A stretch of 39,980 nucleotides of DNA from a virus (Duplodnaviria; Caudoviricetes), in the IMG/VR virus record IMGVR_UViG_3300032243_000128, positions 1 to 39,980 of that record; one strand, written 5' to 3'. Below the pieces are notes generated by a model. It saw nothing but the letters and a program-made list of their open reading frames with translations. It made no database searches and was not told where the DNA came from. Both the position numbers and the translations under genes were made by a program. Below are positions 1 through 39,980 of this stretch, one piece after another (positions within the stretch are counted from its first letter, which is position 1; each line of letters begins with the position of its first letter).

Positions 1-1079
1 CCTTTGAGCATGCGCCCACCATCCGAATAGCCGCCAAGATCAGCCAGACCGCCATGTGCATATTGCGCACGATAGTAGTTGGGTGTTGCAGGTTCGTAAC
101 CAGAGTATGCGCCAGCGTTGAAAGTGGATTTGTACTTTGGTTTTTCGTAGGGTTTGGGTTTATTTAAGTAGTTGACCAGTGCGTTTGCGCCCATTGCCAT
201 AGACAAGGGGTTTTTCTTTGCATAATCCAAACCTTGATTGAACAAACTTTGAAGCCCACCAGTTTCGGGGGGTGCGGCAGCATCGGGGCGCGGGTATGCC
301 GTGTTGTTTACATACTCATAAGGTTCAGGTTGACCCCCCATTACTTCGTTCATTGCCGACTTTGCGGGTTTTAGTTGTTCTGCAACTTGTGTAGGAAACC
401 TGTCTGCACCGGGAGGCACGTTCATTGCAGATTGCGTTGGGCCAAAAGGAGACGAGTTTGTACCCGGCCCCTGCATTGCATCAGTAAACCGAAGATTGTT
501 TGGATCAACAGGAGGTTGCGGTTGTATGGGAGGTGCCGCAGTAGGCGCAGCAGGTGGTGTCGCAGGAGGCCCAAAATTGGAAGGTGGTATATATGGTTCG
601 CCCGGCGGCACAATGTTAGGCACAGAAGGGGGTAGTGGCGATAGTGGTGTGCTTGGAATTGCTGGGGGAGGTGTTACAGGAGAAGCTGTTGCACTGACAA
701 GCTGTTCAAGACCTGTAGGAGCGTTACCCGCAACTTCTTTTGCCAAAATTTCAATGCCGCTTGCTGAACCAGCGCCTGTACCAACACCTGCACCAAGACT
801 GTTAATGCCGCCGTAGCCTCCCATTTGTGCAGCTGATACCGGTGCGCCCCCATTTGCGCCTATGGCTTGAAGCACCGACTGGTTTGTAGCGGCATTGGTG
901 GCAGTAGATGTGGCAGTGTTTACTGCGGCTTGTCTTGCGGCTTCAGCCGCAGCTTGTTCAGCGGCGGCTTGTGCAGCGGCTTGTGCGGCGGCTTGTTGAG
1001 CAATTTGTTCCGCAGTCATTTCTGCGACGGTTGTACCAACGGCTTCTTCTACCAACACTGGTGCGGCTGCAAATGACAT
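1..1079 (-). CDS. Internal virion/ejection protein candidate, 3' end runs off the window; Ala/Gln- and Pro-rich
   Basis: Missing from the ORF track. Read manually from ATG 1079: MSFAAAPVLVEEAVG...AQQAAAQAAAQ...YAHGGLADLGGYSDGGRMLK, open to position 1. Lies after the tail genes, with a GAGGGGT SD upstream. Confidence 0.75.
   Translation of the reverse strand, partial: MSFAAAPVLVEEAVGTTVAEMTAEQIAQQAAAQAAAQAAAEQAAAEAARQAAVNTATSTATNAATNQSVLQAIGANGGAPVSAAQMGGYGGINSLGAGVGTGAGSASGIEILAKEVAGNAPTGLEQLVSATASPVTPPPAIPSTPLSPLPPSVPNIVPPGEPYIPPSNFGPPATPPAAPTAAPPIQPQPPVDPNNLRFTDAMQGPGTNSSPFGPTQSAMNVPPGADRFPTQVAEQLKPAKSAMNEVMGGQPEPYEYVNNTAYPRPDAAAPPETGGLQSLFNQGLDYAKKNPLSMAMGANALVNYLNKPKPYEKPKYKSTFNAGAYSGYEPATPNYYRAQYAHGGLADLGGYSDGGRMLK
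964..996. repeat. Short 12-bp tandem repeat (GCGGCTTGTGCN, ~3 copies) encoding QAAA repeats
   Basis: gcggcttgtgca gcggcttgtgcg gcggcttgt seen directly. Confidence 0.7.
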
Positions 1080-1080
1080 A

Positions 1081-1392
1081 TCAAACCCCTCTTCTCATTA
1101 CAACAAGCCCTTGCTTGCGACTTAGTTCTTTGAAGCCAAACATGGCTATCAACTTCTGTGCTTTGACATCGTTTTCAAAGGGTGTAGCATACACTTCCTT
1201 GTAACTTTTGTCTCTTAAAAATGGCAAGATTTGTTCTGCCAAAATGCTTTTGTACCGCTTGAACTTGCTGGGAGTCCATGCCCCCGGATTAAAATGCAAA
1301 TGCAAGGCCGCTTTTGTCCGGTTAACCACGAAGTCACACCCAACGCAAATATCTGCATCTTCGTATAGCTTTTCTCTTACAGGCTGCATCAT
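1081..1392 (-). CDS. Hypothetical protein, possibly GNAT-fold (T7 gp13-like position)
   Basis: Start re-called to ATG 1392 (ATGA overlap with upstream stop). C-terminal 'EVYATPFENDVKAQKLIAMFGFKE' resembles the GNAT N-x-x-A-x-x-L...GF motif. Confidence 0.5.
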   Translation of the reverse strand: MMQPVREKLYEDADICVGCDFVVNRTKAALHLHFNPGAWTPSKFKRYKSILAEQILPFLRDKSYKEVYATPFENDVKAQKLIAMFGFKELSRKQGLVVMRRGV

Positions 1393-2036
1393 GTTGAGAG
1401 CGCCGATACAAATGAAAGTGTTGCTACAACGGACTGGGTGGCTGGTTTGGTTGGCGATCCAGACGCGGGATAATATTGAATTGTTACAGCAGCGTTGGTT
1501 GTTGACCAGTAAATTTCTATGTACTGCCCCGCCGTCATGCTTACAAAGTAGTTCCACCCGTAGATAGAATGAAATGGGTCGCCAACACCTTTTCTAGCGG
1601 GCATACCAACGATTCCAGTAGAACCAGTAATGTCTACCCCATTTTGCTTAAGCCAAATAAAAACATCTTGGGATGCGTTATCTGTATTTTCTAGTTGAAC
1701 GCTAAATTGAAGGTTGTATATACCAGCATTGGCTACAGTAATCTTGGATGATGATATAGATACTTCGTTGGAAAAGTCAGTTGTATCCAACGTCATCAGG
1801 GTGGCTGTGTTGGCTGTTGTGGTTTGATCTACACCGCTTGAAAATGCCCCGTAGGGAAGCCGAAGATACCTGCCACCAGACTCTCCCAGCAATGCTCCTG
1901 TCAATCCATCTATTTGATTAAAGTACAAACGCAGGATGTTTGAGTACTGCTCAATAAATTGAGCGTCGTATTCATTAGGAGCCGCAGGCAGGCGCGGCTG
2001 AACAAAAGGTCTGTAACGGTTAATAATTGTTGCCAT
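1389..2036 (-). CDS. Tail/virion structural protein (beta-rich C-terminal domain)
   Basis: 215 aa, coupled to upstream gene by TAATG; 'PRLPAAPNEYD' N-terminus and 'AGIYNLQFSVQL' beta-sandwich-like segment. Confidence 0.65.
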   Translation of the reverse strand: MATIINRYRPFVQPRLPAAPNEYDAQFIEQYSNILRLYFNQIDGLTGALLGESGGRYLRLPYGAFSSGVDQTTTANTATLMTLDTTDFSNEVSISSSKITVANAGIYNLQFSVQLENTDNASQDVFIWLKQNGVDITGSTGIVGMPARKGVGDPFHSIYGWNYFVSMTAGQYIEIYWSTTNAAVTIQYYPASGSPTKPATQSVVATLSFVSALST

Positions 2037-4282
2037 TACCTTCTTCCGTCCGGTCTAATGTCAATACGAGGCACACCCAACTGCCACTGAACACCTAACG
2101 TATCTGAGCTTACTTGGAACGCCATCTGACGACCACGAATCCTGACATACACCTGCTGAGTGAACTGCTGAATAGCGTAAGTTTTCTGGCTTTGATAGTT
2201 CTGCGTACTGGTTACCGATGGGTCATTGGACGAACCATAGTTTGCACCGGGGAATGTACGAGGTAAAACAGTAAACATACATGAGGGCTGATTCACATTT
2301 GAGCCATCAAAACTCAAGTCAGGGATAAGTCTCCAGACAAACCCAAAGTTATGTCCGTCCCCAATGTCAAAATCAGATGAAGTCACAACTGAAGAAATAG
2401 GGTTTGCTGGATTGACTACACCATCATCCACACCAGACTCATGGTAAACAAGCAACGTGTTGGTGCTGCCGCCAGCTACGCCGTAAGTTGCAGCCAATGG
2501 ATATGCACGAAGCGGACTGTCCAACCACGCTGTGCGACCTTGCGAAGCACCCAAATAATTATCCCAATCCCCGTAGTACCAAACGTTATCCACATGGTTA
2601 TAGATGACATAGCGGTCAATGACGGTTGAACCCGCAGAACAATACTGCCACCAGACTTCGTTGTAGCCTTCGTTTGTGCCAGCCATGAATTGGTAGGACT
2701 GCTCAAGGTTGATGTCTGAATAAACATACTCCCGCAGGGTAGATACAAGCGTCTGCACCCGACCAGAATACATATAGAACTTGTCTGTACCCATCCAATA
2801 GGTGATATTGTTAGCGGTTGCTATTGCATTTGGCCCCGCAATAGATATGTTGTCTCCCATTATTTGGAAGCCCCAGACATAAGGTGGGCCAAGGTACTGC
2901 ATAGAATAAATGGCTGCGTCTGTCAACACCAAAATCTCTTGACGAGTCTGTATAGCAGTCACAATCTGTGAGCCATGACTTAAACGGTAGCTACCCGCTT
3001 GGTTTGTTGCCTGCGGATACCATGTTGCAAAGCTCTCTTGATTTGACCAGTAAATCAGCAATGGATCTTGAACCGTGCTACCAGCTACAGAATCGTTTAC
3101 ACCAAAGGCAATAACAAACCGAGAGGCATCAGACACCAGTACATAGTTGGCTACCGATGGGCAGTAAGCGTCAACTGTGATAGAGCCTGACTTTGTAGAG
3201 ATAACCTGACTGGGGCCAAGCAGTACGCCACGATTGAATGTGCTGGCTGCGGCTGAGTTTGCCCAATAATACATAGGCCCACCACGAGGATTAAAGACCA
3301 AATCCTCACCAAAGTTTGACTGGCTCCATAATCTAAGCTGGATGCCAATACCTACAGTGGCAGAAGAACCCCAACCAATAAAAGTTGTAGACTGAACAAC
3401 TGATGCACCGTTTGCATGGGTAGTAGCTGCGCCAGAACCTGTGCCGCTTAATCCACGGGTACAGCCAGTAAATGTTGTGCCGGTCTTACCTGTGTAGGAA
3501 ATGGTTTCTGAATCAATCAGGATATTGCCGGTAGTGGTAAACGCTGCGGTCGAAGTCACCGTCACTGTTGTGTTAACCGAAGATAGCGTGCCGCCAGAAA
3601 CCGCAGTAGTCGCCGCGCCCGTGATAATGCCGCCCCAAGTACCAGCACCCCAGCCCACGTTCTGAGAGTAAACATCTTTACCCGTTGTAATTTGGTAAGC
3701 GCCTATAACTGAAGCGCCGCCGTTACCTGAATCGCTTGCAGTTGCCGCAACTGATGATGTGATGGTGTATGAGTTTGAGCTGACATACGAGGCAATTTGA
3801 AACTCAGCGTTCAATATGGTGGCTGTGATTGCACCGCCCAAAGAGGTTGCCCCGCTAAATGTTACAAAGTCGCCTGCTTGTGCGCCGTGGGCTGTATCTG
3901 TAACCGTGATTGTTGTAGACCCGTTGGATGCGGCAAAGGTAACTTCACCTGCGGAAGTTGTCGAACGAATAGGGGTAACGTCGTAGGAGTATCCGTTTGT
4001 ACCGTTTTGGATATAGTACTTGAGGTTTGTGCCAATTGCCAATAAGTTATACCCAGCCAGATTAAGCCAATTCCACATTCCCCTAGCCACCCCCCACAAG
4101 TTACCTGTGGTTGGCTTTAACGCAGATGTAGTTGTTCCAGTGTCGGCTGTCCAGCCGCCAATCTTTTCTGCTTGCCCAGAACGGAAACGGATCTTGTTGG
4201 AAGCGTAGTACCCGCCCTCATTGGCGTAAGAGGTGCTTTCTCTGTTTACACCGGGACGAAGGGCGAGTTTTTGTAATGGCAT
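2036..4282 (-). CDS. Tail nozzle/stabilisation-like protein (P22 gp10/T7 gp12-like position) with inserted beta domains
   Basis: 748 aa; W/G/Y-rich beta-propeller-like repeats, C-terminal 'RIRGRQMAF...WQLG..RIDIRPDGRR'; position in tail module. Confidence 0.65.
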   Translation of the reverse strand: MPLQKLALRPGVNRESTSYANEGGYYASNKIRFRSGQAEKIGGWTADTGTTTSALKPTTGNLWGVARGMWNWLNLAGYNLLAIGTNLKYYIQNGTNGYSYDVTPIRSTTSAGEVTFAASNGSTTITVTDTAHGAQAGDFVTFSGATSLGGAITATILNAEFQIASYVSSNSYTITSSVAATASDSGNGGASVIGAYQITTGKDVYSQNVGWGAGTWGGIITGAATTAVSGGTLSSVNTTVTVTSTAAFTTTGNILIDSETISYTGKTGTTFTGCTRGLSGTGSGAATTHANGASVVQSTTFIGWGSSATVGIGIQLRLWSQSNFGEDLVFNPRGGPMYYWANSAAASTFNRGVLLGPSQVISTKSGSITVDAYCPSVANYVLVSDASRFVIAFGVNDSVAGSTVQDPLLIYWSNQESFATWYPQATNQAGSYRLSHGSQIVTAIQTRQEILVLTDAAIYSMQYLGPPYVWGFQIMGDNISIAGPNAIATANNITYWMGTDKFYMYSGRVQTLVSTLREYVYSDINLEQSYQFMAGTNEGYNEVWWQYCSAGSTVIDRYVIYNHVDNVWYYGDWDNYLGASQGRTAWLDSPLRAYPLAATYGVAGGSTNTLLVYHESGVDDGVVNPANPISSVVTSSDFDIGDGHNFGFVWRLIPDLSFDGSNVNQPSCMFTVLPRTFPGANYGSSNDPSVTSTQNYQSQKTYAIQQFTQQVYVRIRGRQMAFQVSSDTLGVQWQLGVPRIDIRPDGRR

Positions 4283-4285
4283 TTC

Positions 4286-4627
4286 TTAACCCACGTTACG
4301 TTCAAAATGAGGGCAATCCACAAGATTGGAAAAGTTTCCGCCCCAGCGGTTCTTTGGATGCAACGATTCCCAGTACGCGCCCAAAGGAGCAATGGTCGCC
4401 TTGTCCCAGATTATCTTCCCATCCTTAAAGAAGTTCAAGTCTATGGCACAACGCTTGAGGTGGATAGAGTTCATGGTCTTGGAGCGACCTGTCTTGAAAT
4501 ATATTGCTTGCTGTTCAGGTGTACGGGCAAGCTCCCCGCCGGTAACAACAAAACCCTGTTCTGTGGCGTACTGGATGAGTTTGCAGGCATCCAGCAAGAA
4601 TGCGGCTTGTTCTGTGTTTAAACTCAT
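4286..4627 (-). CDS. Endolysin, peptidase M15 family (L-Ala-D-Glu peptidase-like)
   Basis: Motifs R-T-x-E-Q-Q, SxHxxxxAxD (SIHLKRCAID), WGGNF, DxPHFE; adjacent to holin. Confidence 0.85.
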   Translation of the reverse strand: MSLNTEQAAFLLDACKLIQYATEQGFVVTGGELARTPEQQAIYFKTGRSKTMNSIHLKRCAIDLNFFKDGKIIWDKATIAPLGAYWESLHPKNRWGGNFSNLVDCPHFERNVG

Positions 4628-5133
4628 TTCTTCCTCATTTCTGCCAGTTTCTCAACTGTGCGTCCACCAAAGTATGCGCCCATGATAAGCATTCCCCAGT
4701 TACCAAGCAAGGTGACATAGGACTCATTAGCGTTGTAATTAAATGCCGACATCATGGCAAACAAAAAATATCCCGCAAAGATAGCTATAAGGCTCAGAGG
4801 GCGGATGTTTTTAGATAGCCAAGAGTCAGATGCCATGTCCGCCTGCCAGCGATCCGTAATGTTGTCGGCATCGTTCTGGGCAGCTTTGGCAAACAGTTCC
4901 ATTTCAGCCAATTCCATCTTGGCTTTCTCAATACCCAACTCAAGGAGCTTTTCCTCATGGGCAAACTGCAATTCCCGCAGCTTGGCAACATCTTCTGCAC
5001 TGGGGTTGTCAGGAATCTTCACGCCAAGCGTGTTCTCAACCACCTCTTTGCCTTTGGCTTGGATGGCGCTAGATAGTAACCCTAGCCCGTTTTGGGCAAG
5101 GCTACCGAGGAGGGTTGCGATTATTGGAATCAT
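4624..5133 (-). CDS. Holin (3TM/GTA-type holin family)
   Basis: Start re-called to ATG 5133. 'DSWLSKNIRP' followed by hydrophobic helices and 'GAYFGGRTVEK'; directly upstream of the endolysin. Confidence 0.75.
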   Translation of the reverse strand: MIPIIATLLGSLAQNGLGLLSSAIQAKGKEVVENTLGVKIPDNPSAEDVAKLRELQFAHEEKLLELGIEKAKMELAEMELFAKAAQNDADNITDRWQADMASDSWLSKNIRPLSLIAIFAGYFLFAMMSAFNYNANESYVTLLGNWGMLIMGAYFGGRTVEKLAEMRKK

Positions 5134-5284
5134 CTCTTTCCTTTCTTTCAAGCTCTCGCCTGAGTTTCTCTACTTTCTCTACCTGCGCCTTGACTTCATG
5201 CTTGGCTTCCAGAATATCCAGATACAGCATCCCAAGCATTGGCAAAAAGAATCCAACCAAAATCAAAGCAGCTACCCAGCCCAT
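5102..5284 (-). CDS. Small membrane protein (TM + coiled coil), lysis-cassette associated
   Basis: ATG 5284 in TAATG overlap with upstream stop; MGWVAALILVGFFLPMLGMLYL TM helix followed by a charged coil. Confidence 0.6.
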   Translation of the reverse strand: MGWVAALILVGFFLPMLGMLYLDILEAKHEVKAQVEKVEKLRRELERKERDDSNNRNPPR

Positions 5285-5964
5285 TACGTCTTCCCCCACC
5301 GGTTTAGAAGAAGAAGCCACATCCAAACGTACAGGAGGAATATAGAACTCACGATCAGGTACGCTGACTTTGCCCGAAGGTTTCGTTTTGCCTCCTGCCG
5401 TTGCCATTGTTTGTACCTTTGCTGCGCTTCTTGTTTCAACCTTGCCTGTTCCTGTTCCTGACCAATGATTTCCCGCATCTCAAACACTTTGCTGTACAGC
5501 GCTCCCAACTCAGGCGGGGATTGGTACACCATTGTTTCTCTGACCGTTACTATCAGTTCTGCCATCTGCTGCTGCGCCATCACTCTTTGCAACGCAGTTT
5601 CCATCAAATTAGCATCAGGGTCATAGACGTTTCTGGACTTTTCTTCTGCCTCCCGAATGTGCGTTGCTAATTGTTCTTCAAGTCTGAACAGCTTTGTAAG
5701 CTGACTGACAATATCTGCCATGACTTGGGTTTCGTCAACGGCAACGAACTTCTCCTTCTTTTTCTCCACAGGCTTGGACGGGGTTGGGTCTGTTCCAAAC
5801 AGCTTTTGCCAAAAACTCCGAACCTGTTTTGCATCTGAGACAATTTCATCGACAGTCTTCTTAACTTCCATGAAAGAAGTTTTAGCGTCCTTGTACAGCT
5901 TGCATCCCTGCTTGATAGCGGCGACACAAGCATTGGCGGCAAAGAGAATACTGATCGGATCAAT
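5284..5964 (-). CDS. Coiled-coil membrane-anchored protein with probable ATT start
   Basis: Frame is open 31 codons upstream of ATG 5871, to ATT 5964 (IDPISILFAANACVAAIKQG). Preceded by a GAGGTGA SD and an in-frame TGA two codons upstream. C-terminal TM segment. Confidence 0.65.
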   Translation of the reverse strand: MDPISILFAANACVAAIKQGCKLYKDAKTSFMEVKKTVDEIVSDAKQVRSFWQKLFGTDPTPSKPVEKKKEKFVAVDETQVMADIVSQLTKLFRLEEQLATHIREAEEKSRNVYDPDANLMETALQRVMAQQQMAELIVTVRETMVYQSPPELGALYSKVFEMREIIGQEQEQARLKQEAQQRYKQWQRQEAKRNLRAKSAYLIVSSIFLLYVWMWLLLLNRWGKT

Positions 5965-5972
5965 TCTTCACC

Positions 5973-6623
5973 TCACGACCATGAAATGTAAACAACACCA
6001 GCCACACCAGAAGTTCCTTGAGTATTTGGGTTTGCAGGGCCACCGTCACCACCTGTTCCGTAAGTTGTACCGTTGACAGAAACACCCGCGCCCCCTTGGG
6101 GAACACCGATACTAGTTTGATTTCCTAAAGTATTTGGTTGTGTACCTGCACTACCTCCGGGGCTGCCAGCAGTGCCTCCACCGCCTGAACGATTACCAGC
6201 ATTACCCCCAGCGCCAGATTCGTTATAGCCAGTGCCTCCAGCGCCGCCAGTCGCAGTAACACCGTTAAATGTTGTACTACCCCCAGCAGTACCTATAACA
6301 TTAGCATAACCACCGCCTCCACTGTTTGCCCCAGCATCTCCTACGCTATAGGCAATGATTTGTCCCGGTGTAACTGCAAGAGTCTGATTTATATAACGAC
6401 CCCCGCTACCACCAGCACCACCTACTTTATCGCCATAGGTGTAGTTATTATTTACGCCGCCAATCTGGTAACCGGCTGAGCCGCCACCGCCACCAGCAAC
6501 GATGCTGTACGTTATAGAGAAAATACCTACAGGAACGGTAAAGTTACCAGAACCGCTGGCATATGTAGTAGACCCCGCAGGCGTTTTTTGACCCGCCATA
6601 AGAGTTTGCATAATCCCACTCAT
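5973..6623 (-). CDS. Glycine-rich tail fibre-associated protein
   Basis: Start ATG 6623 (ATGA overlap); 'IVAGGGGG', 'GGAGGSGG', 'AVTPGQIIAYSVG', C-terminal 'GVVYISW' typical of phage Gly-rich domains. Confidence 0.75.
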   Translation of the reverse strand: MSGIMQTLMAGQKTPAGSTTYASGSGNFTVPVGIFSITYSIVAGGGGGSAGYQIGGVNNNYTYGDKVGGAGGSGGRYINQTLAVTPGQIIAYSVGDAGANSGGGGYANVIGTAGGSTTFNGVTATGGAGGTGYNESGAGGNAGNRSGGGGTAGSPGGSAGTQPNTLGNQTSIGVPQGGAGVSVNGTTYGTGGDGGPANPNTQGTSGVAGVVYISWS

Positions 6624-7738
6624 GACACAGTTCCTGAGATAACGCAAAGAGTACTACTGATAAACAGGATTGTAGCCACGCCACGGGTAATAAGTGACAC
6701 AGAAGTCTTGTTTGTATCTACGCCGGAAATGTAGGCATTTGAGGTAGAGCAAGTGATTGTCACTGTGCTTGACGTATTGTTGAACAAAGATACAACGTCG
6801 CCTTCAGCAAATGTGCTGTTTGGAATGATGATGCTGCCGCCTGAACTTATTTGTACATACTTGCCAACATCGCTGGTGGTCAGCGTGTAAGAAGATGTCT
6901 TTGTGCCAACTGCGGGTACGTTTCTGAACCCAACGGTGAAGTTTTCGGTAGGCAATGTGGCTGTGTAGTTTGTCGCACCTGCGTTGGCACTGGCAATTGT
7001 TGTGTACCCTGTACTTGAGCCGGGGATTCTTGCCGAGGTCAGAGTAGGTGTGGTCAGGCTAGGGGAAGTACCCAGAACAACTGCGCCTGTACCGGTAGAA
7101 GTTGTGACTCCAGTGCCGCCGTTAGCCACAGGCAGGGTTCCCGACACATCAGTGGTTAAAGCCACTTGGGATAGCGTAGCGTTTGTACCGTCTGAGCGAA
7201 GCACTCGGTTGTTTGTTTGCGTACCAGTCAGTGCATTGATGGCGGCTTGAGCAGTTGTTTGTCCTGTACCGCCATTAGCAATAGCCAAAGTACCAGTCAG
7301 GCCTTGAGCTTTAACGTCATATACGTTTGTGCCGTCTGACCAGATTATAATTTTGTCTGCTGCGGCAAGGGTTATCCCTGAACCGGCGGCGGTTGTATTG
7401 CCGATGACTGTAGAGTTGTACACCGTGATTGCATAGCTGGTGTTGTTCCAAACAACGTATTGTTTAGACGCAGGTGGGATGTAAACGCTGGTAGCCGCTG
7501 ATGCCCCTGTGAACTTGAGCATGGCATATACCGCTTGGTTTAAGTTGGCGGTAGCTGATGGCCCATTGACGTAGGTCAGGGCTTGAGATGTCGAGCTAAT
7601 TGGCACAGCTTGGTATCCGGCAATGGCTGTGTCTAGGACGTAGGCAAGGTTGCTGTCCGTTGTTGCGCCCCACGCACCGGCTTGGTCGCCTGAGCCGATC
7701 AGTTCGATTCGCAAGCTTGAGGAATATGTGCTGCTCAT
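6620..7738 (-). CDS. Tail fibre protein
   Basis: 372 aa, Thr/Ser/Gly-rich; repeated 'GTL(A/P)(I/V)ANGGTG' shaft motifs. Confidence 0.75.
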   Translation of the reverse strand: MSSTYSSSLRIELIGSGDQAGAWGATTDSNLAYVLDTAIAGYQAVPISSTSQALTYVNGPSATANLNQAVYAMLKFTGASAATSVYIPPASKQYVVWNNTSYAITVYNSTVIGNTTAAGSGITLAAADKIIIWSDGTNVYDVKAQGLTGTLAIANGGTGQTTAQAAINALTGTQTNNRVLRSDGTNATLSQVALTTDVSGTLPVANGGTGVTTSTGTGAVVLGTSPSLTTPTLTSARIPGSSTGYTTIASANAGATNYTATLPTENFTVGFRNVPAVGTKTSSYTLTTSDVGKYVQISSGGSIIIPNSTFAEGDVVSLFNNTSSTVTITCSTSNAYISGVDTNKTSVSLITRGVATILFISSTLCVISGTVS

Positions 7739-7747
7739 GATTGTTCC

Positions 7748-8014
7748 TTATTTGGTAATGTTCACAATGCGACTATTATCTTCTAACGCAATAAATTCAT
7801 GACTTTGGTCTGATGGGAAATCAATAACTGCCCCAGCTCTGTACTCAGCTTCCCAATTATTGCCGTGAGCTTTAACTTTTCCTCGGGCCACGATGGTGAT
7901 ATGCGCATTGCCTTCCTGATGCGTGTGCATAGGTAGGGTATCCCCGGCTTTCTCAAAGGTGTAGACAATGCCGGAAAGTTTTCCAGTATTGAGCGGGATA
8001 CTAAGCAATGACAT
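7748..8014 (-). CDS. Cupin-fold protein
   Basis: Start re-called to ATG 8014 (GGAG SD); 'LPMHTHQEGNAHITIVARG' and 'PSDQSHEFIALED' cupin motifs. Confidence 0.8.
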   Translation of the reverse strand: MSLLSIPLNTGKLSGIVYTFEKAGDTLPMHTHQEGNAHITIVARGKVKAHGNNWEAEYRAGAVIDFPSDQSHEFIALEDNSRIVNITK

Positions 8015-8258
8015 TTGGAACTCCACCGATTGTTGTGGGAGGGGTTGGAGTAGTTGAAGGAGTTGGTTGTGGGGGTTCAATAAATTGACCCATTACGTAT
8101 TTCCACCCTATTCCTACTCCGCTCCATTCTCCAATTAACCCTACTGGAAGTTCAATTAGTATTATATTTGAAGGTATAGTAATTTCAGTTACACCATCAT
8201 AAAAAATGACGTTTTCGACAAGCTCTGTTTCGGTGTTGATCCATGCGTAATTTTTCAT
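8001..8258 (-). CDS. Small fibre-associated protein (chaperone-like)
   Basis: ATG 8258; 'NYAWI...VENVI...GIGWKY..GQFIEP' pattern typical of genes following Gly-rich fibres. Confidence 0.65.
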   Translation of the reverse strand: MKNYAWINTETELVENVIFYDGVTEITIPSNIILIELPVGLIGEWSGVGIGWKYVMGQFIEPPQPTPSTTPTPPTTIGGVPNVIA

Positions 8259-8269
8259 TTTTTTACCCT

Positions 8270-9391
8270 TTACCAAGAAGTAACAATAATTCTGCCCGCT
8301 GCTCCGGCGGCATTAGTGCCACCGCCTCCTCCGGGAGCTGTGCCTGCTACACCAGCGGCACCACCAGCGCCGCCAAAATAAGAAGATCCCGCACTAGTGC
8401 TATTGCTAGCGCCACCACCACCGCCATAAAATGAAGACGTTGCTGAAGTATAGTTAGGATAAGTAATTTCGGTTAAACCACCATACCCCCCTCCCCATAT
8501 TGCTGGCGGATTGCCTTGGGTAAATATGCCGCAAGAAGAATTATAAGTACCGCTTCCACCAGCATCAAATCCTCCAATAACCCCTGTTGGAGTGCCTTGA
8601 GATCCACCACCGCTTGCGGCATAATTACCACTTGAAGCGCCGCCGCCATATGCATAAAAAGTGGTTTTTCCATTGATGGCTGTTGTAGTGGTAAACGAAG
8701 AAGTACCGCCTGCTGTATTAACCGCTCCAAAACCACCCACTGTTGCTGTCACTGTTGCAGCTAAATAAGATATTGGACAAGTAAACTCAAAATACGCGCC
8801 GCCGCCCCCGCCACGAGTGTTATATGCGCCATAACCGTAACCGCCCCCACCACCGCCCCACAGTTGAACACGCACCATTGACTTGCCAGAAGGTTTTGTC
8901 CATGTGCCTGCGGAGTTAAATGTTTGAACGTCGGCTGAACCTAAAGATGGCGCTGATGATGTCCATGCAGAGCCATTAGAAGTAAGCACATTTCCTGTGG
9001 TTCCCGCTGCCGATAAACCTGTACCGCCAGAAGCAGCGGGGAGTATCGAGCTATTGGTTGCTGTAATCGATGTGCCTTCGGCATAAATTGACCGACTTGA
9101 TGGGTATGTACAAAACACATTTTTTGTACCAGCGGAAAGATTAACTGCTGCGCCCGAATTACTTGATGCAAGTATGGTGTCCCGTGAAAGAGTTGTGCCT
9201 GATGTTGTATATGTACCAATACCAACTTCCCATTCGGCAGATGTGTTACTGGCAATTGCATAGTAGGTTGTGTTTGCGTTGCCGATTGCCGCAAATGTTT
9301 GGTATCCAAGCACAGCACCACCAAGCGTAAGAGTGCCCGTACCAGTTGTGGTAGTTGTTTCTTGAACGCGATCTTTAAGTACTAGTGCCAT
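8270..9391 (-). CDS. Fibre protein B: shared N-terminal anchor + glycine-rich C-terminal domain
   Basis: First ~97 aa nearly identical to 10289..11047; 'TFNSAGTWTKP...VQLWGGGGGG...GRIIVTSW'. Confidence 0.8.
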   Translation of the reverse strand: MALVLKDRVQETTTTTGTGTLTLGGAVLGYQTFAAIGNANTTYYAIASNTSAEWEVGIGTYTTSGTTLSRDTILASSNSGAAVNLSAGTKNVFCTYPSSRSIYAEGTSITATNSSILPAASGGTGLSAAGTTGNVLTSNGSAWTSSAPSLGSADVQTFNSAGTWTKPSGKSMVRVQLWGGGGGGYGYGAYNTRGGGGGAYFEFTCPISYLAATVTATVGGFGAVNTAGGTSSFTTTTAINGKTTFYAYGGGASSGNYAASGGGSQGTPTGVIGGFDAGGSGTYNSSCGIFTQGNPPAIWGGGYGGLTEITYPNYTSATSSFYGGGGGASNSTSAGSSYFGGAGGAAGVAGTAPGGGGGTNAAGAAGRIIVTSW

Positions 9392-9675
9392 TAATATTTT
9401 CCTTCAGCAAACAAATTGGCAAACACTGTGCCATCTTCTAGAGCTTCAATTTCATGCCATTCGTTTGCTACGAGATTAAATGGAATTGTGTCTTTAGTCA
9501 TTACCACTTCTTTGCCTTCTTTACGAACAACACACGATCCGTTAAAACACATAGTAGCGTGAGCAAAATTATGTTGGTGACGATCCAGTCCCTCGCCTTT
9601 ATTGGCATGGAAGATGTTTAATGTTGCCCCATCATATGTGAGGCTGTGTTTGGGATTTATCCTAACAGTACTCAT
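9391..9675 (-). CDS. Cupin-fold protein
   Basis: 'LDRHQHNFAHATMCFNG' and 'ANEWHEIEALED' cupin motifs; paralog of 7748..8014. Confidence 0.8.
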   Translation of the reverse strand: MSTVRINPKHSLTYDGATLNIFHANKGEGLDRHQHNFAHATMCFNGSCVVRKEGKEVVMTKDTIPFNLVANEWHEIEALEDGTVFANLFAEGKY

Positions 9676-9974
9676 AGTGTTTGAGTGCCTGTAGTTGTTG
9701 GTTGTCTAAGAGCAGCGGCAGCGGCGGCAGCATCTATTTCAGTTTTTCTTGTTAACCAAGCGTTGTATGCACCGTTTGCCCAATCTGGGAGTTGATTTAT
9801 TACTTCGTTTTGTGGTTTAGTAAAGTCGTCGTTTTCCACAAACTCAATCCAACCAAGATCATTCTTCCATTGCAAAGCATGGACATCTGATGGAATAAAA
9901 GAAAGATCTATATTATGAATTGCATAGTTATTAACATAGACAGTGTTATCTGAAGGAATGATTGTCAATTTCAT
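9672..9974 (-). CDS. Hypothetical fibre-associated protein
   Basis: 100 aa, translationally coupled; 'MKLTIIPSD...VHALQW...GWIEF'. Confidence 0.7.
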   Translation of the reverse strand: MKLTIIPSDNTVYVNNYAIHNIDLSFIPSDVHALQWKNDLGWIEFVENDDFTKPQNEVINQLPDWANGAYNAWLTRKTEIDAAAAAAALRQPTTTGTQTL

Positions 9975-10285
9975 TATTTATTCTCCATAATGAGTTGTTG
10001 AGCTTGTTGAGGAATCCCAGCGGCGGCAAGTAATATTTTTTGACCTACTTCATTTGCTTTAACCATTTCATTGCGGAATGACTCAACTGCTGCGCCAGTT
10101 TGTCTTTGCTGTTGGCTATTTTCAATCATCAAAACCGGAAGCCATGCTTGGGCGCACCCCCATTCATCTAAGTCTGCACCTGTGTTTGGGTTTGTGCCAC
10201 GGATTTGAATAAACCAAGCACACTCAAAAAGTTTGCAAGGCGCAAAATTATTTAAAGGACAGTTTGATTTTGATTCCATTTTCAT
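9974..10285 (-). CDS. Cys-containing hypothetical protein
   Basis: 103 aa; CP..C...CAW...WGC Cys cluster and 'QTGAAVESFRNEMVK' helix. Confidence 0.7.
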   Translation of the reverse strand: MKMESKSNCPLNNFAPCKLFECAWFIQIRGTNPNTGADLDEWGCAQAWLPVLMIENSQQQRQTGAAVESFRNEMVKANEVGQKILLAAAGIPQQAQQLIMENK

Positions 10286-10288
10286 AAA

Positions 10289-11047
10289 TTAGTCCTTTGC
10301 TGCTATGATTAAATCAACATACTGTACATTAAGTGTGACAGCAGAAGATGTGGCGCTACCCGATATTGAATGAGTATGAGAACCCCCACCGCCCGCACTG
10401 CTTGTAGCTGTGCAGTTCTGACTTGCCCCATTAGCTGGATTGTATCCACCGCAATTGACTCCGCCGGTAAAAAATGTATATACGTGACTATGAGAAGGCA
10501 TCATAGTTGTAGTAAGCGTTGTAGCGCCAGCAGATAGACTTGATGTGGTAATTGTTGGGGTTTGGTTGGTGAATACCGTTGTAAAAGCCGTAGTACCACC
10601 GGAGCTGGCCGAGCCAGTAACAACCCGCAAAGCCTTGTTGTCATGTGTTGTTTGTTTTGTCCAACCTGTTGGAGCCGCAGTTTGCTGGAACAACATTAAA
10701 GTAGTAGATGAAAACTCACTGTTTTTACCTGAAGTTGCAGAAACAACTGAAAACGAAGATGGATAAGTCACAAATACGTTTTTTGTGCCAGCAGATAAAT
10801 TTACCAACGAACCAGAATTACTTGACGCAAGTACGGTGTCCCTAGAAAGAGTTGTACCAGAAGTAGTGTAAGTACCAATACCAACTTCCCATTCGGCAGA
10901 TGTACTGGCAATTGTGTAATATGTTGTATTTGCATTTCCAATTGCAGAAAATGCTTGGTAACCTGTTACAGCGCCGCCAAGCGTAAGCGTACCTGTACCA
11001 GTCGTGGTCGTAGTTTCTTGAACTCGATCTTTGAGTACTAGTGCCAT
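10289..11047 (-). CDS. Fibre protein A: shared N-terminal anchor + collar/tip-like domain
   Basis: 'LFQQTAAPTGWTK', 'MPSHSH', 'GGGGSHTH' His motifs as in phage short fibre/collar tips. Confidence 0.8.
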   Translation of the reverse strand: MALVLKDRVQETTTTTGTGTLTLGGAVTGYQAFSAIGNANTTYYTIASTSAEWEVGIGTYTTSGTTLSRDTVLASSNSGSLVNLSAGTKNVFVTYPSSFSVVSATSGKNSEFSSTTLMLFQQTAAPTGWTKQTTHDNKALRVVTGSASSGGTTAFTTVFTNQTPTITTSSLSAGATTLTTTMMPSHSHVYTFFTGGVNCGGYNPANGASQNCTATSSAGGGGSHTHSISGSATSSAVTLNVQYVDLIIAAKD

Positions 11048-11057
11048 GTGATACCTT

Positions 11058-11576
11058 TTATCCCGTGTTTATGTTAGTCCAATTTGGTGTCTGTGTTGAG
11101 GCAATTTGAGTCCAGTTGGGGATACTATTTGTAGTGATTGGTGCCCAGTAATATATGTTGACATACCCAACTTGTCCAGTCGCTGAAACCCCAGTCAATG
11201 AAACTCCTTTGGTTGTACCTAAACTACCGACTGCACCAGTGCTTTGATTACCGGTAATTGCAAGCGATGCGTCTTTAGTAGGTATTAATGATCCAACTGC
11301 GCCGGTAGATGAAACACCAATTAAAGCTTCAATATTTAAAATTTTTAAGGAGCCAACTGCCCCAGTAGATTGATTTCCTGATATAGCAATGCTAATAGCA
11401 ACACCTACCGATCCCGCTGATCCAGTAGTTTGGTTTCCTGATATTGGTTTAGCAATACTTATTGATGCGATTGATCCAACTGCGCCAGTGGCGACATTTC
11501 CTGTCAACGCAAGGGTGACATCGGTACTTCCTAGCGACGCAAATGAACTGCCGCTGAAGGGGAATAAACCAAACAT
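11058..11576 (-). CDS. Virion structural protein with internal ~20-aa repeats
   Basis: 'MFGLFPFS' start and ~6 repeats of (I/L)(T/S)G(N/V)xxTGxVGS. Confidence 0.7.
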   Translation of the reverse strand: MFGLFPFSGSSFASLGSTDVTLALTGNVATGAVGSIASISIAKPISGNQTTGSAGSVGVAISIAISGNQSTGAVGSLKILNIEALIGVSSTGAVGSLIPTKDASLAITGNQSTGAVGSLGTTKGVSLTGVSATGQVGYVNIYYWAPITTNSIPNWTQIASTQTPNWTNINTG

Positions 11577-11601
11577 GTGCTACCCCCAAGTAGCTTGGGG
11601 A

Positions 11602-12063
11602 TTAAGCCAAGCGGATTAAACCAGTCGTTGCATCATTTGTAGGCATAGTTAGAGTAAATGTACCCGCAGCCACAGTTTGCGCTGAAAAAGTATGAACGCT
11701 GACTGCCTTGTTACTTTGTGTTGAGTTATAAATCAGCACGCAGTCAAATGAAGTTGAAAGCGTTACGCTAGTGTATATAATTGACGCAGACGGTGTAATG
11801 AACGCAGTCGTACCTGTAGCTGAAGGCGCAGTGCCAAAAGTAACAGTTACGCCGCCAGCAGAGTAGTTTGTACCTGAAACTTCGTTGGTTGCACTGTATG
11901 CAGATGTAGCCGCATTTACTGTTGCGGTGGTTACATACAAAGCCGCCTTGAAAGTATCTGCGGTTGATGCAGTATGGGCGGGTACACCTGTGCCGTTGAA
12001 TGCGTGGACAGCGTTGAGCAAGTCAGTTTTGAACGATGTGCACATTGCTTGTGTATTTGCCAT
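11602..12063 (-). CDS. Virion structural protein (paralog of 12267..12692)
   Basis: 'CTSFK...FKAALY...TNEVSGTNYSAGG...LIYN...LIRLA'. Confidence 0.75.
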   Translation of the reverse strand: MANTQAMCTSFKTDLLNAVHAFNGTGVPAHTASTADTFKAALYVTTATVNAATSAYSATNEVSGTNYSAGGVTVTFGTAPSATGTTAFITPSASIIYTSVTLSTSFDCVLIYNSTQSNKAVSVHTFSAQTVAAGTFTLTMPTNDATTGLIRLA

Positions 12064-12075
12064 GATATTTCCTTG

Positions 12076-12267
12076 TTAAAAAGATGCTGCCACAGGGAAC
12101 CCGGCAACAGTGGCTTGTTTTAAAACCATATCAACTGAACGATGAACAAGTTCACCATCTAGCCAATACTCTACCCATTTGATATTTTCACGTTCATTAT
12201 CGTCTTCGCCCATTCTTTTTTCAAGCAAAGAGTCATCCATTTCACCGTGAATAGTATTAACTAGCAT
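12076..12267 (-). CDS. Hypothetical protein
   Basis: 63 aa, coupled by TAATG; 'WVEYWLDGELVHRS'. Confidence 0.7.
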   Translation of the reverse strand: MLVNTIHGEMDDSLLEKRMGEDDNERENIKWVEYWLDGELVHRSVDMVLKQATVAGFPVAASF

Positions 12268-12692
12268 TATGCGATCCTTATGATTGCTGAAGTGTTTGAA
12301 GGGTCAGGGAATTGCACTGTAAATGTTGTAGACGATGTCTTATCTGCGCCAAAGTCCAATACACAAACTGCTGGATTACCCGTAGTAGTTTGATAAATCA
12401 ATGCGCCCCGCGCAGTCAAGGATGATGTCCATACCGCATTATTAAACGATATATATGCCGTTGTACCTGAGTTGCCTACAGTCGGAATCTGCGCAATCGT
12501 GAGAGCAAGACCGCCAGCCGTGTACCCTGTAGCCACAACTTCGCCCGTAGACGTATAAGCCGTGGTAGTGGCATCAAGCGTGGCTGCATTAGTGTACAAA
12601 GCAATCTTGAACGTGCCGGACGTAAAGTTGAACGTCCCGTTCATCATGCCTGTTTTGAATGTGTTGCAAGCCCAGTTGCCAGTAAAAGCCAT
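12267..12692 (-). CDS. Virion structural protein
   Basis: 'CNTFK...FKIALYT...GEVVATGYTAGG...ARGALIY...VLDFG...IIRIA'. Confidence 0.75.
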   Translation of the reverse strand: MAFTGNWACNTFKTGMMNGTFNFTSGTFKIALYTNAATLDATTTAYTSTGEVVATGYTAGGLALTIAQIPTVGNSGTTAYISFNNAVWTSSLTARGALIYQTTTGNPAVCVLDFGADKTSSTTFTVQFPDPSNTSAIIRIA

Positions 12693-13384
12693 TACGTCAC
12701 CGCCTGTCTGTACTGTCCAGACCGGTAGGCATCTTGACGCTCCATACCATCGCCCAGACGTTTCGCCAACGCAAGTGCTTCTTTGTATTTCATGTCGTAT
12801 CCAGCAATGATGTCAGCCTCACCTTTCATAAAGGAATACGCTTCAACCAAAGAGCCGTACAGCAGCACGGAGTCAAAGTTGTCACCCAGCCATGTCTGTC
12901 CACCAGATACCGTGGTAATAGATTCTGGATAATAGTAGTAATGAAGCTCAAGTGTATAAACCGCATCAGGAGTTGGGCCAAGAATAAACGTCAATTCTTT
13001 TTCGTCTGCTGACTGAGGGCCAAACAAAGCGTAGTATTTTGGTATGGCCGTATCTGTTGGGATTGGATATGCCTGACGAATAAAATTTACATCTTTGTTT
13101 AGTAAATATTCATAGGCACCTGTTGCATCAATAACAGCCATTGAATAGGTAGCTAAAAAATCAGCTGGGCAAGAAACGTATTTGTTTCCCGACGCTGTTA
13201 TTCCCGTGACATTTTTACGGATGGATGGGAATTGAACTGAGTTGTATATACGCTGTTCAGCTTGCGTGATAAACGTATTGATCTGCGTAGTCGCAGAAAC
13301 CGTACTACCACTTGCAAGGTACACATCGGGAAACTGATTCTCCGTGTACGACTGAATCGTGTTATACAACGTCGTGTAGTTCAT
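12692..13384 (-). CDS. Head-tail adaptor-like protein
   Basis: 230 aa; 'FITQAEQRI', 'LGPTPD..Y', 'LLYGSLVEA' pattern; position between head and tail genes. Confidence 0.65.
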   Translation of the reverse strand: MNYTTLYNTIQSYTENQFPDVYLASGSTVSATTQINTFITQAEQRIYNSVQFPSIRKNVTGITASGNKYVSCPADFLATYSMAVIDATGAYEYLLNKDVNFIRQAYPIPTDTAIPKYYALFGPQSADEKELTFILGPTPDAVYTLELHYYYYPESITTVSGGQTWLGDNFDSVLLYGSLVEAYSFMKGEADIIAGYDMKYKEALALAKRLGDGMERQDAYRSGQYRQAVT

Positions 13385-13662
13385 GCCATCGGGCCTCTAC
13401 TCATTAAGCCTTTGGTTGCCGCACCAGCACCACGCATTTTGATACCGTCAGTTTTAATTTTTTCATCACCAGCAGACTTGCTAATGTTGCCAACAGTCAC
13501 GTCATAGGTTTCAGCTTTGCTGCGGTTAGGAGGAAAGCCGGGGTTTGTACCAAATTCATCGGGTGCTTTGGTCATTTTTTTACCAGACATATCATGCGGT
13601 TGTGCGTAGACGCTGGCTGGGCCAACTTCTTTGCCGCCTTTTTTCATGCTGAATTTAGCCAT
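13381..13662 (-). CDS. Small basic protein with KKGG motif
   Basis: 93 aa; 'MKKGG', 'RGAGAATKG..SRGPMA'. Confidence 0.75.
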   Translation of the reverse strand: MAKFSMKKGGKEVGPASVYAQPHDMSGKKMTKAPDEFGTNPGFPPNRSKAETYDVTVGNISKSAGDEKIKTDGIKMRGAGAATKGLMSRGPMA

Positions 13663-13862
13663 TATTTGCCCCTTTGATTGTTGGCGCGAGCTACGTTGCG
13701 GCCAACCGCACGCATTTGTTGACCCGTAGGGCCGCCTTTTTTAAGTTTCAAGGATGTGCCCTTGCCACCTTTGTGTTCTTGCGTATCGTGCTGCTTGAAC
13801 GCTTTTTTAATTAACGCAACATCTTGTTTTTTGTCTGCTGCCGCTGATTCCATTTTTGCCAT
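13662..13862 (-). CDS. Small basic protein with KKGG motif
   Basis: Start ATG 13862 after AAGGAG; 'DKKQD...KQHDTQEH...LKKGG'. Confidence 0.75.
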   Translation of the reverse strand: MAKMESAAADKKQDVALIKKAFKQHDTQEHKGGKGTSLKLKKGGPTGQQMRAVGRNVARANNQRGK

Positions 13863-13872
13863 GATCGACTCC

Positions 13873-14262
13873 TTATGTCGTTGCAACTGTAACTGTACCA
13901 ATTATCACTGCCATTGCCAAATAATTTGGGGTCAAGAACGTGTCAAAGCTCGACGCTCCGCCAACTGGTGCCCATCCCCACTGATAAATCCGGCTACCAC
14001 CCCCGTTATACCCATCTGCCAGCAAACCAGAGACTTGATAACTTAGGTCAGGACGCGGATCACGCACCCCTTGCGGGTCATCCACTGGATACATACCCAA
14101 CTGGAGTTGCGGATGGTCAGGATCCCAGCACTGAGGGCACACTTTCAAGTCGTACGTCTTTGTTTTGACAACGAGCTTTTTGAGTAACGTCAGTTTGTAC
14201 CGAAACCCGCAGCGGTCACACTCTGCAATTGAGTTCTTGCCAGAGGAAAACCGATTACCCAT
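13873..14262 (-). CDS. Zn-ribbon-containing hypothetical protein
   Basis: CDRC...CPQC pair, 'DHPQL', 'DPRPD'. Confidence 0.75.
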   Translation of the reverse strand: MGNRFSSGKNSIAECDRCGFRYKLTLLKKLVVKTKTYDLKVCPQCWDPDHPQLQLGMYPVDDPQGVRDPRPDLSYQVSGLLADGYNGGGSRIYQWGWAPVGGASSFDTFLTPNYLAMAVIIGTVTVATT

Positions 14263-15191
14263 CAGCCACCTCCAATGAACATCTGTCTAGGCACGAGGCG
14301 CAACGCGGCGCGTTCTTGATCTTCGTCAGCCGCAGTCATCCAAGCTTCGTCATATTGCGCTTTCAGCACTTGCAACCGTTCCATGCCACCGGGCACTTTT
14401 AAAGCCACGTAGTAGGCCAATCCAGCCACCATACAAGGCACAAAACGAAACGGCACGTCCATGACATTTACACCATTACCAGCATCCTGCACGCGACGCA
14501 TGCGCCAGTACACAAATTGATAGGTCTGGGCTCCATCAGGCGTTGGCCAAACAGTTATTCGGGGGAGATTAGGGACATATACAGCTACACCAGCGGTGTG
14601 GGCTGCGGCAGTCGTGTTGTTCTGAGCGCGGAAACACCCACCCAAACTGTTGCCGTCTACGTACGTGTAGTAAATTGTCTCTGTACCCAGTGTGATGTAA
14701 CCTGATGTGGCCAGACCAACTGTGCTGGAGAGGGTAATTGTGGTGTCTGTAGACGTGATGGTTGTTGCCAAAGTCACGCCAGCAGGGGCATTCTGGCCGT
14801 CCAGACGTTGATACCAAACCTGAATTGGTCTGGATTGATTTAACTTGTTGGGGATCGTAGCGTAGGTAGACACGCTGATGCGTGTGATTGTCAAATCTGC
14901 TTGTGTTGCAGCTACGTTTGAGTTGGTTCGGATCACATGATCCAGCAAATCCACCGTATCGGTGGGAATGGGGTAGGTGTTTAATCCTTGGGTAAAAGTA
15001 ATCGTACCCTGCTCAAACGTCCACATATTGATGCCACGGTTTGCCCAGTCAGCAAAAAGTAAGTTTAATGATCGCCGCGCCGTTTTAAGGTCATAACCCG
15101 TACGCAACTCTGAACCAGCACGCTCAAAAGCTTCCTCCACCAACTCGGTGAGGTCTAAATTAAAGCCTGTTGATCCAGAGGTGTTTGCCAT
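14262..15191 (-). CDS. Tail tubular/adaptor-like structural protein with inserted beta domain
   Basis: 309 aa; 'EEAFER..G.DL.TARRSLNLLF.DWANRG', 'VWPTPD', 'AGLAYY'. Confidence 0.65.
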   Translation of the reverse strand: MANTSGSTGFNLDLTELVEEAFERAGSELRTGYDLKTARRSLNLLFADWANRGINMWTFEQGTITFTQGLNTYPIPTDTVDLLDHVIRTNSNVAATQADLTITRISVSTYATIPNKLNQSRPIQVWYQRLDGQNAPAGVTLATTITSTDTTITLSSTVGLATSGYITLGTETIYYTYVDGNSLGGCFRAQNNTTAAAHTAGVAVYVPNLPRITVWPTPDGAQTYQFVYWRMRRVQDAGNGVNVMDVPFRFVPCMVAGLAYYVALKVPGGMERLQVLKAQYDEAWMTAADEDQERAALRLVPRQMFIGGG

Positions 15192-15439
15192 TATTCTTCA
15201 ACTACCTTGGTTTTTTTGGCTTTTGGAGTCTCAACTACCACTTCAGGCTCCACAACCGACGTTTCTGCTGGTGCAGATTCCACAACCGCCGGAGCAGGAA
15301 GTTGATTTTCAAGTTTAGCAATTAAAGCTTCAATAGATGCTTCGGTAGAACCAAACATAGCAGTATATGCCGCGCCCTTAGAGCGTAGTGCGTCAAGAAC
15401 AATTTGGTCTTCTTCGTGAGTTAAATTGAATTGAGACAT
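15191..15439 (-). CDS. Hypothetical protein
   Basis: 82 aa with AAGGA SD, coupled to next gene. Confidence 0.65.
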   Translation of the reverse strand: MSQFNLTHEEDQIVLDALRSKGAAYTAMFGSTEASIEALIAKLENQLPAPAVVESAPAETSVVEPEVVVETPKAKKTKVVEE

Positions 15440-15448
15440 GGTGTTTCC

Positions 15449-15622
15449 TTATTTCATTTTCTTGAGGGTTTGAGCCAAACGAGCACGTTGACCCATCTTG
15501 CCGGGGGCTTTTGCAGCCTTGGCCAGTTTACCAGCGGGTATAGGTTTATCACCCTTTACACCCAACGATGCACGCAGTGCTCCGGGCTTCTTGATTGCTT
15601 TTTGAATCCATTTTTCAGCCAT
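15449..15622 (-). CDS. Small basic protein (57 aa)
   Basis: Below ORF-track cutoff; MAEKWIQKAIKKPGALRASLGVKGDKPIPAGKLAKAAKAPGKMGQRARLAQTLKKMK; TAATG overlap with upstream gene. Confidence 0.8.
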   Translation of the reverse strand: MAEKWIQKAIKKPGALRASLGVKGDKPIPAGKLAKAAKAPGKMGQRARLAQTLKKMK

Positions 15623-15825
15623 TATATTTTCTCCGCAGTGTTGTACGCCGTCAAAAGGGCATTTAAGCGTTGTATTTCTTTATCCCGTTCGTCAAGTTTA
15701 CGAAGTAAACTTTCATTCATGTCCGCCCACATTACGATCTGTTCCATACGCTGTTTGTGATCCTTGTGCATGAGTTCAAACATGCGTTCAGAAGCTTCAA
15801 GTTGTTTTTGGATGAACGAAATCAT
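15622..15825 (-). CDS. Short coiled-coil protein
   Basis: 67 aa, overlaps both neighbours at start/stop. Confidence 0.65.
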   Translation of the reverse strand: MISFIQKQLEASERMFELMHKDHKQRMEQIVMWADMNESLLRKLDERDKEIQRLNALLTAYNTAEKI

Positions 15826-16058
15826 TTTCTAAATCCCGCTGTTTTCTTTGCTATACCTTTAGGCTGTGCCACAAACTGCTTACCCGCTGCCTTACCTTTG
15901 CGCTTGGCCTTTGTTGTCGCCGCATATTCTGCGGGAGATAAAGATTTAATTGCCGCTTCTGGCAAGTACCGCTCACCAGTTTTAGAAGATGGCTTACCTG
16001 ATTTGGTACGCCACTTCTGGTCGCCCCAGTTTTTTAAAGACTGTTGCGGCGCTTTCAA
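15822..16058 (-). CDS. Small basic protein (DUF5872-like, C-terminal part)
   Basis: 'QQSLKNW..QKWRTKSG...TGERYLP..AIKSLS..EY..T.KAKR...KQFV'. Confidence 0.7.
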   Translation of the reverse strand: MKAPQQSLKNWGDQKWRTKSGKPSSKTGERYLPEAAIKSLSPAEYAATTKAKRKGKAAGKQFVAQPKGIAKKTAGFRK

Positions 16059-16333
16059 TCTCTGTAACCCCCACCCGCTGCCTTGTACTTCTTAGCAACA
16101 AGCTGTGCTTTACGTGCCGACCACTGACCCGCACCAGTACCTTGGGTAGCCGCTGCTTTGACCTGAGACACAATCTTCTTGCGAAGGCTTGGTTTTGTGT
16201 AATTGCCAGCAGCATTGACCTTGCCACCTTCCGCGTACATAGCGACTTTGTTCGGATCATCCTTGCGTTTGATTGTCTTTTTACCCGGCATCTTTGACGG
16301 GTTGATGTCGCCCATGCCGCGTGAGGGTCTCAT
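16055..16333 (-). CDS. Small basic protein (DUF5872-like, N-terminal part)
   Basis: Start ATG 16333; 'YAEGG', 'NYTKPSLR...GQWSARKAQL.AKKYKAAGGGY'. Confidence 0.7.
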   Translation of the reverse strand: MRPSRGMGDINPSKMPGKKTIKRKDDPNKVAMYAEGGKVNAAGNYTKPSLRKKIVSQVKAAATQGTGAGQWSARKAQLVAKKYKAAGGGYRD

Positions 16334-16749
16334 CGTTTGCCTTTGTACATGCCACCGCCGCACATCACCATCATGCCTTTGGTCTTGCCACGCTGGGCAA
16401 TGCCATCACCACGGCTGGAAGCTGAACCGCCTGAAGCCATTTTTTTGACTTTGCCGCCGCGCTTCATTTCATTACCCGCCTCATCAAAACCGTCACGACC
16501 TGCCATACCGGACAAGTTCCGCATTGACTTCGGAACAGTGATTGGCGGATTACGGTCGCTATCAGAGGAAGATAGATTGCGCATTGACTTTGGAATTACC
16601 AGCTTGCGTTGCAAACCTTTGTCCATATTCAACAGATCGCGCAAAGATTTATCTTCGCCATACTGTTCTTTAAAATCAGCAAGCTCTTTGGCAGATACTA
16701 AAGCTTTGCCATTTTTAATCTGGCGTTCTGGGTTGGGTGTGTACGCCAT
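16330..16749 (-). CDS. Small basic protein with GG and GKTKG motifs
   Basis: 139 aa; internal repeat (I/V)PKSMRNLS x2; MKRGG, MASGG, GDGIAQRGKTKG. Confidence 0.75.
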   Translation of the reverse strand: MAYTPNPERQIKNGKALVSAKELADFKEQYGEDKSLRDLLNMDKGLQRKLVIPKSMRNLSSSDSDRNPPITVPKSMRNLSGMAGRDGFDEAGNEMKRGGKVKKMASGGSASSRGDGIAQRGKTKGMMVMCGGGMYKGKR

Positions 16750-16752
16750 GAT

Positions 16753-17211
16753 TTAGCAAACCTTTCCGCCTTTTTTCATGCCTTTGTTACCAGACATGGT
16801 GATTTGCGTGCCTTTAGTTTTGCCTTTAGAAGCAATACCGTCTCTGCTGGGAGATGCTGTGCGAACTTTACCCATTGATGTGCTGGTGCCAACATCAACG
16901 GAACCGCCAGCAGCCATCTTTTTCATGCCGCCTTTTTTCATACCCATCATTTGTTTTTTGTCCATAGCCATGTCAGCTTTAGAGCCTTCTTTCATGCCTT
17001 TTTTCTCGACATCTTTGCCAGATTTTTCAAATTTAGCAAACGGATTCATTTTCTTTGTAGCCATATCCCCACCTCTTTTAAAAGTTTTGCCTTTGTCGGC
17101 AGTTGAAAAATCCTTGCCCACAGACTGCGGGACTCCGACTTTCTTGGCAAACGCTGGATTGTGGGCCACCGCTTCCATGAAACTGTGTTGTTTTTTACTT
17201 GTGCTCGGCAT
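16753..17211 (-). CDS. Lys/Met-rich basic protein with multiple GG motifs
   Basis: 152 aa; 'MPSTSKKQH.FM.AVAHNP.FAKKVG', FKRGG, MKKGG x2, MAAGG, DGIASKGKTKG. Confidence 0.8.
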   Translation of the reverse strand: MPSTSKKQHSFMEAVAHNPAFAKKVGVPQSVGKDFSTADKGKTFKRGGDMATKKMNPFAKFEKSGKDVEKKGMKEGSKADMAMDKKQMMGMKKGGMKKMAAGGSVDVGTSTSMGKVRTASPSRDGIASKGKTKGTQITMSGNKGMKKGGKVC

Positions 17212-17450
17212 TATTTTCCCGCTTGAATAAGCTGGTCAATTTTTGCTTCAAGGCGGTTAAACCGCTGGTCAATGTGGTCAGTAACTCTTTGTACTTCTGA
17301 ATTAGTTGCATAATCACGGGCCATCTCCTCACGGGTTGTGTTGAGCAAACGCTCAATTCGTTTGACATCCTCAAACTTCTCTTTGATAAAGAACCACAAA
17401 GCTCCCATCAAAACAGAAAGTCCAGCAGACCAGATAGTGTTTAAATCCAT
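17211..17450 (-). CDS. Small TM + coiled-coil protein
   Basis: ATG 17450 (TAATG overlap); N-terminal TM, 'LLNTTREE.A..Y', 'RLEAKIDQL'. Confidence 0.75.
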   Translation of the reverse strand: MDLNTIWSAGLSVLMGALWFFIKEKFEDVKRIERLLNTTREEMARDYATNSEVQRVTDHIDQRFNRLEAKIDQLIQAGK

Positions 17451-17761
17451 TACACAAACCTGCCTTTCGTTTTGCCTTTGGTGGCGCAACCATCGGCTTT
17501 GGTAACGTACCCACCATCAGCACAATTCCAAGCTCTCAAAGACTTGTTAATCCTCGAATCCGGATCGTTTGCGGTCTTGGCGCTCGTGAGCTTCGACTTC
17601 ATGCCTTTCATCCGGGCGCAGAAAGAGTCGCGCCTGCTGCCGCCTTCTGGTTGTGGAGGCTTCAGGTTGTGTCCTTCTTTCTTCGCAGAGGCTCGGCCTT
17701 TGGCGTTCAAGCCGCCATTCGGGTTCTTGCCTTCTTTGCGTTGCCATGCTGGAGTTGCCAT
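17450..17761 (-). CDS. Small basic protein (DUF6321-like)
   Basis: Start ATG 17761; 'AWQRKEGKNP.GGLNAKGRAS...RR.SFCARM.G...DSRINKSLRAWNC'. Confidence 0.75.
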   Translation of the reverse strand: MATPAWQRKEGKNPNGGLNAKGRASAKKEGHNLKPPQPEGGSRRDSFCARMKGMKSKLTSAKTANDPDSRINKSLRAWNCADGGYVTKADGCATKGKTKGRFV

Positions 17762-17762
17762 G

Positions 17763-20594
17763 TTAAGCCTGTGCTTCTTTCCAAGACAAACGAGTGTACA
17801 CACTTGGTGTTGCCAAACTAACCACGTTGGTAGCGCAAACATACAAAACATCAGGGCCATCTGGGTACACATTGGCAGGGCTTGTAGACACAGCAGAGCT
17901 AGTACCACCACCCAAAATTGAATTACCAATGTCACGTACTTGAGTCAAGTCTAAAGTTGTTTGACCACCTGTGTTGGTATAAAACGCAGCAACTGACTCA
18001 CCACCAACCAATGTGCCACTATTTAAAGTGTTTACCGAAACTTGAGCCAATGATGAGATAACAGCGCTAACACCTTGAGAAATTGGCGAAGTCCAAGCCC
18101 CCCATGCTCCGCCTGATACATAACCGTTCAACACCAAAGTAATTAAAGTAGTGCCGCTTGCAACAACCCCCAACTCAAGTAGCGTCAACTGCATACGGTT
18201 AATAATTTCTTTTTGACCAAGCAATCCAACTTGACCGTTATCTACTGATGGGGCAATTCGAATTGCAAGCAATGGACACACTAAAGTAGTTGTAGTAAGT
18301 AAAGCTACCGGGGCATTTATACCGTAGTTAAAAATCAACGATTTATCGTCGTTGAAAGAGCCATCCATGATTACTGATGAACCCCAATGAGACAGGGATG
18401 GCACAGTATCAGGAGACGCAAACTCAACCGCTACAGGGGCTGTTGCTGAGTAGGTAAACGCTGTTGCAGCGGCTCCACCAGTTTGACCGCGAGTTAAACC
18501 ATACAAGAAGCTGCCGTCATTACCTGCGTAAGCAATGTACTCAATTGCTCCAGAAGCGCCTGATGCTTGTACTTTAACTGAACCACTTGGAGCAAAACCA
18601 GCTCCATTATCAATATCAATCGAAGATGGGCCGATTGCTGTGCCACTTGCATAAGATTTTGCAACCGTGCCGCCATAACCTTTTATACAACCAATTAAAC
18701 TAGAACCTGATATGCCTGTGTAGTAAATATACTCAGTGCCGATAACAGCAACACCAGCAGAGTTAAAGTTAGTTGTTGAAGTTATTGGAACTGTTACAGC
18801 ATCAACAGTAATTGCCGCAGATAGTGTGGTTGTTCCGCCGGTACTTAAACTGGCTGACAACTGCGTTATTGGAGACTGTCCATTTGACTCATAGTGAGCC
18901 GCCATGTTTCCAGAACGCATGTAGGCTTCAAACTGTACGTTATTGTTTTGAATCTGTGTAACGTAGGTTATTTGTCCTTTTGAACCACGGAAACCAAAAC
19001 GAACAACACCAGCACCGTACCATGAGTAGTCGATGTACCACATCTGCATACGAGTCAGATCAATGTTATATCCTGATGGGCCTGTACCATCAGCTCTATC
19101 GTACCAAGATGACTGTGGGATTTTGAAATCAATTGTGCGTGACACCAAAGCACCGCTAATCGTAGTGCCGCGATACTCAGGAGAAACCTGCAAAACAGTA
19201 TCGCTGGTAATCGTAAGCACTTTATAAGACTGCCCACGGATAACAATATAGTCACCAATCAATAATTGACTTGAAAATGCGCTACCCGTACCCGTAACAA
19301 TGTTTGAGCCGTTGGTTACGGCAACTGTTCCGTTGATCTGGTTAATGGAATTTCGTAGCACAGCGTACAAAGTCTGACCATCAAACTCAAAAAAGAATCC
19401 GTTTTGCTGGTCAAACATTCCAACACGATTAGAAGATCCATACCAACTCAAAGGGCTGATACGAATAAGTCCTGTTGCAGGAGTGGTGCCAATACTATTG
19501 ACAGTTGTGTATGTAAAAGATGTTGGGTTGACAATAGACGCAATAGTAAATGTTCCGTTATATACGCCTTGATTACATCCAGCTACCTGTATTTTAGAAC
19601 CTACTGTCATGTTATGAACATAACGAGTGGTGACTGTCGCAGTTGTTCCAGTACCCGTAATAGAAGTAACAAACAGCGCAGGTTTCAAAGATGAGCCCGT
19701 AGAGAACTGAATACCCTTGCCAGACTGGTAACGGAAATAACGACGTGTTTGACGAATCAACTGTTGATTAGGCGCTCCACCACCAGCAGTAAATGCCACA
19801 CCACCATCAAAAGTACGGGGTTCCACATAACCAGCAGGACGGGCATAAAGCGTAGTATTGTTAGCAACGTTGGTAATAGCTAGTGCCGCCACCGTACCGT
19901 TGGTGTTTACAAAAGTGAATGTGTTAGCTGTTGGTACTGTCGCAACAACAAACGCACCGTTGATGGTTGTTCCTGAGCTGGTTGTACCCTTGATATAAAT
20001 CAAACTGTCTTTTTGCAAACCGTGAGCGCCCGTCGTTGTACAAGTTACAGTAGCTGTACCGTCTGTTACAAACGCTGTTGTTGAAGTTAATGCAATACCA
20101 CAGTTTGAATAGAAATAACCTTGATACACATAAGTGCCTGTCGCACTAAACTTTTCCCCTGCTGCTGGCGCAGTTGTGGGAATACAGGTCATTGTTGTTG
20201 TTCCACCTGCTATTGTCCACCACCATCCGTTAGCATATGCGTCAGTTGCATTTTGGATAAAGATTGGCGAATTAGCGGGGACATTAAATGTGCCAGTAAT
20301 TGTTAATGTTGTTGTGCCTGTGATTGATGTAACAACCAAAGGCTGTTGCGGAATAATATATGTACTTTGCCTATTGTTTTGCAAAGAAATAGATTCCCAC
20401 TTTGTAGGCTGCGTACCATATTCAAAGTCGGTATCAATCAACGCCTGTGGTTGAGATACGCGGAATTTTCCTACTGGGTCTTGTGTACCCGGTGCAGGTG
20501 TTACAAAAGGCGCAGCAGCGCCTGAAGCGTTTGATCCTTGAATAGGAATTGATTTGTTTGACGCTGAGTCAACTACTGTCCATCCACCTGACAT
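17763..20594 (-). CDS. Large multi-domain beta-rich virion protein (fibre/spike-like)
   Basis: Start ATG 20594 after AAGGAG; 'RVSQPQALIDTDFEYG.QPTKWE', 'RQTRRYFRYQSGKG', 'IDYSWYGAG'; several inserted Thr-rich domains. Confidence 0.7.
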   Translation of the reverse strand: MSGGWTVVDSASNKSIPIQGSNASGAAAPFVTPAPGTQDPVGKFRVSQPQALIDTDFEYGTQPTKWESISLQNNRQSTYIIPQQPLVVTSITGTTTLTITGTFNVPANSPIFIQNATDAYANGWWWTIAGGTTTMTCIPTTAPAAGEKFSATGTYVYQGYFYSNCGIALTSTTAFVTDGTATVTCTTTGAHGLQKDSLIYIKGTTSSGTTINGAFVVATVPTANTFTFVNTNGTVAALAITNVANNTTLYARPAGYVEPRTFDGGVAFTAGGGAPNQQLIRQTRRYFRYQSGKGIQFSTGSSLKPALFVTSITGTGTTATVTTRYVHNMTVGSKIQVAGCNQGVYNGTFTIASIVNPTSFTYTTVNSIGTTPATGLIRISPLSWYGSSNRVGMFDQQNGFFFEFDGQTLYAVLRNSINQINGTVAVTNGSNIVTGTGSAFSSQLLIGDYIVIRGQSYKVLTITSDTVLQVSPEYRGTTISGALVSRTIDFKIPQSSWYDRADGTGPSGYNIDLTRMQMWYIDYSWYGAGVVRFGFRGSKGQITYVTQIQNNNVQFEAYMRSGNMAAHYESNGQSPITQLSASLSTGGTTTLSAAITVDAVTVPITSTTNFNSAGVAVIGTEYIYYTGISGSSLIGCIKGYGGTVAKSYASGTAIGPSSIDIDNGAGFAPSGSVKVQASGASGAIEYIAYAGNDGSFLYGLTRGQTGGAAATAFTYSATAPVAVEFASPDTVPSLSHWGSSVIMDGSFNDDKSLIFNYGINAPVALLTTTTLVCPLLAIRIAPSVDNGQVGLLGQKEIINRMQLTLLELGVVASGTTLITLVLNGYVSGGAWGAWTSPISQGVSAVISSLAQVSVNTLNSGTLVGGESVAAFYTNTGGQTTLDLTQVRDIGNSILGGGTSSAVSTSPANVYPDGPDVLYVCATNVVSLATPSVYTRLSWKEAQA

Positions 20595-20611
20595 ACGATA
20601 CTCCTTTAAAT

Positions 20612-20635
20612 CCAAAGAAGGGGGCCGAAGCCCCC
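20612..20635 (-). terminator. Rho-independent terminator-like hairpin with UUCG loop
   Basis: Minus strand GGGGGC-TTCG-GCCCCC-TTCTTT just after the stop of 20645..21652. Confidence 0.7.
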
Positions 20636-20644
20636 GTTACTCAA

Positions 20645-21652
20645 TTAGTCAAAGTTACCGTATGGGTAAGCAGTGGTACTGCCGATGTTGCCATCAAGCT
20701 GCGTATAACGTGCCGTGAAAAGGAATCTACCAGAAAGTGCTGAACTGATTGTGTAAGTAATACCTGTAGGTGTACCCGCAGTTGTTGTAACCGCAGAGCC
20801 GTCCAAGTTAATAATCTTAAATCCAGTAACAGTACCAGCGCCACCAGTAGCAGTAGCAACCAAATAACTCGTTGGGTTTGTGTAGCCAGTAATTGAACCT
20901 GTACCACCGTATGTTCCAGAAAGAGTTATTGTTTGACCAACAGCCAAGAACGCGTTAGAGGTACAAGTAAAAGTACCAATAGTGTCTGCAATCACAGCAC
21001 CAGCAACAGTCGCCGTAGCAACGCGTGTATCTAGAGAAGTGCCAACAATAGCAAGGGTAAATACAAGCTGTGATACTAGGTTGCTATTAGGGCTTGTACC
21101 TTGACTGTTTGCGGGTGGGTTGGTAATGTCACCAGTAGTGCCAAGCTGTTGGTTATAAAGTTGTGCTGTAGTAAATGTTGACAGCGATTGACGACCAGCA
21201 GCAGTGATAGAACCGGTTTGAAAATATTTTGCTGTACCTGCGGCGGCTGTATAGTTATTTGAAACATACACAGTAGCAGAAGTAAGTGCGGCTGAGCCAC
21301 CAGAAACGGCTACAGGGTTACCGCAATCAACAAAAACATCATTTATGGTTGAACCATAAGGCAGATACATAACAGCACCACGATATATGTTGGTCGCAGA
21401 ATCCGCAGGAATTGTTTGTGCCGTAGGTGGGTATGCCGTAGCAGAAGGTGTATACACCGTTGCTTGTGAATTTGGAATGCCGTTTGATCTAACAAACACG
21501 CCAGAGCCACCAGAATAACCAGAAGTGTTAGCGGTTGTGTTGAGAATGTCTAGGTATGCTGTTTGAACTGCTTCTGTGTAACCTACGTTACGAAGCGGCC
21601 CAAAACGATTGTCGCCCGCAAGAATGGGGCCTTCAAATGTGGAACGTGCCAT
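20645..21652 (-). CDS. Virion structural/decoration protein
   Basis: 335 aa, Thr/Gly-rich, 'MARSTFEGPI' start, AAGGA SD; downstream of capsid gene. Confidence 0.7.
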   Translation of the reverse strand: MARSTFEGPILAGDNRFGPLRNVGYTEAVQTAYLDILNTTANTSGYSGGSGVFVRSNGIPNSQATVYTPSATAYPPTAQTIPADSATNIYRGAVMYLPYGSTINDVFVDCGNPVAVSGGSAALTSATVYVSNNYTAAAGTAKYFQTGSITAAGRQSLSTFTTAQLYNQQLGTTGDITNPPANSQGTSPNSNLVSQLVFTLAIVGTSLDTRVATATVAGAVIADTIGTFTCTSNAFLAVGQTITLSGTYGGTGSITGYTNPTSYLVATATGGAGTVTGFKIINLDGSAVTTTAGTPTGITYTISSALSGRFLFTARYTQLDGNIGSTTAYPYGNFD

Positions 21653-21660
21653 GACAAATG

Positions 21661-21723
21661 TCCTTATGCAAAAGAGCTTTTACCAATCGTTGCATCGTCT
21701 GCTGGGGCAGTGGCGGTAAAAGC
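21661..21723 (-). promoter_or_regulatory. Structured 5' leader (9-bp stem, inner hairpin, possible pseudoknot next to SD)
   Basis: GCTTTTACC/GGTAAAAGC (21715-21723 with 21676-21684), CTGC-CCCA-GCAG, ATGCAA/TTGCAT pairing abutting AAGGA. Confidence 0.55.
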
Positions 21724-21741
21724 AATCACCCAGATGTCGGC

Positions 21742-21769
21742 AATATACATGATTTGTGTAGAATGTCAA
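21742..21769 (-). promoter_or_regulatory. Sigma70-like promoter
   Basis: TTGACA-N16-TATATT on the minus strand upstream of the structured leader. Confidence 0.6.
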
Positions 21770-21770
21770 T

Positions 21771-22142
21771 ATGCCGTACAAAGATCCCGTAAAAAAGAAA
21801 AATAAACAGAAAGGGTATTCCAAAAAGCATTACGAAAGTAACGCAGACAAAGTTAAAGCTGCAACCAAAAAACGCAGTAAAGCGTTAAAAGAAGACTGGA
21901 AAGAATTTAAATCCACTTTGTCCTGCCTTGAATGTGGTATTTATCACCCAGCTATTTTAGATTTTCACCACATTGATCCTGAAATGAAAAACGACAGTGT
22001 GCACAAAATGATACAAGCTGGTAGCTATAAAAAAGCAATAGAAGAGGTTCAACAGTGCGTGGTGCTGTGTTCAAACTGCCATAGGGTTTACCACTACAAC
22101 GAACGCAAAAGAGAAAAAGAAAAAGGGGCCGAAGCCCCCTAG
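21771..22142 (+). CDS. HNH endonuclease (free-standing, opposite strand)
   Basis: CxxC (CLEC), 'LDFHHID', 'CVVLCSNCHRVYH'; basic N-terminus. Confidence 0.85.
   Translation: MPYKDPVKKKNKQKGYSKKHYESNADKVKAATKKRSKALKEDWKEFKSTLSCLECGIYHPAILDFHHIDPEMKNDSVHKMIQAGSYKKAIEEVQQCVVLCSNCHRVYHYNERKREKEKGAEAP
22107..22138 (-). terminator. Rho-independent terminator with UUCG loop, embedded in the HNH 3' end
   Basis: Minus strand GGGGC-TTCG-GCCCC-TTTTTCTTTTTCTCTTTT after the acidic gene. Confidence 0.8.
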
Positions 22143-22145
22143 TAT

Positions 22146-22165
22146 TCGCTATTCGCGAATAGCGA
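22146..22165. repeat. Perfect 20-bp palindrome
   Basis: TCGCTATTCGCGAATAGCGA between two convergent stop codons. Confidence 0.9.
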
Positions 22166-22537
22166 TTACTCGTCAATTTTAGTAATGACGTATGTGGTCA
22201 CGGTAGAAGATTCATCTTCTTCGGATTCGTCTTCATCAGACTCTTCGTCTTCAACATACTCAATCCAGTCAGCAGACTCTTCGTCGTAGACATACCAAGT
22301 ATCAATTTCTTCGTCGTACCAATACCAAGCATCGGTATCTTCATCATAAACGTAGTCATCATCTTCGTCTTCGTCTTCGTAAGACACTGCTTCGTAATCA
22401 ACAGCCCAACCATGTTCTTGCTGGAACGCAACGAACTCTTGGATGATTTGTGCTTTATCAAAATCAGTGGTGTGGATGACTAATTTTTCGTCGTCTTCAA
22501 AACCCCAAACAGAAATATCAATTTCAACCTTGTACAT
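22166..22537 (-). CDS. Highly acidic, aromatic-repeat protein (moron)
   Basis: Start ATG 22537 after AAGGGG; D/E-rich, with three (W/Y)Yx YDE(E/D) repeats. Confidence 0.75.
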   Translation of the reverse strand: MYKVEIDISVWGFEDDEKLVIHTTDFDKAQIIQEFVAFQQEHGWAVDYEAVSYEDEDEDDDYVYDEDTDAWYWYDEEIDTWYVYDEESADWIEYVEDEESDEDESEEDESSTVTTYVITKIDE

Positions 22538-22581
22538 TTTTAACCCCTTAAAAAATTGGTGCAGCCCAATGCCGCAAAACA

Positions 22582-22610
22582 ATCCTACGGAACCTCTATG
22601 ACGTTTGCAA
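22582..22610 (-). promoter_or_regulatory. Sigma70-like promoter of the acidic moron gene
   Basis: TTGCAA-N17-TAGGAT directly after the capsid terminator. Confidence 0.65.
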
Positions 22611-22614
22611 GGCT

Positions 22615-22642
22615 AATAAAAAAGGGCCCCTTTTGGGGGCCC
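22615..22642 (-). terminator. Terminator after major capsid gene
   Basis: Minus strand GGGCCCC-CAAAA-GGGGCCC-TTTTTTATT. Confidence 0.85.
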
Positions 22643-22668
22643 CCATTTGGTTATTTAAAACCAAATTA

Positions 22669-23580
22669 TCAGAACGAACCAGAGGAACCAAAAACACCCA
22701 ATGGATCAGAGAACCCGAACGAATAACGTTCACGGGCTTTGTAACGCACGTTGCCGGTATCAAAGTCGCCGTCCATGCTGTTAGCCAGCGGAGTACGAAC
22801 GAACATTTTCAAACCGTTAGGTACGTCTGTCGTCAAGAACCAAGCATTGGTGTCTGTCAAGTAGTGGTTGACAGTGTAGCCTTCAGGGATTGAACCGTTA
22901 TTCTTGATTGCGTTAATGTCGTTGTTGTTTGTACCAACGCGCAACTCAGTTTCGAGCAAGCGGGTAGCAACGAACATCAATGCAGGCGGAATAATCAGCT
23001 TGCGTGGTTTAGCAGCAATCAACAGGCCACGCTCATCAGTCCAAGCAGCGATACCAATCACGGCGGCTTCCAAAGAAGTCTCGTTCAAGTCGGCTTGAGT
23101 AGCAGGAGTGTTGGCGTTGGTACCACCGTTGACCAAGGGGTGTGCAGTGCTAAAAAGAGCAACGCCATCACCGCCGGTATAAGCAGCAGAGAAGCCGTTG
23201 TTCAATGTAGCAGCAGCTTTTACCTGCTTGGTATATGCCATTGCACGAGCCAGACCTTTGGTGTAGCGAGCAGACAAGGAGTCGTAGAGGTTATCTTCAA
23301 CTGCTTCTTCTGTGATCGCAAAGCCCAAGGCAATGGTTTCGTGGTTGTAGCGTGCTGTGAAAGCTTCTTGTGCATTGTCATAAGCGATGGCTGAGCCTTC
23401 GTTCTTAACAGGTGCAGCAGAGAAACCTGAAAGTTTCGTTTCTTCTTCAAAAGAACGCTCAGAGGTTTCGATTTCATAAATTTCTTTATGTTCTTCACCG
23501 TAACGTGCGTACTCCAAACCAAACAATGCGTTCAGTCCGGGGAGGAGTTCCTTCAATAGTTGTGCGCGTGAAATAGCCAT
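22669..23580 (-). CDS. Major capsid protein (HK97 fold, Mu gpT-like family)
   Basis: 303 aa; 'MAISRAQLLKELLPGLNALFG', 'DGVALFSTAHP', 'PRKLIIPPAL', 'DFDTGNVRYKARERYSFG'; strong SD and terminator. Confidence 0.9.
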   Translation of the reverse strand: MAISRAQLLKELLPGLNALFGLEYARYGEEHKEIYEIETSERSFEEETKLSGFSAAPVKNEGSAIAYDNAQEAFTARYNHETIALGFAITEEAVEDNLYDSLSARYTKGLARAMAYTKQVKAAATLNNGFSAAYTGGDGVALFSTAHPLVNGGTNANTPATQADLNETSLEAAVIGIAAWTDERGLLIAAKPRKLIIPPALMFVATRLLETELRVGTNNNDINAIKNNGSIPEGYTVNHYLTDTNAWFLTTDVPNGLKMFVRTPLANSMDGDFDTGNVRYKARERYSFGFSDPLGVFGSSGSF

Positions 23581-23592
23581 TTAAGTTACTCC

Positions 23593-24489
23593 TTAAGCTG
23601 TTTGAGTACCAAGAGCAGTGTAGTACGAGTGAACAGCAAAGTTAATCTTGCAAAGAACTTCCTGATACTGCGTAAACACCATCGTGGATCCGGTTGGAAT
23701 AACGGTAGCCGTAGCAGCAGCGCCGCCAGCATTAACTACCCCGTATTGGGCATTGACAACTACTGATGTTGCGCCAGCAGAAGCTGCTGTAGAAACCCAG
23801 TTTGCTGTACCAACGTATTGACCGTTTGCTGCTAAGAAACCAACCGCAGTACCCACTGGGAGTGCTTGCACTGTGTTATTAGTAGCTGACAAAGTCAAAG
23901 TTGTTGTGCCTGAAGACCATGTTGCTGTTCCCAAAGGAATAGCTGTCTCTTGAACCATATCAACAATACGGACAGGTAAAGCAGCGGTTGTGGCAGCAGA
24001 AGATGCCAAAATGCCGTTTGACGAGTTACCAGTATTGACGCTACCAGCCAAGTTAGAGACGGTCATATTAAGACCAATCATTGCAGGTGATGCTGAGCCA
24101 ATAGTTGTGCCGCCTTGAGTGGTAACAACAGCCGCTCTAAAGACCGTATCAGGATCATCAGTCACGATAGCAACGCCGTCTCCAGCTAAAGTCGAAGCAG
24201 GCCAGTATTGGCTAAAACGTTTTTGCTTGGTTACTGGGTCTGTATAAGAACAGCCCAAGAAAATACCCACAGCACCGTAACCAGCCGCACCGGTGGAAGC
24301 AGAGCCGCCATCAGTAACTGCTAAGCGGGTAACAAAACCGCGAGTGATTGCTACAAAATCGCCATAGAAAATGTTGGTAGCGTATCCGTATTGAACGGGG
24401 ATATTACGGGTAGAACCCGCAAACACCTGACCACCAATCAAGTTCACCGGCTTTAGCCCGTAAGGGCCACTAATCGTCGGAAAAGCCAT
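23593..24489 (-). CDS. Capsid decoration/cement-like protein
   Basis: 298 aa immediately upstream of MCP; 'PYGLKPV', 'IFYGD.V', 'GIFLGCSYTDP', 'DDPD'. Confidence 0.65.
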   Translation of the reverse strand: MAFPTISGPYGLKPVNLIGGQVFAGSTRNIPVQYGYATNIFYGDFVAITRGFVTRLAVTDGGSASTGAAGYGAVGIFLGCSYTDPVTKQKRFSQYWPASTLAGDGVAIVTDDPDTVFRAAVVTTQGGTTIGSASPAMIGLNMTVSNLAGSVNTGNSSNGILASSAATTAALPVRIVDMVQETAIPLGTATWSSGTTTLTLSATNNTVQALPVGTAVGFLAANGQYVGTANWVSTAASAGATSVVVNAQYGVVNAGGAAATATVIPTGSTMVFTQYQEVLCKINFAVHSYYTALGTQTA

Positions 24490-24500
24490 TTGAGACTCCT

Positions 24501-24950
24501 TTATTTTGAACCAGAACCAAATCCGCTTCCTCTGCTGACTGTCGATTGTCTTTCGGCAAACAGCGGCATACGCGGGTCATTTTGTCGCATGAAATTATTG
24601 TCCACAGATTGAATCTGGGCTTTATTCTGCTCTTCAAAGTACTCCTTGATGGAAGCGAGTCTGTCGGTTGGCATCTTGCAAAGCATGAGTCCACCAATTT
24701 CCACGTTGCCATTAGCAGCACCTTCAAGCATAAGCTCAGGGTGATCTGTTGCCTTAACCGGTTCCCAGCCATCGCGCATCTTGCGAGATACGTTGGTCGG
24801 GTCTGAAGCACCGAGAATGTGTGTCGCTATCCAGCGATACGACCATCCGGGTTCAGGTGTTGGATCGGGCAGAGTGCTCGATGGCTTATAGACATAACGA
24901 GCAGTTTTTTCGCGTGACACTACATCACGAGGGGTACGGTTTTCAGCCAT
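24501..24950 (-). CDS. Conserved head-module hypothetical protein
   Basis: 149 aa; 'LPDP.P.PGW.YRWI...N.S.K.R.GWEPV...IGGL.LCK.P'. Confidence 0.75.
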   Translation of the reverse strand: MAENRTPRDVVSREKTARYVYKPSSTLPDPTPEPGWSYRWIATHILGASDPTNVSRKMRDGWEPVKATDHPELMLEGAANGNVEIGGLMLCKMPTDRLASIKEYFEEQNKAQIQSVDNNFMRQNDPRMPLFAERQSTVSRGSGFGSGSK

Positions 24951-25902
24951 TTGAATTCTCCAATTTTAAAACTTCAGCAACATATTTCTTAGGGTCAAGG
25001 TTGTACTTTTTAATTAACGCCGCTTGAGTCGGAGTTAACTGTATCTTCCTTGTTCCAGTCGAACGAGTTGCCGGAGCAACTACTGCTGCCGGTTTTCTAC
25101 TGGAAGTATCAACCGACCTCGGCCTGTCTTCAGCACCACCGAAAACTTCGGGGAACTTTGACTTCACGCGAGCATCTATTTGCTCGAAATAATCATCACT
25201 GCGGGGATCTACTCCACCGTTGACTAGTTTTTGGTGCAGCCCTAGTGCAAAGCTGGTAACTTCTTCGAACCCGTCTGAGCCAAACCACTGGTTTTTTGCT
25301 TGCCAGCGCAAGGTTTTTTCGTCAGCTCGCACCGGTTCGGATGCTTGTTGTCGCGGTTGTACCTCATAATTTTCGTTTTGTAAAGCAGGTGGACGGAAAT
25401 TTTGTGCATTTTGCAACTTTAATTTAGCTTCAAATAGACTTTCCTGTGCGGCAAGTATGGCATCAGTGTCAAAAGCTTCCTGTGCCGCCTTGTATTCCCG
25501 CCGAGCTTTGTCCAGTTCCGCTTCGGCTGCGGTCTTGGCCATGACTCCGTACTGTTCTGTACCAGTACTGACGTACTGTTTGAGCTTTTTATTCTCTTCA
25601 GACATGTGTTGCGCAATGCGCTCAAGCTCTTGTTTTTCGCGTAACAAAGCTTCTTTGGCACGGCGCTCGTCATGACGTGCGTGTGTGAGTTCTTTAATTC
25701 GGTCTTGAACTTTTTTGCCGTACGAATCAATTTCTTCTTCGGTCGGGTCTTCTACGTCTTTGTCAAGCTTGGGACTGAACCGATCATTTGGGGGTGTATC
25801 GTCAACGATTTCAATTTCAACATCGCCCTCTTCGTCTTGCAGAGCTACTTGGTTTTTCTTTTCGTCTTCGATTTCGTCCGGGAATTTGTATGCTTCTGGC
25901 AT
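24943..25902 (-). CDS. Scaffolding protein (putative)
   Basis: Acidic N-terminus, long coiled coil, 'W..KN.WFG'; lies between portal and MCP. Confidence 0.7.
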   Translation of the reverse strand: MPEAYKFPDEIEDEKKNQVALQDEEGDVEIEIVDDTPPNDRFSPKLDKDVEDPTEEEIDSYGKKVQDRIKELTHARHDERRAKEALLREKQELERIAQHMSEENKKLKQYVSTGTEQYGVMAKTAAEAELDKARREYKAAQEAFDTDAILAAQESLFEAKLKLQNAQNFRPPALQNENYEVQPRQQASEPVRADEKTLRWQAKNQWFGSDGFEEVTSFALGLHQKLVNGGVDPRSDDYFEQIDARVKSKFPEVFGGAEDRPRSVDTSSRKPAAVVAPATRSTGTRKIQLTPTQAALIKKYNLDPKKYVAEVLKLENSNG

Positions 25903-25913
25903 GTCGTCTCCTG

Positions 25914-26351
25914 TTAAGCGCGGGTTAAGCCACGGGGATCATCCACAACAGCATCCACTTGGTCATCATTGATGAGGCGGAACTCTTTGCCGTAAATCTT
26001 GAATCGCGTACCAGAATAGGTACGTACGAGTACGAAGTCACCTTCCTTGCACCACGCACCTGCGGGGAACTTGGTGGAGTCTTTATACGCGTCGGGGCCA
26101 ACTTTCAATACAAACAACACCGTGGTGGCGTGTTCTTCTTGACGCATGGTGGCTGTGTCGCGCACAAGATCTAGCTCCGTACCAGCAATCTTTTCAGACA
26201 CTGGGGGAACTGCGCACAATATTTTCCATCCCGTAGGAGTAGGAAGCAGTGTGGCTTTTTCATCGTCCGTTGCGTCTTTGGGAGGCGCGTCTAGTTGTAT
26301 AACTGCATCAGGCAGGGCGTACTGCCCCGGTTCAAGAAGTATTTCACTCAT
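25914..26351 (-). CDS. groES: GroES/Cpn10-like co-chaperonin
   Basis: Start ATG 26351; 'PTGWKIL', 'VLKVGP', 'KEGDFVL..YSGT.FK..GKEFRLINDDQV.AVV' match the Cpn10 pattern. Confidence 0.8.
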   Translation of the reverse strand: MSEILLEPGQYALPDAVIQLDAPPKDATDDEKATLLPTPTGWKILCAVPPVSEKIAGTELDLVRDTATMRQEEHATTVLFVLKVGPDAYKDSTKFPAGAWCKEGDFVLVRTYSGTRFKIYGKEFRLINDDQVDAVVDDPRGLTRA

Positions 26352-26538
26352 TGGATTTTTCCACTTTCTCAGCAAGGTCAAGGAGATGGCGCTCTGCGAT
26401 GGCTAGACCCTGAATAGTCCCGCAAAGTTTTTGATACTCTTCAAAAGTGCGACATGCCCCACCAGCGCAATCATCTGCATAGTTGTTCATGTCGATACGT
26501 ATTTTTTCGCGCAATACGCGTGCGAAGTCTTGGATCAT
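26344..26538 (-). CDS. Small helical protein after portal
   Basis: 64 aa, AAGGAG SD; 'EEYQKLCG.IQGL'. Confidence 0.75.
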   Translation of the reverse strand: MIQDFARVLREKIRIDMNNYADDCAGGACRTFEEYQKLCGTIQGLAIAERHLLDLAEKVEKSNE

Positions 26539-28967
26539 TTAGTTGGTTTCTCCTTTTGTTGATTAAGTTGTTGTTGCATTTGCATCTGTTCACGCTGGCG
26601 CTTTAAGTCGCCTGCTTTACCCATTGCGGTGATGTTTGCCGTTGTCTTTTGGTTTTGCAGTTGACCGGCTTTGTTCATGGCATCAACTTGAAGACGCTTG
26701 TTTTCAAGGTTTAGTTTGCCCTCGACCTCTTGTTTTCTGAGCGCCAGTTCTTGTTGCTTGATTTGCAACTCTTGCTGCTGCATCTGGATCATTGGGTCTT
26801 GCTGTTGTTGCTGAGCTTGTTTCTGAGCTTGCTGTGATTGGTTTTGCTGTAGCACTTGCTGTGCAGCCTGCGCCATCATTCCAGAGAGTTGAATTTCCAT
26901 CTCTGGTGGCAGCTTCTCATCTTCGGGCGGCAGTGGCATACCCATCTGCTGTTCAATTTTCTGGCGATAGGCAAAACCTACGTGCTCAGCAACGTGCGCC
27001 ATCATTGCCGCTTGAATCTGCGGAGCTTTAGGGTTCTGGCCAACCAACTCCATGACTATCGGGTCTTGCATTGCCATCATGTGCACTTGTATATGTGACT
27101 GGTGGTCTTGGTAGAAGAACGCTTTGAGTGGTTCCAAACGCAGTGCCGCCATGTTCTCAGACACAGGATCTTTTGGTTTCTGGTCATCTGGCAGGGGCAC
27201 AAGTTTGTCGGCATCCTTGATACCCAACACCGCCAACATTTGCCTGTGAAGCTGTGGCAAGTCGTAAATATCTGGAGCCATCTGCGCCATCTGGATCACA
27301 GCTTGGTACTGCACAACGCGTTGACTCATAGTCGCTGCGTTTGGATCGCTCACAGGGATAATGTCTACGTGGTCGTAGTCTTCTTTCTTGGCCTTGCGGG
27401 TGGCATCAACCGGATCGTAGTCATAGTCAGGGTCGGTGTAGTCACGGATGATCGCGGCCAACAGACGCAGTTCTTGTTTAAATGTGTAGTGCAGACGGGC
27501 TTGTACCGCTGACATAACTTTTAGCTGGCGCTCCAAGAGAGCGAGTGTCGTACCCACAGGGGCTTGGGCAGACATGTCTGACACCTTCATGTCAGCAGTG
27601 GCGGCAAACCTGCGGCCTTCATCTACGATCTTGTCCATCAACCCAGACAAGACAAGGCTTGGTTCTTTATATGGCAGTGGCAGGATGCTGTCGCGCAGCG
27701 CACCAGAGCCAATATCTACGTCGCGCCATTCTCCGGGTGCAATCGGTGTGTCGTCTCCCTTGATGCGCATGCCACGGGATTTGAGTCCCCCGGGAAGATT
27801 TGAGAGCGTACCCGCGTCGATAAGCTGGCGCATGAGGCTGGTAGCAGATTTGGCATACCCTCCAATGAGATGGAAAAGGCCAAAGCCGTACGCTCCAAAA
27901 CCCGGGATGTATTGATAGTGAACAAAGTGTTGTCGTTTAAGCTCAAGTGGATCGTCCTGTTCCCAGTTTCTACGGATGGCCAGAACAACGTCCGTGCCTT
28001 TTATTAGGGTAACTACGTATGGCCTTGTGATTCCTGTCGGCTCGCCGTCGTCACCCTTGTCTTCATCGCCCTTTAGCACCAAGTCAACATGTGACTCGTA
28101 CAGCGTGTATCGGTCGTCGTTCAGATCAGAGAAGCCTGTTTCTTTGTCTTTGGCTTTCTTGATGTTGTCTTGTTCTTTGGTCGGGTCAGGCAACTCAATG
28201 TCACGATAGAAACCTGCTTGTTGTAGCTTGACAATCTCGTTCTTTGTCTTGCGCATGACGTGCGTCAAGCGGTAGCAGGTATCTAAATCAGACGTGCCAT
28301 ATGGCAGGAGGATGTCCTCTGCCGGTACAAATATTGAAATCTGACGGCCAATGTTGGGGTCGTAGTATACCTTCTTGAACGCTGAACCTGTAGCCGGGAG
28401 GCTCCACAACATGCGCTCATGCTCAGGGCGGAACTCGCGCATGACTTCTGTCAGCTCGTAGTTCATGTCTTCTTCAACACGCCCAGCAGCTTCTTGTTTC
28501 TCAAGGGTTTCTTTACCCAGAATTTTTGTACGTACAGGCCCTTGCGCTGGGAATGTCTCGGTGATTGTCTCTGACTGGAAGCGCACCACAGCCTCGGTAA
28601 TCATAGGGTGGAACACGCCCGACGCACCGTTCCACGGTTCAGTGCGCTCCTCATACTGGAGGCCAAGGAGTTTGAGTCCTTCCGTGTACGCCTTTTCCCA
28701 GTCCTTGCGTGATTGCTTGTCTTGGTCAATGTCGCCTTCTAGTTCAGATGCCATTGACATGATGTCATCTTCTTCCAGTGTCTCGGCTAAGTTCTCGTCA
28801 AAGGTGTCGTCCTTACCTTTACCAATACTGATCTCCAAGTCGCCTGCGTGGATGTTTACCGCTTCAGGATCAACAATTTCAATCTCAATGGGTTCCTCGT
28901 CCTGCGCCATTGACTCCATACCTTGTGGTTGTTGGAACAGAGCTTTGTCTATATTGGTGGCCATCAT
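26535..28967 (-). CDS. Portal protein
   Basis: ~810 aa after TerL (start may be ATG 28964); 'SRKDWE', 'HPMITEAVVRFQ', 'GSAFKKVYYD', 'LIDAGTLSNLP'; Gln-rich C-terminal coil like the P22 portal barrel. Confidence 0.85.
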   Translation of the reverse strand: MMATNIDKALFQQPQGMESMAQDEEPIEIEIVDPEAVNIHAGDLEISIGKGKDDTFDENLAETLEEDDIMSMASELEGDIDQDKQSRKDWEKAYTEGLKLLGLQYEERTEPWNGASGVFHPMITEAVVRFQSETITETFPAQGPVRTKILGKETLEKQEAAGRVEEDMNYELTEVMREFRPEHERMLWSLPATGSAFKKVYYDPNIGRQISIFVPAEDILLPYGTSDLDTCYRLTHVMRKTKNEIVKLQQAGFYRDIELPDPTKEQDNIKKAKDKETGFSDLNDDRYTLYESHVDLVLKGDEDKGDDGEPTGITRPYVVTLIKGTDVVLAIRRNWEQDDPLELKRQHFVHYQYIPGFGAYGFGLFHLIGGYAKSATSLMRQLIDAGTLSNLPGGLKSRGMRIKGDDTPIAPGEWRDVDIGSGALRDSILPLPYKEPSLVLSGLMDKIVDEGRRFAATADMKVSDMSAQAPVGTTLALLERQLKVMSAVQARLHYTFKQELRLLAAIIRDYTDPDYDYDPVDATRKAKKEDYDHVDIIPVSDPNAATMSQRVVQYQAVIQMAQMAPDIYDLPQLHRQMLAVLGIKDADKLVPLPDDQKPKDPVSENMAALRLEPLKAFFYQDHQSHIQVHMMAMQDPIVMELVGQNPKAPQIQAAMMAHVAEHVGFAYRQKIEQQMGMPLPPEDEKLPPEMEIQLSGMMAQAAQQVLQQNQSQQAQKQAQQQQQDPMIQMQQQELQIKQQELALRKQEVEGKLNLENKRLQVDAMNKAGQLQNQKTTANITAMGKAGDLKRQREQMQMQQQLNQQKEKPTK

Positions 28968-28973
28968 TTATCC

Positions 28974-30512
28974 TTAGTAGTACGCCGCAGACCGGCGTTT
29001 GAAAAATCGGGGTTCGTCTGGTTCATCCGTGTCAATACGGATAAAACCACCTTGTCTGACTCGCAGCAGTGCTTGGGTGGTCGTGTCAACATAGTCATCG
29101 TTCTCTCCCACAGGGAAAGACGCAACCTCTTCTATCACTTCGCGTGCCCAGCGTGTGTCAGGTGCCCACACCAGACCAGATGTAAACATGTCGGCTACGG
29201 CGTTGACACGCACCATCTTATCGTTTCCACGGCTCGGTGTAAATTCCTGCACGGGGATGCCCATGTTGCGTAACTCTTGGATCAGTGGCCCACCAGCGGC
29301 TTTCTTCTCCACAATGAACGCATCAGGCTCCCACTCTTTGTAATGTTTCAAAGCAGTAATTTTAAGTTCTGGAAATGGCATCCTATCTTTAAAACCATCC
29401 AACAAAATTACTTGCGCCGCGTTGTTCTCTTCTTCGTTGTAGAACACACCCCACGTTGTGCACGCGCTGTAGTCAGATGTGCTCTTGGTCTCGTGCGCCG
29501 TATCCCAGCTCTGGATTATGTACTCACAGTCTGGTGGTGTATCGCTTGGCCAAATGCGCCAGTGCTTTCTGGCAATGATCGCTGAGTTGTCGCTTGTCGG
29601 CTGTTGCATGTACTGGGCGTTCCAGTACTTTGGATCCATTGCAGACTTGGCACTTAGTAAAGACTCCAGCGGCCATTGCTCTGGCCAGAGCGACTTCTCG
29701 TTGTCCGTTCCTTCATGCAGGATGGCTGGTAGCTCTACGATCTCCCATGTAGGAGAGTCTGGGTTCTTTACTTGGTAGTCGATCAAACGTCCGGTCAAGT
29801 CCAGCTTACCCCAGCGCGTCATGATGACAATGATCGCACCGCCCGGCATCAAACGCTGGAGTGGGCCTGTTTGAAACCAACTCCACGCTGTATCAAACGC
29901 CAGTCGGCTGTTTGCCTTTACGTCTTGTTCTGAGTGTGGGTCGTCGATAACGAATAAATCAGCGCCGCGACCGGCAAGAGCACCACCAACACCAGCAGCG
30001 TAATACTGGCCCCCAGCAGCAGTACTCCACTTTCCAGCAGCTTTCTGGTCATCTGCAATAAGAGTTTGAGGAAACAGTTCATGGTAATGTTCATCATCCA
30101 GTAAGTTACGAACCCGACGACCAAAGTCTTCGGACAAAGAAGCTGTGTGCGTTCCCATGATGATCTTCTTATTAGGGAAATTACCTAGAAAATACGCGGG
30201 GAACAGGTAGCTGGAAAACTCAGACTTACCCATACGTGGCGCAATATTGATGATGACGCGCTTCTTTTCTCCTCTGATTACCGCATCGAAGATGCGTGCC
30301 AGCTTCCTATGATGCGGCCCAACTTTGAATCCGGGGTATACATGCTTGGCAAACTCCAACATGTTGGTGCGTCCAGACACCAGCTTATATCTCTTCTCCC
30401 TTTCTTCTAACATGTCCATGAGTTCAATCTTTTCTTTGAGGCTCATAGTGGGTAAGGCACGTTGGATTGCCTGTATTTCCCCAGTGTTTAACGTTAGACT
30501 TTCAAGATTCAT
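28974..30512 (-). CDS. terL: Terminase large subunit
   Basis: Walker A-like 'NIAPRMGKS', Walker B 'LFVIDDPH', 'IMTRW', 'AQYMQQP'; RNase H-like nuclease 'SWDTA...DDYVD'. Confidence 0.95.
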   Translation of the reverse strand: MNLESLTLNTGEIQAIQRALPTMSLKEKIELMDMLEEREKRYKLVSGRTNMLEFAKHVYPGFKVGPHHRKLARIFDAVIRGEKKRVIINIAPRMGKSEFSSYLFPAYFLGNFPNKKIIMGTHTASLSEDFGRRVRNLLDDEHYHELFPQTLIADDQKAAGKWSTAAGGQYYAAGVGGALAGRGADLFVIDDPHSEQDVKANSRLAFDTAWSWFQTGPLQRLMPGGAIIVIMTRWGKLDLTGRLIDYQVKNPDSPTWEIVELPAILHEGTDNEKSLWPEQWPLESLLSAKSAMDPKYWNAQYMQQPTSDNSAIIARKHWRIWPSDTPPDCEYIIQSWDTAHETKSTSDYSACTTWGVFYNEEENNAAQVILLDGFKDRMPFPELKITALKHYKEWEPDAFIVEKKAAGGPLIQELRNMGIPVQEFTPSRGNDKMVRVNAVADMFTSGLVWAPDTRWAREVIEEVASFPVGENDDYVDTTTQALLRVRQGGFIRIDTDEPDEPRFFKRRSAAYY

Positions 30513-31101
30513 CTGGGGTAGCCGGTAAGGGGTTGCTTACTTCTATGTCTTCAATTGGTTCAGCGTCGGTCACGTTCATGAACTTGGCAAGCTTGTCCTT
30601 GAGCTTTTTGTCGATTTCTTCGTCGGTCAGATCTGTCTTTTTGACTTCAATCTTGTCGGTGAACAATCCAACTTCCGTGACCTTGCCCAACAATCCCAAC
30701 GCTTTTAGTCGGATATTGGCGTTGGGGTTTTCGCATTCTTCCAACAGTTTGGCCACTGTGTAACCACGTAGCTCTCTAGCCTGATGCACAAATTCCCAGT
30801 CATACGCTGTCAGCATACCCACCAGATGTTGCACTGCAACAGGCGTTTTAATCTGGGTTAGATGTTCGTGCGTGATTTCTGCTGGCGCGGAAGAGATGAG
30901 GTTTGTGAAAGATGCGCGTGCCGCTTGGACTTCTGCTTGAGTGACCACTGTATCTGTGTCAGCCGCACCCAACCCTTTCAACCACTCGGTTGTATTAACC
31001 TTGGCGTCGATTACATCCGCCGGATGTTCTTTTTCAAGCGGCGTAGGTTTACCGGAGTAATCAATTACTTCAGGTTCAAATTCAATTAAGTGTTCTAGCA
31101 T
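30502..31101 (-). CDS. Terminase small subunit (putative)
   Basis: 199 aa overlapping the TerL start; 'RLKALGLLGK...VGLFTDKIEV' resembles the TerS oligomerisation C-terminus. Confidence 0.65.
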   Translation of the reverse strand: MLEHLIEFEPEVIDYSGKPTPLEKEHPADVIDAKVNTTEWLKGLGAADTDTVVTQAEVQAARASFTNLISSAPAEITHEHLTQIKTPVAVQHLVGMLTAYDWEFVHQARELRGYTVAKLLEECENPNANIRLKALGLLGKVTEVGLFTDKIEVKKTDLTDEEIDKKLKDKLAKFMNVTDAEPIEDIEVSNPLPATPDES

Positions 31102-31116
31102 CAGCGCATAAGTCCC

Positions 31117-31145
31117 TTGTACCTGCGATGCGCGGAGTGTATACT
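31117..31145 (+). promoter_or_regulatory. Sigma70-like promoter for candidate sRNA
   Basis: TTGTAC-N17-TATACT. Confidence 0.55.
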
Positions 31146-31165
31146 ACTTTTAAGTGATGCGGCAA
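31136..31165 (-). promoter_or_regulatory. Possible promoter for terS/late operon overlapping the sRNA promoter
   Basis: TTGCCG-N18-TACACT on the minus strand, 35 nt upstream of ATG 31101. Confidence 0.35.
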
Positions 31166-31239
31166 GCAGTTGTCCGTTGCTTCTCCTCGGTTGTTGGTTC
31201 GACCGTTCAGCCCCCGTCAGAAATGCCGGGGGTTTTTTT
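31152..31239 (+). ncRNA. Candidate small RNA with exposed anti-Shine-Dalgarno seed
   Basis: Promoter upstream, three hairpins, unpaired CTCCT between hairpins 1 and 2, intrinsic terminator, no plausible ORF. Confidence 0.55.
31210..31239 (+). terminator. Rho-independent terminator
   Basis: CCCCCG-tca-GAAA-tgc-CGGGGG-TTTTTTT. Confidence 0.8.
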
Positions 31240-31247
31240 ATGGATTG

Positions 31248-31265
31248 TTGTCCAGTGTTGGACAA
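31248..31265. promoter_or_regulatory. Operator-like palindrome TTGTCCA-N4-TGGACAA
   Basis: Perfect 7-bp arms; same architecture as 39132..39149. Confidence 0.55.
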
Positions 31266-31271
31266 GAGATT

Positions 31272-31318
31272 TTATAATTTTTTATAAAAATTTATAAGAG
31301 TGGTATAAAGTATTACAA
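31272..31318. repeat. Helically phased TTATAA repeats
   Basis: TTATAA at 31272, 31282, 31292; gTATAA 31303; TTAcAA 31313. Confidence 0.7.
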
Positions 31319-31504
31319 AAGTGCTGAGAATGGTTGGGGAATAGTGTTCACACGGAACGGGGCATGACGCAGCCAACAGGGGTGGTGGGGGGTAGGTGGG
31401 GTCATCCATCGGGGAAGCTTTTTAAAGTTCTCATTCCCCCCAGAGTTTTAAACTGAAGGTGTTGCTGTCGAGGGACGACAGTAACAAATGCCCTACATCG
31501 GGGC

Positions 31505-31530
31505 AAATGGGGGTGAGCTTACCCCCATTT
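31505..31530. repeat. 26-bp palindrome, copy 1
   Basis: AAATGGGGGT-GAGCTT-ACCCCCATTT. Confidence 0.95.
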
Positions 31531-31558
31531 TTTGTTAGTTAAATCAAGGAGTTCTACC

Positions 31559-31957
31559 ATGCCAAATCGTAAGTCAGTTGTTCTCGCATTCATCTCAACT
31601 AAGCAGGCGCACGATGTTGCCATTGCCAACTTAGTGGCGGACATGAAAGGCACGTCATACATCAAGTATCGTGCCGAAGCTGCTGCCATCATTGGTGCGA
31701 AGTATTCAGTTGAGCCCCATGTGAGTCAACTCAAGAAGTGGATGACATTCGAGAAGGACACAGCAGCAGAGCAGGCTTTGTCCGCATTGATGAAACACCA
31801 CCCAAAACGTCCTACCAGTGGTAGCACTGCGCCTGCTGTGACATTGCCCAAGGCAACTTTCAAGGCTGTGCAAACTACCATCATCGAAGGTGAGCTGACC
31901 AAGGCTCAATTCGAATTACTCATCAGCGAGTTGCGTGCAACCATCCAATTCGTTTAA
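31559..31957 (+). CDS. Hypothetical early protein
   Basis: ATG 31559 after AAGGAG; flanked by palindrome copies 1 and 2. Confidence 0.8.
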   Translation: MPNRKSVVLAFISTKQAHDVAIANLVADMKGTSYIKYRAEAAAIIGAKYSVEPHVSQLKKWMTFEKDTAAEQALSALMKHHPKRPTSGSTAPAVTLPKATFKAVQTTIIEGELTKAQFELLISELRATIQFV

Positions 31958-31959
31958 AC

Positions 31960-31985
31960 AAATGGGGGTGACCTTACCCCCTTTT
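31960..31985. repeat. 26-bp palindrome, copy 2
   Basis: AAATGGGGGT-GACCTT-ACCCCCTTTT. Confidence 0.95.
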
Positions 31986-32061
31986 TTCCACAGCGACACG
32001 TGCGTCCTGCCTTGTCGCTGTTTCTTTTCCTGTCCAACCAAAACCAAACGGAGATTTATCC

Positions 32062-32307
32062 ATGAACCTTGCAGTTATCCCAAGCCCTTTCACCAAGGGC
32101 GCATTTGTCATCATCCTTGCACCCCGCACAGGCACAGAGAATTTGATTCTTTGCGAATCAGAAATTGAGGGCGGTTTACCTATCGAATGGGTAAACCAAA
32201 AATTACCAGAATCAATGATTGCGCTCATCAACGAGTTGGGTTTTGGCACATACCAAATGCTTTACGAAGAAACCTGTCATCTCCGTCTTAACCCCGTCAC
32301 ACTTTAA
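32062..32307 (+). CDS. Hypothetical early protein
   Basis: 81 aa with GGAGA SD. Confidence 0.7.
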   Translation: MNLAVIPSPFTKGAFVIILAPRTGTENLILCESEIEGGLPIEWVNQKLPESMIALINELGFGTYQMLYEETCHLRLNPVTL

Positions 32308-32312
32308 GGAAA

Positions 32313-32358
32313 CTCTGCAAACTCATGCACTGCGTGGGTTTGCGGGGCAATCCTGCCC
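32313..32358 (+). other. Long G-U-rich RNA hairpin plus small hairpin (processing-site-like)
   Basis: CTCTGCAAACTCATGC/GCGTGGGTTTGCGGGG pairs fully only with 4 G-U wobbles; then GGGCA-ATCC-TGCCC. Confidence 0.6.
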
Positions 32359-32375
32359 GATAAGGAGAAACAACC

Positions 32376-32555
32376 ATGAACCAACTGAAATATCGTATCC
32401 ATCCTGACATCCAAGCAGAGCTTGCCAAGCTCAAGAAAGAACTGCGTCACCAGACGCAGGACAACCCCAAGCGAGGCTACGGCTATGCCGATGCACCCAA
32501 GACATGGGATGCATTCCGTGCTCAGTGCAAACCTGTCGAGTTCGTCCGTAAGTAA
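32376..32555 (+). CDS. Hypothetical early protein (59 aa)
   Basis: Not in ORF track; AAGGAGA SD; MNQLKYRIHPDIQAELAKLKKELR...VEFVRK; stop 3 nt before palindrome 3. Confidence 0.75.
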   Translation: MNQLKYRIHPDIQAELAKLKKELRHQTQDNPKRGYGYADAPKTWDAFRAQCKPVEFVRK

Positions 32556-32558
32556 ACC

Positions 32559-32584
32559 AAAAGGGGGTAAACCTACCCCCATTT
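32559..32584. repeat. 26-bp palindrome, copy 3
   Basis: AAAAGGGGGT-AAACCT-ACCCCCATTT. Confidence 0.95.
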
Positions 32585-32600
32585 CACAAGGAGAAACACC

Positions 32601-32828
32601 ATGCGTTCTACACACTTCCCCATCCTCAGAGATGTAGGCACAATCACCATCAAGGGTACAGAATGGCGCTTGCAAGAGTACATACCCAACCCCAAGATGC
32701 TGAACCACAAGTGGCTCACTGCCTACAGCATCAAGCTCAGCAAGAAAGAAACCTTTGTATCAGACGCGGCATTCGAAGCGTGGCTCGACAAAATGCAAGC
32801 ACCAAAACAGATGTCATTATGTCTATGA
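32601..32828 (+). CDS. Hypothetical early protein
   Basis: 75 aa with AAGGAGA SD. Confidence 0.75.
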   Translation: MRSTHFPILRDVGTITIKGTEWRLQEYIPNPKMLNHKWLTAYSIKLSKKETFVSDAAFEAWLDKMQAPKQMSLCL

Positions 32829-33135
32829 CCTGTTAAATTTCCTGAGAAAGTGTTGGAATCTTAGCTTCCATGATTTACCCCATCGTGTTAAATCTGGTAC
32901 AGCATTTCGACCAGCAACGGCGGGGATTTTTGCACGCACTGTCCTATCTATCTATCTATATAATAATATATTTATATATTAGGGTATTTATATTTGTGTG
33001 TGTTCTTTCCCCGCCGTTCTCTTTTACTTTCTTTGGCTTAGGCGTTTGTTGATTTCTTTTTTGACGGATAGCTGGACAATTTCGCACAGAATCCAGCAAC
33101 CACGGGGCTCAAAACCTGTCCGAAATTTAACACAC
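32829..33135. other. Origin-like non-coding region
   Basis: AT-rich core (~32945-32996) with CTAT repeats, nested inverted repeats and a direct repeat CCAGCAACnnCGGGG. Confidence 0.45.
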
Positions 33136-33137
33136 TA

Positions 33138-33146
33138 TGTTATAAT
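33138..33146 (+). promoter_or_regulatory. Extended -10 promoter
   Basis: TGtTATAAT, 44 nt upstream of ATG 33191; flanked by inverted TGTCCGA/TCGGACA. Confidence 0.6.
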
Positions 33147-33190
33147 GTCGGACACTATCCGTGTTTTACATTTCAAAAGGACATAATCAC

Positions 33191-33886
33191 ATGAGTTACA
33201 AGTACGAACACCTCATGCGGCTCACATCAAACGAGCTTCACAACCACTGCGAACGGCTACTAAAGAAGGGCATCAACCCCCTGCTTGTGGCTGACATCAA
33301 GAGCACAGTGCTCGAGAACAAAGCGCATCGCAAGTCACACCGAGCGCACCTCAAGCAGGTGCATAACCAATGGCGTGTCATTATGTCCCCCCTCATGCAC
33401 GAGAAGAAAGCCGTGCGTTCGCTGAGCTACTACAAGAACGCCAAGTCACCTGAGCAACGCAGTGCTGCGCTTGAGGCGTATGCCTTGGTGCTTGACACAC
33501 TTGAGCAAAAACTCAAGGCAATTGAGCGTGAGGGTACAACCCCGATGCAACACGACAAGACCAAGACACATTGGACAGACTATGTGCCACAGCACATCAA
33601 GGACAGGGTGTGTGCCTTGTTCGATGCGATACCGCACTACCCACGGCAGAAAGTCAAGCACCCATTCCCACGCACCATGCCAGAGGAACAACACGCCAAG
33701 CTCAAGGCACGACTGATACAGCGTACTGAGAAAGACCTACGCCGTGCCAAGCAGGATGCACTACTCAACCCAGACAACGAAGAGATAAAAGCCCTTGTCA
33801 AACGAATTACAGATGCGCTTGTCTTTATCGACAAGCTCGAACCGAACGAACCTGTGCCAACAACGTGGCACGGATTAAAGATTTGA
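33191..33886 (+). CDS. Hypothetical basic helical protein
   Basis: ATG 33191 after AAAGGA; 'HWTDYVP', C-terminal 'VPTTWHGL'. Confidence 0.8.
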   Translation: MSYKYEHLMRLTSNELHNHCERLLKKGINPLLVADIKSTVLENKAHRKSHRAHLKQVHNQWRVIMSPLMHEKKAVRSLSYYKNAKSPEQRSAALEAYALVLDTLEQKLKAIEREGTTPMQHDKTKTHWTDYVPQHIKDRVCALFDAIPHYPRQKVKHPFPRTMPEEQHAKLKARLIQRTEKDLRRAKQDALLNPDNEEIKALVKRITDALVFIDKLEPNEPVPTTWHGLKI

Positions 33887-33911
33887 AATGGGGGTAGGTT
33901 TACCCCCAATT
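33886..33911. repeat. 26-bp palindrome, copy 4
   Basis: AAATGGGGGT-AGGTTT-ACCCCCAATT, overlapping the TGA stop. Confidence 0.95.
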
Positions 33912-33972
33912 GGTCAGCGGAGATTGGGCTATGCCGCTGACCACCTCGATACTAGCCTATTGGAGAAGCAAA

Positions 33973-34206
33973 ATGAAACCAACTTTGTTCAAAGTGAAAT
34001 GTGTAGACGACAGCGCCAGCCACGGCTACTTGACAGCGGGGCAAGAGTACGAAGTCATTGAGGTGCTCGAGCCTGACACGATGGGGCTTATCAACACGCG
34101 AGGTAAGCACGAAGGTGAGATAACAAACAACGAAGAGACTGTGTACCAGTTGGCGAAGCAACCCTTCGCCCGTTGGGATGCAAGCCGCTTTGAGATTGTC
34201 AACTAA
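33973..34206 (+). CDS. Hypothetical small beta protein
   Basis: ATG 33973 after GGAGAAGC; 'KVKCVD...LTAGQEYEV...SRFEIV'. Confidence 0.75.
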   Translation: MKPTLFKVKCVDDSASHGYLTAGQEYEVIEVLEPDTMGLINTRGKHEGEITNNEETVYQLAKQPFARWDASRFEIVN

Positions 34207-34218
34207 AGGAGAAGCATC

Positions 34219-34362
34219 ATGAAAGTGAGAAAGATAAAACAACGACAGCTCACGCTGTTCAAGCGCCACGCATTCAAAAGATTCTTGGCAAAGATAGACG
34301 CAGGCGGTTACACCGCATACGACTGGAGAGACGACAGCTTTTGGGAGGAGAAAGCATTGTGA
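34219..34362 (+). CDS. Hypothetical protein (47 aa)
   Basis: Not in ORF track; AAGGAGAAGC SD; MKVRKIKQRQLTLFKRHAFKRFL...EEKAL; GTGA overlap with next gene. Confidence 0.65.
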   Translation: MKVRKIKQRQLTLFKRHAFKRFLAKIDAGGYTAYDWRDDSFWEEKAL

Positions 34363-34787
34363 AATTAGTACACATACAACAAGCTTTGTTTGCAGCGTAT
34401 GACATGAGCAACGCAATGAGTAGAGAGGATAGACGCAAGCCCACTGAGGGAGAGAGTATGGGCGAGTGCTTGGATGAAATCATCGGCACACTTGAGAACC
34501 TCGAAGCAGAGATAGAAAAAGAAGTTAACGAGGACAGCGAAATCGTTGACACCAAACTACCAAACATACATCAACACTTCTTTGCCGCTAGTGCGTTTGA
34601 CTATTGTGCATCGACACCAACACGAGACCTGCGTGAGGTCATATCAATCATGGAGAAGTACAACCACTCTTACAACCTGTACCTAGTACCTGTCTCGCAT
34701 GACACACCATACGAGATTAACTTCTATCAACCACAAGTTGAGGGAACGCAGTGGCTCGGCTACTTTGAAGTCAACAAGGGAGAGTAA
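34359..34787 (+). CDS. Hypothetical early protein
   Basis: GTG 34359 after GGAGGAG. Confidence 0.7.
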   Translation: MKLVHIQQALFAAYDMSNAMSREDRRKPTEGESMGECLDEIIGTLENLEAEIEKEVNEDSEIVDTKLPNIHQHFFAASAFDYCASTPTRDLREVISIMEKYNHSYNLYLVPVSHDTPYEINFYQPQVEGTQWLGYFEVNKGE

Positions 34788-35060
34788 ATGAAATTTAGAG
34801 ATGTACCCGATGCGGCATGGGATGCCGAGCCTACGCCGATACCAACCAAGACAGTGGTGTCGTATGACTGGGATGCACTGCGCTTAGTCCTTGAGACTCA
34901 AGGCTTTGTTGTCATCGAGTCCGAAGTAACACGCCGCTTGAGCACAGGCGCAGAGGAATCCGTACTGGTCAAAATGTTCAACAGTTACATGAGGACTACT
35001 AAGAAAACAAAACTGTTCACACGCAGACTCAGCAAGACACGCTGGATATGCACAACCTAA
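34788..35060 (+). CDS. Hypothetical early protein
   Basis: 90 aa abutting upstream stop, GGGAG SD. Confidence 0.7.
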   Translation: MKFRDVPDAAWDAEPTPIPTKTVVSYDWDALRLVLETQGFVVIESEVTRRLSTGAEESVLVKMFNSYMRTTKKTKLFTRRLSKTRWICTT

Positions 35061-35087
35061 CAACGCAGGACTAATTGTTCTGTCAAC

Positions 35088-35113
35088 AAATGGGGGTAAG
35101 CCTACCCCCATTT
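35088..35113. repeat. 26-bp palindrome, copy 5
   Basis: AAATGGGGGT-AAGCCT-ACCCCCATTT. Confidence 0.95.
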
Positions 35114-35168
35114 CATCGACGTGTGTCTCACACACAAAACAAAACTAAATTAACTTTGGAGAAGTAAC

Positions 35169-36977
35169 ATGAAACTGTACCTCATTTCTTTTGTCCCTAG
35201 CGACACTGACAATCACGCCACTCGCACCCTGTTATTAGTTAACGCACTTGGTGAGTTCAAGGGGCTTGAGCTGTCTGACAGTTGTGTCGCGCAGATCGGC
35301 GTTCCCAATGCCGAGATCAGCTACCACAGCTGGGATCATCCACACAGCATCTTCAGATTCATCGACAGCTGGGATGAGTTAATGGCAGCCATTGAGTCAT
35401 TCCGTAACAAGCTTGCGACTGCGTTCGATTGCGAGGTGACTGCCAATGTGCAGGAATTAACGGGCGACGCACGCAAGTGGTTCTTGACTGTCGGTATGTG
35501 TGAGCTAGTGTGTCGTTGCCTTGACTCTATCGTTGGTAGCCTGCCATATGGCGGTGAGAACAACAAGCGCGAACGTTTGGACGATCTCACTGCCCATATA
35601 AGTTCTCGTGTTGGCAAGAAAACTACACCTTTCATTAGCTGGAAGGGTCAGCACTATGAAAACCCTTACAGCTACTCGTACCACAAGACGAAGGCTCGCC
35701 ACATCGGTGAGGCTATCGCTCAGTCCATCCGAGATGGTTGCGATAGGTTCAGCGGGGAGTTCATGCCCGACTACGATACCAACTCTAGTCTGTATCAACG
35801 CTTCGTACAAGCCGCGTCTGCTGTGTTAGGTGCTCAAGACATTAGCCTTGAGATTGTCGAGCAGTACTGCGACCACTGGGATTATCCACACAACACATCC
35901 GAGGTGAGCATTGGGCGTGGTCGCTATCGTTCCTACTGTCAATGCTGTGTTGAGGACAACGAGGTAGTCGTTGAGACATATGACACTGGCGTCTTGATGT
36001 TGCGTGATAACGCGTACTTCAACGACAACAATGATGAGTGGTATGAGAACGAGCCAGAGGATCTGTACGATGACAACGACGAGGATGATGACAATGATAC
36101 TAGTCGCCTAATGTCATACAGAACCAACATACTTAAGGTGCTTAGCAAGGATGGTTCGTTCGAGTCGTCTGCGTTCGGTGAGTTCCACATGGGCATCGAG
36201 CTCGAGCTTGCGACCAACGGCTTTGTCCACGAGGCGGTCGATGATCTGCGTAGCCAGCTCGGTGAGGACTACATCATCTGTAAGTCGGATGGCTCGTTGC
36301 CTTCGGGCGGTGTCGAGATTGTCACGACTCCACGCGGCTTAGCTGACCACATCAAACGCTTCAAGGCATGGCAAGTCAGCAGTCTGTATCGTGCATGGAA
36401 CACAGGCGTGTGCGGTATGCACGTGCATCTTGACTCTCATGCGTTCACTCGCATGACGTTGGGTAAGTTCATCGTGTTCATCAATGACGCTAAGAATGCC
36501 GATTTCATCCGCAAGATCGCAGGTCGTCATCCACACATTGACAGCCAAGCGCAGTCATACTGTGCCGCTGAGGGGCAGGAAGTTCTTAACAATCCATCCA
36601 AGGCGTTGAAGGGTAAGAGCACTAACCGCTATTACATGGTCAACACCACGTGCTTGCGTAGAGCAGAGGCCGAACGCTTGGGTGTGCATTATGTTGGTGA
36701 GCGTCAGTTCGATACTGTCGAGCTTCGCATCTTCCGCGCATCCCTCAAGAAAGAGCGACTGCTTGCACAGATCGAGTTCACTCATGCTGTCGTCATGTTC
36801 TGTCGCATCGCAAGTATGCGTGACCTCGATGGCGTGTCGTTCCTCAAGTGGCTCAAGGCTACCGACAACCGCTATCCACATCTGTCTGACTGGTACGGCA
36901 TCCGCCGTCGTGTGGGTGCGAAGAATGCTGCACCCACTGAGTCGATCTGCACTGACACCATCGCGTCTACCGACTAA
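35169..36977 (+). CDS. Putative amidoligase (COOH-NH2 ligase, glutamine synthetase-like fold) with long N-terminal extension
   Basis: 'MGIELEL', 'SDGSL..GVEIVT.P', 'CGMHVH', 'RY..VN', 'TVELRIF' motifs. Confidence 0.85.
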   Translation: MKLYLISFVPSDTDNHATRTLLLVNALGEFKGLELSDSCVAQIGVPNAEISYHSWDHPHSIFRFIDSWDELMAAIESFRNKLATAFDCEVTANVQELTGDARKWFLTVGMCELVCRCLDSIVGSLPYGGENNKRERLDDLTAHISSRVGKKTTPFISWKGQHYENPYSYSYHKTKARHIGEAIAQSIRDGCDRFSGEFMPDYDTNSSLYQRFVQAASAVLGAQDISLEIVEQYCDHWDYPHNTSEVSIGRGRYRSYCQCCVEDNEVVVETYDTGVLMLRDNAYFNDNNDEWYENEPEDLYDDNDEDDDNDTSRLMSYRTNILKVLSKDGSFESSAFGEFHMGIELELATNGFVHEAVDDLRSQLGEDYIICKSDGSLPSGGVEIVTTPRGLADHIKRFKAWQVSSLYRAWNTGVCGMHVHLDSHAFTRMTLGKFIVFINDAKNADFIRKIAGRHPHIDSQAQSYCAAEGQEVLNNPSKALKGKSTNRYYMVNTTCLRRAEAERLGVHYVGERQFDTVELRIFRASLKKERLLAQIEFTHAVVMFCRIASMRDLDGVSFLKWLKATDNRYPHLSDWYGIRRRVGAKNAAPTESICTDTIASTD

Positions 36978-37008
36978 TCCATAACACTCAAACGAAAGGA
37001 ACATCACT

Positions 37009-38121
37009 ATGTGTTTAATCATCACTGGCACTTCTGCCAAAATCCGTTCGACTCTGCTCGACACACACGCACTCATCAGCGACATCTACACCAGTAATCC
37101 TGATGGCATCGGCATCATGTATGCAACGACCAAGGGCTTGAAGGTTGTCAAGGTATTGCCTAAGTCTCTCGCTGACGCAACGCAGTTCATTACCAAGTTA
37201 CCCAACGATGATCGTGAGCTTGCGATTCACTTCCGCTGGACTACGCATGGTCATACCGATATGACTAACTGCCATCCATACGATGTCATCCCTGGCTATG
37301 TTGCGATGATGCACAACGGCGTGTTGCATACAGGCAATGCTGCCGACAAGTCCAAGTCCGACACATGGCATTTCATCCATGACTATCTTGCCAGTCCTGT
37401 TGCTGAGCATCCTGCTCTCGTGCACAACGAGAAGTTCCTCGACATGGTTGCCGAGTTCATCGGTGACAATCGCTTCGTGTTCATGGATGGTGATGGCAAG
37501 ATGAGCCATGTCAACTATGACCAAGGCATCGAGCACGACGGCTTGTGGTTCAGCAATACGTATGCATGGAGACCTAGCCGATTGATCCCGTCGTATCAGT
37601 ACTCGACTAAGTATTCCGCACGTTACTACGACAGTATGTATGAGGACTACAAGTATGACAACTCATACGGCGGTTACAAGTCCCTGCCTTCCAACTCATG
37701 GAAGGACGAGGAGGATGCGTATGAGATCAAGCCCCGCAAGTTATCTGCACATGACCCTGCGTGGGACGAGGATGACTACGAGTTTGCTGATGACACAGCG
37801 CTGACGCTTGACCCTATGGACTTGCTTGATGTCTTGATGGGTGCAGATGTTGACTCTGTGTCAGACCTGCTCGAGGAGGCACCAGAGACTACTATAAACA
37901 TTCTCTGCAACACGTTCACGTGTGAGCCAACCCCGTGGGTTAAGGCTAGCGATATGTCCGTGCTTGAGAACAGCATCTACCAAGCGTTCCTTGCTGGCGA
38001 TGCTGTTGCCTTGCTGGACACTGTGGAGGCTGGGCTGAATGGTAACGTAGCTGACGTTGCTTGCTATTACCTGAACTGGTCGTACAGACTGGACAAGCAG
38101 GTATTGCCAGCATTGCTGTAA
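37009..38121 (+). CDS. Class II (Ntn) glutamine amidotransferase
   Basis: Cys2 nucleophile (MCLII), 'NPDGIG', 'HFRWTTHG', 'NCHPY', 'HNG', 'SDT', 'WFSN'; acidic C-terminal tail. Confidence 0.9.
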   Translation: MCLIITGTSAKIRSTLLDTHALISDIYTSNPDGIGIMYATTKGLKVVKVLPKSLADATQFITKLPNDDRELAIHFRWTTHGHTDMTNCHPYDVIPGYVAMMHNGVLHTGNAADKSKSDTWHFIHDYLASPVAEHPALVHNEKFLDMVAEFIGDNRFVFMDGDGKMSHVNYDQGIEHDGLWFSNTYAWRPSRLIPSYQYSTKYSARYYDSMYEDYKYDNSYGGYKSLPSNSWKDEEDAYEIKPRKLSAHDPAWDEDDYEFADDTALTLDPMDLLDVLMGADVDSVSDLLEEAPETTINILCNTFTCEPTPWVKASDMSVLENSIYQAFLAGDAVALLDTVEAGLNGNVADVACYYLNWSYRLDKQVLPALL

Positions 38122-38125
38122 TTAG

Positions 38126-38151
38126 TATTGGGGGTAATTTTACCCCCATTT
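38126..38151. repeat. 26-bp palindrome, copy 6
   Basis: TATTGGGGGT-AATTTT-ACCCCCATTT. Confidence 0.95.
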
Positions 38152-38169
38152 TTTAAACCAAGGAGAAGA

Positions 38170-38592
38170 ATGATGAAGATAGCAGTACTGAACACACCTT
38201 ATGTAGATTTGGATGACTTGATTGAAGAACACGGAGAAACCAAAGCAGAAGCCTTGTTCGAGCAATTCAGAAATACACCGCCAAAGGGAGAACCCGATAA
38301 GGAGTTTGCACAAAGCATTGTTGACCGCTTGCCGAAAGGTATGGCGGTGCTGGCAAAAGTCGAATGGATGTTAGAAAACCCCGAATCTGAATCGGATTTG
38401 CATTGGTGCCAGCTCTACCACTTTGACTTCCCAACAATAAAAAGCTGGGGGATGATTGAGGTAGGAGGCAACCACTACTACGCATATGTCGAGGGCGATG
38501 ACAATGGTGGTGAAACATGGAAGCATCAGGGGGACGCTATCCAGTATCTTGAAGACACAGTTACACGATTAGGAAAGGAGAAAGCAAAATGA
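38170..38592 (+). CDS. Hypothetical acidic protein
   Basis: ATG 38170/38173 after AAGGAGAAG. Confidence 0.75.
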   Translation: MMKIAVLNTPYVDLDDLIEEHGETKAEALFEQFRNTPPKGEPDKEFAQSIVDRLPKGMAVLAKVEWMLENPESESDLHWCQLYHFDFPTIKSWGMIEVGGNHYYAYVEGDDNGGETWKHQGDAIQYLEDTVTRLGKEKAK

Positions 38593-38825
38593 GATTATGT
38601 TTTTGGAGAAGTGACAGGTACTCATCATATCTTGAAGCAACGGCAGAGGGTGGGTTGCGTGAGATAAGTGGGTTGCATACTGAGTACCGCAGACTGTACG
38701 AAACGGGCGGTGACTTGGCAGATACCCTTGACGCGATACACATCACGGCTCGCATGATGGACGACAAAGCAAGGCTTAGCTATCTCCTGCTTGATGATGA
38801 CGGTACGTTCTTGGACGCTTGTTAA
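38589..38825 (+). CDS. Hypothetical protein
   Basis: ATGA overlap, AAGGAG SD. Confidence 0.6.
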   Translation: MRLCFWRSDRYSSYLEATAEGGLREISGLHTEYRRLYETGGDLADTLDAIHITARMMDDKARLSYLLLDDDGTFLDAC

Positions 38826-38841
38826 ACAAAGGAGAAATGAA

Positions 38842-39123
38842 ATGACTGACAAGACATACAACGGCTGGACAAACTACGCCACATGGCGTGTGAACCTTGA
38901 GATATTCGATGGAAATGAGTTGGATGAACTGTTCGACTTGACTCTGCCCGTTGAACAACTGCGCCATGTGTTGCAGGACTACGTACAGGGGCACATCTAC
39001 GAAGCGGGTGGTGGCGATGGCAACATTGCTGTGGACTATGCGCTAGCATTCTTGTCCGATGTGAATTGGTACGAGATAGCAAAGCACATGATTGAAGATT
39101 ACAAAGAAGAGATTGAAGAGTAA
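38842..39123 (+). CDS. Conserved phage hypothetical protein ('YNGWTNYATW' family)
   Basis: ATG 38842 after AAGGAG; 'YNGWTNYATWRVNL' and 'VNWYEIA' motifs. Confidence 0.8.
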   Translation: MTDKTYNGWTNYATWRVNLEIFDGNELDELFDLTLPVEQLRHVLQDYVQGHIYEAGGGDGNIAVDYALAFLSDVNWYEIAKHMIEDYKEEIEE

Positions 39124-39142
39124 TCACTAACTTGTCAAACAG

Positions 39143-39171
39143 TTGACAACCTCGGGAAACCGAGGTACATT
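39143..39171 (+). promoter_or_regulatory. Sigma70-like promoter with overlapping palindrome and hairpin
   Basis: TTGACA-N17-TACATT; the -35 is the right arm of TTGTCAA-ACAG-TTGACAA and the spacer is ACCTCGG-GAAA-CCGAGGT. Confidence 0.7.
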
Positions 39172-39192
39172 TTTTATTCAAGGAGGAGCATC

Positions 39193-39720
39193 ATGCCAGA
39201 CTTAAAAAGCGAAATGAGTAAGGTTCTCAATGAGTGGGAACAAGACGCACAACAAACACAGGAGAAGCAAGTGCCAAAACAAATATTCACACCAACCAAC
39301 AACGTAACGCAAGAGACGTTTATCTACGTGCGAGACAACCCAAACAAAACAAGCAGTGAGGTATGCGATGCGCTTGAGGTGAGGGGATTCAAGCGGTCAT
39401 CTGTTGGGTCGTTGCTCACGCAGTTTGTGAAGCAGAATCAAATGACAAAAGACCATAACAGCAGGCTTAGAACCTCTGTGCCGAGGTACGTACCGCTGAA
39501 GTCCACAAGACAGTTAAGAGCAGAAGGCAAGCGAGCAAACAAGATTGTACAAATCAAGAGCAAGCCAAAGAGTGCAGGCATCGCCGCTTTGCATGTCGAT
39601 ACTACGACACAAACATCTTTCTCAGTAACACCGTGGACTACAGACGGCATCATCAGCAAACTCAGCGTCATACAAGCGCGTGCCTTGTACGATGAGCTGA
39701 AGAAAATCTTTGGAGGTTGA
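39193..39720 (+). CDS. Putative winged-helix DNA-binding protein
   Basis: AGGAGG SD; 'FIYVRDNPNKTSSEVCDAL...SSVGSLLTQFVKQNQM' HTH-like segment. Confidence 0.6.
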   Translation: MPDLKSEMSKVLNEWEQDAQQTQEKQVPKQIFTPTNNVTQETFIYVRDNPNKTSSEVCDALEVRGFKRSSVGSLLTQFVKQNQMTKDHNSRLRTSVPRYVPLKSTRQLRAEGKRANKIVQIKSKPKSAGIAALHVDTTTQTSFSVTPWTTDGIISKLSVIQARALYDELKKIFGG

Positions 39721-39721
39721 T

Positions 39722-39841
39722 ATGTGGGATGTACTTATAACTGTGACCCTCATGGGGTTTGGTGCCGTAGCACTGATAACTATCTGCGGTCTGATTGGAT
39801 GGGCGATATTTTTTATTCAGAACGGAGGTAGGGATGACTGA
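39722..39841 (+). CDS. Small membrane peptide (39 aa)
   Basis: GGAGG SD; MWDVLITVTLMGFGAVALITICGLIGWAIFFIQNGGRDD. Confidence 0.65.
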   Translation: MWDVLITVTLMGFGAVALITICGLIGWAIFFIQNGGRDD

Positions 39842-39980
39842 ATTCAACAGACCAACAAACCCACCAGCATTTCCAAATGCTCATTACCACAACGTATCTG
39901 GCATGACCTTGCGTGACTACTTTGCGGCAAAGGCTATGCAAGGATATATTTCAGCAAGGGGATGGCATCCTGACTTCACC
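39834..39980 (+). CDS. Conserved phage protein ('PAFP...GMTLRDYFAAKAMQ' family), truncated by window end
   Basis: GGAGG SD; MTEFNRPTNPPAFP...GMTLRDYFAAKAMQG. Confidence 0.8.
   Translation, partial: MTEFNRPTNPPAFPNAHYHNVSGMTLRDYFAAKAMQGYISARGWHPDFT

Follow-up and report, generated by a model that had tools for sequence, protein, structure and literature searches.

Here, we identify a predicted small RNA gene next to the putative terminase small subunit gene (terS) of a group of uncultured phages, and we suggest, with confidence a little above even, that its product is a late trans-acting repressor of early translation that acts by toehold pairing over tagged early ribosome-binding sites (RBSs). 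The DNA analysed (the window, 39,980 nucleotides) is a 40-kb phage fragment in which the packaging and structural arm (terL, portal, capsid, tail) lies on the − strand, while the + strand arm carries small genes plus amidoligase-like and glutamine amidotransferase-like genes. In complete relatives of ~61-68 kb, the + arm runs on into genes for DNA polymerase, exonuclease, SNF2 helicase and primase; we refer to this arm, replication genes included, as early, a label inferred from gene content. The group is abundant, with ~1000 stored stretches estimated for one terS query.

Judged by fold and conservation, the locus is a discrete, conserved non-coding RNA gene on the + strand that lies outside Rfam. 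Its elements and neighbours are as follows.

30502 to 31101, − strand: putative terS, assigned by its position before terL; no family match
31117 to 31122, + strand: predicted −35 box TTGTAC of the RNA promoter (TTG in 82/84 distinct variants, with a fixed 17-nt spacing)
31140 to 31145, + strand: predicted −10 box TATACT of the RNA promoter (final T in 84/84 RNA-bearing variants, under a cut-out pattern that admitted C or T at the last place of the consensus TTG-N3-17 nt-TAYACT)
31136 to 31141, − strand: predicted −10 box TACACT of a divergent promoter towards putative terS, overlapping the −10 box of the RNA
31160 to 31165, − strand: predicted −35 box TTGCCG of the terS-side promoter, inside the first hairpin of the RNA
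31152 to 31239, + strand: predicted small RNA of 88 nt with three hairpins, supported by fold (z −3.9), its own covariance model and covariation
31152 to 31182, + strand: P1, in which 31152-59 pairs with 31175-82, extended by 31161-65 with 31170-74; wobble-rich
31176 to 31187, + strand: seed GUUGCUUCUCCU, the complement of AGGAGAAGCAAC, with CUCCU (31183-87) unpaired
31188 to 31205, + strand: P2 hairpin, in which the sequence varies and the pairing is kept (4/4 pairs change on both sides)
31209 to 31239, + strand: P3, the predicted intrinsic terminator hairpin plus U tract (by fold; 97.7% of cells paired)

The promoter boxes, CTCCT, second hairpin and terminator described in an initial annotation of this DNA are all present at these positions. 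The first hairpin proposed there (31164-69 with 31177-82) is neither the minimum-energy nor the conserved fold and is replaced by P1; CUCCU is unpaired under both versions.

Several lines of evidence support the RNA gene. First, the RNA region folds at −34.8 kcal/mol (z = −3.9 relative to 200 shuffles), and the RNA's own covariance model gives a single strong match in the window, at the RNA (85.7 bits). Second, three terS searches yielded ~210 loci, and in most relatives the RNA gene sits upstream of the putative terS. By seed, these loci comprise 126 with GCTTCTCC, 43 with GCTTTCTCC, 8 with GCTATCTCC, 6 with ACTTCTC and 1 with GCTCTCTCC; 18 have no or another seed, and 6 are too short. At 182 loci, the promoter, seed and U tract could all be extracted, giving 122 distinct RNAs of 72-140 nt, of which 111 form three helices with CUCC unpaired and 115 fold better on the + than on the − strand; the mean unpaired probability of the CUCCU segment is 0.93-0.98. 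Third, in a model-fitted alignment of 51 sequences, which by its construction leans towards structure, 91% of cells pair and 13/21 pairs change on both sides, as compared to 41-58% of cells pairing in slid controls. On a plain MAFFT alignment, in which the hairpins are out of register, RNAalifold recovered no more than 5 pairs, all in the terminator, and covariation was therefore counted on the model-fitted alignment. As to transcripts, three sequencing runs match weakly and were available as contigs only; the single RNA run among them contains two 151-nt contigs flanking the RNA and none over it.

P1 contains the 5′ half of the seed. On its seed side, U, G, C and U are kept in 121, 119, 122 and 122 of 122 RNAs, while the partner strand alternates between Watson-Crick and G-U pairs (e.g., U-G 65, C-G 51). 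The seed strand is therefore constrained beyond its role in P1. Moreover, 52/122 seeds extend to a full anti-AUG, which also fits pairing over the start codon. Among close relatives, a TGGCC-N3-GGCCA hairpin module is inserted in or missing from P1 (L003, L009, L014, L023, L048 and L114).

The promoter is predicted to be bidirectional with overlapping −10 boxes, in agreement with the initial suggestion that it overlaps a possible late promoter, here the terS-side one. The predicted starts at 31129 and 31152 are 23 bp apart, which is one of the spacings listed for bidirectional promoters (bioRxiv 10.1101/2020.01.31.928960), and in most RNA-bearing relatives GCAA lies 16 nt behind the terS-side −10 box. 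A promoter and terminator scan of the window listed neither the RNA promoter nor the terminator; the two assignments therefore rest on fold and conservation. Loci that have lost the RNA are informative here. In one RNA-less clade, the + strand −35 box reads GTG and the −10 box TACACC at 11/11 loci, while the terS-side −10 box is kept as TACATT; the terS-side −35 box is missing at 9/11 of these loci and is therefore the weaker element. In a distant set, 6/6 RNA-less loci have TATAGA or TACACC as −10, and 28/29 RNA-bearing loci were scored as having T at the end of the −10 box; at the remaining one (L610), the pattern picked the wrong site. The decay of the + strand promoter with RNA loss thus points to at least two independent losses.

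This co-loss bears on a different explanation, in which the role is a cis-acting or opposite-strand one: a terminator would halt divergent read-through from the terS promoter into a presumed genome end, and the seed would be retained as the RBS, on the minus strand, of a leader peptide or of an extended terS. In favour of this, promoters that fire in both directions require a stop, L604 represents a minimal version consisting of little beyond a CU stretch and a terminator, and an ATG follows the minus-strand Shine-Dalgarno (SD) sequence at 68/146 distinct loci. On the other hand, the window itself has ACG at this place, 78/146 loci lack the ATG, the frames vary with only 2/146 open and in frame into terS, and the minus-strand peptides share nothing. 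Based on these counts, we reject a minus-strand leader peptide or extended terS as a general explanation, and the seed is not the SD of a conserved minus-strand peptide, an outcome that the initial annotation had said would speak against an sRNA. Moreover, a terminator alone would not require P1, P2 or a seed that is invariant and unpaired, and RNA-less lineages dropped the terminator and the + strand promoter together. We therefore consider the cis explanation very unlikely.

Returning to the trans-acting reading, the seed is predicted to pair with the following sites before early genes of the window.

33962 to 33971, + strand: predicted target GGAGAAGCAA before ORF 33973 (duplex −17.0 kcal/mol)
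34207 to 34216, + strand: predicted target AGGAGAAGCA before ORF 34219 (duplex −17.4; −8.3 after opening costs)
34346 to 34356, + strand: predicted bulged target AGGAGAAAGCA before ORF 34359 (duplex −13.3; −8.9 after opening costs)
35158 to 35168, + strand: predicted target GGAGAAGTAAC before the amidoligase-like gene 35169 (duplex −18.6)
38576 to 38586, + strand: predicted bulged target AGGAGAAAGCA before ORF 38589 (duplex −13.9)
39181 to 39190, + strand: predicted target AGGAGGAGCA before ORF 39193, which weakly matches a transcriptional activator PHROG (duplex −16.9)
32363 to 32374, + strand: predicted weaker target AGGAGAAACAAC before ORF 32376 (duplex −13.7)
38161 to 38168, + strand: predicted weaker target AGGAGAAG before ORF 38173 (duplex −12.3)

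These matches and one at 32589 had been proposed initially, and all were recovered in the window, as was AAGGAGT upstream of the late starts named for it. The further claim that the early match exceeds the generic SD also held. When CUCCU is kept constant and the 7-nt extension is permuted, its real order takes rank 1/105 on 15 hand-picked early starts and 60/105 on 39 late starts; the early match therefore goes beyond the universal SD. Among 1024 five-letter extensions, AAGCA ties for first place on 16 early GGAG starts under strict pairing and is fifth with G-U pairs allowed. A pairing scan against controls, as the initial annotation had recommended, likewise preferred early starts over late and sampled bacterial ones: with opening costs and heuristic gene calls, 18 early starts bind better than 47 late starts (p = 3e-4), and −5 kcal/mol is reached by 10/18 early, 5/47 late and 12/226 bacterial starts. 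Within ORF 39193, a perfect AGGAGAAGCA (39260-39273, + strand) is followed by an in-frame GTG at 39271 and may mark a second start or a second binding site.

The same signature recurs across relatives. In ten whole genomes, a GGAGAA(A)GC tag (GGAGAAGC or GGAGAAAGC) precedes 59/267 early vs 2/133 late GGAG starts, 5 of the 59 early tags coming from a stretch present twice in G004; in 400 kb of the candidate host genus, the tag stands at 0/75 GGAG starts. Across 31 genomes of that genus, the long tag followed by ATG was found 4 times, including two occurrences in the metagenome-assembled genome (MAG) that carries a phage fragment. For the short tag followed by ATG, the count is 172 across 121 genomes of the order, with 0-6 per genome; 5 of the 172 lie in G090, and the rarity stands without that genome. 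In the phages, the density is several tags per 20-kb early arm. Full tags are nevertheless found on only about a fifth of early GGAG starts, and the initial wording that the RNA silences the early regulon is thus too strong. SNF2-helicase, DUF7307 and SprT-like orthologues keep the tag in most of the ten genomes.

The initial annotation had named covariation of seed and early RBSs as a check, and here the outcome is divided. Short and long tags stand at 61:58 among 864 unique starts in short-seed phages and at 4:76 among 360 unique starts in long-seed phages, counts that are not independent across phages. In a quick terS tree, long seeds fall into five groups, perhaps from one or two origins; all five have ≤10% short tags, and short-seed groups range from 0 to 100%. 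In a phage with a CUCCA seed, T precedes GGAG at 5/5 tagged starts vs 8/20 of its own untagged starts (p = 0.04) and at 29/218 starts elsewhere. At the helicase, DUF7307 and SprT-like orthologues, the short-seed phages G006 and G007 have the short tag. We suggest that seed and tag have changed together in two or three clades or independent events. Exceptions are also present: several short-seed clades prefer the long tag (short:long 11:26, 1:5 and 0:2), the short-seed phages G010 and G011 have the long tag at two of the helicase, DUF7307 and SprT-like genes, the long-seed phage G002 has the short tag at one of them, and a late gene behind portal carries AGGAGAAGCC in 6 short-seed contexts. Phages with rarer seeds have no exact matching tags at the unique starts counted (0/48 for GCTAT, 0/14 for GCTCT and 0/36 for ACTT), the whole record G016 containing one GGAGATAGC rare-seed tag. 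A late 64-aa gene, considered as avoiding its own seed, gave a mixed result and was dropped.

Lineages without the RNA keep the tags. The RNA-less clade has GGAGAAGC at 6/54 unique early starts, the RNA-less phage G019 has tags at 3/19 starts, and distant RNA-less loci keep GGAGA(A)GTA-type starts; a second RNA copy was not found in the stretches of RNA-less records searched, which are fragments. The tags therefore do not need the RNA, and another cause for them exists as well. In this part of the family, the seed looks adapted to the tags. In distant relatives, found by a separate terS search, the locus holds varied CU-rich RNAs and early starts favour other words: G187, G188 and G062 have no extended seed match to their own early starts, and those of G187 favour GGAGCTTTC. 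A pattern scan for an ACTCCTT seed gave 0 loci with a terS match. As a separate observation, G062 has a strong early tag GGAGAACCA at 10/25 starts (L559-L562) and G187 has GGAGCTTTCAC-type early tags (L550-L553), and in both the terS locus lacks a seed that would match; these tags may be read by a different factor. Altogether, the predicted RNA shows two features of a trans-acting anti-RBS sRNA: own promoter, terminator and non-coding character, as judged by conservation and co-loss only, and a conserved accessible seed that matches unlinked RBSs beyond the SD core, with the exceptions described above.

Anti-RBS sRNAs are known from Burkholderiales, in which Bordetella S17 represses many RBSs, as supported by compensatory mutations (PMC11722255), and Burkholderia ncS27 does likewise (PMC5688073; PMC4603805). 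As reported in these papers, the RF02278 or double-hairpin RNAs (Burkholderia ncS03, ncS05, ncS27 and ncS62, PMC5688073; Bordetella S17, PMC11722255) resemble the phage RNA in having an unpaired CU-rich anti-RBS seed followed by a hairpin, a short U-rich linker and a GCCCC terminator, and in addressing many RBSs, as predicted for the phage RNA. The phage RNA differs by an extra 5′ hairpin that half-masks the seed, by the lack of a second CU loop, by being phage-encoded and by having the phage's own genes as predicted targets. No Rfam family reaches its gathering score in the window, and family membership was rejected. The best weak match, RF02278 (Betaproteobacteria toxic small RNA), scores 18.5 bits (E 0.36) against a cut-off of 50; the order of seed, hairpin, short linker and intrinsic terminator is present, while the seed is UGCUUCUCCU rather than UGUCUCCU and the first-hairpin loop (UUGGUU) has no second CU-rich stretch, such as is present in L458. 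RF02837 (anti-hemB) scores 15.7 bits against a cut-off of 49.5, and C4 antisense RNA (RF01695) gave no match at the gathering score in the window nor at E up to 10 in 31000-31600.

RF02278 is above cut-off in 38/41 genomes of the candidate host genus, where the copies have UUGUCUCCU, a hairpin and a similar terminator. The phage model recovers 10/10 of these host copies at 26-33 bits compared to ≤13.8 bits in 400 kb of host background, with E-values that are rough, and some of its top matches in the order are anti-hemB RNAs. Below every Rfam cut-off, it also matches bacterial seed-hairpin-terminator RNAs (L310-L316, in the order of G021), which point to a group of anti-RBS sRNAs wider than RF02278 and RF02837. 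The seed UGUCUCCU of RF02278 is present in L458, L478, L482, L197 and L613. A scan for the phage promoter plus the host seed, and thus selected for that seed, gave 111 matches, and six loci adjoin a distant terS, besides L197; an RNA with the host-type UGUCUCCU seed shares its locus and promoter with the window RNA in the distant phages L458, L507, L478, L482, L613 and L197. Two distant phage RNAs score 33.3 and 31.3 bits against RF02278, and one of them has the second CU loop. That distant relatives carry the host-type seed suggests capture and retuning, and the phage RNA and the double-hairpin anti-RBS sRNAs of Burkholderiales are probably related, the former having been retuned; alternatively, an AGGAG complement followed by a terminator may have arisen by convergence rather than from a shared origin.

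The probable kinship with host RNAs also gives weight to the idea of an sRNA with general anti-SD or host-directed action, which would mimic the host double-hairpin sRNA after capture and damp host GGAGA-type mRNAs, with the early match a by-product of a favourite strong RBS. This would fit the distant relatives whose RNA at this locus has a UGUCUCCU seed without an extended match to the early starts of the same phage, the scores of host RF02278 copies well above background and the persistence of tags without the RNA. However, the extension as present in this clade has nearly no bacterial matches as opposed to several per early arm, and tag form tracks seed form. We regard the host-directed idea as rather unlikely, if the most serious of the competing explanations.

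We therefore favour repression of the phage's own early translation and suggest the following sequence of events. Host RNA polymerase would read the bidirectional promoter and produce terS/packaging mRNA in one direction and the 88-nt RNA in the other, as suggested by the sequence and by the decayed + strand boxes of RNA-less loci. With its unpaired CUCCU, the RNA would dock on the GGAG of a target, and the target AAGCA would then displace the wobble-rich 5′ strand of P1, resulting in a 10-11 bp duplex over SD and spacer; this strand displacement is inferred from the energies and the one-sided variation. As in related bacterial sRNAs, ribosome loading would be blocked, and late genes, which mostly have GGAGT, GGAGC or no GGAG, would escape. 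As the late operon is served by the same promoter region, the RNA probably acts during the transition from early to late expression. This is the least certain step, and the sigma-70-type boxes could fire early.

Timing is what separates this mechanism from one in which the RNA pairs with early RBSs and brings about no temporal switch: it would already be produced as infection begins, or in a carrier state, and would cap toxic early products or silence superinfecting relatives, in the manner of C4 RNA and P1 ant. Each half of the promoter resembles the sigma-70 type and does not evidently need a late factor, the small fraction of early GGAG starts with a full tag sits easily with such a role, and a tag common to several clades would permit cross-silencing. 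By contrast, the promoter is physically common to the packaging operon, and no integrase is present among 61/83 called proteins of the complete genome G007 or the 35 window proteins. We consider this untimed role distinctly unlikely. A broader version of the switch would also cover its origin: a host Burkholderiales anti-RBS sRNA would have been captured, wired back-to-back to the packaging promoter by way of overlapping −10 boxes, given a wobble-rich guard helix and retuned in its seed to a private tag of early and replication genes, resulting in an RNA-only early-to-late translational switch that operates by toehold strand displacement. We offer this scenario tentatively, as a possibility held at clearly less than even confidence. 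If true, it would be the RNA counterpart of T4 RegB.

Early-translation shut-off by phages is known from proteins such as RegB, and the phage sRNAs of the literature covered here mostly target host genes or one phage operon. In T4, RegB inactivates early mRNAs via GGAG in the SD and spares later genes, thereby easing the early-to-late transition (PMC9409239), as predicted here for the phage RNA; however, it is an early protein nuclease that needs S1, whereas the phage has a predicted base-pairing RNA with specificity in the seed extension. No RegB-named match was present among the PHROG rows listed for the 35 window and 61 G007 proteins, most early proteins being without a family. Cluster K mycobacteriophages also have a conserved extended RBS tag at non-structural genes only, the start-associated sequences, which have been proposed to bind an RNA or protein partner (PMC3203893). 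For these tags, of unrelated sequence and hosts, no partner is identified in that account, whereas the window has a complementary RNA gene that covaries in part. The C4 antisense RNA of phage P1 (RF01695; PMC8198154) is likewise a phage RNA that represses phage genes through pairing; unlike the window RNA, which has no match to its Rfam family, it acts on one operon in lysogeny control. StxS, from the lambdoid late promoter PR′ (PMC7547250), is a short terminated RNA of a late-promoter region that acts as a trans sRNA; it is the terminated leader of the late transcript, whereas the window RNA is divergent from that transcript and has early RBSs as predicted targets. In the literature listings and abstracts covered, together with part of a review (PMC12197685), no phage sRNA was found to repress early genes of its own phage as a class; the candidate list of PMC10690425 may contain one. 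If the proposed mechanism is true, one RNA addressing a class of the phage's own genes via an extended RBS tag would be a simple way of timing the lytic cycle in uncultured phages that are abundant. It would also provide a model, open to testing, for start-associated tags that lack an explanation in other phages, and an example of a host sRNA family that was captured and given new targets. Ready-made controls exist in the naturally occurring seed variants and in the lineages without the RNA.

The closest cultured terL sequences are ~44-53% identical to that of the window, and the putative terS has 0 matches among 50,697 phage records searched for cultured relatives. Cultured relatives gave no match at the DNA level beyond the terminator, and the RNA covariance model had no match in three tested regions. 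The sole hint to a host comes from a MAG titled Limnohabitans, which contains a 1.7-kb terS fragment together with the RNA; this fragment is possibly misbinned. The Limnohabitans phage paper does not mention the nearest cultured matches of the window phages.

The window and its relatives have additional features of interest. Instead of the amidoligase/glutamine-amidotransferase pair (window 35169-38121), 9/10 complete relatives (G001-G011) have an unknown 450-490-aa gene plus an M28 peptidase. Six GGGGGT-N4-(T/C)TACCCCC hairpins lie in intergenic gaps of the early arm (31509, 31964, 32563, 33890, 35092 and 38130, + strand); several directly precede the RBS of a gene, and they may be terminators, processing sites or protein sites. 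Finally, the region behind the RNA (31248-31404) contains TGTC-N4-5-TT(N)GACA at 115/184 loci, AAYASTGT at 177/184 and a G-rich tract at 113/184; these motifs are kept in RNA-less phages too and make the region a candidate genome end or packaging site.
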